Shown here: positions 1 to 64,000 of the stretch, piece by piece
Layout: the number at the start of each line of letters is the position of its first letter
Position numbering within the stretch: the stretch's first letter is position 1
NCBI GenBank assembly: GCA_964016885.1
Contig: OZ024747.1
Span: forward strand, 11,408,001 to 11,472,000
Direction of reading: 5' to 3'
Source: Eledone cirrhosa
Taxonomy: Eukaryota
DNA length: 64,000 nucleotides
Notes under the pieces: generated by a model
What the model was told of the DNA's origin: nothing
The model's input: the letters and a program-made list of their open reading frames with translations, nothing else
Databases searched by the model: none
Program-made: the position numbers and the translations under genes

Positions 1-281
1 TTTATTAATTCATTCTTCTGTAATTTTCCACATGTAATCTTCACAGATCATACCAAGCCTGACTCTATGTACAGAGTCTGGAGGTGTGAGAGGAAGCAAG
101 CCTTCCCCCTAACAGGGTCATGCCAATCTTGTCTTCTTCAACAGCAAAAAAACAATCTCTGCTCACATCAAGAAAATATTGCACCCCTCTCTCCTTAAAA
201 AGGAATAACATGCAACTAAAGCCCTACTGATCACTCCAAACGCCAGGCCTCATAATTAACTGAGGATCTGTCATGGTGACT

Positions 282-530
282 GCACTAGTATCGACATGTA
301 GTGTAAGGAAGAGAACTGCACTGGTATCGACATGTAGTGTAAGGAAGAGAACTGCACTGGTATCGACATGTAGTGTAAGGAAGAGAACTGCACTGGTATC
401 GACATGTAGTGTAAGGAAGAGAACTGCACTGGTATCGACTATCGACATGTAGTGTAAGGAAGAGAACTGCACTGGTATTGACATGTAGTGTATGGAAGAG
501 GAGTGCCCTGGTATCGACATGTAGTGTAAG
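282..530. repeat. 36-bp minisatellite, about 6.5 copies
   Basis: Unit gcactggtatcgacatgtagtgtaaggaagagaact is directly visible; gives the 12-aa periodic ORF 224..520. Confidence 0.95.
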
Positions 531-1058
531 GTAATGATCTAAGTAGAAGGAAGACAGAAGCGTTCAGACCTGATATCAGGATGGTGATGGTTGGTATGGC
601 TGGTGATGGTGGTGGTTATGATGACAATGATACTGCTGCTGATAGTGATGTTTGTAATGGAAGTGAAGATGTTGATTGGTAGATTTATTAAGTGTTTTCA
701 TTCTAAACACACACTGACATACACTAACTTGTACGTGTGTGTGTATATATATATATATATAAATCATCATCATCATCATTGTTGTTTTTACATAGGTTTT
801 TTTTCCATGCTTGGGTTGGACAGGTCCTTCTGAGCATGGCATCTCTCCACTCGCCATGTTTCTTTGTCATTTCCTGTGAGTCTCAGTGATTTGTGGTCAG
901 CTCTCATCAACTCTGTCCAGGTCTTGGTCTACCTCTACTGAGGTCAGCTCTCATCACCTCTGGCCACGTCTTTCTCAGTCTACCTCTGCTGTGGCTTCTT
1001 TTCACTGGCATTTCTTCACCCTTTTCTCCTGCATACCACCTCAGATTCTTATGTAGAG

Positions 1059-1148
1059 AAATAACTTCTACAGAACTAGAACTGCTTCATTCATATGAAA
1101 TCATCATTTCATACGAATGAAACAGTTCTAGTCCTGTAGAAGTTATTT
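1059..1148. repeat. 90-nt near-perfect inverted repeat (hairpin)
   Basis: 43-bp arms aaataacttctacag...atgaaat / atttcat...ctgtagaagttattt, 4-nt loop catc, 3 mismatches. Confidence 0.9.
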
Positions 1149-2019
1149 GGGATAGTAGAGTGTAACAATATTAGAGAGAGTTGGGGCTCGACGGCTGAGG
1201 TCTTGCAGCATATGGAATTAGGTATTGAAATGGCAAGAGCTCAGCCATTGGGCCCTGACTATCTCTAATATCGGGCATAGCAACCTCCCTAGTGTTGATG
1301 ATCTACATGATAAATGCACCCAGTACTCTCTGTCAAGTGGTTGGTGATAGGAAGGACATCCAGCTGTAGAAATCTTGCCAGACAAAAGGTTGGGAGGACC
1401 TTCAGTTGTGTCAAAGGCATGACAGCCTCTCCTGAGCAATTGATGGAACGTGAGACCATACATAAGTGAGACGCAGCTCACTGGTTTGTCTGGGAGATCA
1501 GTGGCTCTGCATCACTACAGACTTGGTCTTCTATATGGATCCATCCAACCCATGCTAGCAGGGAATGTGTATGTTAAAATGACAATGATGAGATATATAT
1601 ATATATGTGTGTATATGTGTGTATACGTGTGTATGTGTATACCCCAGCTGGAGGTCGTGTCAACAAACATTGAAAGATTGACAGGAAAGAGAAAGTAAAA
1701 ACATCTCAGATTCATCAATGGATCATTGTACTACTTCTGGTTACACAAAGCTATCATTACCACCACCACCATCATTACCACCACTGCCATCATTACCACA
1801 GCCGCCATCATTACCACCATCACCACCATCATTATCACCACCACCACCATCACCATCAACACCATCATTAACACTACCACCATCACCAAACACACACACA
1901 TATATATATATATATTATGTGTGTGTGTTTCCATGTCTGTGTTTATGTTCTGTAACTTAGCAGTTCAACAATAAAGAGATTGATCAAATAAATACTGGGG
2001 TTGATATTATTGATATAAT

Positions 2020-2300
2020 AATAATTGTTTCTACTTTTGGCACAAGGCCAGCAATTACCCCAGTGTATTACTGGTACTTTATTTTATCGACCCTGTAAGG
2101 ATGAAAGGCAAAGTTAACCTTGACGGGATTTGAACTAAGATCTTAAAGGGCTCTAACTCCGACCCTCTACCGATACTGCCAATCCATGGTTTATGATTTA
2201 GGCACAAGGCGAGGTTATTTAGCAGGAAGGGAAAATGGACTCCAGTGCATTACTTTATTTTATCAACCTCGGAATGATGAAAAGCAAAGTTGATAACAAC
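2020..2300 (-). mobile_element. tRNA-derived SINE family 1 (Nin/Deu-like core), one near-full and one degenerate copy
   Basis: Reverse complement of the copies at 14697 and 22577: tttatcgaccc...ggatgaaaggcaaagtt...gggatttgaac. Confidence 0.8.
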
Positions 2301-2654
2301 AACAATAAAAATAATAGTAGTAATAATAATAATAATAATGTTTTGTTTTATTGGTCTCAAGGGCCGAAGATGTTTTAGGACAGTATAAGAAACAAGATAC
2401 AAAACAGTGGCAGTTTACATTTGAGTAAAAAAATATGTAAAAACAACAGTTAACAATACAATATCAGCAAAGAAAAGGTCTCTGATTAAGGGGACTGTGA
2501 TTTTGGATCAATGAAGGATCCTCACAGGTCCAGTATTACTCTGGATAACAAGGGCATGTAGCCCCTCTCAGATATATTCTCCAGTCAACAAATAAGGAGA
2601 AAAGACCCATTTACTTAAGTCATGTTTGGCACTCTTACCTTTCATTAAATTTAC

Positions 2655-3060
2655 TAGAGTACACCCAGTCCACCTTGTAAAGTGGTAGTGCTGGTGCCTT
2701 GATATAATACACCTAGTCCACCCTGTAAAGTGGTAGTGCTGGTGCCATGATATAAAGCACCCAGTACATTGAAAGGTGGTAGTGTTGGTATCACGTTATA
2801 GAGTACTCAGTATAAGCTGAAACGTGGTAGTGGCTGGTGCCATGACAAAAAGGACCTTGTGCCCCATGTAAAGTGGTAGTGCTGGTTCCCCAATATATAG
2901 CACCCAGCCTCCCACTATAAAGTGGTAGTGGTTGGTGCCATGATATAAAACATCCAGTCTCCTATGTAAGGTGGTAGCACTGGTGGAACAATATGAATCC
3001 CCTAGCCTACCCTATAAAATGGTAGTGGTGGTGCCATGATGAAATGCTGTGAAGTGATTG
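2655..3060 (+). repeat. Degenerate tandem array of a retroposon-internal unit (about 45 bp)
   Basis: Recurrent cacccag...gtaaagtggtagtgctggtgcc; the same motif occurs in the SINE family 2 body and the RTE 3' UTR. Confidence 0.75.
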
Positions 3061-3292
3061 ACATCTAGCTGTAGGAACTATGCCAGAATGGAATGTGTGA
3101 GCAAGATGTGGTCACCTGATTACACTTTATTTGACAGCCCATCTAACTTATGCAAACATGGAAAATAAACACTAAATGCTGTCTGTGTGATTGTACCTTC
3201 CTCTCTGAGTGAATATGGAAGAAATCAATGACAGCTTGGTCGTAAAGAAATGTGTCTTCAGTCTGGGATTTTAACATCCCATTATGATTTAA

Positions 3293-3500
3293 CCCTTTAG
3301 CATTTACATTACTCTATATATACTATTGTATTTTTATGGTAAACACTTTATCTCACATAATATTGAATCTATGAGATTTTGATATCATTTATTTTGAGAA
3401 CAATACCTTAACATCAGTATGACTGACTGGTTACAGCCAATTTGAACAGAAAGAGGTGAGAGAATTCTGGCCAGATATGACTGGTTTAAATGCTAAAGGG
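3293..3500. mobile_element. piggyBac-like MITE A
   Basis: TTAA|CCCTTTAGCATTTA ... TAAATGCTAAAGGG|TTAG terminal inverted repeats; further copies at 10623 and 59867. Confidence 0.75.
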
Positions 3501-3616
3501 TTAGGAGAAAATATCTAAAAACAGGATTGTTAATTCAAATGTTTTCAGTATCTTTATATTTACTAATAGACAGATCTTTGTGAAAATTTGCAGTTAAGCT
3601 AACGCGAAAACTTTAA

Positions 3617-3845
3617 CCCTTTAGTTACCAACCCGGTCAAAATAGCCTCTGGTTCTATGAAATAAAACCACCCATTTTAAAGGTTTTCAATTTAAATAAA
3701 AATCTTCCAACATAGTTTTATATAACTTTACATTAAGTTACTATCTTAGTAATGCAATAATTAATATTTTTAGTAAATCCCTGAAAATTCTTCATTAATT
3801 AATTAAAATAAAGTGTATTTCATTTGAAATGTGGTGATGACAGGG
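3617..3845. mobile_element. piggyBac-like MITE B
   Basis: TTAA|CCCTTTAGTTACC ... GGTGATGACAGGG|TTAA, imperfect TIRs with TTAA on both sides. Confidence 0.65.
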
Positions 3846-3949
3846 TTAATGTTTAATTTGCTACAATTGTATTGCTGTTTGTACTTTTGAATAATGTCTT
3901 GCTAATAATACGGTTTCATGTGGTACAGGATGCTAAGAGTTACAGGCAA

Positions 3950-5015
3950 TAACAACAATTTCTGAGGCACAAGGCCAGACATTTCAGGAAGGCTGTAGGA
4001 GATTAAATCTACCCCATTACACGATGGTATCTTGTTGACTCCTACAACAATGAAAGGCAAAGTGGAATTTGAACCGAGAATCTCACGAAATACCACAGAA
4101 CATTGTCAACCCCACTTCTGTTGCTATCACTTACCTATCAATGCTTTCTGATTTAGGCACAAGGTCAACAATTAGAGGGAGGAAGAGAGGAAAGTTGATT
4201 AAATCTACCCCAGTGTATTACTGGTACTTTATTTTATCAACCTAATAAGGATAAGAGGCAAAGTTATCCTCTGTGGGATTTGAACTCAGAACGTAAAGGG
4301 CCATAACTCTATACTGCAAAGCATGTTGTCTGATGCTCTACCGATACTGTCAATCCACAGCCTTCATTTACCCAATAATAATAATTGTTTCTAACATAGA
4401 CACAAGGCCAGTTATTTTGAGGTAGGGAAAAGTCGATTAAATCAACCCTAGTACTTTACTGGTACTTTTATCAAACCTGCAAAGGATGAAAGGCAAAGTT
4501 GATCTCAGTGGAATCCAGAATATAAAGAACTAGAACAAATATTGCTAAGTTTTTGTCCAACGCTTTAACGACTCTGTCAATTCACTGCCTTCAACCCAAT
4601 AAGTTTCTACTACAGGCACAAGGCCAACAATTTTTTGGAGAGAGGAAAGTTGATTAAATCAACCTCAGTGTATTACTGGTACTTTATTTTAGCAACCTCA
4701 TAAGGATGAAAGGCAAAGCTAACCTCAGCAGGATTTCAACTAAGAATGTAAAGGGCCATAACTCTATGTCACAAAGCATGTTGTCTGATGTTCTACGGAT
4801 ACTGCGAATTCAGCACCCTTGATTGTTCCTAATTTTGGCACAAAGCCAGCAGTTTTGTGGAGAGTAAAGCAAGTCAGTTATCTCAAGCTCAGCACACGAG
4901 AGGTATCTTATTTTATCAACCTTGGAAGGATGAAATGCAAAGTTGACCACAGAATTCAAAGATTTGTAACAAATACTGAAAAAAATTTGTCTAACATTCT
5001 AACAACTCTGCCGAT
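3950..5015 (-). mobile_element. Head-to-tail cluster of about five SINE family 1 copies
   Basis: Repeated ggcacaaggcc...tactggtactttattttatc...ggatgaaaggcaaagtt blocks near 3960, 4150, 4390, 4610 and 4830. Confidence 0.8.
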
Positions 5016-5084
5016 TCAGAGCCTTAATAATGTGGTTAGAACATTTAAGGAAAGAATTGCTGAGAATTGCTGGATAGATTTAAC

Positions 5085-5250
5085 GGGCACAATCAATTGG
5101 CAGGAGACCCAGAGCAAGATGGTTGGATAACATCCACGAGTTTGGCTGATCTTGCTTGGAGATCCAGCTAGATCAGTTGGAGACATTACCTGCTGGAAGG
5201 AGTGTTTGAGGACTCTGACCCCCACGACCCTCTCAAGAAGAAGAACCAGC
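5085..5250 (+). mobile_element. 3' fragment of RTE family C (Expander/Rex3-like end)
   Basis: Homologous to 57225..57440 (agaccc..agcaagatggttggat...ggaaggagtgtttgaggactctg..cccc..gaccctctc); degenerate GRPRARWLD motif. Confidence 0.55.
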
Positions 5251-5517
5251 AGCAGTTAGGAAGGGATGAAGGGGAGAGTTGTTTATATTGACCCCCCCAA
5301 TACATTTCTTACATTGGAAGTAGACCAGAAACATGGGTTAGTAGATTAATCCCTCATTACATGACTGGTACTTCATTGATCATGGGAGCTGAAACACAAA
5401 GTTGGCCTCGGTGGCATTTCAACTCAGAATGTGTAAAGAGACGGAACAAATTTTTTCCGACACTCCAACAATTTTAATAAATAATAATAATAATAATAGT
5501 AACAATAATAATAATAA

Positions 5518-5665
5518 TGGTTTCTATATTTGGCACAAGGCCAGCCATTTGTAGGGAAGGGTAAAGTCGATTAAATCGGCCCCAGTATGTTACTGGTACT
5601 TTATTTTATCGATCCCGAAAAGATGAATGGCAACGTTAACATTGACAGGATTTGAACTCCAATGT
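5518..5665 (-). mobile_element. SINE family 1 copy
   Basis: ggcacaaggccag...tactggtactttattttatcga...ggatttgaactc. Confidence 0.75.
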
Positions 5666-5901
5666 TTTAACTGCCAATAATAATAATAATAATAATAATG
5701 ATAATAATAATTAAAATAATGATAATTAAAATAATGATAATTAAAATAATAAAAACAACAACAACAATAATAATAAATTAAAATAATTTTCATTAAATAA
5801 AGGAAATAAATCCAATGTCTTCTTTTCTGACACAGTTTTACCAATTCTAAAATGACAATCACCTCTTAGATTGTATTTGTGTAGTTAAGTCAGCATCTGC
5901 A

Positions 5902-8757
5902 TGTGTTGTGTTGCAGTGTGGTGCTGCTGTGTTGTGTTGCAGTGTGGTGCTGCTGTGTTGTGTTGCAGTGTGGTGGTGTTGTGTTGTGTTGCAGTGTGGT
6001 GGTGTTGTGTTGCAGTGTGGTGGTGTTGTGTTGCAGTGTGGTGCTGCTGTGTTGTGTTGCAGTGTGGTGGTGTTGTGTTGTGTTGCAGTGTGGTGGTGTT
6101 GTGTTGCAGTGTGGTGGTGTTGTGTTGCAGTGTGGTGCTGCTGTGTTGTGTTGCAGTGTGGTGGTGTTGTGTTGCAGTGTGGTGGTGTTGTGTTGTGTTG
6201 CAGTGTGGTGCTGCTGTGTTGTGTTGCAGTGTGGTGGTGTTGTGTTGCAGTGTGGTGCTGCTGTGTTGTGTTGCAGTGTGGTGTTGCACTGTGGAGGTGT
6301 TGTGTTGTGTTGCAGTGTGGTGTTGCTGTGTTGCAGTGTGGTGCTGCTGTGTTGTGTTGCAGTGTGGTGCTGCTGTGTTGTGTTGCAGTGTGGTGGTGTT
6401 GTGTTGCAGTGTGGTGCTGCTGTGTTGTACTGTGGAGGTGTTGTGTTGTGTTGCAGTGTGGTGCTGCTGTGTTGTCTGTTGTGTTGCACTGTGGAGGTGT
6501 TGTGTTGTGTTGCAGTGTGGTGGTGCTGTGTTGCACTGTGGAGGTGTTGTGTTGTGTCGCAGTGTGGTGTTGCTGTGTTGCAGTGTGGTGGTGCTGTGTT
6601 GCACTGTGGAGGTGTTGTGTTGTGTTGCAGTGTGGTGTTGCTGTGTTGCAGTGTGGTGGTGCTGTGTTGCACTGTGGAGGTGTTGTGTTGTGTTGCAGTG
6701 TGGTGTTGCTGTGTTACAGTGTGGTGGTGCTGTGTTGCACTGTGGAGGTGTTGTGTTGTGTTGCAGTGTGGTGTTGCTGTGTTGCAGTGTGGTGGTGCTG
6801 TGTTGTCTGTTGTGTTGCACTGTGGTGTTGTGTTGCAGTGTGGTGGTGCTGTGTTGTCTGTTGTGTTGCACTGTGGAGGTGTTGTGTTGTGTTGCAGTGT
6901 AGTGGTGTTGTGTTGCAGTGTAGTGGTGTTGTGTTGCAGTGTGGTGGTGCTGTGTTGTCTGTTGTGTTGCACTGTGGAGGTTGTTGTGTTGTGTTGCAGT
7001 GTAGTGGTGTTGTGTTGCAGTGGCAGTGCTGTGTTTGTTGCAATGTGGTGGTGTTGTGTGGTAGTGAGGTGGTGTTGTGTTGTAGTGTGGTGGTGTTGTG
7101 TTGCAGTGGTGGTGTTGTGTTGTAGTGTGGTGGTGTTGTATTGTAGTGGTGGTGTTGTGTTGTAGTGTGGTGGTGTTGTGTTGCAGTGGTGGTGTTGTGT
7201 TGTAGTGTGGTGGTGTGTTGCAGTGGTGGTGGTGTGTTGTAGTGTGGTGGTGTTGTGTTGTAGTGTGGTGGTGTTGTGTTGTAGTGTGGTGGTGTTGTGT
7301 TGTAGTGTGGTGGTGTGTTGCAGTGGTGGTGGTGTGTTGTAGTGTGGTGGTGTTGTGTTGTAGTGTGGTGGTGTTGTGTTGTAGTGTGGTGGTGTGTTGC
7401 AGTGGTGGTGTTGTGTTGTAGTGTGGTGGTGTTGTGTTGTAATGTGGTGTTGTGTTGCAGTGGTGGTGGTGTGTTGTAGTGTGGTGGTGTTGTGTTGTAG
7501 TGTGGTGGTGTTGTGTTGTAGTGAGGTGGTGTTGTGTTGTAGTGAGGCGGTGTTGCGTTGTAGTGAGGTGGTGTTGTGTTGCAGTGGTGGTGGTGTTGTG
7601 TTGTAGTGTGGTGGTGTTGTGTTGTAGTAAGGTGGTGTTGTGTTGTAGTAAGGTGGTGTTGTGTTGTAGTGTGGTGTTGTGTTGCAGTGGTGGTGTTGTG
7701 TTGTAGTGGTGGTGTTGTGTTGTAGTGTGGTGGTGTTGTGTTGTAATGTGGTGTTGTGTTGCAGTGGTGGTGGTGTTGTGTTGTAGTGTGGTGTTGCGTT
7801 GTAGTGAGGTGGTGTTGTGTTATAGTGAGGTGGTGTTGTGTTGTAGTGAGGTGGTGTTGTGTGGTGGTGTTGTGAGGTGGTGTTGTGTTGTAGTGGTGGT
7901 GTTGTGTTGTAGTGAGGTGGTGTTGTGTTGTAGTGGTGTTGTGTTGTAATGGTGGTGTTGTGTTGTAGTGTAGTGGTGTTGTGTTGTAGTGTGGTGGTGT
8001 TGTGTTGTAGTGGTGGTATTGTGTTGTAGTGAGGTGGTGTTGTGTTGTAGTGGTGGTGTTGTGTTGTAGTGTGGTGGTGTTGTGTTGTGTTGTAGTGTGG
8101 TGGTGTTGTGTTGTAGTGAGGTGGTGTTGTGTTGTAGTGAGGTGGTGTTGTGTTGTAGTGGTGATGTTGTGTTGTAGTGGTGGTGTTGTGTTGTAGTGAG
8201 GTGGTGTTGTGTTGTAGTGAGGTGGTGTTGTGTTGTGTTGTAGTGGTGGTGGTGTTGTGTTGTAGTGTGGTGGTGTTGTGTTGTAGTGAGGTGGTGTTGT
8301 GTTGTAGTGTGGTGGTGTTGTGTTGTAGTAAGGTGGTGTTGTGTTGTAGTGTGGTGGTGTTGTGTTGTAGTGAGGTGCTGTTGTGTTGTAGTGTGGTGTT
8401 GTGTTGCAGTGGTGGTGGTGTGTTGTAGTGAGGTGTTGTTGTCTTGTAGTGTGGTGGTGTTGTGTTGTAGTGTGGTGTTGTGTTGCAGTGGTGGTGTTGT
8501 GTTGTAGTGGTGGTGTTGTCTTGTAGTGTTGTGTTGTAGTGGTGGTGTTGTGTTGTAGTGTGGTGTTGTGTTGTAGTGTGGTGTTGTGTTGCAGTGGTGG
8601 TGTTGTGTTGCAGTGGTGGTGTTGTGTTGTAGTGGTGGTGTTGTCTTGTAGTGTGGTGTTGTGTTGTAGTGGTGGTGTTGTGTTGTAGTGTGGTGTTGTG
8701 TTGCAGTGGTGGTGTTGTGTTGTAGTGGTGGTGTTGTCTTGTAGTGTGGTGTTGTGT
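5902..8757. repeat. 2.85-kb GT-rich composite satellite (gtgtt/gcagt/gtagt/ggt)
   Basis: Directly visible; source of the overlapping Q/H/N/T and V/C/L ORFs. Confidence 0.97.
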
Positions 8758-8927
8758 AGATGAGAGAGAGAGTGTTAGGTAGAAAGAGCTGTAGTATTTC
8801 ATCAACATTATCTGTGTGTGGTGTATCTGTATGTGTGGTGTGTCTGTCTGTATGTGTCTGTGTGTGGTGTGTCGGGTTGTGTGTGTGTCTGTGTGTGTGT
8901 CTGTGTGTGTGTGGTGAGAAGAGTGAC

Positions 8928-9872
8928 TCATAAGACAGGTTGGTGAAAGGTGACCCGTCCATTGAGACAGCCTGCTACATACATGCAGTGATTTGGTGCA
9001 AATTTAGCTGTCACCACAACATTGGTGTGTGCCATATTACATGCCACCTCACACATCTTCAATGGCCGCTGTGGCACACAGTCAGGTAACTCGAGGCACT
9101 GCGGGTTGAATGCGAGCAGGCGTGTTCCAAAGCCGAATGGTGAACAAATGAGGCGGCCATCAGAGCTGAAGCAGAGCTCCTTAATGAAACCTCTCCCAAC
9201 ATTTGGCTCCTCGCTATAATAGAGTAGACGTGGCTGGTTCTTGTGAATACGATAGAGGTGAGATGGGTATGACTTAACACCTGAGCACACGGCCAACATC
9301 CTCTTCTGTTGCTGATGTTGCTGCTGTCCAGCACGGAATATAAAGGTGTAGTCGACAGGCATACGTGAAGAGGAACTCCCACTGGTACTTGCCTCAGGAC
9401 GGCCAGTTTCCATGGGGCTTGCCTCTTCTCTTGAAGAACGGTGTCTTGTCAAGGAGGAGGACGAGGAAGAAGGAGGAGCGGTGCTGTTTTCTGTATTTGG
9501 TGCTGATGACTGGTGCTGGTTGCCATTGCTGGTTGTTGCACCTCTCTGCATTTCTCGGTGCACAGGTGAAAAACCATTTGGTAGTGCCGAGCTTAATTGG
9601 GTTGATTCTCGAAATGTTGAAGAATGAGCCCGAGTTGTGGCTATGTGAGGTCGGGACGACGATGGCAGTGAACCTCTAACGGCTTCATTAGCTTGGACAT
9701 TCTGTCCCTGTTGGTGTGAAGGCGAGAATGACGAGGGACTAACGTCTACTCGGGGAGTTCTATAGTAAAGTATTCGGTTACGAGTCGGTCTTCTACTAGA
9801 GGTGATACGACTTCTCGGTAGAAAATCAGAAGGATCGGAACCATCCCCACCTGCACCGGCAACACCACCACC

Positions 9873-9906
<34 letters not shown>

Positions 9907-10214
9907 TCATCATCGTAATCATCTCGTTCATGATGGTTATTGTCATCATCATCTGAAGCAGAGTTTTCAGGGGTTGGTGACTGCACCCGTACATAAATAA
10001 GCCACGAAGGACTGGATGAACGTGAATTGGAGGTTGGAGAAGGGGATCGTGTAGGAATTGGTGACATGGAACCAATAGGATGACTAAGCACAGGTCCACT
10101 GGATGTAGATGGTTGAGGGCCATAGTCCAACATTTCCTCATCAAAATCTTCAAAATCTTGCTCATCTCCAGAAGTGTCCACTTTGATTTCCTGAATGTCA
10201 TGGAGACAGGTCCA
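8928..10214 (-). CDS. DCAF10: DCAF10/WDR32 exon 6 (terminal)
   Basis: Acceptor tctttcag|TGG; WTCLHDIQE...RLLYYSEEPNVGRGFIKELCFSSDGRLICSPFGFG...AGCLNGRVTFHQPVL-stop matches the DCAF10 C-terminus; phase 0. Confidence 0.93.
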
Positions 10215-10269
10215 CTGAAAGACAGAAGAGAGGAAATTGGTTTAACAGAGGACCAGATATAGGGAGGGT

Positions 10270-10435
10270 GGGTGAGAGTAAGAGGTGCTAGCATGGAATA
10301 TAGAGGGGGTAAGAGTAAGAGGTGCTAGAGTGGAATATAGAGGGGGTAGGAGTAAGAGGTGCTAGAGTGGAATATAGAGGGGGTAGGAGTAAGAGGTGCT
10401 AGAGTGGAATATAGAGGGGGTAAGAGTAAGAGGTG
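10270..10435. repeat. 37-bp minisatellite, about 4 copies
   Basis: ggtgctagagtggaatatagagggggtaggagtaaga. Confidence 0.9.
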
Positions 10436-10622
10436 AAAGAACAACTGGGAATAAGATGAATAAGATATATGACAGCAAAAGAATAGTCCAAGAAATCCCA
10501 TATTTACAAATGTACGAGATACAATTGCTGACCACACCCCACTTATAACAATTCAAGCAAATGTCCAACCCCTCCGTTTATTCCAAACCCCCTATTATAG
10601 GACCAGAGAATAAGTCTTTTAA

Positions 10623-10843
10623 CCCTTTAGCATTTACATTACTCTATATATACAATTGTATTTTCATGGAAAACACTTTATTTCACATAATTATCTCACA
10701 TAATATCGAATCTGCAAGATATTGATATTATTTATTTTGAGAACAATACCTTAACATAAGTATGAGCAGCCATTTACAGCCAGTTTGAACAGAAAGAGGT
10801 GAGAGAATTCTGGCCGGATATGGCCGGTTTAAATACTAAAGGG
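10623..10843. mobile_element. piggyBac-like MITE A copy 2
   Basis: Colinear with 3293..3500, same TIRs. Confidence 0.75.
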
Positions 10844-10911
10844 TCAATAGATCAATATATCCCTCACCCTATACAGAAAGGGTTAAAATTTGGGGTAGAT
10901 GAATGACTTAC

Positions 10912-10971
10912 TTCAGAGTTCTCATCACTGCTTGTACTACGAGAGAGGCAGCACCAGCCCTGGGGGTGGAT
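10912..10971 (-). CDS. DCAF10: DCAF10 exon 5
   Basis: cacag|ATC...GAA|gtaag; IHPQGWCCLSRSTSSDENSE; 60 nt, phase 0/0; below the ORF-track cutoff. Confidence 0.92.
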
Positions 10972-11066
10972 CTGTGACGAGAAGAAGAGGAAACAAGAGA
11001 AAGTTAGATGAAAGCAGAACAACAACAATAACAATTAAAATATACAAACACATTACATTTACTACA

Positions 11067-11705
11067 ATGGTGGTGGTGTTGGTGGTGATAGTGGTGTTGT
11101 TGGTGGCAGTAGTGGTGGTGGTGTTGGTGGAGGTGGTGGTGGTGTTGGTGGTGATAGTGGTGTTGTTGGTGGCAGTAGTGGTGGTGGTGTTGGTGGAGGT
11201 GGTGGTGGTGTTGGTGGAGGTGTTGGTGTTGGTGTTGTTGGTAGCAGTAGTGGTGGTGGTGTTGGTGGAGGTGGTGGTGTTACTGGTGTTGGTGGAGGTG
11301 GTGGTGGTGTTGGTGGTGATAGTGGTGTTGTTGGTGGCAGTAGTGGTGGTGGTGGTGGTGGTGTTGGTGGAGGTGGTGGTGTTGGTGTTGTTGGTGGCAG
11401 TAGTGGTGGTGGTGTTGGTGGAGGTGGTGTTGGTGGTGTTACTGGTGTTGGTGTTGGTGTTGGTGGAGGTGGTGGTGGTGTTGGTGGTGGTGGTGGTGTT
11501 GGTGGTAGTGTTGGTGGCAGTTGTGTTGTTGGTGTTGGTGGTGGTGTTGGTGGTCGTGGTGTTGGTGGCAGTTGTGTTGTTGGTGGTGGTGTTGGTGGTC
11601 GTGGTGTTGGTGGCAGTTGTGTTGTTGGTGTTGGTGTTGGTGTTGGTAGTGCTAGTGGTGTTGGTGGTGGTGGTGGTAGTGGTGTTGGTGGTGGTGTAGT
11701 TGGTG
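11067..11705. repeat. GGT/GTT-rich low-complexity tandem repeat (intronic)
   Basis: Directly visible; lies between DCAF10 exons 4 and 5. Confidence 0.93.
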
Positions 11706-11774
11706 GTATATTGTGGGACTGATGTATGATATGAAAATGAAATTAATAATGTGCCAGAAAGAGGCAGCACTAAC

Positions 11775-12096
11775 CTGCAGGGAAGCGATGACACATGCTT
11801 CATCTCTGCCGGGAAAGTCACTGATGAATTCAACACGGTTGCGATGCCGTTCAAAGACATGGTTGTACAGAGTACTGTTGCGACGAGGAATCTGCTCCAA
11901 TTGCATGAAGCGGTAAAACTTGGGCTTGAACCCTCTTAAGTCCTGCTCTAAGTAGGATAGGTCAAGGTTGTGGATGACAATCAGGTAACCTTCCGTCGTT
12001 GAAATGACAATTTTTGAAGAGTCTGGTGTCAGCTTGGAACGCATCAATCCACTGGTGTGGAATACTCGTTTAAAATTAGGTTCATTTACTGAATAA
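11775..12096 (-). CDS. DCAF10: DCAF10 exon 4
   Basis: ttccag|T...CAG|gttagt; VFHTSGLMRSKLTPDSSKIVISTTEGYLIVIHNLDL...RNRVEFISDFP; phase 2 to 0. Confidence 0.93.
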
Positions 12097-12136
12097 CTGG
12101 AAGAATAAATATTAATATTTAGATATTTATATGGGT

Positions 12137-12320
12137 GAGGGCAGTTGATTGGCAGAATTGATAGAGCGTCAGACAGCATGCTTTGCGGCATAAAGTTACG
12201 ACCCTTTACGTTTTGAGTTCAAATCCCGTTGGGGTTAGCTTTGCCTTTCATCTTTACTGGGTCAATGAAATTAAGTACCAGTCTTGCACTGGGGTTGATT
12301 TAATCGACTCCCCCTCCCCA
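12137..12320 (+). mobile_element. SINE family 1 copy
   Basis: tRNA-like head (tggcagaattg..., gagttcaaatccc) followed by tttgcctttcatc...aagtaccag. Confidence 0.75.
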
Positions 12321-13040
12321 ATTTTTTACCTAAATCAGAAACCAATATTTATAGGATGTAATAGTTTGCTTGAAGCATTGTGGAATATGAAAATGAAAAC
12401 TGGGTCTGTTTAGGAAGCTGTACAATGCAAATGGGTTAGAATTACCAAGGTAACAAGTTGGAAGGGAATTGAGAGAGGTGAGGGAGAAAAGAATGACTGA
12501 AAGTTACCGTAGCAATTTATTAGTTCACAAAATTTATCATCCATTGTCAAAGGGGGCTCGACTTCAGAGAAATAGATTTCCTTCCCAGTTGGTGTTTATT
12601 TTTAAAACCACATCACAGTGCGTTTGTATATATCATCAGCATCATTTGTTGTGCTCATAGTTTTTGGCAGTAGTATATATATATATACTGGTTGAATGCC
12701 CTTCATAACACCAGCACCACTTTGCAGCATGGTCTAGGTGCTTTTATTCGTGTCACCAACACTAGAGAGGTTGTCTTATTGGACTCAGAGGCCCTCTCTA
12801 CCCCTCCATTTTTTACAGCATGGACTGGGTGCTTTTATTCGTGCCACCAGCACTAGGGAAGTTGTCTTACTGGACTTGGGGGACTTCTCTACCCCGCATC
12901 AATTTATTTGGAGTGGTAGCTCTCCTAGACGGGTTGCCTACACTATGGCTTACGGAGCGTCCGTCCGCCCCTTATATATATATATGTATGCATGAGTGTA
13001 ATAAGTAGAGCACTCAGTCCAAAGGAAAAGTTCACTATAG

Positions 13041-13159
13041 AGTTAGTTCCACAACAACTTAGCAAACCACACTTGAGGAAGCACTTATCACCGGACATGG
13101 GTTGAAAATCCGTCTGGTGAAATGTGTGTCCCGAAGTATGGTTTGCTAATTTGTTGTGG

Positions 13160-13167
<8 letters not shown>
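13041..13167. repeat. 127-nt foldback (MITE-like)
   Basis: agttagttccacaacaacttagcaaaccacactt pairs with aagtatggtttgctaatttgttgtggaactaact; inner tcaccggac/gtctggtga. Confidence 0.85.
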
Positions 13168-13248
<81 letters not shown>

Positions 13249-13434
13249 CACCTGTTTATGTCCCATGTGTATATACTTCCTATATACATATATATATTAG
13301 AAAGTGAGGTTTTTTTTTACAAAATGAAAAATAACCGGTGTCCTACACGAGTGAAAGTATAAAGAAAAAAAGATGAAATCGAAAATGCAACTGGAGTCTT
13401 ATTTTTAAAAAAAATATATATATTTATTCGGTTC

Positions 13435-13470
13435 CTTTACCGGTTTCGCAGTTCTTCTGCTTTTCAAAAG
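13435..13470 (-). ncRNA. Putative minimal type I hammerhead ribozyme, U3-A8 core variant
   Basis: Minus strand CTT-TTGAAAA-GCAG-aagaa-CTGC-GAAA-CCGG-TA-AAG followed by AATAAA; part of a repeat also at 26070 and 36893. Confidence 0.55.
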
Positions 13471-13550
13471 TAGAGTTGAGATGGAGGGTCTATGGTTTTT
13501 CTCACATCTCAGATATTTATATATATATATAGAGAGAGAGAGAGACTCAC

Positions 13551-13748
13551 CTGTTTATGTCCCATGTGTATATACTTCCATCAAAGCCAGATGTAAGAAG
13601 CAGACAATGATCAGCATCATATTCTATATTCTTCACCCAATTAGAATGTCCACGGAGTGTTCGTATTTCATGGCGGAGGTACCGAACATCCCACAGAGAC
13701 ACTGTGGTGTCATCAGAACATGTAGCAAACACTCGTGAATCTAGAAAC
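13551..13748 (-). CDS. DCAF10: DCAF10 exon 3
   Basis: tttcag|G...AG|gtgag; FLDSRVFATCSDDTTVSLWDVR...GHSNWVKNIEY...SGFDGSIYTWDIN WD40 repeats; phase 2/2. Confidence 0.95.
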
Positions 13749-13758
13749 CTGAAACAGA

Positions 13759-13820
<62 letters not shown>

Positions 13821-14279
13821 GTCCAAACCCATGCTAGCGTGGAAGATGGATGTTAAACGATGATGATATACATATATATATAAACAATGAGTTAAAGACT
13901 TAGTTGATACGTAATCAGCTGACTTATGTGTATAACAGATACAAAGCACTCAAGGGATAATATTTATCTGGAGTATTATGATAATAATAGTAATAAACGA
14001 AAGCTATATATTTTGTATCATCACTATTTATTTCATTATATATATTTCGGGGATGCAAAAATTTATGTTTAACATAAATCAGAGCATGCTCTCATTGGAT
14101 ATATATATATATCGCTAGCAGGGAAAGCGAACGTTAAAATGCCAATGATATATATATATATCATCATCACCGTTTTACGTCCGTTCTTCCACGCTAAAAC
14201 GGTAATGATGATGATGATATATATATATCATCATCATCATCATTTTACGTCCGCTTTTCCCTGCTTGCAAGGGTGGGAC

Positions 14280-14329
<50 letters not shown>

Positions 14330-14398
14330 GGTTGGATGCTTAAAGCGTCCGTTTGCGGTAGGCCGTTTGAACACTCGATATCTGCTTCGTAGAATCAA

Positions 14399-14494
14399 GA
14401 CGTATCTGAGGACCTTGCGATTTTCAGAGTCAGGTTCGATCATCACATCGATCGTGCCTCGAGCTGGTCACCAGAGAAACGATTGTAATATGTC
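14399..14494 (+). ncRNA. Putative type I hammerhead ribozyme with extended stem II
   Basis: Stem I gacgtat/atatgtc, core CTGAGGA (14406), GAAA (14476), stem III CGATTG, GTA triplet, then AATAAA. Confidence 0.6.
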
Positions 14495-14696
14495 CAATAA
14501 ATTCCATTCGTCGCAACACTGATTCTCTTTTTTTCTGTGATATATAATATATATATATATCATCCTCTATATATATATATATATATATATCAGGTCATTA
14601 AGTATGAAATGTCCGGTTTCGAATTGAAAGTTTAGTTTTATCTCAAAAGAGCAGTGCAATGCTGGGACCTTAGTCTTTATAGACTGGCTCTATGAC

Positions 14697-14880
14697 AGTG
14701 GATTGGCAGTATCGGTAGAGGGTCGGACGCCATGCTTTCCAGCATAGTTACGTCCCTTTACGATCTGAGTTCAAATCCCGCCGAGGTTGACTTTGCCTTT
14801 CATCCTTACGGGGTCGATAAAATAAAGTACCAGTAATGCACTGGGTAATTGCTGGCCTTGTGCCTAAAGTAGAAACAATT
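14697..14880 (+). mobile_element. SINE family 1 full copy
   Basis: A-box-like tggcagtatcgg, B box gagttcaaatccc, core gcctttcatccttacggggtcgataaaataaagtaccag. Confidence 0.85.
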
Positions 14881-14964
14881 ATAAACGATTGCATACACTT
14901 CAAGTCAGCACAGAGCCTAGAAATTTCCCAGACTTCACAACCCCTACCATTATGGTCAAAACCA

Positions 14965-15200
14965 TCACTGTCACCCCATCTCCACCATCTCTGTCACCCC
15001 ATCTCCACCATCACTGTCACCCCATCTCCACCATCTCTGTCACCCCATCTCCACCATCTCCACCATCACTGTCACCCCATCTCCACCATTTCTGTCACCC
15101 CATCTCCACCATTTCTGTCACCCCATCTCCACCATTTCTGTCACCCCATCTCCACCATCACTGTCACCCCATCTCCACCATCTCTGTCACTCCATCCCTG
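14965..15200. repeat. 23-bp minisatellite, about 10 copies
   Basis: ctgtcaccccatctccaccatc(t/a). Confidence 0.92.
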
Positions 15201-15276
15201 CCACCTGTCACACCCACCACCACCACCACCACCACTGCCACCCCATCCTCACCACCTACCTTGCCTCCATTCTTAC

Positions 15277-15390
15277 CTGACACAGTTGACACAGTCAGTG
15301 TGAGCCTGACTTTTGTGTCCAATTAATTTGGCATTGAACGGATCAAACAGCAGAATACTCTGTCGTTCACAAGCAGCAACCAGAATTGAT
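15277..15390 (-). CDS. DCAF10: DCAF10 exon 2
   Basis: tttgtag|A...AG|gtaag; SILVAACERQSILLFDPFNAKLIGHKSQAHTDCVNCVR; phase 2/2. Confidence 0.93.
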
Positions 15391-15599
15391 CTACAAAGAA
15401 TAAGACAATATATTGAGATATATATACATATATACATATATACACATGCATACATACATATATATTTTTGAGTTCTTGTATGGAATTTTCATTTTAATGG
15501 AACCCTAAAATAGGATACCCCCAACTTCATATATTATGACTTCATACCTCTCTAGAACCATGATTATGCAATTACTACTTCATATATATATATATATAT

Positions 15600-17157
15600 G
15601 TATGGTTGCACGCATCATCAATCAGGCTATATATGGTGGTGTCATACCCAAAGACTGGTGCAGCAGTATTCTCATAAATTGTTACAAAGGTAAAGTGGAT
15701 GCTCTGGAGAGGAGCAATTATAGGGGTATAAAACTGATTGATCAGGTTATGAAAATGGCAGAAAGGATATTAGCACAACTAATTAGAGAAAGGGTCAAAC
15801 TACATGAGATGCAGTTTGGTTTTGTGCCTGGGAAGAGTACAACAGATGCCCTCTTCTTGGTGAGACAATTACAAGAGAGGTTCTTAGAGAAAAATAAGCC
15901 ACTATACTTAGCCTTTGTTGACCTAGAGAAGGCCTTTGATAGGGTACCCCAATCTGTCATCTGGTGGTCCCTAAGGAAACTAGGTGTTGAGGACAGTGCA
16001 AAATTTGAACAGAGGTACTGTCAGTAAAGTCAGGGTAGGAATGGAGTTTAGTGAGGAATTCCAGATACAAGTAAGAGTACATCAAGGTTCGGTCCTCAGC
16101 CCGCTCTTGTTCATTATAGTCCTCCAAGCCATAACAGAGGAGTTTAAGACTGGCTGCCCATGGGAACTTCTCTATGCTGACGATTTGGTTCTTATAGCAG
16201 AATCAGTAGAGGAGCTAAAGAATAAATTCTGGCTATGGAAACAGCAGTTGGAAGCAAGAGGACTGAGAGTGAACCTAGCTAAGACAAAAGTGTTGATGAG
16301 TAGAAAAGAGGACAAAACTCTGATTCTGTCAGGGAAATGGCCATGTTCGATATGCAGAAAAGAAACTGGCATAAATTCTATAAAATGCACACAATGCAGA
16401 TCCTGGGTACACAAGATGTAGTGGGATAACAGGCAAACTAACAGGTAGGAAGAAATACGTATGCAGTAGATGTACAGGGAAATTAGACAGTAGAAGTCGC
16501 ATTGATAGACACATTTTTCAAATGCAGGCGGGTGCTATAGAAGTGGTGGATAGCTTCCGGTACCTAGGAGATCAGATTAGCACGGGAGGGGGTGTTCCGA
16601 GGCCATAGTATCTAGAATAAGGACGGGTTGGAAGAAGTTTAGGGAGCTGCTTCCTCTGCTGACGAAGAAGGGTTTCTCCCTGCGTACAAAAGGCCAGTTA
16701 TATGATGCCTGTATGAGGAGCGCGATGCTGCATGGTAATGAGACATGAGCAGCAACTGCAGAGGATATGCAATGGCTGGAGAGAAATGAGGCAAGTATGC
16801 TCCGTTGGATGTGCAATGTCAATGTGTGTGAACGACCCAGCATAAATGTGTTGAGAGAGAAACTGTGTCTGACAGGGATAGAATGTAGTGTACGGGAGAG
16901 GAGACTGAGGTGGTATGGACATGTGATTCGCATGGAGGATGACCAATGGGTGAAGAAGTGCCAGGAATTGCCAGTTGAAGGAAGACGTGGTAGAGGTAGA
17001 TCATGAAAAACATGGGCGGAGGTGGTGAGAACAGACCTCAGATCGCTGAAGCTCATGGTGGAGATGACGAAGGACCGTGACAAGTGGAGAGATGTTGTGC
17101 TGAATAAGACCCGTCCCAACCTTGCAAGCAGGGAAAAGCGGACGTAAAATGATGATA
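15600..17157 (+). mobile_element. 5'-truncated RTE LINE, family A (disrupted RT)
   Basis: NYRGIKL, QFGFVPG, FVDLEKAFDRV, HQGSVLSPLLF, LLYADDLVL; frameshifts and stops; (GAT)n tail; flanked by (TA)n. Confidence 0.92.
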
Positions 17158-17159
17158 TA

Positions 17160-17372
17160 TGTAAAGGGTAAACAGAAATAACAACACAATTGGTACAGTA
17201 TATGGAAGGGATATATTAGGTTAACGCTCGATATAGCAGGAAGAGGGTCTTAACGTTTCGGAAAAGAAAAAAATGAGAAATAAGATAGATTGAGGGGACG
17301 GGCGGACGGAATTGGAAAAAACGTCTTTAGATAAAAATAAATAACAGGTCCATTCATGTTGACATCGCTTAT
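17160..17372 (-). mobile_element. Penelope-like terminal repeat fragment
   Basis: Reverse complement of 48895..49112; retains tccGAAAcgtt but lacks the CTGATGA segment. Confidence 0.5.
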
Positions 17373-17381
17373 ATATATATG

Positions 17382-17438
<57 letters not shown>

Positions 17439-17749
17439 TATATATATAGTAATAATAATAATATTTATACTTATATATGGTTTATATATGATTTTTTATT
17501 ATGGAGGGTAGTACTAGCCAGTTACCAGTAGGAGAAAAGGCTCAATGTAAATTAGAGCCGAGATACAAAATATAAAAGATTTGATTGTTTTATATTTTGT
17601 ATATATATATACATACAAATAAATTATCGAGAATCGGAACTTCGGCCCACGAAATAACGAAACACAATCTTCGAAATGTGCGGCAAAGTGCTCAATGGTT
17701 CGGATCAACCAGAGCTATAACTAACTATATATATATATAGTAGGCCCCC

Positions 17750-18045
17750 TTCGATCACAAATGAGCATCATGGTTTGGGACCAAGAGAAAGTTCCCCTCC
17801 GAGGCACAAGCCTGTACAAGGTTGTTTCTGGAAGACACCAGCAATCACCCATGCACACCAGTCTCCCCTCTCTACGCCACCGATGTCGTCCAAGAGAAAG
17901 GCATTGACCGATGCCGTTTGGTACCAGTGACATCACAACTTATTTCTACAGCTGAGTAAACTGGAACAACATGAAATAAAGTCTCTCAGTGACAACAAAA
18001 TCATCACCTGGTCCGAGAATCGAATTCACAACTTCCTGATGGCAA
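17750..18045 (-). mobile_element. Degenerate tRNA-derived SINE related to family 2 head
   Basis: tttctacagctgagtaaactgga...tgaaataaagt...gagaatcgaattcac is the reverse complement of the family 2 5' part. Confidence 0.6.
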
Positions 18046-18504
18046 GCTGTAAATTCAAAGGTCCGGGTGAGCAGATCGATACTGGAGTCAGGTCAATCAC
18101 ATCAATAAAGACCCCAAGCCAATAATCGGTGAAACATATGTAACGTTAATATGTTTCAACTCGTGTACAGATATTTCATCGCTATTCTAGAAGCAGAATA
18201 CTTGATCTTTACATCAGCTCAGTCCACCAGGATGGTGACCAGGTACCATTATTTTCTGAGGGGCAGGGGAAGAGATATCTGAACTAGCGTCCAATCCATG
18301 AAGAGATCAATAATTTAACGGTGAAATAACGATGAGTAGACTGGTTTTTTGTGATTGTGTATGTCTCATATTTATTATAGTATAACCATCACCACAACCA
18401 TCACCATAACCACTACCATTACCACCATCACGTCCTTTTTATGTTGACATGTGTTGAATGGCTTTGTAATAACTTACATGTAAAAACGTCAACATAATAC
18501 ACAC

Positions 18505-18538
<34 letters not shown>

Positions 18539-19000
18539 GCACATACATATATATACACACACAATATATATACATACATACATATATACACACAATATTT
18601 ATATACAATGGTTTCTGCTTTAGGCACAAGGCCAACAATTTTTTGGGAAAGGGAAAGTCGATTAAATCGACTCCAGGCATTACTGGTACTATATATTATC
18701 GACCCCGTAAGGATTTGAACTCAAACAAGCATTAATCTAACATTATATCATCGTTGTATTGTGTAGTGCTATCGTGATTTCCTTGTTCACTTCTCTCTCA
18801 CACACACACACATATATATATACGAGAGAGAAAGAGAGAGAGGGCCAATTGAACCTCATAGATACCCCATCCCCCTATATTTGTGTGTGATAATGTTTAC
18901 ATAGGTAATTTATGCACATATGTGTGTGTGTGTATATATATATATAAAATCTTGGCGTCCTTTATCTCGCTACCAAAATAAGTAGTAGTGTGAAAGTGTA

Positions 19001-19034
<34 letters not shown>

Positions 19035-19264
19035 TGATACCTAAACATTATATAAAAGCAATACTCGGTATTTGTCAGATGTTCTAGTAATAGTGGTCGG
19101 GTTGTTAAGATATAAGAATGGAGGGCATACTAGTAAAATAAAGATACTACCGTGTGAAAGACATGAACTCGTACTATCACCACCACCACAACCATCATCA
19201 TCACAAACTACTACTACAATAACAACGACTATCAATCAGGACTGCAGCAGGTTTGTTTGCTTAC

Positions 19265-19464
19265 CCTTCTGGAGAGAAATCAAAGTTGAAGATACCTCCG
19301 TGGTGCGTGTGCTCAGAGGTCTTATCTGGTTCCCAGGTCTGTACGGCTTCGAAGCTGGAATAAAGGCCACAATACATCTGTGACAAGTCGCCAAGTGCTT
19401 GTTTCAAGCCCAGTTCCCGTTTGCGCTGCCAGCGCCACGGTTCAAACGAAGAATAAGACGCCAT
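19265..19464 (-). CDS. DCAF10: DCAF10 exon 1
   Basis: ATG 19464; MASYSSFEPWRWQRKRELG...HGGIFNFDFSPEG; donor GG|gtaag, phase 2. Six exons total 2181 nt, an open 726-aa frame. Confidence 0.9.
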
Positions 19465-19839
19465 CAGTGTTTTAATGAAGAGAAGACATTACAGAACTAT
19501 TAGTAGAAATAGGATAGAAACTAATAGAGGAAATGAAAGACAGACGGAAATAAAAAAAATATAAACAAGGGGGGAGGTAAGAAAAAAAAAATAAAAAACA
19601 CTTTGAACAGCTTCAATGTGGTAACATTGAATGAAGTTGGTCTGTGATAACTGTTAGACTAGTTGTAGTTATCTCCCTTGCTTTGTTAGCCTCTCCTACC
19701 AGGTTGTGTCATTGCTGTAATTGCAGCATTACATGACATTAGTTGTAGTACTAAAATATCGCCTTTCACTGGACATATGCCTCTCTCTTTCTCTCTATAT
19801 ACACTTTAAATACCCACTTCAGTGTATATTATATATACA

Positions 19840-19932
19840 CAGTGTGTACCTCCAAAATGTATACACACTTTGTTTACCTGTACAGGCAATATTTATTAGA
19901 ATGCTGTGTATACATTTTTTTGGAACACCTTG
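19840..19932. mobile_element. Small Tc1/mariner-type MITE
   Basis: cagtgtgtacctccaaaatgtatacac / gtgtatacattttttggaacaccttg imperfect TIRs in TA-rich context. Confidence 0.55.
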
Positions 19933-20245
19933 TATATATATACTTTAAATACCCACTTCAGTGTATGTATATGTATATATATATATATATATATACATAT
20001 ATACATACATATATATGTATTATGTATTTATTTATTTATATTCATATACAGTACAAAGAAGCACTACCTGATGTTCCAGTTGTCCAGTTATGGCCATCTC
20101 CTCAGATTGTGCATGGTGGAGGTATAGAATGTGTGGAGGAGCAATCACTTTGCCTGGAGTTACAGATCTATACACACATATATATTATGAATAGTGTTAG
20201 TGTGGTGGTTACTTACTTAACACTAGTTTGTGTATGTCTGTTATA

Positions 20246-20307
<62 letters not shown>

Positions 20308-20486
20308 TATATATATACACACACATATATATATACACACACACACGTATATATATATATATATATACACACACGTATATATATATAATCATTTTCATTT
20401 GACAGGTCTACGTAGACCAAGTCAGTGGTGCTGAAGCAGAGCCACTGATCTCCCAGGCAGGCTAGGGGTCTGTGTCTCGCTTTATA

Positions 20487-21730
20487 ATATAATAATAATG
20501 AAATTATTGTGTACAGTGCTCAGGTGCACTACAACTCGTCAAAGGTGCATGTATAGTACATAGAATAATATACAAATGTCAGGGAAGTGAATAGTGTATG
20601 AGTCATGATATACATGTGTGCGTGTGTATGGAGAGGGGGGGACATCAGGTGCAGAGTTGGCGAATCTCAAGAAGCATGGAGGTTTTAAAGGATGCAGTGT
20701 CTCGACAGCTAACAACTGATGCAGGTAGTTTGTTCCATGCTTCAGCAACTCTGAGCGTGAAAAAATGTTTCCGAAAGTCATGGGAACTGTGCTGTTTTCT
20801 GACTTTGTGGGCATGTCCACGTGTGTTAGACACATGGAAATCAAAAAGGTACTCAGGGTTGTTGTTGGCAAGATGGGTAACAATTTTGTGGGTGTTTACC
20901 AAGTCAGTTGCCAGACGTCAGAGCTTCAATGTATCCATGCCCAGGGAAGCAAGGCGCTCAGAGTATGGTAGATGCCAGATAGAGGGTATTCGCTTGGTTG
21001 CACGTCTCTGAGCAGTTTCCAGGTGGTCAATGTTCTGAGCAAGATAGGGGTTCCAGACTGGTGATGCAAATTCTAAGTGTGGCCGCACCATAGCTATATA
21101 CAGCTTTAAATAGATAGCTGGAGAGTGGCTGACAAAGGTCTTGCTGAGTGATGCTAAGACACCCTCAGCCTTCTTGACAATTTTAGAGACGTGCTTCGTC
21201 CAACGCAAATCACTGCTGACCGTAATGCGCAGGTCACATTCACAAGAAGATTTCTTGATATTAGTGTTGTGGAGGGAGTATCTGGACGCTGGGTTTTTAC
21301 TCCCAAAATGCATGGTGGTGCACTTGTCCAGAGCTAGCTTGAGTTGCCAGTCTGTGATCTATTGTTGCATTGTGTCCAGGTCAGATTGCAGGCAAGATCT
21401 ATAGTGTTCAGGATCGGTCCTTTTTATCTCAAGGTACAGCTTGATGTCATCTGCATATTTCAGTACCGTGGCATTCTTTAGTGAGTTTTGCCATAAGTCT
21501 TTTGTGTGGCACAGAATTGAAAGCTTTAGCAAAGTCAAGGTAAACAACATCCACCCATGTGCCGCCATCAGTAGTCCGGGTGATGTCTTCAAGAAACTCG
21601 ATAACTTGATCACAGCACAGCTGGAGTTAGGGATAAATCCAAATTGCGAGGGCCGGATAAGACTGTGAGAGTTCCAGAAGTTCCAAAGCGTTTCTCTGAC
21701 ACAGGATTCCATCAGTTTGGCAATGCAGCT
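20487..21730 (-). mobile_element. 5'-truncated CR1-like LINE (disrupted RT)
   Basis: YRPVSLTSCIAKLMES, QFGF, KYADDIKLY, VRPHLEFASPVWNPY, RKHFFTLRVAEAWNKLP; (ATT)n tail at about 20487. Confidence 0.88.
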
Positions 21731-21965
21731 AGTAAGACTGACTGGACAATAAGTAAGACTGACTGGACGATAGGTAAGACTGACTGGACGATAAGTATGA
21801 CTGACTGGACGATAAGTAAGACTGACTGGACGATAGGTAAGACTGACTGGACAATAAGTAAGACTGACTGGACGATAAGTAAGACTGACTGGACGATAGG
21901 TAAGACTGACTGGACGATAAGTAAGACTGACTGGACGATAGGTATGACTGACTGGCCGATAGGTA
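21730..21965. repeat. 21-bp minisatellite, about 11 copies, derived from LINE RT sequence
   Basis: Unit gtaagactgactggacgataa encodes YRPVSLT on the minus strand. Confidence 0.93.
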
Positions 21966-22194
21966 TGGTTGACACTCCACTGTGTACACAGGAGAGGTTG
22001 TCATGAGTTTGACACAACTAAAGGTCCACCCGATTTGTACAGTTGGGTGTCCTTCCTACCACCAACCACTTTACAGCTTGTACTGGGTGCGTTTATATGT
22101 ATGTATGCATGCACGGGGACATGGAAATACTCAATTTGGTGCTTGAGTGCATAGTTAGCATTCCAAGAGTGAGAGACTCCTAGTTCTTGTAAGG

Positions 22195-22560
22195 ACATCA
22201 TGCTAGGAGGGGGAATACTTTGATGTAAAACCTGCAACACGATGGCAACCAATGATGTTGACCTGTTCTTCTTTTTGGATTCTTGTCACTGTTGTTCAGA
22301 AAGTAGGATAGGTCCAGTGCAAGGCCTTTCTTCACTTAAAACAGCTTCAAACACAAACATCACTTGATCTAAATGACTTTCACGTGTGTTGCATGATCTT
22401 AGACTTTTCTTTTTTCATTTGCTGCAGCATATGCAGAAAGGAATCTAAGTCTTTGGCAGGGCTAAAAGGTCATGTTTGTGCTACTTATGTATAAGGGTGT
22501 GCTACTTATGTATAAGGGAAAGGTCACGGGATGGCAATTCTTGAAACTGAGATGCAGCCA
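22195..22560 (+). mobile_element. Degenerate copy of the short retroposon at 62645..63055
   Basis: Shared acctgcaac..gatgg..ccaatgatgttgac.tgttcttctttttgg and remnant CSICRKESKSLAGLKGH. Confidence 0.6.
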
Positions 22561-22576
22561 TTATATATATATATAT

Positions 22577-22761
22577 GACGGTGGATTAGCAGTATCAGTA
22601 GAGCGTCGGACGCCATGCTTTGATGCAAAGAGTTACGGCCCTTTCTATTCTAAGTTCAAATCCCGCCGAGGTTAACTTTGCCTTTCATCCTTACGGGGTC
22701 GATAAAATAAAGTACCAGTAATGTACTGGGTAATTGATGGCCTTGTGCCAAAAGTAGAAAC

Positions 22762-22765
<4 letters not shown>
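22577..22765 (+). mobile_element. SINE family 1 full copy
   Basis: Colinear with 14697..14880. Confidence 0.85.
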
Positions 22766-22796
<31 letters not shown>

Positions 22797-22906
22797 TGTA
22801 TGTATGTATATGTGTATGTATGTATGTTTGTGTGTATGTGGAAGTATGTTTGTGTGTGTCTATATGTGTCTGTGTGTGATGGAAGTCCACTCACTATCAC
22901 TCCTTA

Positions 22907-23091
22907 TCATCACCACCATCATCACCACCATCACCACCATCACCACCATCACCATCATCATCATCACCATCATCATCACCACCGTCATCACCATCATCAC
23001 CACCATCACCATCACCATCACCGTCATCACCATCATCACCACCATCACCACCATCACCATCATCATCATCATCACCACCACCATCATCACC

Positions 23092-23123
<32 letters not shown>
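22907..23123. repeat. (CAC/CAT)n microsatellite
   Basis: Directly visible. Confidence 0.95.
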
Positions 23124-23592
23124 GTTGCTATATTTCTTCTTTTCCTCCTTCTTCTCCTCCCATTAAACTACCCCTGTATACATCCCAACCTTCTCCCTTT
23201 CTACTCTACCCTCTCTCACTGCCCCCCCCCCACACCCACACCCTTCCCTCACTATTGTTTCCATCACTATAACATTATCTCCATTAAGATAATACCCTCC
23301 CCCCCTCCCCCTCCCCCCACCACCACCACAATATCAACATTACTTTACATCAGTCCTAACATGACAGACAGATACCTGAACCTCTTCTTATTAACCGGTC
23401 AGTTCACATCAGTTTAGCCAGTCCAGCCAGATCAATGTCTCAAATTTTAAACTGATAATCCCTCCCTTCCACCCTTCCCCACTACCTCTATCACCCCTCA
23501 CTCCCACTGCTTACTCTATCTAGTCCGACCGTCCGACTTTCCGACTGTCCGACTCCTCTCTGGATAACACAACAACACTATTGCTTTTATGA

Positions 23593-23845
23593 ATGGCTGG
23601 GACGTATCGATTGTCCCCTCTCAATGAAGGGGACGAGACCCTAAATTTTGCCAACCTCTTGAGCAGGCTACCAGGCTGTAAGGGACCCACAAGAATGGAA
23701 ATGTGGGCCCTCTGTTGGCAGAGTGTCAAGATCTTAAGGGAGATTAACAAACTAGGGGATTTTTTCCAAACACTTTGTGTCACTCCATTGACACTTGCCT
23801 TCGAACTGGACACTGGTCATCTACGATTACTTGACCTCTACATAG
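23593..23845 (+). CDS. KNDC1: KNDC1/very-KIND-like first coding exon (KIND1 N-part)
   Basis: ETLNFANLLS...EMWALCWQS...FFQTLCVTPLTLAF resembles KNDC1 KIND1 (EAWAVC...IFQSLCITPDTLAF as recalled); in-frame TGA just before ATG; donor G|gtgag, phase 1. Confidence 0.85.
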
Positions 23846-24057
23846 GTGAGTATTTCTTATAAGTCCAATAACATCATATATATATATATATATATATATA
23901 ATACCTTTTATTTTCTGTATCTCTCCTTAGATACTGTCTCTATTTTTGTACTCCCGAAGAAGGGCTAAAGCCCAACGCGTCAAACTTTCTTTCTCATTTT
24001 CCATATAAAGCGTGAAACTAATAAGGCTTTTGGTACCTCTGTTTTATCGTTTCCTTG

Positions 24058-24800
<743 letters not shown>

Positions 24801-24804
24801 AATG

Positions 24805-24998
24805 ATAATTGTTTCTACTTTTGGCACAAGGCCAGCAATTATCCCAGTGCATTACTGGTACTTTATTTTATCGACCCCGTAAGGATGAAAGGCAAAGTTA
24901 ACCTCGGCGGGATTTGAACTCAGACCATAAAGGGCCGTAACTCTTTGCATCAAAGCATGGCGTCAGACCCTCTACTGATACTGCCAATCCACCGCCCT
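24805..24998 (-). mobile_element. SINE family 1 full copy
   Basis: Reverse complement of 22577..22765. Confidence 0.85.
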
Positions 24999-25131
24999 CT
25001 AAAATAATGATAATGATGATGAATTTGAAACATGACAGTGCCCAGCAATGTCACTGTTATGATTGTTTGACCACTTGACCATAGTCACCTTCTCAACTAA
25101 CACAACTACCTTCACAATAACCTTATATATA

Positions 25132-26021
25132 CCATATATACTTGAATATAAGCCTCGACCCATTATTTTTTTTTTCACGCTCAGAGTTGCTGAAGCATGG
25201 AACAAACTGCCTGCGTCAGTTGTTAGCTGCCGAGACACTGCATCCTTTAAGACACTCATGCTTCCCGAAATACGCCAAAACTACACCTGATGTACCCCTT
25301 CCATACACATGCACACATGTGTGTATCATGACTCGTGCACTGTTCATTTTACTGATGTTTGAGCATTGCCCTATGTACTGTACATGCACTTTTTTGATGA
25401 ATTGTGGTGCACCTGGGCACTGTACACAATATTTCATTATTGTTATTATTATTATATCATGACTCATACACTGTTCATTTTCCTGACATTTGTACATTAT
25501 TCTATGTACTATACATGCACCTTTGATGAGTTGTAGTGCACCTGAGCACTGTACACAATAATTTCATTATTATTATTATTTCATGTCTGAGAAATAGGCA
25601 AAAATCAAAAAAGCCTTTTTATAAGCTGAGGCACCTAATCCTGTTTAGATGTCACACTGTTGAAATTCTCCTGAGTTGAGAATATATTTGTGAAGTCTTA
25701 ATATTTTGATATTTAAAATATTTTAAGTGATGTTTAGAGTATAGTTTCTGTTTTTACCAATTTTCGACCATTTTGGAAGCCATATTCATTCAAAACAGAT
25801 CAATGTGAAACTGGTGTAATATTCACCTCCAAAGTGAAACTGGTGTAATATTCACCTCCAAAGTGAAACTGGTGTAAAAATATTTTAGTACCTCATTTAT
25901 TTAGAATTTTGAAGTTGGTGAAAATTGGCAAAATATTGACCTTGGTTACACCCCCTCCCCCATTTTATCATTGATTTTTTTTTTGTCCCATATTTCTCGG
26001 CTTATATGTGAGTATATACGG
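25132..26021. mobile_element. pogo/Tc2-like MITE interrupted by a CR1-like fragment
   Basis: TIRs ccatatatacttgaatataagcc (25132) / ggcttatatgtgagtatatacgg (26021). Confidence 0.6.
25170..25580 (+). mobile_element. CR1-like LINE 3' end with duplicated 3' UTR
   Basis: FFTLRVAEAWNKLP; the block atcatgactc...cactgtacacaatatttcattattatt occurs twice. Confidence 0.85.
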
Positions 26022-26022
26022 A

Positions 26023-26074
<52 letters not shown>

Positions 26075-26493
26075 AAAAAAATGAAATCGAAAATGCAACT
26101 GGAGTCTTTTTAAGAATATTTATTTGTTTCCTTTACCGCTAAAATGATATCTCATATGTATACATATGAGATATCATTTTACAAAACCAATATAAGAGGT
26201 TATAACCACAGGTGGAAATGTTACACACAGCTCAAAATAGAGTAATTCATCATAATAAGCAAAACAAAAGGCTATATATCACACCCTTCTGAAAGAATTA
26301 TATATATCGACAGTCGATCGACTTTTGTCAAATATATATAGATATATATATATATATATATACAATACAAGAAAGTAGTACAGCATAATCGGAGCTCTGG
26401 TTGCGGGCAAGCTAACGGATGGTGTCGGGAAGTGCAGCCAAAAGCACTCAATAAGGAATTTTACCTTAGAGATACACATATATATATATACAT

Positions 26494-26534
<41 letters not shown>

Positions 26535-26827
26535 CATGTAAAGTTATATTTAAAATTGTTGGGTTACAACTAGTAAATATTTATAACTGATATAAAAGCA
26601 CTCGACAAATACTTGGAGTATATTTACAATACTCATGCATTTCTTCTTTTTCTTTTTCTTCTTTTTCTTCCTTTTCTTCGTTTTGTCTTTCTTTCTTTCT
26701 TATTTCCCTCTTTTCTCTCTCTCTTTCTTTCTCTCTGTATTTTCACTGCTAGAGTAAACCTCTTCAAATGAAGTTGATGTTTATTACGGTATGTCGAATA
26801 TATTTATCTATAAAACTGTTTATATTG

Positions 26828-26893
26828 TATTTTGTCTGATGAAGGCATAGCATATTGTTAATATGATATCCCCGAAATATATATAATGAAATA
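26828..26893 (+). ncRNA. Putative type I hammerhead ribozyme
   Basis: Stem I tattttgt/atgaaata, CTGATGA (26836), long stem II (catatt/aatatg), GAAA (26874), TATATA stem III, ATA triplet; A.C mismatch at the base of stem II. Confidence 0.55.
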
Positions 26894-26935
26894 AATATGG
26901 TTTTATAAATATAGTTTTCCATTTATTTAATATTG

Positions 26936-27000
<65 letters not shown>

Positions 27001-27356
27001 TAAAACATGTCTATAGAATCACCAGATAAAATATATACCGTTTCCTCTCCCAATTAGCATAATTAACCATATAAAAAATCGATTAGACCAAGCTATAAGA
27101 ATAAAGGCTTCTATGAAGAAATCTTCCACAAATAACCGAAAGCAGCCCTTTGCGGTGGTTGTGACGGAGTATTTATATATATAAATGCTGACCTTGACCT
27201 GTTGTTATGCAGTAATATAGAAGACCCACCTGCCTAAATGCACTGGCTGAAGCATAGATCTAGTGTGCACCACTTTCTCCTACCTTCCTCTCCCCTGTCC
27301 TAACTCTCCACCCAAGTCCTCACACCCCACTCTTTACCCACGTCCCCCTTCCCCTA

Positions 27357-27520
27357 CCCTCCCTCGCCTGATAAGTCCCCCACCCTCGCCTGATAAGTCC
27401 CCCACCCTCGCCTGATAAGTCCCCCACCCTCGCCTGATAAGTCCCCCACCCTCGCCTGATAAGTCCCCCACCCTCGCCTGATAAGTTCCCCACCCTCGCC
27501 TGATAAGTCCCCCACCCTAG
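27357..27520. repeat. 22-bp minisatellite, about 7 copies
   Basis: ccctcgcctgataagtccccca. Confidence 0.95.
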
Positions 27521-28217
27521 ATCCCCGCTCTCCTATCTCCATGCACTTTCCCCACCCAGCCCCCCAGTCCACACTATAAAGTGGTTGTGTAAAGGTGTGG
27601 GTGGGGGTGGAGTGTTAGGGTGTGGGAGGTGTATGGAAGGGAGAGGAGTGATTAAGTGGTGTATTCTAGGTGTATGCTTCAATCAGGGCACATGGGAAGG
27701 TGGGTCCTTTGTATTACTGTATAACGCCAGAGATCTTGATCCTCTGTCATCACCTTTCATATATATATATATATATATATTTGAAACGAGAGTAGAGAGA
27801 TTTAGTAGAAATATCTCAGCACCGTGGTGTCTCTGTCAAATTACTGCCTTCAGGTAGCTATTGCCATAATTAATTTTAAGGGTAAAAACACAATTCTTCC
27901 ACCCTCACCCCCTCCACCACACCCTAAATACAGGTTGTAAGTGGTTTGGGTAGTAGTTGTGTTAGTGGTGGTGGGGTGGTAGGTGTATGTGTGTAAGTGT
28001 GTGTGTGTGTAAGTGTGTGTGTGTGTAAGTGTGTGTGTGTATATAAGTTAGACATGTTGAAACATGTTTATAAGAAGTAAGTTTCCAGAATGTCTTTATA
28101 CTATATATCTACCCTCACCCCCTCACTCTCTCATTTGCTATATATATATATTGTACTGTGTTGTTTGCTTTGTTCGTCCTGTTTACTCTTTGCCTATATA
28201 TATATATCCTTTCTTTC

Positions 28218-28248
<31 letters not shown>

Positions 28249-28507
28249 CTATCTATATATCCATTTGTGGCGCCTCCCCCCTATTGGGGATTTCGATTGT
28301 TATAATTGTTTGTTTCAATATTTTTACACGACTGTATGTAAAATCCTCGGCATGTGTCTTTGTATTGTCCCCTTTTCTTGTGTGCCCTTGTGGCAAATAA
28401 AGAAATCAATCTATCTATCTGTCACTCTGTCTAGCTACTTACATATCTGTATGGTGTGGTAGTGTTGGTCTTTGTGGTAGTAATAGTATTGTTGTTGGTA
28501 TTAGAAT

Positions 28508-29395
28508 TGATGTTGGTGGTGGTGCTGGTGATGTTGGTGTTGGTGTTGGTGTTAGTGGTAGTGATGTTGGTGTTGGTGTTAGTGGTGGTGATAGTGATGT
28601 TGGTGTTGGTGTTAGTGGTGGTGATAGTGATGTTGGTGTTAGAGGTGGTGGTGCTGGTGATGTTGGTGTTCGTGTTGGTGTTAGTGGTGGTGATAGTGAT
28701 GTTGGTGTTGGTGTTAGTGGTGGTGATAGTGATGTTGGTGTTGGTGTTAGTGGTGGTGATAGTGATGTTGGTGTTGGTGTTAGAGGTGGTGCTGCTGGTG
28801 ATGTTGGTGTTGGTGTTAGTGGTGGTGGTAGTGATGTTGGTGTTGGTGTTAGAGGTGGTGCTGCTGATGTTGGTGTTGGTGTTAGAGGTGGTGATAGTGA
28901 TGTTGGTGTTGGTGTTAGAGGTGGTGATAGTGATGTTGGTGTTGGTGTTAGAGGTGGTGATAGTGATGTTGGTGTTGGTGTTAGTGGTGGTGCTGGTGAT
29001 GTTGGTGTTGGTGTTAGAGGTAGTGGTAGTGATGTTGGTGTTGGTGTTAGAGGTGGTGATAGTGATGTTGGTGTTGGTGTTAGAGGTAGTGGTAGTGATG
29101 TTGGTGTTGGTGTTAGAGGTGGTGGTAGTGATGTTGGTGTTGGTGTTAGAGGTAGTGGTAGTGATGTTGGTGTTGGTGTTAGAGGTGGTGATAGTGATGT
29201 TGGTGTTGGTGTTAGTGGTGGTGCTGGTGATGTTGGTGTTGGTGTTAGAGGTAGTGGTAGTGATGTTGGTGTTGGTGTTAGAGGTGGTGATAGTGATGTT
29301 GGTGTTGGTGTTAGAGGTGGTGGTAGTGATGTTGGTGTTGGTGTTAGAGGTGGTGGTAGTGATGTTGGTGTTAGTGGTGATAATGTTGGTGTTGG
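28508..29395. repeat. 33-bp minisatellite (intronic)
   Basis: gtgatgttggtgttggtgttagaggtggtgata variants. Confidence 0.93.
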
Positions 29396-29654
29396 TAGTA
29401 TTAGTGTTGTTGGTGTTGTTATTAGGAATATTACAAGCAATGCCTGTTACTGGTTGCTAAGGCTGGCCTAATCACTGTTGTGTGTGTGTGCATGTGCATG
29501 CATGTAAATATATGTATATGTACGTATATATATATATATACATGCGTGTGCAAACACACTCACACATATATATATGTATATATATATACACACACACACA
29601 CACGTGTGTGTGTGTGTATGAAATTTTGCAGAGTAATTTTACTGAGGAAAACAG

Positions 29655-29770
<116 letters not shown>

Positions 29771-29932
29771 GTGAGTGAGTGAGAGACAGAGAGAGAGAGG
29801 GAGTTGTTGCATTCACACCTTGCTGCCTGAAAAATTAGGAAGCCATTATACTCTTGGAGGAGATGGTCATGGTTGGTTTGTATGTAATCATGGATTTATT
29901 GAATCAGGGATGACCTGGGGCTAAAAACAAGA

Positions 29933-30490
29933 ACCACACCACACCACCACACCACACTACACCATATCACACCACAGATCACACCACACCACCACACCAA
30001 CCACACCACACCACCACACCACAGACCACACCACCACACCACCACACCACCACACCACCACACCACACCACACCACACCACCACACCAACCACACCACAC
30101 CACCACACCACCACACCACAGACCACACCACCACACCACCACACCACACCACCACACCACACCACACCACACCACACCATATCACACCACACCACACCAA
30201 CCACACCACACCACACCACCACACCAACCACACCACAGACCACACCACCACACCACACCACCACACCACCACACCACACCACCACACCACACCACACCAC
30301 ACCATATCACACCACACCACACCAACCACACCACACCACCACACCAACCACACCACACCACAGACCACACCAACCACACCACACCACCACACCAACCACA
30401 CCACAGACCACACCACCACACCACACCACACCACCACAGACCACACCACCACACCACACCACCACACCACCACACCACACCACAGACCAC
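29933..30490. repeat. (CACCA)n-type microsatellite
   Basis: Directly visible. Confidence 0.95.
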
Positions 30491-30664
30491 ATGCCCTATA
30501 CGCCACACATACAGACATACCATAGACCGCTTGTACACATCTTGAGAATTACTTCTAAAGATTTTGGTCTACCTTAATATTATTTCCTACTAAAAGGTAC
30601 GTGTGTATATAGATTTATATATATATATATAGACTTTACATTTACACACACATATATATATATG

Positions 30665-30711
<47 letters not shown>

Positions 30712-31042
30712 CTATTTTATATCATATGTATGTGTATGTATATTTTATATTATATGTATGTGTGTTTATATTATATAAATATGTGTATATCTCACTAAAA
30801 CACTCCATTACATGCAAATTTTATATATAGCTACATGTGAATATTACATAGCTACATGTGTATATTATATATACAATATCTCTGTCTGATGACTGATCTA
30901 GACGTGTATTAATATTGTCTGGGATCCAGAAACCTTTGGTAATGGAGTAGTTATATCTTGTGTTATTCACTTTCTAACTAAATAGCTCTGTTCTATACAT
31001 AGAGCACTCTTTTTTCCTTTGCTTTTTCTTCAGAATTACCTA

Positions 31043-31078
<36 letters not shown>

Positions 31079-31489
31079 GTTTTTCCAAATTGAAGGATGA
31101 GTATTTTAGACTTTATTTTATCATGAGTTAAGGCTCTATTGATTTTTCCCTGGATTTCACTAAATTCTGTGGATGAATCAATATCCTGATTCTCTTTGAG
31201 ATGAGTTTGAATTATTTTTCCCACATCTTACGTTAACTATTTTTCCCATTTTGACGCTATAGTCACTTATATATTATGGAATACTGTTGGCTTTTTGCTA
31301 CAATGTTTTCTATACCTTTCATTTATATATATATATATATATATATAGTTTAGGGATTGTAACGTAAGTTGCTGTTGGTTCACCAATGTGAGCAGTCAAT
31401 GCGTAGTTTCCATTCTGTACTGTGGAGTTGTACTAAGGAGAGTGAAATAATTATGGACGAGGTGTGAAATTATCATTCTTAATGACAGA

Positions 31490-31581
31490 ATCTCTGATGA
31501 GCTTTTGATTCCAGAGTCAGACCCAACTGATAGGGAACCTTCGGCTGATCAATCGCGAAACACGTGTCACACCTGAATAAA
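31490..31581 (+). ncRNA. Putative hammerhead ribozyme, extended stem II family
   Basis: CTGATGA-GC...GC-GAAA-CACGTG-TC with intact core; stem I poorly paired; AATAAA follows. Confidence 0.55.
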
Positions 31582-31675
31582 CTTGATGATAATTTGACAC
31601 CTTCTTCTTCTTCTTCACCCTACATTGTGGCCTCGGATCTTTCACCATGTTTGCTTTTAGTGTTGTACTAATTAT

Positions 31676-31711
<36 letters not shown>

Positions 31712-31778
31712 TCATTTCATCATTTCATCATTTCTGAGAATTGAACTCACAACCTTTCGATTGCAAGGCCAATGCTCC

Positions 31779-31836
<58 letters not shown>

Positions 31837-31924
31837 GGACAAACCATTCTACCCCATGTTAGTGTGGAAGATAGATGTTAAACAATAATGATGATGATGA
31901 TGATGATGGTGATATATATATATA

Positions 31925-32265
31925 GAGGCACATGGCTTAGTGGTTAGAGCATTGGCCTTGCAATCAAAAGGTTGTGAGTTCAATTCTCAGACTGGGTGAT
32001 GTGTTGTTTCCTTGAGCAAGACACTTTATTTCACATTGCTCCAGTTTACTCAGCTGTAGAAATGAGATGATAGGGACTGGGGTCCATATCATTCCACTGC
32101 AAAGTGGTCGTGGAGGTGCCACGACAAAAAAGCACCCAGCACTCACTGAAAATGAGGTTGGTGTTAGGAAGGGCATCCAGCTGTAGAAATCAAGCCAGAA
32201 TCAGTTCCCGTCCCACCCTTGCAAGCAGGGAAAAAGCGGACGTAAAATGATGATGATGATGATGA
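31925..32265 (+). mobile_element. tRNA-derived SINE family 2 with RTE-derived tail
   Basis: A box tggcttagtgg, B box gagttcaattc, body ccttgagcaagacacttt, tail cccgtcccacccttgcaagcagggaaaa..cggacgtaaaa(tga)n. Confidence 0.88.
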
Positions 32266-32388
32266 TACAAGTGGATATGTTGTTATGATCTACTAAAATA
32301 TTTACAAGGCTGTGCCCCAGCATGGCCACAGTCATGAAATCATGAAATAATTCAAAGCATCTGTTAATATCTCTTTCTCACCTCTCTC

Positions 32389-32460
<72 letters not shown>

Positions 32461-32493
32461 TCTCTCTCTCACTGTCTCTGTCTCCCACCACAG

Positions 32494-32549
32494 ATCCTGA
32501 TGTGAAATTTGTACCTCCAGAGTATGAAACACATGGAAACAGTGACAAG
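32494..32549 (+). CDS. KNDC1: KNDC1-like exon 2
   Basis: cag|AT...AAG|gtgag; DPDVKFVPPEYETHGNSDK (KIND FVPPE motif); phase 1 to 0. Confidence 0.88.
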
Positions 32550-32870
32550 GTGAGTTCAGTTATGTTGTTGTGGTGGTGGTGGTGGTCGTGGTGGAGCTGG
32601 TGTTGGTACGACCACCACCAACACCTCCACCATTATCCTTTCACCACCATCATGCCACCACCACAATCACCACACCACAACCACCACCATTACATCTTTC
32701 TCCCACCGACACTACCGCCCTCCCATTACCCCCATCACCATCACCACCGCCACCACTAATACTCCCCCCCCCCACCAACACTCCACCAGCACCCCTACCA
32801 TCTTTCCCCCCATCACCACCTAATTTTCTAACTTTCCTTCTTTGTCTCTTCTTGCCCCTCACCAAACCAG

Positions 32871-33195
32871 TCCCACCTCTATTCCTTAGGCAAGACTCTC
32901 CTCTCCGTGCAGCCACACTCATCAAGGGAGACAAGTGATACATACTCTGCTTTACTGACCAGGCTGACAGTCCCCCTCCCCGGGAAGCGTCCCGCTGTAG
33001 ACGAGGTGGAGCAAGTTTGTAGCACGGCACTTGGAGGGGACGATCCTTTAGCCATCTGTCTGGGATTGTTTAACAGAGCCTTGGACAGTGAGCAGCAGCA
33101 AGAACAGCAGCAACAGCAAGAAGAACAGCAGCAGCAACAACAGCAACAACAACAACAGCAGCAGCAACTACAACAGCAGCAGCAAGAGTACTCAG
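32871..33195 (+). CDS. KNDC1: KNDC1-like exon 3 (KIND1 C-part plus polyQ)
   Basis: ccag|SHLYSLGKTLL...ALLTRLTVPLPGKRPAVDEVEQVC; donor G|gtgag; phase 0 to 1. Confidence 0.87.
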
Positions 33196-33609
33196 GTGAG
33201 GTAATTTTCTCACATAAGAATTCACCTGTTTCTTCAATAGATATATCATCAACATCATCACCATTTACTCTCCATTTTCCATGCAAGCATGTGTTAGATG
33301 GGCTACCCTATTGCTCAAATGGAACTGATTGTGGCTTGGTTTCTACAGCTGGATGCCCTTCCCAGCGCCAACCATATTTACTGTGTGGATTGGATGCTTT
33401 TTGTTGTGACACCTACACAACCACTTTACAGTGTGGGCTGGGTGCCTTTTGTTGTGTTTATATGTGTCATGTTATGAGCCTATACTGGTCAGGTAACCCT
33501 GTCTTGCTTATACAATGTCTTTCATTTGGTTTTCTACACCTGAATACTTTTCTAATGCCAACCACCTTTACAGATTGGACTGAGGGTATTTTGTTATAGC
33601 ATCAGGACT

Positions 33610-33905
33610 CCACCAAGTCTTTTCTCACATTGACATCTTTGAGTTCTGCTTCCCCACTGAAACCTGGATTGATAGACACCCCTCTGTAGTTTATCATGGA
33701 TGATAGCCAACCATCTTGCTCAGGGTCTACCCCTGGGTCTCTTGCCAGTTGGTTTTTCCTGTAAAATCTGTCCAGAGATTCTTATCTAGACATTCTAACC
33801 ACATGTCCATAGTATCAGAGCTGTGATCTCTCAATTCAGAGAAGTAACAGCTCTACCTGGAGTGACTCTCTGATCTCCGAGCTATGCACTCTATTGAGTA
33901 ATGTT
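33610..33905 (-). mobile_element. RTE family C degenerate 3' fragment
   Basis: Reverse complement contains gagacccaggggtagaccctgagcaagatggttgg as at 57250. Confidence 0.55.
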
Positions 33906-34018
33906 ACTCCAAATACCTTTTGGAGGAACCTTATTTTGGCCGCTCCTCCAAAAGGTCTTTGGAGTAACATTAGTAATACCCATTGATCAAGTTATATATC
34001 TTCTTTTCTCTATTTCAG

Positions 34019-35544
34019 ACATCCATAATTCTCTTGAGGTTCCTGAGAACATAAAACAAAAATGCCCCAAATTTAATTCATCAAAACTGACAACAAATGG
34101 TGTAAAACCAATGGCACCAGAAGACGGAAAACTGGCAGAAGAATATCCATACGGAAGTCCTTCTTCCATTAAAGGAAATATACATTGTAGACAGTCAGAA
34201 CCATTGTTAGAATGTAGTTCTGGTAGACGTTCATTTACTGTGAAACCAGAGGTTCAGTTTACCAAAGTGAAGAACTCTGTTGGAGAATCGGTCAGGGAAC
34301 CTAAAACTGTGACTTGTGCCACACTTGTTAATTCTTCTCACATTGAGATTTCTGGTTCTAAGGAAGATCCTTGGATATCTACAGAATGTCATAAAGAACG
34401 GAATTGTATTCCAGAAGATTTAAGTGAAGGAAATACTTTACAGAATTCTTCACCTCTTCAAGACAATGGCAGAGAGAAGTTTCCTGTGTTAAAGGATAGA
34501 TCTTCAAAGTGTTTTGAGGATGTTTGTTCTTGGAGTCAACAGCATACAATTAATAATCCAGATATTGTTCAGGGTTTGATGTCAGTTGTAGAGGCAGGGA
34601 ATAATTGTATTGATGATAACGATGATGATGATAAGTATGATGATGATAAAGGTGAATATGATAAGGATGATGATGATGGTGGTGATAAGGATAATGATGA
34701 TGATGATGATGATGGCGGTGGGGATGATGGTGGTGGTGATGATGATGATGTCTCAAAAGAAAGACTAGGAAACTATGAAGGGTCAGCCTTTAATAACAAG
34801 ATTGAAGCTCAACAAAAACTATTCATGAAAGATGTGGATTACCTGCCTGGTGACAGAGAAAAGTATGTTAATGTTTCCTCTTTTGGTAAAGACATGTTGA
34901 CGGAAGATGGCTGTGGAAATGTAGATGAAACTTCTGCCGTAGAACTTGTTCGTCTTTGTAACCCAGACCGCAGTGTTCTTTGGAATTTTGAGGAGGGGAA
35001 TGTAAATTTGGTTGATCTCATACTTGGGGATGATGTGGAAAATGAGTTGATTAGTGGCAGTAGTCCTACAGTAGAACCAAACAAGAATCTAGATAAAGAC
35101 AACAGTAATTCTATAACTGAACCGGGAATATCTCAACAATTTTGTGTCTCTTCCACAAACAATAGTGTTCTGCAAGAAACAAGAACTATTGTATCCGGTA
35201 CCAACCCTACTCATTATCAATCAACTAGCAAAGCTCCTGGTACCAATGGTACAAAATTTAGTCCTTTGTCACCTACCAAAGTTCTTGATACCAACTTAAC
35301 ACCCAAGGAATCAACAGACAAAACTTCACAGTCAATATATATTCCAGCCAGAACCAACATTAATCTAAATATTGAAATGGCAAGCAGCAACAGTGAAGAA
35401 GGCGGTTCTAGGCCCAAATGTGGCATCAAGAATGACCATAACAGAGATGATGATGATGATGATGATAACTGCTCTCTGTTGGAAGAGATGCAGACCCCTT
35501 CAATATACATCACAACAGAAGAGGTTCGGCTGAAGGGAACTGAG
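34019..35544 (+). CDS. KNDC1: KNDC1-like exon 4 (disordered acidic linker)
   Basis: tttcag|AC, open 1.5-kb frame, donor GAG|gtaaat; phase 1 to 0 fits both neighbours. Confidence 0.82.
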
Positions 35545-35809
35545 GTAAATCTCAGGTTGTTTTCTTCTTCTTCTTTCCATATATATATATAGAACCCTCA
35601 CATAGAATCCATATAGCGAGAGAGCCATCACATATTGCCCATATATACAGAGAGTGCTCAAATATGTTGAGTCCATATATAGAAAACCTTCACATATATC
35701 CTTTACATATACAGTGGCCACATATATAGAGAGAGCCCTCACATATATTTATAAAAATTATAAAAATGTAAATTTAACAAATTTTGTATATATATATATA
35801 TATATATAT

Positions 35810-36875
35810 AGTGGGATCACAGGTAAGCTAACTAAGAACATAGATTTTACATGTGGCCGGTGTTCTGGTGCAATAAGTAGCAGCAAGTGCCCACAAAATA
35901 CTAGCTCTTTCAATTGCGCAGAGGGTTCTATAGAAATAGTGGACAGCTTCCGTTACCTGGGCGATAAAATCAGCAGTGGGGGAGGGTGCTCTGAAAGTAC
36001 TGTAGCTAGAGTCAGAACTGGTTGGAAAAAGTTCAGAGAGCTTATACCACTATTAGCTGCTAAAGGGTTCTCCCTAAAAATGAAAGGCAGGTTGTACGAT
36101 GCCTGCATACGAACAGCAATGTTGCATGGTAGTGAGACCTGGGCATTGTGTGCAGAGGATATACGCAGACTAGAGAGGAACGAAGCTTGCATGCTCCGCT
36201 GGATGTGTAACAGTAATATACGTGAACGGCAAAGCATAAACGAACTAAGGAAAAAATTAGAGATAAGAGGGATCAGATGTTGTTTACTCGAGAGAAGGCT
36301 GCATTGGTATGGACACGTGATGCGCATGAAAGTCGATAGCTGTATAACAAAGTGCAGGGCAATAAAGATAGACGGTAGCCACGGAATAGGCAGACCTAGA
36401 AAAACATGGGATGAGCTGATAAACTCCGACCTCACACACTTACACCTCTCCAAGACAATGTCACTGGACCGAGACCTTTGGCGGTACTCAGTAACAGAGA
36501 AGACCCGCCTTGCCAGTAGGCATCTCTAACAAAATACACCCCCCCCCCCATCCACACCACCCCGTTCTATGTAAAGTTATGTTGGTGCCGCGCCATCCAG
36601 GCCGAAACAAATGAGATCGTGTAGGTGTCACGACAAAAAAACTACACAGTCCACGCTGTAATGTGGCCGTGTAGGCAACACGGTAAAAACCTCCCAGACC
36701 CACACTGTAAATGTGGTTGGTGTTAGGAAGGGCATCCAACTGTAGAAAACCTGCCAGACAGTCCTATGCGAGCAAGACAATCACTCTTGCCTCAAGTGGG
36801 ACTACCCCCGTCCAAACCCATGCAAGCGTGGAACACGGACGTTAAACGTTGATGATGATGATGATGATGATGATA
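35810..36875 (+). mobile_element. RTE family B 3' fragment with 3' UTR
   Basis: Colinear with 41735..42810; FRYLGD, RRLHWYGHVMR, GRPRKTW; (GAT)n tail; inserted in (TA)n. Confidence 0.92.
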
Positions 36876-36892
36876 TATATATATATATATAT

Positions 36893-37392
36893 AAGGAAAA
36901 AATATGAAATCGAAAATGCAACTGGAGTCTTTTTAAGAATATTTATTTGTTTCCTTTACCAGTTTAACAGTTCTTATGCTTTTCAAAAGTAGAATTGAGA
37001 TGGAAGGTTTGTGGTTTTTCTTGCATCTGGTTGGTGTTCGAATGTTACTTCTGTTTTATGTGGAAAAAAGTGGTTCGAAATGGTAGGTTTTTGAGAAAAG
37101 TAATTTGGTTGGTTGATGACTGTCACGTGAATAAGTATAATAAATTTCGCGCCAGTTCGCGTTATAGAGTTCTTATTGTATTTGCCTTTAAAAGAAGGGG
37201 GGGGGGGGGAGGGGGCTCAGATTGTTTTTTCATATATGAGTGAAATTTGGTTGGTTGATGCAGTCATGTGAATAAGTATATCAACTTCTATATCAAAAGT
37301 GGCTCAAAAATGTTTTTTTTTTTAATAAATGTAATTTGATTGGTTATGACTGTCACGTGAATGAGTACATTAAAATTCGCGCCAGTTTGTAT
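36893..37392 (-). mobile_element. Penelope-like terminal repeat fragment
   Basis: Shares gaaatcgaaaatgcaactggagtctt...ttcctttacc with 13370 and 26070; internal repeat ttggttgatgactgtcacgtgaataagta about three times. Confidence 0.5.
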
Positions 37393-37429
<37 letters not shown>

Positions 37430-37434
37430 TGTAG

Positions 37435-37549
37435 GTACTTTCACTTCAAGACATCATTGATATCAGTGGATTGTACTTTGATGAGATTGAATTGTGGGCC
37501 TTGTGTAGAGAAACTCTCCAGTTTTTGAGAGGGAATAACCTAGATATTG
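37435..37549 (+). CDS. KNDC1: KNDC1-like exon 5 (KIND2 start)
   Basis: gtag|VLSLQDIIDISGLYFDEIELWALCRETLQFL...G|gtgag; phase 0 to 1. Confidence 0.88.
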
Positions 37550-37679
37550 GTGAGTAGGTTTTATGGTTTAACTCCTCCTCATCATCACTACCATCACCAC
37601 TACTACCATCATCATCATCATCTTCACCACCCCCACCATCATCAACAACTATACTAGGCTGTAACCTTTATGATTTCAG

Positions 37680-37792
37680 TGTTGTGTGATGATCTGGACA
37701 TGATTGGACTGCAGCCTGATGGACATATGGTATTGACTGGTCAACATCTGGACACACAAAGCCCTACTACAGATGTACCAGCAGATGAGAAG
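37680..37792 (+). CDS. KNDC1: KNDC1-like exon 6
   Basis: tttcag|TG...AAG|gtaac; LDMIGLQPDGHMVL...ADEK; phase 1 to 0. Confidence 0.8.
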
Positions 37793-38364
37793 GTAACAGG
37801 TGTTTCACTATTGTTATGTGCTAGGTCGTACATTTGAGGGGAGGCCATGATAGGGGAATGAGTGGAAGGTTGAGGGGTGTTAACTGATTACAGTGCTTTT
37901 AATGAAATACACGGTTTATGTATTTCAATTACTCTCGCGTCCCAAATAATAGGAGTTGGTGGGTTGAACATAAGTGTGTGTGTGTGTCTGGAGGGGGGTA
38001 TCAGTGTACGTTCGTAAATATGGGATTTCTTGTAATGTTCTTTTTCTGTCATATATAATGTATTTTTAATGTAAAATAAAATAATTATTAGTTTCTCCAG
38101 CTGTTGTATAAATATGAATCACTTACAATAAAATTTTGGCAGAGGTAGATTAACAAAAGTTAATAAGCGGGGGGTTGGGGGCATTATTCAAGACCTGAGA
38201 AAAATTTTGAAAACTAACAAAAATTAGAAGGAATTTAATAAAATAAAGGGGTCACATATACAACACTTTTATCCTCTGTGAGTGACTAAACAATTAAAAT
38301 ATAAGTTTTCTTATCTATTCTAATATTTAAATGTCTAAGACAACATTAACCCATTTCCTTTCAG

Positions 38365-38532
38365 ATGCTGGACAATGTTCACAGTGTTGGTATGATCCTG
38401 TGTCGGGCTGCTGGTCTTAAGTGTTCAACATCAATAGCAGAGTTAAATATGTCACATGATATAACAGACTTGATTGGAAATATGACAGAGGCTCAACTGG
38501 ACGGCAGAGTTTCTTTGGAAGATGTGTGGCAG
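38365..38532 (+). CDS. KNDC1: KNDC1-like exon 7
   Basis: tttcag|MLDNVHSVGMILCRAA...DLIGNMTEAQLDGRVSLEDVWQ|gtatg; phase 0/0. Confidence 0.85.
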
Positions 38533-38629
38533 GTATGGATTGTTAAGGGCTGTTAATAAAGGAACTAGAGTCTCCTTTTATGTTAATAAAGGATCTAGAG
38601 TCACTTTTATGACTTGCGCATTGGTCGTG

Positions 38630-39007
38630 TAGGTGTCACAACAAAAAGCACCCAGTCCACACTGTAAAGTGGTCATGTTGGTATCACAACAAAAAGCACC
38701 CAGCCCACACTGTAAAGTGGTCATGTTGGTATCACAACAAAAAGCACCCATCCCACACTGTAAAGTGGTCATGTTGGTATCACAACAAAAAGCACCCAGC
38801 CCACACTGTAAAGTGGTCATGTTGGTATCACAACAAAAAGCACCCAGCCCACACTGTAAAGTGGTTATGTTGGTATCACAACAAAAAGCACCCAGCCCAC
38901 ACTGTAAAGTGGTTATGTTGGTATCACAACAAAAAGCACCCAGCCCACACTGTAAAGTGGTCATGTTGGTGTCACAACAAAAAGCACCCAGCCCACACTG
39001 TAAAGTG
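38630..39007 (+). repeat. 48-bp minisatellite, about 8 copies, inside a retroposon tail (element extends to about 39168)
   Basis: tcacaacaaaaagcacccagcccacactgtaaagtggtcatgttggta. Confidence 0.95.
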
Positions 39008-39184
39008 TTTGGCGTTAGGAAGGGCATCTGAGCTGTAGAAACCAAGCCAGAAACAGTTCTGTATGAGTAAGATACAGTAACCTGACCTGACTTGCCTCAA
39101 ATGGGACAACACGTCTAACTCATGCTAGCATGGAAAATAGATGTCAAATGATGATGATGACGATGATGGATATATATATTAATA

Positions 39185-42100
39185 TCTGGTCTATGCTATC
39201 ACTTCTCCTGGTTGCTTTTCGATATGATGGATGGACTAAAGAATTCTGGAGAGTCTGAAGAATCTGGACACTCAGTGACAATGCCAAAGATAACGACAAA
39301 TTCACCTCATGCTGCCGGACGAAAAGGCAAGGACTCCTCCTCTTTGTTTCGGCCGCGGATGGCCAACATAACCCCAACCCCATCCCCCTCACCCCTCCCC
39401 ACGCCCCACCGTTCCCACCCACCAAACGCAATCTAAAACTTCAGAGTTGGTACCATGAATGTAGGCACCTTAAAAGGTTGCTCTAACGAGGTTGTAGAAA
39501 TGCTTGAACGTAAGGAGGTTGATGTTTGCTGTATCCAAGAGACCAGGTGGAGGGGCGGGTCAGCTAGATTCATGGGTGGAAAATGACAATGGGCTGGGTG
39601 GGGTAGGAATCATGTTAGCAGAAAAATGGGTGGATAAGATAATAGACGTAAATAGAGTGAACGACAGAATAATTAAAATAAGACTTGTTCTAAATAGAAC
39701 TACTGTGATAGTAATATCTGCATACGCACCCCAATCCGGACTGCCTGGCGCTATAAAAGACAGATTCTACGAGACACTGATGCTCACTACCTCCCAAATA
39801 ACCGACAGTGACTATATAATTATTGCTGGCAACCTAAATGGTCACGTTGGACAACATTGTGACGGCTATGATGGAATCCATGGAGGCTATGGGTTTGGTA
39901 CTAGAAATGAGGAAGGCTCCAGAATCCTGGAATTCTGTGACGCAAATAACCTAACTATCTATAACACTAACTTCAAAAAACGAGACAATCACTTGATCAC
40001 CTACAGATCAGGGAAACATACCAGCCAGGTAGATTATATCCTTACCAGAAGACGTGACAGAGTGTCTGTTGTAAACACTAAATCCCTCCCCCATGAAGAA
40101 TACACCTCTCAACATAGACTCATAATTAGGGACCTCATAGTCAGGACGAGACGTACTCGACAACAGAAGAGGACTATCCTCAGGAGAAAAATATGGAAGC
40201 TAATGGACCCCACAGCCAGTAATAAATTTAAAAGCATATTACTTGATGCTTCGACAGTAAGGAAGAGCAATTAGAGTCGTACAATATAGAGGAACAGTGG
40301 GAATTCCTGAAAGCAAACCTGCTGAAGGTGGCAGATGAAGTCTGTGGCTGGAGCAGGCCTATAGGCAGGAGGAGAGTAACGTGGTGGTGGAACAGTAAGG
40401 TAGAGGAGTCAATTAAGGCCAAAAAGCAGGCTTGGAAAGTATGGCGGGATGGGGGAAGTAGAGAAGACTATCAAGTGGCCAGGAGGGAAGCTAGGAGACA
40501 AGTGTACTTTGCAAAAAGGGAAGCAGAGGAAAGAAAGTTCAAGCATGTTCTACAATGCGAGGACCAAAGACGTGAGGTGTTCAGGATTGCTAGGCAATGT
40601 GTCAAGGAAAACCGTGATATTGTCAGGGAGAAGTGTGTCCTTAATGATGATGGTGTACTTGCCATCACTGACGCTGATAAGAAGGTAGCTTGGAAGTGTC
40701 ACTACGAAAGGCTACTAAATGAGGAGAATAAATGGGAGAAAGACAGTCTCCTCCACATCGATCCAATAGAGGGACCAGCAGTGTTAGTCGAAGGTAGTAT
40801 AATAAGTAAGGCAATCAAAGATATGAAGATGGGTAAGGCGGCTGGGCCTTCGGAAATAGTTGCTGAAATGCTGAAAGCTTCTGGAACGGTGGGACACACT
40901 ATGGTCACCCGGATAGTAAACCAAGTCATACAGAATGGGGTTGTTCCGAAGGACTGGCGTAGCAGCATCATCATTAACTGCTACAAGGGTAAAGGAGATG
41001 CCCTAGATAGGGGTAACTATAGAGGCATTAAATTAATCGACCAGGTCATGAAGGTCACAGAAAAAGTAATAGCGCAACTAATCAGAGAGCGAATTGATCT
41101 AGATGAAATGCAGTTCAAGTTTGTGTCAGGTAAAAGTACCACAGACGCTCTTTTCATTGTACGACAACTACAGGAGAAGTACCTAGCTAAAAGTAAACCC
41201 CTATACTTATCTTTTGTCGACTTGGAGAAAGCCTTTGACAGAGTCTCCCGTTCCATTATCTGGTGGGCTCTTAGAAAACTAGGTGCTGATGAATGGCTTG
41301 TGAGAGCTATACAAGCCATGTATAAAGAAACAGTCAGCAAGGTTAGAATTAACAACAAATATAGTGAAGAGTTTAGCGTAAAAGTTGGCGTCCATCAGGG
41401 CTCTGTTATCAGCCCCCTACTATTTATTATTGCCCTTCAGGCTATAACAGAGGAGTTCAAGACCGGCTGCCCATGGGAACTCCTATATGCAGATGATCTA
41501 ATGCTCATAGCTGAATCAATGGCTGAACTAGAGAAGAAATTCCAAACATGGAAGCATGGCCTAGAATCAAAAGGCCTTAAAATTAACCTGTCTAAGACTA
41601 AAGTTCTAGTTTGTAGGAAGGAAAATAGGGCACCAGTCCCATCTGGGAAATGGCCATGCTCAGTGTGTAGGAAAGGAGTAGGCAGAAACTCCATTTTATG
41701 TCCCAAATGCAAAGTATGGGTGCATAAAAGATGTAGTGGGATCACAGGTAAGCTAACTAAGAATATAGATTTTATATGTGGCCGGTGCTCTGGTGCAATA
41801 AGTAGCAGTAAGTGCCCACAGAATACTAGCTCATTCCATTGCACAGATGGTTCTATAGAAATAGCGGACACCTTCCGTTACTTGGGTGACAAAATCGGCA
41901 GTGGTGGAGGGTGCTCTGAAAGTACAGTAGCTAGAGTCAGAACTGGATGCAAAAAGTTCAGAGAGCTAATACCACTATTAGCCGCTAAAGGGTTCTCTCT
42001 AAAAATGAAAGGCAGGCTGTATGATGCCTGCATACAAACAGCAATATTACATGGCAGTGAGACCTGGGCATTGTGTGCAGACTGGAGAGGAACGAAGCTT

Positions 42101-42810
42101 GCATGCTCCGCTGGATGTGTAATAGTAATATACGTGAACGGCAAAGCATAAACGAACTAAGGGAAAAATTAGAAATAAGAGGGATCAGATGTTGTTTACT
42201 CGAGAGAAGACTACGTTGGTACGGTTACGTGATGCGCATGAAAGACGACAGCTGTATAAAAAAGTGCAGGGCAATAAAAATAGATGGTAGCCACGGAGTA
42301 GGCAGACCCAGAAAAACCTGGGACGACTTGATAAATTCCGATCTCACACACTTACACCTCTCCAAGACAATGTCACTGGACCGAGATCTTTGGCGCTACA
42401 GAGTAATACAGAAGACCCGCCTTACCTAAGTAAAAAGTGAAACCTACTACAGTCAGTAGGCACCTCTAACAAAATACCCCCCCGTCCCACTGCCCCCCCC
42501 CCTTCAATGTAAAGTTGTGTTGGTACCACAACATCCAGTCCAAAACAAATGAGGTCGTGTAGGAGTCACGACAAAAAAAAAACACACAGTCCACGCTGTA
42601 ATGTGGCCGTGTAGGTAACACGGTAAAAACCTCCCAGTCCACACTGTAAATGTGGTTGGTGTTAGGAAGGGCATCCAGCCGTAGAAAACCCGCCAGACAG
42701 TCCTATGCGAGCAAGACAACCACTCTTGCCTCAAGTGGGAAAACTCCTGTCCAAGCCCATGCAAGCATGGAAGATGGACGTTAAACAATGATGATGATGA
42801 TGATGATGAT
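39185..42810 (+). mobile_element. Near full-length RTE LINE family B (APE endonuclease plus RT with PHD insert), frameshifted
   Basis: VGTMNVGTL, CIQETRW, SAYAPQ, SQVDYIL; RT DLEKAFD, HQGSVISP, YADD; several frameshifts; long 3' UTR and (GAT)n tail. Confidence 0.93.
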
Positions 42811-43007
42811 TTCTCCCCCTTCCATAGATTTCTGTTACATTCCACTAGAAATATTGAGACGTTCTAATATATGTTATTTTATTTCCTTCCTGTTTCACCA
42901 ACATCACCACCACCACCACCACCACCACCACCACCACCGCCGCCACTGCAAATGGGCAACCCAACCACGACCACCACTATGACCAACATGACTTCTGCCA
43001 ATCCAAG

Positions 43008-43094
43008 AAATGTGGAGAACATGAAAGAAGTGCTACATACACATCAGAGAATATCTGTCAGAGTCTTTATGAAGAATGTTGGAATAAGATGACT
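43008..43094 (+). CDS. KNDC1: KNDC1-like exon 8 (KIND2 end)
   Basis: caag|KCGEHERSATYTSENICQSLYEECWNKMT|gtgagt; 87 nt, phase 0/0; weak acceptor. Confidence 0.7.
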
Positions 43095-43183
43095 GTGAGT
43101 TACTGTATTGTTATTTTGGTGAACATGTTTAGTGTGGAAGGCTGTGGTTGGTGTTTAGTGTTATTTTGGTGAACTTCCAAATC

Positions 43184-43631
43184 TGGTAATGAAAGGGTTA
43201 AAAACAGGTAGTGTCTTTCATTAGAAATATGGTAATGAAAGGATTAATGACATAGGCAGTGTCTTTCGTTAGAAATCTGGTAATGAAAGGGTTAATGAGA
43301 TAGGTAGTGTCTTTCATTAGAAATATGGTAATGAAAGGATTAATGACATAGGCAGTGTCTTTCGTTAGAAATATGGTAATGAAAGGGTTAATGACATAGG
43401 CAGTGTCTTTCATTAGAAATATGGTAATGAAAGGGTTAATGACATAGGTAGTGTCTTTCATTAGAAATATGGTAATGAAAGGGTTAATGACATAGGCAGT
43501 GTCTTTCATTAGAAATATGGTAATGAAAGGGTTAATGACATAGGTAGTGTCTTTCATTAGAAATATGGTAATGAAAGGGTTAATGACATAGGTAGTGTCT
43601 TTCATTAGAAATATGGTAATGAAAGGGTTAA
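43184..43631. repeat. 48-bp minisatellite, about 9 copies
   Basis: gaaatatggtaatgaaagggttaatgacataggtagtgtctttcatta. Confidence 0.95.
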
Positions 43632-43650
43632 TTTAAGAGTTTAATTTCAG

Positions 43651-44116
43651 ATGAAAATCACAGAAGATGGCTCTAGCTCTGAAGAAGATTCTGCTACAGA
43701 CAGAGATTTCAGAAGTCAAAATAATGTTCATTCTACAGAATCAGCTCCAAATACTTCCATTGTCTGTGGTTCCTCAAACGACACAGAGAAATCAGCATTT
43801 ATGTCGGTACCAAACAGACAGGACAAACACCAAACTGACCCCTCAGAGACTACAGTTCCTCAGGCCTTTAGGTCAGTGGCAACTCATTTTAAACCAATAG
43901 TTGTGAATTCAGACAGATTTATTCCGGTTGTGAAAAATCCTGGGATGTTGGAAGCTTCATTTTCCGGTGGTGTTTCTCAGGGAAAAGAAAATCTAACCTC
44001 TTCAATTCTTACCCCAGGGCAACGGGTGGTTGAGAAACTGAGACAACTAGAAGAAGTTTACACCAAACGTTACCCCAGAGCAGCCTCTCTTGGCTCCAGA
44101 TTCAAACAAACACATA
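43651..44116 (+). CDS. KNDC1: KNDC1-like exon 9
   Basis: tttcag|MKITED...FRSVATHFKPIVV...A|gtaag; phase 0 to 1. Confidence 0.8.
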
Positions 44117-44138
44117 GTAAGATTATTTACGTTTATAT

Positions 44139-44184
44139 TACACACACACATACACAGACACACACACATACACACACACACAGA

Positions 44185-44216
<32 letters not shown>

Positions 44217-44952
44217 CACACGCACACGCACACCAGACACAGACATACACACAGACACACATACACATACACAGACACACACACCAGACACACACACACA
44301 CACACACACACCAGACACAGACATACACACAGACACAGCCAAACAGACACGTACACAGACACACACACACACACACCAGACACAGACACACACACACCAG
44401 ACACAGACACACACACACACACACCAGACACAGATACACACACACCAGACATAGACACACACAGACACAGACATACACACATACACACAGACACAAACAC
44501 CCAGACACACACATACTCACACAGACACACAGACACATACATACACAGATACACACATACAGACACATACATACACAGATACACAAATGCACATATACAT
44601 ATACTAACACAAATAAAAACACATACACAAACACACACACATGATGTATTATGTTGCTATGTTGCTATGGAGATATTGTTATGTTGCTATGTTGCTATGT
44701 TGCTATGTTACCCTGTTGCTAAGTTGCCATGTTGCTATGTTACCATGTTGCTATGTTGGCATGTTGCTATGTTGCTATGTTACCATGTTGCTATGTTATC
44801 ACGTTGCTATGTTACCATGTTGCTATGTTACCATGTTGTTATGTTACCATGTTGCTATGTTACCATGTTGCTATGCTACCATGTTGCTATTCTTGCTACA
44901 TATTTATTGGTATGTCACAAAATATAAAAAGAAAGAGTGAAAGAATGAATGA

Positions 44953-44995
<43 letters not shown>
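44139..44995. repeat. CA-rich, (tgttgcta/tgttacca)n and (GAAA)n simple repeats
   Basis: Directly visible. Confidence 0.93.
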
Positions 44996-45061
44996 GAATG
45001 AAAGAAATGATATTTAACATGAAATAGGATGTTTGTTTCTGTCTTCTTTCTTATTTATTAG

Positions 45062-46548
45062 ACCCGAAAGAGAGGAAATGTGACAATATTTTAGAAGAGA
45101 CATCAACAGTAAATGGGGGAGGAATACATTTGTCTGAGAGTTTAGACATGGAACAACTTGCTGAAATGATTCTTAACAAACTCCAGCATCACAAGACAAA
45201 CTGCAAACAAGATTTATCACAAATTAGAACTGAATATCAGACACTGGCCTGCAACAATCACCATACAAACTTTAAACCTCAGCTTCCTGTAGTGATGGTG
45301 CCAGCTGAAAACCTTAGCATGACGATGGCTCTTCCAGTTCTTCACTCTCCCCAAACAGAGCTTAACCATGGAACTGAACATGGCTTCATTAAAATTAAGT
45401 CCCCTCCATCAACATCTTGTCTTCGATGTCACAATCACTCCACCAGTTCTGTGTCTGTTTCTTCATCTTCTCCTTCTTCTTCCTCTACTATGTCGTCTGT
45501 TTTACCAAATTCTTCAGAGACCCCCACTAGTAATCAATCTAGATATTCCTGTGGTGACTGTGATGGCAGAGAAACAGCGGTTGATTCTTGCAACTGTGGT
45601 AGATTAATGCAAACGCTTCCTTTACTGAACAGCATAACAAGCAGTGAATGTAACAACCATTGTAACAGTTATTGTCAGTCATGTCACCTGTGTGAGGACC
45701 AAACGCTGTTTGGTTCTCACATATCTCAATGTGAAGGCCAAACACTGTTTAACCCTCACATATCTCAACATGAGCAACAGTTGAGGAACTTTGGAGAATA
45801 TTTTTGCTGTAAAGAATTGAATTTTGATGGTGTTGACGGTGTCGGTGGTGTTGATGATGTTGGTGGTGTTAGTGGTGTTGGTGGGGCTGGTGGTGTTGAT
45901 GGTGTTGGTAGTGTTGGTGGTGTTGATGGTGTTGGCGGGGCTGGTGGTGTTGATGGTGTTGGTGGTATTGGTGGTGTCAGTGGTGTTGGTGGGGTTGATG
46001 GTAATGATGAGGTTGATGGTGTTGGTGGTGTTGGTGGGTTTGATGGTGTTGATAGGGGCTATTCACGGAACTCTTTGCAACAGGTTGCTCAACTACAGCA
46101 TATACAACTGCGACAACAGCAGCACCACCAATATCACCACCCCCATCACCACCACCACCGCCACAAACAACAACAACAGCCACAACAAAACCAACAACAC
46201 CAACACAACCATTACCAACAACAACAACATCAACAAAAGCACCGTCTACCACAGAAATGTCTGCATTTATCTCCTCTTCCTTTTATTTCTCCTCCACACC
46301 ACCATCCTCCCCACCCCTACCACCACCGCCACCACCACCACCACCAGCAGCAGCAGCAGCAGCAGATAAAACAAAGTGAACAATTAGGAGACTACAACCA
46401 TCTGAACCCTCTTCAGTACTCCTGTCAACATCCCAACCACGACCACCACCACCACCACCACAACCACCAACACGCCAACCACCACCAACACCACCAACAA
46501 CAGCATCCGAACCAGCACCATCAAAATCTGATGCAACAGCAGCAACAA

Positions 46549-46585
<37 letters not shown>

Positions 46586-46755
46586 GGCAGGAGCAACAAC
46601 AACAACAACAACAACAAGTAAATCATAGCTCCTTAGCCAACATCATTGAGACCAATGAGGAGAACAAAAACAACATGAATAATGGAAATACCACCACCAC
46701 CACCACCACCACCACCACCAACATCAATAACAATAACAACAACAGCAGCAGCAGC

Positions 46756-46822
<67 letters not shown>

Positions 46823-48109
46823 GCAGCAGCAACAACAACAACAACAACAGCAGCAACAACTGCAGCAGCAGCAACAACAGCAACAACAGCAACAACAACA
46901 ACAACAGCAACAGCAACAACAACAGCAACAGTAACAACAGTAACAACAACAGCTGTAGTAGCAGCAGTCCAATATTTCCAGGAAGTCACAGAACAGAACA
47001 TTCAGGTGACATCCATAGTGAAGAAATTGTGACAGAGAACCCAAATATTTGGGAGACATCAATTGTGAGTTTACACAACAACAACAACAATAACAACTGT
47101 TATAACAATCATAATAACAATAGCAACAAAGGAGACACAAATGGTGCCGTGAGTGGAATATTTGGCCAAGAGAACTTCCAAGCTGTTTCTGAGAACAGCT
47201 GTTGCAATGCTGGTGCAAATGTGTGCAAGAGAAATCTTCATTCCAATGGTGAGTCTTTGGAATGTGATGGTTTATTTGTCAATGCTGAAGGTTGCTTGAC
47301 ATTTAGATCAAAGACTAACGCTCAGAGTTCCGAAAACAGATGTTTTCATGGCAGGAATTTACAAAGTTGCAACAGAGATATCATCAAACCTCAACAGTCT
47401 TTGAATAGATTGAGTGAATGTCATGAAAATCATTTGAGCAGTTCTTATACCATTGAAGATAATAATCCAAAGAGTAGGTTGTGCCAAAATCTTTCTCCAG
47501 TGCCAATGTCATTATTTAACTCTCGTGTTTGGAATGAGACCAATATGGCTACAAGAGACAACCACAACAATAGCAAATATTTAAGTTGTCCTTCACTCTG
47601 TGGAAAACACATTTTGAAAGAAACTATCACAGAGTCTGCTGTATGTCCACATTCCAAAGGATCTATGCCAAATGTCAATCTCAAAATGTTTCAATTCAGA
47701 GACAATCCTAAAAGAATCAGTCAAAATCCTTGTTCAAAAGATGACCCCTTGTCAACTGATCATTATGAAAGAATTCCCTTCAAAGGAACTGATCCCACAA
47801 CACCAAATATTTCTAATCATTCCACAACTTTAAATATGAAATGCTCATTCTGTAAAGAGTGTCAAGAAGATAAAGAAAATAAAAGATATGTGGAAGATTG
47901 GCAACAAAGGGTGGAAAACAGTGAATGGAACCAGAATAATATTGATCTCAAGAAACAATCAGCTACATTGGAAATATCTGGAAACTACCACAGGTCTGAT
48001 AAAATAGTTGTTAAGCAACTAGGACTGGTTTACAAAATAATGGATTTACTCCAATCAAAATCAACCCCAAACTCAACAGTTAATGAAGAATCAGACTGCT
48101 TTTTAATTA
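45062..48109 (+). CDS. KNDC1: KNDC1-like exon 10 (3-kb low-complexity exon)
   Basis: tattag|AC, open frame of about 1015 codons with unique sequence at both ends, donor A|gtgagt; phase 1/1. Confidence 0.8.
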
Positions 48110-48662
48110 GTGAGTATTTCTTTTCTTTATGTTTATCAATGGATTAATTAACTTATATCAAGATTAACAGAGGATTAACTATGAAATATAATATGTAATG
48201 TTAATACTGTCTCTAAAACGTTTGAGAGTCTTTTTTGTTGTAGTTATTGTTTAATTCCAGATCTACTCTGACCAAATAAATCTCTTATCAAAGATATTCC
48301 AGCTGGGAACAGTTTATCTTTTTACAGGTATCTTACGACCCATTATTAAAGGTGTCTTTTAGATTTTTAAGGCAGTAAAGTTTTATTTAAGGCATATTTG
48401 CTTGTTATTACTAGCAGATCAAGTAACCATGTAAAGATACCTCTTGTTGCCTCATTAAGGGTCAGTATTTTAAAATTTGGTTTGAGTTATGGTTAGGAAT
48501 TTCCTGGCAATTCTTGACCTAACAATCATCATTCATATGCATCACATGTCCATACCAACACAGTCTTCTCTCTTTCACACTACTTTGGATTCCTCTTAAA
48601 CTCAGTTTCTCCCCAGTTATATTGCACATCCAACACACACACACACATATATATATTGAGAA

Positions 48663-48733
48663 GTTCCCTGATGAGCTGAGACTTCTTACAGTGCTTAGAA
48701 ACTGCGATTACTCAGCAAAACTTCAGTTGGGAC
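48663..48733 (+). ncRNA. Decayed type I hammerhead ribozyme
   Basis: gttcc-CTGATGA-GCTGAG...CTCAGC-AAAA(for GAAA)-CTTCAG-TT-gggac. Confidence 0.55.
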
Positions 48734-48894
48734 ATCAAAGTAAATCATTCTTTTTCTTGTCCTGTTTACTTTTCCTAGAGTCGGGCCAGATCAATACAGA
48801 TCGTGCCTTGAGCTGATTACTTGTGAAACACATGTCACATCTCAATAAATGCAACGAAGATCTAACATCTCGTCCTTTTTATTACTATATATAG

Positions 48895-49112
48895 ATGTCA
48901 ACATGAATGGACCTGTTATTTTTAACTAAAAACATTTTTTCCAATTCCATCCCACCCGTCCCTTCAATCTATCTTATTTCTCATTCTTCCTTCTGATGAA
49001 GGACTAGTGTCCAAAACGTTAAGACCCTCTTGCTGCTATTTTAAGCGTTAACCTAATATATTCCTTTCCATATGCTGTACCAATTGTGTTGTTATTTCTG
49101 TTTATCTTTTAC
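48895..49112 (+). mobile_element. Penelope-like terminal repeat with decayed minimal hammerhead
   Basis: CTGATGAA-GGAC-tagt-GTCC-AAAA-CGTT at 48993; homolog on the minus strand at 17160..17372. Confidence 0.55.
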
Positions 49113-49118
49113 ATATAC

Positions 49119-49179
<61 letters not shown>

Positions 49180-49182
<3 letters not shown>

Positions 49183-49385
49183 TCATCATCATCATCGTTT
49201 AACATCTATCTTCCATGCTAGCATGGGTTTAGATGGGAATTGTCCCACTTGAGGCAAGATTGGTTGTCTCGCTCGTATAGGACTTGTCTGGCAGGTTTTC
49301 TACGGCTGGATGGCCTTCCTAACACCAACCACGTTTACAGTGTGGACTGGGAGGTTTTTACCGTGTTACCTACACGGCCACATTA
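49180..49385 (-). mobile_element. RTE family B 3' UTR fragment
   Basis: Reverse complement of about 42595..42810; a similar piece lies at 59285..59425. Confidence 0.8.
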
Positions 49386-49475
49386 CATATATATATGTAT
49401 GTATGTATGTATATATAAATTTATTAGTTGTTATAGTCGTTATTGTTGATATTGTTATTGTCTACTTACAACCAG

Positions 49476-49629
49476 GTGCAGGAATTGGAAGTTTGAAAGG
49501 TTTACCAAGAGATAGATTCCAGTTTAGTCTTGCTACAATGTATCCAAACTATCAATGGGAGCAACAGAATTTGGAAAGAATCTTTCACCTCATCAATGGA
49601 GAAGATTCAAAACTGAGTAATAAGTCAAG
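49476..49629 (+). CDS. KNDC1: KNDC1-like exon 11
   Basis: ccag|GT...AG|gtaaag; RDRFQFSLATMYPNYQWEQQNLERIFHLING resembles a KNDC1 central motif as recalled (LYWDEKLLQNLFKVVNG); phase 1 to 2. Confidence 0.78.
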
Positions 49630-49679
49630 GTAAAGAAGAAACAGAAGAGCACAGTGTTTCTGTGTGTGTGTTTACATGG

Positions 49680-51690
49680 ACATGTGTTTGTGTTTCTGTG
49701 TGTGTACTTGTGTTTGTGTTTCTGTGTGTGTACTTGTGTTTGTGTTTCCATGTGTGTACTTGTGTTTGTGTTTCCGTGTGTGTACTTGTGTTTGTGTTTC
49801 CGTGTGTGTACTTGTGTTTGTGTTTCCATGTGTGTACTTGTGTTTGTGTTTCTGTGTGTGTCCAGTGTTTGTGTTTCTGTGTGTGTACTTGTGTTTGTGT
49901 TTCTGTGTGTGTACTTGTGTTTGTGTTTCTGTGTGTGTACTTGTGTTTGTGTTTCTGTGTGTGTCCAGTGTTTGTGTTTTTGTGTGTGTACTTGTGTTTG
50001 TGTTTCTGTGTGTGTACTTGTGTTTGTGTTTCTGTGTGTGTACTTGTGTTTGTGTTTCCATGTGTGTACTTGTGTTTGTGTTTCTGTGTGTGTACTTGTG
50101 TTTGTGTTTCTGTGTGTGTACTTGTGTTTGTGTTTCCATGTGTGTACTTGTGTTTGTGTTTCTGTGTGTGTACTTGTGTTTGTGTTTCTGTGTGTGTACT
50201 TGTGTTTGTGTTTCTGTGTGTGTCCAGTGTTTGTGTTTTTGTGTGTGTACTTGTGTTTGTGTTTCTGTGTGTGTACTTGTGTTTGTGTTTCTGTGTGTGT
50301 ACTTGTGTTTGTGTTTCCATGTGTGTACTTGTGTTTGTGTTTCTGTGTGTGTACTTGTGTTTGTGATTCTGTGTGTGTACTTGTGTTTGTGTTTCTGTGT
50401 GTGTCCAGTGTTTGTGTTTTTGTGTGTGTACTTGTGTTTGTGTTTCTGTGTGTGTACTTGTGTTTGTGTTTCTGTGTGTGTACTTGTGTTTGTGTTTCCA
50501 TGTGTGTACTTGTGTTTGTGTTTCTGTGTGTGTACTTGTGTTTGTGTTTCTGTGTGTGTACTTGTGTTTGTGTTTCCATGTGTGTACTTGTGTTTGTGTT
50601 TCTGTGTGTGTACTTGTGTTTGTGTTTCTGTGTGTGTACTTGTGTTTGTGTTTCCATGTGTGTACTTGTGTTTGTGTTTCCGTGTGTGTACTTGTGTTTG
50701 TGTTTCCATGTGTGTACTTGTGTTTGTGTTTCTGTGTGTGTACTTGTGTTTGTGTTTCTGTGTGTGTACTTGTGTTTGTGTTTCCATGTGTGTACTTGTG
50801 TTTGTGTTTCTGTGTGTGTACTTGTGTTTGTGTTTCTGTGTGTGTACTTGTGTTTGTGTTTCCGTGTGTGTACTTGTGTTTGTGTTTCTGTGTGTGTACT
50901 TGTGTTTGTGTTTCTGTGTGTGTACTTGTGTTTGTGTTTCTGTGTGTGTACTTGTGTTTGTGTTTCTGTGTGTGTACTTGTGTTTGTGTTTCTGTGTGTG
51001 TCCAGTGTTTGTGTTTTTGTGTGTGTACTTGTGTTTGTGTTTCTGTGTGTGTACTTGTGTTTGTGTTTCTGTGTGTGTACTTGTGTTTGTGTTTCCATGT
51101 GTGTACTTGTGTTTGTGTTTCTGTGTGTGTCCAGTGTTTGTGTTTCTGTGTGTGTACTTGTGTTTGTGTTTCTGTGTGTGTACTTGTGTTTGTGTTTCTG
51201 TGTGTGTACTTGTGTTTGTGTTTCTGTGTGTGTACTTGTGTTTGTGTTTCTGTGTGTGTACTTGTGTTTGTGTTTCCATGTGTGTACTTGTGTTTGTGTT
51301 TCTGTGTGTGTACTTGTGTTTGTGTTTCCATGTGTGTACTTGTGTTTGTGTTTCTGTGTGTGTACTTGTGTTTGTGTTTCTGTGTGTGTACTTGTGTTTG
51401 TGTTTCCATGTGTGTACTTGTGTTTGTGTTTCTGTGTGTGTACTTTCCATGTGTGTACTTGTGTTTGTGTTTCTGTGTGTGTACTTGTGTTTGTGTTTCT
51501 GTGTGTGTACTTGTGTTTGTGTTTCTGTGTGTGTACTTGTGTTTGTGTTTCCATGTGTGTACTTGTGTTTGTGTTTCTGTGTGTGTACTTGTGTTTGTGT
51601 TTCTGTGTGTGTACTTGTGTTTGTGTTTCCATGTGTGTACTTGTGTTGTGTTTCCATGTGTGTACTTGTGTTTGTGTTTCTGTGTGTGTG
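49680..51690. repeat. 2-kb 26-bp minisatellite (intronic)
   Basis: tgtacttgtgtttgtgtttctgtgtg with ccat/ccgt/tccag variants. Confidence 0.97.
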
Positions 51691-51772
51691 TTCTGTTTTT
51701 ACATAGATACATATATGCATGTAAAATTGAAAAGGTATGTCTAAACCTTGCTAGCAGGAAAACAAACATTAA

Positions 51773-51959
<187 letters not shown>

Positions 51960-51999
51960 GTATCTACAACTAACTGAAATATTTGTCTTTCCTATCCAG

Positions 52000-53360
52000 C
52001 CGGCAAGACATATCTGAGGAGATAAAAGAAAATTGTCTGAAGAAGGGCACCAGCCTGATAGTCTTGGAGGGAGCAGTCCTCAAAGTCACCAGTCTAACAT
52101 TCTTGGAGGGAGCAGTCCTCAAAATCACCAGTCTGACAGTCTTGGAGGGAGCAGTTCTCAATATCAGAAAAAATTCTTTCCTTATTCACCAGATAAAAAC
52201 CCAAATCTACAACTTCATCATCGAGAAGAGACAGAATTCCTGCAGAATTTCTTCTCTTCAGAATCTTCTGATGAAAACTGTGGCCATTTCACTGATTTAA
52301 GTCCTCCTCAAGAACTTTGTTTATGACAGAGAAGTCTGTTGTGACCAGGGGGAAATTATAGACATGAGTTCAAACCCTGGGAATTTGAAGGGTTTTTCCA
52401 AACATGAACTGACTGAGAACCCTAAAAAGATCTTGCAATACAGGTTTAAGACAGAAGCATCAATGAGCTCTGGCAATAGTTATGATGATGATGATGAGGA
52501 GGATGATGATGGTGGTGGTGGCTATTGTGTAGATGTTGTTAAGAGGAATGTTGGAAAGATGGCCCCACACATAGTTTCCAGTCTGATCCTTTCCATGACA
52601 GAACAAACTTTGCTGTTTGCTAATCCTGATCTACAGTCTTCAAACAAGGGTTTAGGTCAAAGAATAGTCGACACCAAACCAGAAAATATAGGGACAGAAA
52701 GAGAAAATGAAGGTGATTTGAGTTATCGGCTGTACATAAGGGACAACTCTTTAGAAAGGTCCCAGCTCAGGGGTGTTCCTCTGGAAAATATGAATTTCGA
52801 GAAATCCAATTATCTGATTCAGCTCAGAAAGAAGACAAAGAGAGAGAAATTACAGTTGAATCTTGTGCCGTTATCAAAAATGTTGAAGACACAAGAGAAA
52901 AAGGAGTTGATATCCAGAAGTTCATGATCCCAGAAAGTTCTATCAAAGATACACCACAGCAATATAAAGTTAACACCAGAGAAGCTAATTCAAGCAAAGA
53001 AGAGAAAAGCAATAAGTCAAATACTTCAGAGCAGAGATGTTCTGTTCAATCAAATGACTGTCAACTGAGGCAGGACTGGAAATCAACCAATGTGTGTTGG
53101 ATGGAAATGTAATAGTGAAGAAGAAGCCAATAGTTCTGAGATTACAATGGCATCAAATCATGACAAACTTCAATCTTCTGGGAATGTTTTAGAGGCGGCA
53201 GTTCAACAGTTGATTCCAAAGAGCTTTACAGAACTATAGCAAGACATCAGTGTTCAATACTGAAGGATTATTCTGAAGGTGATAGTAGAGTGGTTTACCA
53301 TTCTGCAGACTTGGTGTATTTCTCACACAACATGGAAGTCGAGCAATTCTTAATGAAATT
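52000..53360 (+). pseudogene. Probable KNDC1-like exon 12 with several frameshifts (sequence error or decay)
   Basis: Acceptor tccag|C in phase 2; protein-like segments alternate among frames (ORFs 51983, 52033, 52364, 52924); possible donor gtatgt at 53361. Confidence 0.55.
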
Positions 53361-53795
53361 GTATGTTATCCTTTTATATATTCTGGTATATTATTATAAC
53401 TGATGGCCTCTCCCCATTTTGGGGTTGTATAATAAATCTGTCTTCAGCTTAGTTTTAGATCTTCATGCACCAAAAGGGAAACAAGACTACCAGTGTAGGG
53501 GATCTATTACAGTTCTCTCCACTCCCTTCCTATTCAACTGGTTCTAGTGTCAGAGATTCTCCTGGAATGTTCAGCACCAGGTATTCTTGGAATAGCCTCC
53601 TACTAACCAACTAATTCTGTCTCTGAGGTCTCCCTGTTGAACCAATCCTGTGTCTGAGGTTTCCCAATCTAGTTTCTGTGTCTGAGGTTTCCCTATCTAA
53701 TTCCTGTGTGTCTGAGATCTCTCTGTCTAACCAATTTCTGTGTCTGAGATCATATGGTCTCTTCCTAATGTGTTTGGGTTAAAGTTTACGGTTTT

Positions 53796-53995
53796 NNNNN
53801 NNNNNNNNNNNNNNNNNNNNNNNNNNNNNNNNNNNNNNNNNNNNNNNNNNNNNNNNNNNNNNNNNNNNNNNNNNNNNNNNNNNNNNNNNNNNNNNNNNNN
53901 NNNNNNNNNNNNNNNNNNNNNNNNNNNNNNNNNNNNNNNNNNNNNNNNNNNNNNNNNNNNNNNNNNNNNNNNNNNNNNNNNNNNNNNNNNNNNNN
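53796..53995. other. Assembly gap (200 N)
   Basis: Run of n. Confidence 1.
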
Positions 53996-54219
53996 GCGTG
54001 TAATGTCTATCTTCCACGTTAGCATGGGTTTAGACGGGAATTGTCCCACTTTATATGAATATGTATGTATATATATATGTACGTATATATATGTATATAT
54101 GTATGTATGTGTCTATGTATGTAATTGTATGTATGTATATATATATGTATATGTATGTGTATTATATATGTGTGGTGTGTGTGTGTGTATGTATGTATGT
54201 ATGTATGTATGTGTATGTA

Positions 54220-54252
<33 letters not shown>

Positions 54253-54461
54253 GTGTGTGTATGTGTACGTATGTATGCATATGTATGTATGTCTATGTAT
54301 GTATGTGTGTGTATGTGTACGTATGTGTGTATGTATGTATGTATGCGTATGTATGTATGCGTATGTATGCGTATGTGTGTATATATATATATATATGTGT
54401 ATATATATATTTTTATGTATATATACTTATATATGTATATATTTTTTTATGTATATGTATG

Positions 54462-54525
<64 letters not shown>

Positions 54526-54816
54526 CATATATATATATATTTGTGTGTGTGTGTGTGTGTTAGTGGATGTGTGGTGAATATGTTATGTACATATGGGATA
54601 CGTGAGTTTCTTTCTCTTAGTGTTCTCATATCCATGAACCCTGTTCCATAGTAGATTGTAGACTTTCACCATTTCTCTAGATATATTAGACATTTCTTGG
54701 GGGGATTCACTCCTCGTTACCACTTTCGGCAGTCGTGTCACTGACAGGGACGCTACTCTGAGAAATGGAATCCCGGCGCCGACTTCTGGAAAATAGAGAA
54801 AAATTTGGATATATAT

Positions 54817-54967
54817 ATAATAATAATAATAATGAAATTATAGTGTACAGTGCTCAGGTGCACTACAACTCATCAAATGTGCATGTATAGTACATAGAAT
54901 TATATAAATATGTCAGGGAAGTGAATAGTGTATGAGTCATGATATACATGTGTGCATGTGTATGGAG
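54817..54967 (-). mobile_element. CR1-like LINE 3' UTR fragment
   Basis: Nearly identical to 20487..20632. Confidence 0.85.
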
Positions 54968-55233
54968 GTATATGGAAGAAACGAAAGAAAAAAATGTTTA
55001 AGGTAGAAGCTCTAAACACACAAGTATGCTGTATACACAGGGCTCGTGCTATGATTAAGGTCAACTAGGCAGCTATCAAGGATATAGACATCAAAGATAT
55101 GCATTACTAAATCTTAAAGGATCATAGTTTTATACAAATTTGTATAGTTAACTTAAATATATAATAAATTCTTGTGATCAATAAATATATAGTTAAACAA
55201 CTTTGAGAAAATATTTGAAGTGGTGGAGAGGGT

Positions 55234-55265
<32 letters not shown>

Positions 55266-55359
55266 AGCGTGAACCTCATACCAACACTGTTTGTAACTGC
55301 ACTCCTTGTTATTGTTTTTGTTTTTTACTTTGCCAATATATATATATATATATATATAT

Positions 55360-56652
55360 AAATAAGCCACTATACTTAGCCTGTGTTGACCTAGAGAAGG
55401 CCTTTGATAGGGTACCCTGATCTGTCATCTGGTGGTCCCTAAGGAAGCTAGGTGTTGAGGAATGGCTTGTGAGGACAGTGCAAACTTTGTACAGAGGTTC
55501 TCTCAGTAAAGTCAGGGTAGGAATGGAGTTTAGTGAGGAATTCCAGATACAAGTAGGAGTACATCAAGGTTCGGTCCTCAGCCTGCTCTTGTTCATTATA
55601 GTCCTCCAAGCCATAACAGAGGAGTTTAAGACTGGCTGTCCATGGGAACTTCTCTATGCTGACGATTTGGTTCTTATAGCAGAATCAGTAGAGGAGCTAG
55701 AGAATAAATTCTGGCTATGGAAACAGCAGTTGGAAGCAAGAGGACTGAGAGTGAACCTAGCTAAGACAAAAGTGTTGATGAGTAGAAAAGAGGACAACAC
55801 TCTGATTCCATCAGGGAAATGGCCATGTTCGATATGCAGAAAAGGAACTGGCATAAATTCTATAAAATGCACACAATGCAGATCCTGGGTACACAAGAGA
55901 TGTAGCGGGATAGCAGGCAAACTAACAGGTAGGGAGAAATATGTATGCAGTAGATGTACAGGGAAATTAGACAGTAGAAGTCGCATTGATAGACACATTT
56001 TTCAAATGCAGGAGGGTGCTATAGAAGTGGTGGATAGCTTCCGGTACCTAGGAGATCAGATTAGCATGGGAGGAGGGTGTTCCGAGGCCATAGTATCTAG
56101 AATAAGGATGAGTTGGAAGAAGTTTAGGGAGCTGCTTCCTCTGCTGACGAAGAAGGGTTTCTCCCTGTGTACGAAAGGCCGGTTGTATGATGCCTGTGTG
56201 AGGAGCGCGATGCTGCATGGTAGTGAGACATGGGCAGCAACTGCAGAGGATATGTGACGGCTGGAGAGAAATGAGGCAAGCATGCTCCGTTGGATGTGCA
56301 GTGTAAATGTGCGTGAATGACCCAGCATAAATGTGTTGAGAGAGAAACTGTGTGAGAGGGATAGAATGTAGTGTACAGGAGAGGAGACTGAGGTGGTATG
56401 GACATGTGATGCGCATGGATGATGACCGATGGGTGAAGAAGTGCCAGGAAATGCCAGTTGAAGGAAGACGTGGTAGAGGTAGACCACGAAAAACATAGGC
56501 GGAGGTGGTGAGAACAGACCTCAGATTATTGAAGCTCACAGTGGAGATGACGAAGGACCGTGACGAGTGGAGAGATGCTGTGCTGAATAAGACCCGTCCC
56601 ACCCTTGCAAGCAGGGAAAAGCGGACGTACAATGATGATGATAATGATGATG
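55360..56652 (+). mobile_element. 5'-truncated RTE LINE family A, copy 2
   Basis: Colinear with 15893..17157; YADD, PHD insert, premature stops; (GAT)n tail; inserted in (TA)n. Confidence 0.92.
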
Positions 56653-57189
56653 ATATATCTATATATATATACATACACACAATAAAGTGGTTGTGTAGGT
56701 ATCACTGCAAAAAGTACCCAGTACACACTAAATGTGGTTGGTGTTAGGATGGGCATTCGGTCATCGAATCCAAGCCAGAAACAGTTCTGTATGAGAAAGA
56801 CATGATCACCTGATCTGACTTATCTCAAATCGGACAACCCGTCTAACCTATGCTAGTGTGGAAAATAAACTTTAAATGATGATGATGATGCTACACAATA
56901 TATTTATTATAAATAACAAGATGAAGTTTCACATGAATGTTTTTATTGATTATAGACCCATCACATGTTTCACAGATGATTTGTTCAAAGTCCATATTAG
57001 TGTTTATAAACCTGACTCCAGCATTAATCTGATCCAGAATTGTTAATCAAGCAAAAACAAACATTTTATCTGGTGAGAGGATTGATGTAGTCATCTAGTG
57101 AAAAGATTGATATTGTAGTGATCTGGTGAGAAGATTGATGTTGTAGTCCGGTCTATATCACTAATATGAACCTATGGACCTTGAGCCAG

Positions 57190-57193
57190 TCAT
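57190..57193 (-). CDS. Possible terminal exon coding tip of the minus-strand gene
   Basis: tttcacag|A TGA would complete the phase-2 Lys codon then stop; minus-strand AATAAA at about 56942 and 56903. Confidence 0.35.
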
Positions 57194-57224
57194 CTGTGAA
57201 ACGTATGTAACAGGTCAATCAATA

Positions 57225-57440
57225 ATCATACGGGCAAAACCACCCGAGAGGAGACCCAGGGGTAGACCCTGAGCAAGATGGTTGGATGAGCCTGGCTGGT
57301 CTCGCTTGGGGATCCAGCTGGCTTAGTTGGAGATGGCTGCTTCTGACAGAATCTGTTGGAAGGAGTGTTTGAGGACTCTGCCCCCCCCCCCCCCCCCCCC
57401 CCCCCATGACCCTCTCAGGAATGAGTAGGCGAAGAAGATG
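57225..57440 (+). mobile_element. RTE family C 3' fragment
   Basis: RRPRGRP-ARWLD remnant; homologous to 5085..5250. Confidence 0.55.
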
Positions 57441-58007
57441 TGGAACTTTGTTTTGTTATTTATAGTATATACACTCTGCTTTAGCATTGAGTGTTAATAT
57501 TGGTATCATCTACAGTGACCCACTAAAATACTGAATAACCTAAACTATATATATTTTCAAAGCTTGCTGAACACACAAGCTGAAACTGCTTGGCACCATG
57601 GTCTGGATTTTACCTACACCTATACCCACTCTGCATTTCCCCATGCATTGAGTACTCCCATGATTAGTGGTCTCCCTTGTCTCAGCACTGCAGACTCTCT
57701 CACTCTCAATATATATATATATATGTGGTAGTATTGGTGTTGCAATTAAATGCACCCATTACACCCTGTAAAGTGGTAGTGCTGGTACCATGATAAAATG
57801 CACCCAGTTCACTCTGTAAAGTATTTTGTGTTAGGAAGGACATCCAGCAATAGAGATCATGTCAAAATGAAATGTATGAGCTCTCCCGATCTCTCTAGTC
57901 TCAGACTGTGTCAACCTATCTAACCAATGCTATCACTGAAAGCAGACGTATGATGATGGTGATGGTGGTGATGATGATGATGAAAAGAAAGATTAGAGAC
58001 TATTTAC

Positions 58008-59152
58008 TTTAATTCCTCTTCTCTTTCCTTCATTTCTCGTAACTCTTGTTCAATGATGCTGCTGGCATTACTTTTGGCTTCTCGGTATGAGAAAACTGTC
58101 GATATTTTGGGTTTCTGAATGACAAAATTGGGGCCACTAGTCTTGTGTGGTTCCATATGTGCTGTTGATGAAGAGGAACCATAACTGTCAACACTATCTA
58201 CCTCTCCTGAGTTACTGTCTGCTGAGGCCACTGACGATTTGCGGACAGTTGTGAAGTTCCGTTTGGCAGCAACTGGTGATACTTCTGTATATTTCTTCTG
58301 TTCTCCAATTCTCTCCACTGAAGTTGTGTTTATTCTTCCACTGTTTCGTAAACTCACTTCTCGTTTCACCTCCTTCTTTATCTCCTCTTGAAGACGGTTT
58401 GTCGCAATTTTCTTCATCGTATCACCCTTCATCACATTGTTTTTCAATGAATATTTTGGTTTCACGTGGCTTGTTTTATCAATGTTCACTACAACGGAGG
58501 GTTTTTTTTCAACTGGGACACCCTTATCAATTCTGAATTGCGTTTCTCGTTCCTGTGCCAATCGAATTTCTCTTTCGATTGGTGTTTCATTTGGCTTTAC
58601 TTTAGTTGTTTTAGTTGTTGTTTTTGTTGTTGTTGCTGCTGCTGCTGCTGCTGTACTGTTCTCAACATTACAATTGGCCTTCTCAGTGTCACATGACATT
58701 GTTGAGGTGGCCCCTGATATGTTACCGTCAACCATACATTCATTGCCAACATTTTCTCTAGTTTCTCCAGCTTCCTTCGTGATTTTCATATCTAAAAGAC
58801 TTTGCCTTACTTCTTTCAATTCAGCCTCTCGCTCTCTAACTGCTCGCAATTCCTCGGCAATTTTGTTTTTCTGAGAAATTCGTAAAGGAACAGCAATTTC
58901 TTCATTCTGTGGTTCACTGATGGTATGGTCAGTGTCCTGTGAGGAAGAACTAGCTGCGTAGTCAAAGTTATTAGAATCAATTTTAATGGTGTAGTTATCA
59001 CTGTTGTAGTTATTGCTATTGTCAGTGGTAGAAACAGTGTTGATGTTGTTGTTTTTGTTTGATTTGGTTAATTGCATTTCTCTTTCTCTTTCTCTTTGCA
59101 TCCTTATTTCTGCCTGAACAACAGTCTCTCTATATTCTATTGGTGTCTTCAT
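58008..59152 (-). CDS. Large exon of an AKAP2/MISP C-terminal-motif-like coiled-coil protein
   Basis: ctag|ATG...AA|gtaaat; non-repetitive 381-codon frame with ETVVQAEIRMQRERE, KIAEELRAVREREAEL, ETPIEREIRLAQERE, SIIEQELREMKEREEEL. Confidence 0.75.
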
Positions 59153-59445
59153 CTAGAGAGAGAGAGAGAGAGAACGGTAAATCAAAGAACAGGTATACAT
59201 GAACATACATAATTATAAATATACATACATATAAATGAATTAAATTTTATTATTCGATATAAAACTCATGAATGTGTATATATATCATCATCATCATCAT
59301 CGTTTAATGTCCATATTCCACGCTTGCATGGGTTTGGACGGGAGTTTTCCCACTGGAGGCAAGAGTGGTTGTCTTGCTCGCATAGTACTGTCTGGCGGGT
59401 TTTCTACGGCTGGATACCCTTCCTAACTATATATATAGGCACATG

Positions 59446-59785
59446 GAGGCACATGGCTTAGTGGTTAGTGCATTGGCCTTGCAATCGAAAGGTTGTGAGT
59501 TCAATTCTCAGACCGGGTGATGTGTTGTTTCCTTGAGCAAGACACTTTATTTCACATTGCTCCAGTTTACACAGCTGTAGAAATGAGATGATAGGGACTG
59601 GGGTCCCTATCATTCCACTGCAAAGTGGTCGTGGAGGTGCCACGGCAAAAAAGCACCCAGCACTCACTGTAAATGAGGTTGGTGTTAGGAAGGGCATCCA
59701 GCTGTAGAAATCAAGCCAGAATCCGTTCCCGTCCCACCCTTGCAAGCAGGGAAAAGTGGACGTAAAATGATGATGATGATGATAG
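59446..59785 (+). mobile_element. SINE family 2 copy
   Basis: Nearly identical to 31925..32265. Confidence 0.88.
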
Positions 59786-59989
59786 TAATAATAAATATGA
59801 AGACTAAAATCAAATCCAAAGAGGGCTCGATAAGGATTATATATATATATATATATATAACCTCAACCCTTTAACATTTACATTACTCTACATTTACTAT
59901 TGTATTTTCACAGTAAAGACTTTACCTCACATAATATCGAATTTACGAAATTTTGATGATGATATCATTTATTTTGAGAACAATACTAG

Positions 59990-60235
59990 GCCAGGTCTTA
60001 TCACACTTTCTGTAGTGCGAAGTGACAGAGTACAAAACTCCCCTGATAGGACCCCAGTCTATGACAGGGTTAAACTCACAGCTACTACTAGTACTCATTT
60101 CCTGCTGAGAATTACTGGAGCAATGTGAAATGAAGTGTCTTGGTCAAGGAAACAACACACAACCCAGTAAGGGAATTGAACCTATGCCATTATGATCATC
60201 TGTGCAACACCCTAACCACTAGACCACGCACCTCC
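59990..60235 (-). mobile_element. Degenerate tRNA-derived SINE sharing the family 2 head
   Basis: actggagcaatgtgaaatgaagtgtcttg.tcaaggaaacaacac...attgaacc...taaccacta. Confidence 0.65.
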
Positions 60236-60354
60236 ACTCATGCAGCATTGAAATTATTCTGTTACATACATGCTTCTATAAATCTATGTGTGGCAGACAT
60301 TCCAGCCATGACCAGTCCATACCAATATATTTCTCACACACACACCACTCTCAC

Positions 60355-60663
60355 TACATAATATATGGTCTTTTCTGAGGAGGGAGGAGAGAAGGGAGGA
60401 GGATTTGAGGGAGATTTGGTGGCTATTTTTACTTTTAGGTTGGTAGTAGTGGTGGCGGGAGGGATGATGGAAGTAGTAGTGGTGGTGGTGGTGGTGGTAT
60501 AGGCGGTCATGGTAGTGGTGGTGGTGGTGGTGGTGGTATAGGCGGACATGGTGGTATAGGCGGTCATGGTAGTGGTGGTGGTATAGGCAGACATGGTGGT
60601 ATAGGCGGTCATGGTAGTGGTGGTGGTATAGGCGGTCATGGTGGTGGTGGTATAGGCGGACAT
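60355..60663 (-). CDS. Possible upstream exon end of the minus-strand gene (5' boundary unknown)
   Basis: Unique NLKVKIATKSPSNPPPFSPPSSEKTIYYV then donor gtgaga, phase 0 matching the 59152 acceptor. Confidence 0.4.
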
Positions 60664-61925
60664 GGTGGTGATGGGGTGGTGATGGTGGTATAGGCGGTCA
60701 TGGTAGTGGTGGTGGTGGTCGTATAGGCGGTCATGGTGGTGGTGGGGTTGTGGTATAGGCGGTCATGGTGGTGGTGGGGTGGTGGTGGTGGTATAGGCGG
60801 TCAAGGTAGTGATGGTGGTGGTGGTATAGGCGGTCAAGGTAGTGGTGGTGGTGGTGGTATAGGCGGTCATGGTAGTGGTGGTGGTGGTGGTGGTGGTGGT
60901 ATAGGCGGTCATGGTAGTGGTGGTGGTGGTGGTATAGGCGGTCGTGGTGGTGGTGGTGGTGGTGGTATAGGCGGTCGTGGTGGTGGTGGTGGTGGTGGTA
61001 TAGGCGGTCGTGGTGGTGGTGGTGGTGGTGGTATAGGCGGTCGTGGTGGTGGTGGTGGTGGTGGTATAGGCGGTCATGGTAGTGGTGGTGGTGGTGGTAT
61101 AGGCGGTGGTGGTGGTATAGGCGGTCGTGGTGGTGGTGGTGGTATAGGCGGTCGTGGTGGTGGTGGTGGTATAGGCGGTCGTGGTAGTGGTGGTGGTGGT
61201 GGTATAGGCGGTCGTGGTGGTATAGGCGGTCGTGGTAGTGGTGGTGATGGTGGTGGTATAGGCGGACATGGTAGTGGTGGTGGTGGTGGTGGTGGTGGTG
61301 GTGGTGGTGGTATAGGCGGTCATGGTAGTGGTGGTGGTGGTGGTATAGGCGGTCGTGGTGGTGGTGGTGGTGGTGGTATAGGCGGTGGTGGTGGTGGTGG
61401 TGGTGGTGGTGGTATAGGCGGACATGGTAGTGGTGGTGGTATAGGCGGTTAAGGTGGTGGTGGTGGTGGTGGTGGTGGTATAGGCGGACATGGTGGTGGT
61501 GGTGGTATAGGCGGTCAAGGTAGTGATGGTGGTGGTGGTGGTGGTATAGGCGGTCATGGTAGTGGTGGTGGTGGTGGTATAGGCGGTCGTGGTGGTGGTG
61601 GTGGTGGTGGTGGTGGTGGTATAGGCGGACATGGTAGTGGTGGTGGTATAGGCGGTTAAGGTGGTGGTGGTGGTGGTGGTGGTGGTATAGGCGGTCATGG
61701 TAGTGGTGGTGGTGGTGGTATAGGCGGTCGTGGTGGTGGTGGGGTGGTTTTGGTGGGGTGGTGGTATAGGCGGTCATGGTGGTGGTGGGGTGGTGGTGAT
61801 GGTATTGGCGGTCATGGTAGTGGTGGTGGTGGTATAGGCGGTCATGGTGGTGGTGGTGGTGGTATAGGCGGTCATGGTAGTGGTGGTGGTGGTGGTATAG
61901 GCAGTCATGGTGGTGGTGGTGGTAG
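60475..61925. repeat. (GGT)n array punctuated by ataggcggtcat
   Basis: Directly visible. Confidence 0.95.
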
Positions 61926-62373
61926 GTGTTTATGGTGGTTGTAGTAGTGGTGGTGGTGTTGTAGACATAGTTGTAGTTCTGTAGGAGAGTGTTGTTAATA
62001 GTAGTGGTGGTGATGGTAGTGGTGACAATGATGGTGGTGGTGGTGATAGTTCTGTTGGTGGTTTTGTCAGGGAGGTGGCGGGGGTTGATAGCAATGGTGG
62101 TGGTGGTGGTGGTGGAGCCAGAGTGACTAGGCAATAAATGGTGGTATCAGTCACAAGATGGCAGTGAGGGGGGAAGTAAGGAGGGGGAGGTAAAGTTAGA
62201 TGTCTGGAGATATGTTGTGGAAGGGGGTTGAAGTGTTGAGTTGGGTGAGGGCAGGGTATATGGATTGTTTACCCGGTTCTCTCCCCCACCCGACTCTCAA
62301 AGTTCTCTACCTGGTCAGGTAAAACTGGAATCTCATCAAGTTCAAAAATAGATCAAAGAAAAAAAAACAAAAC

Positions 62374-62557
62374 CCCACAAGCACTACAACAAAACAAAGA
62401 GTAAAGTTGTAACTATAATGGAAATATTTCACTTGGAATGGGTGTAGGTAGGGGAATGGGGGAGTTTTACTTCAGCCCTTCCCCTCAATATACAGAGGAC
62501 TACCTCACCCTCACCCTAAATATACAGTAGAGTACCGTATATGTGTGTATATATGTA

Positions 62558-62618
<61 letters not shown>

Positions 62619-63272
62619 ATATATATCTATATATATCTATATATCCGGGAGAGATGACCCCTTAGCCTTTGTCAAGGCAGAATTCTAGGAGAAGGAAAAC
62701 TCTGATATAACACCTGCAACCCTGATGGTATCCAATGATGTTGACTTGTTCTTCTTTTTGGTAAATATCATCTTGGTTAAGAGAGTGGGACTGGCTTTGT
62801 GCAGTGCCTTTGCTCACTATAAAAGCTTCACGACACAGGCATTGCTTTATATCTGGAGATCTCTCTGCACTTGTCGTCACATGGTACCCTGGGCCCAGCA
62901 CTATGTGTCAATAATTGTCACAAGTGTAGTGTTTGTACCAGAGTTTTCAAGTCGCTGGCTGGATTAAAAAGTCACACTTGTTCAGCGCATCGGTAGGGGT
63001 TGTCCTACATGGATATAAAGTAGTGGCCGTACTCGAAAACGAGTTGGCAGCCACCATATATCTATATATATATATATACACACACACATACATATATACA
63101 CACATATACGGTACTCTACTGTATATTTAGGGTGAGGGTGAGGTAGTCATCTGTATATTGAGGGGAAGGGCTGAAGTAAAACTCCCCCATTCCCCTACCT
63201 ACACCCATTCCAAGTGAAATATTTCCATTATAGTTACAACTTTACTCTTTGTTTTGTTGTAGTGCTTGTGGG
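62374..63272. repeat. Inverted repeat with arms of about 205 bp (62374..62580 and 63063..63272)
   Basis: cccacaagcactac...agtaccgtatatgtgtg is mirrored with one mismatch seen in the unique part. Confidence 0.93.
62645..63055 (+). mobile_element. Short non-autonomous retroposon with C2H2 finger remnant
   Basis: Encodes CSVCTRVFKSLAGLKSHTCSAHR-stop near its 3' end; homolog at 22195; flanked by (TA)n. Confidence 0.55.
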
Positions 63273-63394
63273 TTTTTTTAAAATATATATATATATATAT
63301 ATATCAGACCAGAGTCAGGTTCGATCATTAATAGATCGTTCCCCGAGCAGATCAACAGTGAAACATATGTAATATGTAATTAAATATGTATTGG

Positions 63395-63740
63395 AGACAC
63401 ATGGCTTAGTGGTTAGAGCATTGGCCTTGCAATCGAAAGGTTGTGAGTTCAATTCTCAGACCTGGTGATGTGTTGTTTCCTTGAGCAAGACACTTTATTT
63501 CACATTGCTCCAGTTTACTCAGCTGTAGAAATGAGATGATAGGGACTGGGGTCCATATCATTCCACTGCAAAGTGGTCGTGGAGGTGCCACGGCTAAAAA
63601 AGCACCCAGCACTCACTGTAAATGAGGTTGGTGTTGGGAAGGGCACCCAGCTGTAGAAATCAAGCTAGAATCAGTTCCTGTCCCACCCTTGCGAGCATGG
63701 AAAAAGCGGACGTAAAATGATGATGATGATGATGATGATA
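63395..63740 (+). mobile_element. SINE family 2 copy
   Basis: Nearly identical to 31925..32265. Confidence 0.88.
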
Positions 63741-64000
63741 TGATGCAACACTGATTCTTTGTTCCCTTATATATTAATACTATATATATGTGTGTATATA
63801 TATATATGTATGTGTATATGTATGTGTGTATATTTAAATAATGAGCTTGCATGTGTGTGTGTGTGTGTGTATCATCATCATTTAACATCTATTTTCTCTG
63901 CTAGGGATTAAAATCTGTTGGTGCAACAACCAAACAGAAGTGGACACTGTGAAATAGACGGTAATCAATAGATAACATTTGTACAGTAAATATGTTTATT

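What the first reader, a model, noticed from the sequence alone, without database searches (positions are those of the whole stretch)
14399..14501. Hammerhead family whose stem II carries an invariant AGUC internal loop
Seen: five diverged copies (14399, 18060, 31490, 48775, 63309) share stem-AGTC-AGG-hairpin-CCY-YNRG-stem-GAAA-short stem III-GTH, most followed by AATAAA or ATTAAA. CTGANGA is intact at 14406 and 31494; AGTC is invariant; the flanking helix appears to covary (CAG/CTG versus TGG/CCA). Established: a 4x4 loop with N-GUC opposite NGAA is loop A of the hairpin ribozyme. Inference: an unusual hammerhead architecture with a conserved extra module, either a tertiary-docking loop, a protein site or a second cleavage/ligation site, in a Penelope-like or retrozyme repeat.
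Basis: partly seen in the sequence, partly recalled or inferred. Interest (0 to 1): 0.78.

Follow-up and report, generated by a model that had tools for sequence, protein, structure and literature searches.

The report
Long-armed hammerheads of Penelope-like retrotransposons
These are ends of Penelope-like jumping genes whose hammerhead ribozyme has an unusually long arm with a small conserved RNA motif, kept in thousands of copies even where the catalytic core has changed; the motif is likely a protein-binding site rather than a second cutting site.

Summary
The five copies are real. They are decayed 3' ends (pLTRs) of Hydra-clade Penelope-like elements, each from a different high-copy family. 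The genome holds at least 10,460 type I hammerhead matches with a 50-110 nt stem II (controls 1 and 3); published Hydra hammerheads have 3-7 bp. AGUC is not invariant. Across 28 families only G-C / A·G / one variable base / U-A is kept. Position +1 is G, A or U; in 14 longer families the base at the hairpin's G8 position is C or U, and the motif occurs twice, 10-12 nt apart. It fails as hairpin loop A: no loop B, reversed closing pair, no copy ends piling up at A|GUC. Copies come from uncut RNA, and 2,047 copies with a CCGUCGA core sit in two families that keep the motif. Best reading: a conserved binding site, likely for the element's own protein, on a hammerhead that serves partly as a scaffold (about 50%; binding untested). 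New variant of a known kind.

The parts
14380..14543 (+). Copy 1: pLTR/3' end of a young Hydra-clade Penelope-like family (A1), ending in (TA)n
   Evidence: same end lies 1.2-1.3 kb behind a Hydra-type endonuclease in L017/L135
14331..14379 (-). Inverted piece of the family's optional 3' tail, joined to copy 1
14399..14494 (+). Type I hammerhead: stem I 14399-14405 with 14488-14494 (7 bp), core CUGAGGA 14406-14412, stem II 14413-14475 (63 nt), GAAA 14476-14479, 2-bp stem III with 4-nt loop, predicted cut after GUA at 14487
   Evidence: read
14427..14431 (+). 5' strand of the motif: G(-2) A(-1) G(+1, predicted bulge) U(+2) C(+3)
14460..14464 (+). 3' strand of the motif: C (predicted bulge) G A G C
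14496..14501 (+). AATAAA just after stem I (role not tested)
18068..18147 (+). Copy 2: old family A2 (UGG/CCA helix); core decayed, AGTC 18086-18089
31485..31587 (+). Copy 3: family A3; core CUGAUGA 31494-31500, AGTC 31515-31518, decayed 3' strand
48772..48854 (+). Copy 4: family A4 (family core CCGACGA); 5'-truncated, AGTC 48779-48782
63309..63391 (+). Copy 5: family A5; 5'-truncated beside (TA)n, AGTC 63313-63316
57122..57223 (+).
   Evidence: 76% identity, E 9e-13
56939..57034 (-). Inverted partner of the copy at 57122
   Evidence: 76% identity, E 3e-13

Best explanation
The five stretches are pLTR ends of Hydra-clade Penelope-like retrotransposons whose type I hammerhead has a very long stem II carrying a conserved motif (G-C pair, A·G mismatch, one variable and likely bulged base, U-A pair), and this motif likely is a protein-binding site, most likely for the element's own reverse transcriptase/endonuclease. 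Shown: the element type, the copy numbers, the paired helices, which bases are kept, that genomic copies span the uncut hammerhead, and that families with altered cores keep the motif. Inferred: the RNA folds as drawn in the cell; the A·G pair and bulge open the groove for a protein; the doubled motif one helical turn apart in the long-arm families serves two contacts on one face; self-cleavage is slow, protein-assisted or secondary, and the fold acts as a handle for building the transposition complex.
For: Element: endonuclease with CxCx5C linker and CxxC..E..N..CxH upstream of A1, B1, B5, B6, B8, B9, B10 ends; 737-codon frame with RWK and DKT between two copies 3,116 bp apart; these are the Hydra marks in PMC8557442. 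Numbers: 5,512 and 4,948 matches, controls 1 and 3. Motif in 44 of 60 loci picked without reference to it, 12 more within one mismatch per strand; 4 of 3,000 shuffles exact. Over 28 families: A-1 28/28, U+2 28/28, U+2:A9 standard 28/28, -2:11 28/28, -3:12 28/28 with all four Watson-Crick types (shuffles 0/20,000), +3:8 23/28 against +3:7 8/28. Folding favours U+2:A9 (at least 0.6 in 8 of 14 A families) over U+2:G8 (at most 0.1 in 14 of 14). Second copy of the motif in 14 of 14 B families, 10-12 nt away on the 5' strand. Distance from the core is 13-15 nt in A and 27-37 nt in B. No copy begins at the hammerhead site (0 of 51; 0 of the 30 from unbiased loci). CCGUCGA core in 2,047 copies, control 0, motif exact in 17 of 20 loci; U4C and A6 changes lower activity (PMC3088659). 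The Poseidon hammerhead cuts only with the element's protein and uncut RNA is its template (PMC11167929).
Against: No binding or probing data. In Poseidon an RNA cut back to +20, which by my reading of the stated positions removes most of stem II, still works, so stem II need not be the binding site. Published Hydra elements and a relative in this genome (36-nt plain stem II in L530, linked by position only) lack the motif. A and B are separate protein lineages and the tree does not show them as sisters, so their motifs may not be homologous; the C-G to G-C swap between them is then no covariation, and at best it is one event. +3:8 is unpaired in 5 of 14 B families. The CCGUCGA family A16 has U·U at -3:12 and its majority sequence is not predicted to form the motif (0.06); nor are A8, A10, A11, A13. 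Five of the 28 families rest on one copy and two on two. Families are related, so shuffles overstate significance.
Confidence: 0.5

Rival explanations
1. The motif is an RNA tertiary contact that docks on stem I or the A-rich 3' strand and tunes hammerhead cleavage.
For: In the 14 A families the 3' strand was found at a fixed 11 nt from GAAA (used as anchor and matching GAGC in 11 of 14); AAUAAA follows stem I; stems I-III stay paired even in CCGUCGA families. Loop-loop contacts are the rule in fast hammerheads (PMC3088659).
Against: The motif lies about 12 bp out in A and farther, at varying distance, in B, beyond the 4-7 bp stem I; it is kept where the core is altered. AAUAAA was part of my search patterns, so its presence is not independent.
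Confidence: 0.2
2. The segment is a folding switch that keeps the hammerhead off: UC(A/G)G pairs with the core CUGA, or the RNA's 5' leader pairs with the base of stem II.
For: RNAalifold's consensus helix for the A alignment is core with UCRG; in A4 the core change U4C meets a G (C-G). Leader helices of 7-8 bp in A1, A3, A4, A6 begin near the 5' pile-up.
Against: Core pairing does not beat shuffles (139/500 for the covariation score), has probability at most 0.01 in 13 of 14 full-length folds, and is lost in A15 (AAUC). Leader helices are matched by 18-160 of 300 shuffles in those four families and are absent in others. Not tested for B.
Confidence: 0.12
3. The bases are kept for a reason other than RNA shape: shared descent, a splice acceptor (CAG before AGUC), a promoter element, or an editing site.
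For: Many A families have pyrimidines plus CAG there; the D. virilis Penelope intron ends at its hammerhead (PMC4209133). B strands hold UAG, a preferred editing triplet (recalled).
Against: A2 has UGG, A16 UUG, B families UUG/UCG/AUG. Flanking pairs change on both sides while the motif stays. No A>G excess over T>C in copies (168 vs 142, p 0.78). No RNA data to test splicing.
Confidence: 0.12
4. The loop is hairpin-ribozyme loop A and gives a second cleavage or ligation site at A|GUC.
For: In most A families the strands read AGUC and YGAG: G+1, G8, A9 are present and A10G is a working natural variant. B families hold a second internal loop that loosely recalls loop B.
Against: Closing pair is G-2/C11 in 27 of 28 (hairpin: C-2/G11, rarely A11); +1 is not G in 7 of 28 and in A15; position 8 is C or U in 14 of 14 B. 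A families have no loop B; their GAAAC is the hammerhead core, in register with stem I. B's second loop reads AGRY, without A22-A24, on a straight helix with no hinge. 1 of 73 copies starts at the A, none at the G.
Confidence: 0.03

Closest known systems
Hydra-clade Penelope-like elements and their hammerheads (Craig et al. 2021, PMC8557442; includes Hydra-1_Obim)
   Same: RWK, DKT, CxCx5C, CxxC..E..N..CxH; C-terminal GIY-YIG; (TA)n targets; tandem and inverted copies; type I hammerhead near the 3' end with a small stem III.
   Different: The 26 Hydra rows of File S2 have stem II of 3-7 bp and loops of 3-10 nt. Here stem II is 57-97 nt with one or two conserved motifs, and cores CCGACGA and CCGUCGA are fixed in whole families.
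Minimal PLE hammerheads (Cervera and de la Pena 2014, PMC4209133)
   Same: In pLTRs, mostly as dispersed truncated copies, small palindromic stem III, predicted dimer-dependent low activity.
   Different: Their longer helix II is 6-8 bp; no internal conserved motif is described in the two of four parts read.
Poseidon PAc RNA (Frangieh et al. 2024, PMC11167929)
   Same: Uncut RNA is the template; two 3' ends (tail); AT-rich targets.
   Different: There the ORF starts at stem II and the needed RNA is +20 to +172; here the B10 start codon lies over 300 nt behind the core and stem II is non-coding.
Hairpin ribozyme loop A (Weinberg et al. 2021, PMC8216279)
   Same: Surface likeness of AGUC opposite YGAG in short-arm families.
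   Different: Reversed closing pair, G+1 and G8 not kept, no loop B, different predicted register.
Animal non-LTR retrozymes (bioRxiv 10.64898/2026.07.22.740005)
   Same: Short hammerhead-bearing units derived from PLE pLTRs.
   Different: Retrozymes are head-to-tail arrays; the copies read here are single or inverted and tied to Hydra ORFs.

Membership tests
Type I hammerhead ribozyme | Core CUGANGA and GAAA with NUH site | tested here: met
   Copies 1 and 3 and most family majorities; altered in A4 (CCGACGA) and A15/A16 (CCGUCGA)
Type I hammerhead ribozyme | Stems I, II, III in register with paired changes | tested here: met
   84% of 425 cells paired, 15 of 27 pairs change on both sides, 0/500 shuffles reach the score, slid controls 28-37%. 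RNAalifold alone did not find this fold.
Type I hammerhead ribozyme | Self-cleavage after NUH | not testable with these tools
   No RNA run listed; no genomic copy starts at the site
Type I hammerhead ribozyme | Match to an Rfam hammerhead model | tested here: not met
   None among the 150 listed of 152 window matches at E<=10; 0 at gathering score in 6 loci; likely due to the long arm
Hydra-clade Penelope-like element | RWK and DKT in RT; CxCx5C linker; CxxC and CxH around E and N; no CCHH | tested here: met
   L283 frame; A1 endonuclease; A1 RT piece 44% like L283. Pfam gave no hit.
Hydra-clade Penelope-like element | pLTRs, tandem or inverted copies, (TA)n targets | tested here: met
Hydra-clade Penelope-like element | ORF linked to each family | tested here: inconclusive
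   Linked for A1, A12, A13-like, B1, B5, B6, B8, B9, B10; not for A2-A5, the families of window copies 2-5, which are placed by RNA likeness only
Hairpin ribozyme | G+1 and G8 invariant | tested here: not met
   +1 G in 21 of 28, 8 G in 14 of 28; AAUC in A15
Hairpin ribozyme | C-2/G11 pair | tested here: not met
   G-2/C11 in 27 of 28
Hairpin ribozyme | Loop B with A22, A23, A24, C25, A38 and a hinge or junction | tested here: not met
   By inspection of family sequences; no Rfam hairpin match
HDV-like ribozyme (to explain the sharp 5' end) | P1, P1.1, P2, P3, L3, C75 | tested here: not met
   Loose descriptor: 0 hits in 15 of 18 sequences; hits in 3 do not use the 5' end seen in A1
Sarcin-ricin/bulged-G motif (recalled) | AGUA/GAA with fixed bulged G and sheared A·G after U·A | tested here: not met
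   Bulge is G, A or U; next pair is C-G, G-C, G·U or a mismatch; definition from memory
Non-LTR retrozyme | Head-to-tail monomers each with a hammerhead; circular RNA | tested here: inconclusive
   No short-period array in the window (150 of 159 rows shown) or in the loci read; circles not testable

The most novel reading that the evidence does not exclude
In this lineage the Penelope hammerhead has turned into a mainly non-catalytic scaffold: its arm grew into a telomerase-RNA-like handle with one or two A·G/bulge/U-A sites that the telomerase-related reverse transcriptase binds, so families with a crippled core (CCGUCGA) still spread to thousands of copies, and the short-arm families also move as roughly 170-nt units on their own.
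Probability: 0.3. Interest if true: 0.75.

Novelty: new variant of a known kind. Interest (0 to 1): 0.52.

Why it matters
What hammerheads do in Penelope-like elements is an open question: they are nearly universal there, cut poorly, and are not needed for insertion in vitro. These families offer a natural series to test it: long and short arms, one or two motifs, normal and altered cores, and near-intact ORFs. If the motif binds the protein, it is a defined RNA site for the closest retrotransposon relatives of telomerase. It also shows that over ten thousand hammerhead-like RNAs in one animal genome escape Rfam models and short-stem descriptors.

Tried and rejected
Rfam: no hammerhead or hairpin match. 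Expression: no RNA holder listed; the four runs laid are contigs of one study and show only that the last 170 nt are far deeper than the upstream part. Other organisms: 8 viral-contig matches are chance hits without stem I, most inside reading frames; a protein-alignment scan of metagenomes found no relative; of 118 metagenome pattern matches none has both stems and the motif, one (L491) has a 7-bp stem I and stays unexplained. So the range outside this genome is unknown. Rejected: hairpin loop A, HDV-like ribozyme at the 5' end, RNA-editing footprint, core-sequestering helix as a covarying element, splice acceptor as the common cause. Likeness to k-turn, SECIS, SRP helix 8 and telomerase P6.1 was judged from memory and dropped because the order of pairs or the other families do not fit. 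The tree test that A and B form one clade did not finish. Earlier findings: three look-ups, nothing. Paper searches showed no description of this arm or of an A6U core; Repbase, Dfam, subscription journals and the supplements of PMC4209133 were not seen.

Full report
Observation. Only copies 1 and 3 keep the core; copy 2 is decayed and copies 4 and 5 are 5'-truncated. Copy 1 is a full type I hammerhead: 7-bp stem I, CUGAGGA, 63-nt stem II, GAAA, 2-bp stem III, predicted cut after 14487, then AATAAA. Rfam lists no hammerhead or hairpin family. A further inverted pair lies at 56939-57223.

What the copies belong to. The window lies in a 3.0-Gb genome; I take it to be a cephalopod from its size and repeats, which no call confirms. 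Each copy is one of a different repeat family (187 to 1,941 first-look candidates). Copy 1's family is young, often inverted head to head, and sits in (TA)n. Its end lies 1.2-1.3 kb behind a GIY-YIG endonuclease with a CxCx5C linker and CxxC..E..N..CxH; only 3 of the 30 loci showed this family's hammerhead within the 1.5 kb held, and two more showed related ends at the locus edge. A related family has a 737-codon frame with RWK and DKT between two ends 3,116 bp apart. These are the marks of the Hydra clade (PMC8557442, passages). The families of copies 2-5 were not linked to an ORF and are placed by RNA likeness.

How common the long arm is. A pattern that does not name the motif finds 5,512 matches with 50-80 nt between the core halves and 4,948 with 81-110 nt; reversed controls give 1 and 3. 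Of the 60 loci returned, 44 hold the motif exactly, 12 within one mismatch per strand and 4 not; shuffles give 4 exact and 292 near in 3,000. The 26 Hydra rows of File S2 have stem II of 3-7 bp.

What is conserved. I grouped copies into 14 short-arm families (A, 57-63 nt) and 14 long-arm families (B, 78-97 nt), with 1-33 copies each; five rest on one copy. In 16 real A copies the three-stem structure is paired in 84% of cells, 15 of 27 pairs change on both sides, and no shuffle reaches the score; RNAalifold by itself did not recover it. Using hairpin numbering, over 28 families A-1 and U+2 are invariant, A9 27, G10 26, C11 27; +1 is G 21, A 4, U 3 (one A is a tie among decayed A8 copies); +3 is C 14, G 9, U 4, A 1; position 8 is G 14, U 9, C 5. 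Pair -3:12 is standard in 28 of 28 with all four types. U+2:A9 is standard in 28 of 28 and +3:8 in 23, whereas the 4x4 register gives +2:8 in 14 and +3:7 in 8. Folding favours the same register (U+2:A9 at least 0.6 in 8 of 14 A families; U+2:G8 at most 0.1 in all; four families do not form it). The motif is thus G-C, A·G, one extra base, U-A. All 14 B families carry a second copy nearer the core, 10-12 nt away on the 5' strand and 9-10 on the 3', with its own paired changes (U-A 10, C-G 4; G-C 12, A-U 2). Anchors were set by me, families are related, and the C-G/G-C swap between A and B is one event at most.

Altered cores. A4 has CCGACGA. A pattern for CCGUCGA finds 2,047 copies, control 0, in two families; 17 of 20 loci hold the motif exactly and 3 nearly. 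One family (A15, about 44 of the 100 listed, counted by eye) reads AAUC, so AGUC varies even among short arms; its stem I has changed on both sides. The other (A16) has U·U at -3:12 and is not predicted to fold the motif. U4C and A6C lower activity in vitro (PMC3088659, passages and section 8); a search for A6U found no paper. These cores may still cut slowly.

Fossil record of RNA ends. Among 73 A1 copies chosen by their 3' part, 28 begin within 9 nt about 30 nt before the core, 64 end at one place, 1 begins at the A of AGUC and none at the G. None of 51 copies (30 from unbiased loci) begins at the hammerhead site, and exact matches 3' of the site are not more frequent than those across it (649 vs 732). 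The template was therefore uncut RNA with a defined 5' end, as for Poseidon, whose hammerhead cuts only with the element's protein (PMC11167929, main text). In A2-A7 most copies share under 55 nt upstream, while B copies often run on. The 5' end is not explained by an HDV-like fold; a start site inside the pLTR is my guess.

Hairpin ribozyme. G+1, G8, A38, C25 and A22-A24 are invariant in 941 hairpins, A10G is allowed, and C-2/G11 is nearly fixed (PMC8216279, passages). Here G+1 and G8 vary, the closing pair is reversed, A has no loop B, and B's second loop lacks A22-A24 and a hinge. Membership fails.

Origin. A quick tree of 148 endonuclease columns puts A rows (100) and B rows (100) in separate groups inside one branch of 16 rows from this genome (97); B groups weakly (87) with rows of unknown RNA, one of which has a plain 36-nt stem II by position. 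One origin with losses, or two origins, cannot be told apart. No outside example was found, but those collections are mostly microbial.

Mechanism. Shown: element type, long paired arm, conserved and doubled motif, independence from core distance and core quality, uncut template. Inferred: the motif is read by a protein, most likely the element's own (0.5). Against this, Poseidon needs little of stem II and other Hydra elements lack the arm. Rivals: tertiary docking (0.2), folding switch (0.12), non-structural cause (0.12), second cleavage site (0.03).

Papers seen: PMC8557442 passages and supplement parts; PMC4209133 parts 1-2 of 4; PMC11167929 passages and main text; PMC8216279 passages; PMC3088659 passages and one section; bioRxiv 10.64898/2026.07.22.740005 part 1 of 5. 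Nine searches showed no report of this arm; repeat databases were not available, so the families themselves may be catalogued.

Verdict. Real, partly mis-described, not a hairpin loop. A new variant of Penelope hammerheads with a conserved module of untested function. Interest 0.52.

Noticed in passing
window 13425-13471, minus strand: Short-stem hammerhead of another repeat family with core UUGAAAA (U3-A8 swap); copies recur in several loci.
   Followed up: partly
window 30880-30950: Type I hammerhead-like stretch with a 36-nt stem II that lacks the motif.
   Followed up: partly
window 48668-48722: CUGAUGA followed by a GCUGAG/CUCAGC arm and AAAAC: possibly a decayed hammerhead just upstream of copy 4.
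   Followed up: no
L535-L554 (G000:C1): Two otherwise different families share the same double core change CCGUCGA; convergence or exchange not resolved.
   Followed up: partly
L010 1483-1491 (window about 14372-14380): Sharp 5' boundary of A1 copies; a GGA-rich word sits about 30 nt before the core in several A families and can pair with the base of stem II in four.
   Followed up: partly
L491 291-392: Single metagenome record with a 7-bp stem I, a 58-nt middle part holding ACATT and TAGGC, beside what looks like an animal receptor exon; no clear stem II.
   Followed up: no
window 14698-14868, 22564-22753, 24819-24993, 2035-2186, 12144-12293 and others: Abundant short repeat, with tRNA-like heads at 31931-31994 and 63402-63459; likely SINEs.
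   Followed up: no
window about 16100-16300, 41400-41600, 55600-55800: LINE-type reverse transcriptase remnants (YADD).
   Followed up: no
L031 minus strand 6168-9593: 1,142-codon non-LTR reverse transcriptase frame, unrelated to the hammerhead family.
   Followed up: no
L019 1-550 minus strand; L003: Pieces of other Penelope-like clades (Neptune-like and Poseidon-like by recalled motifs) next to these insertions.
   Followed up: no
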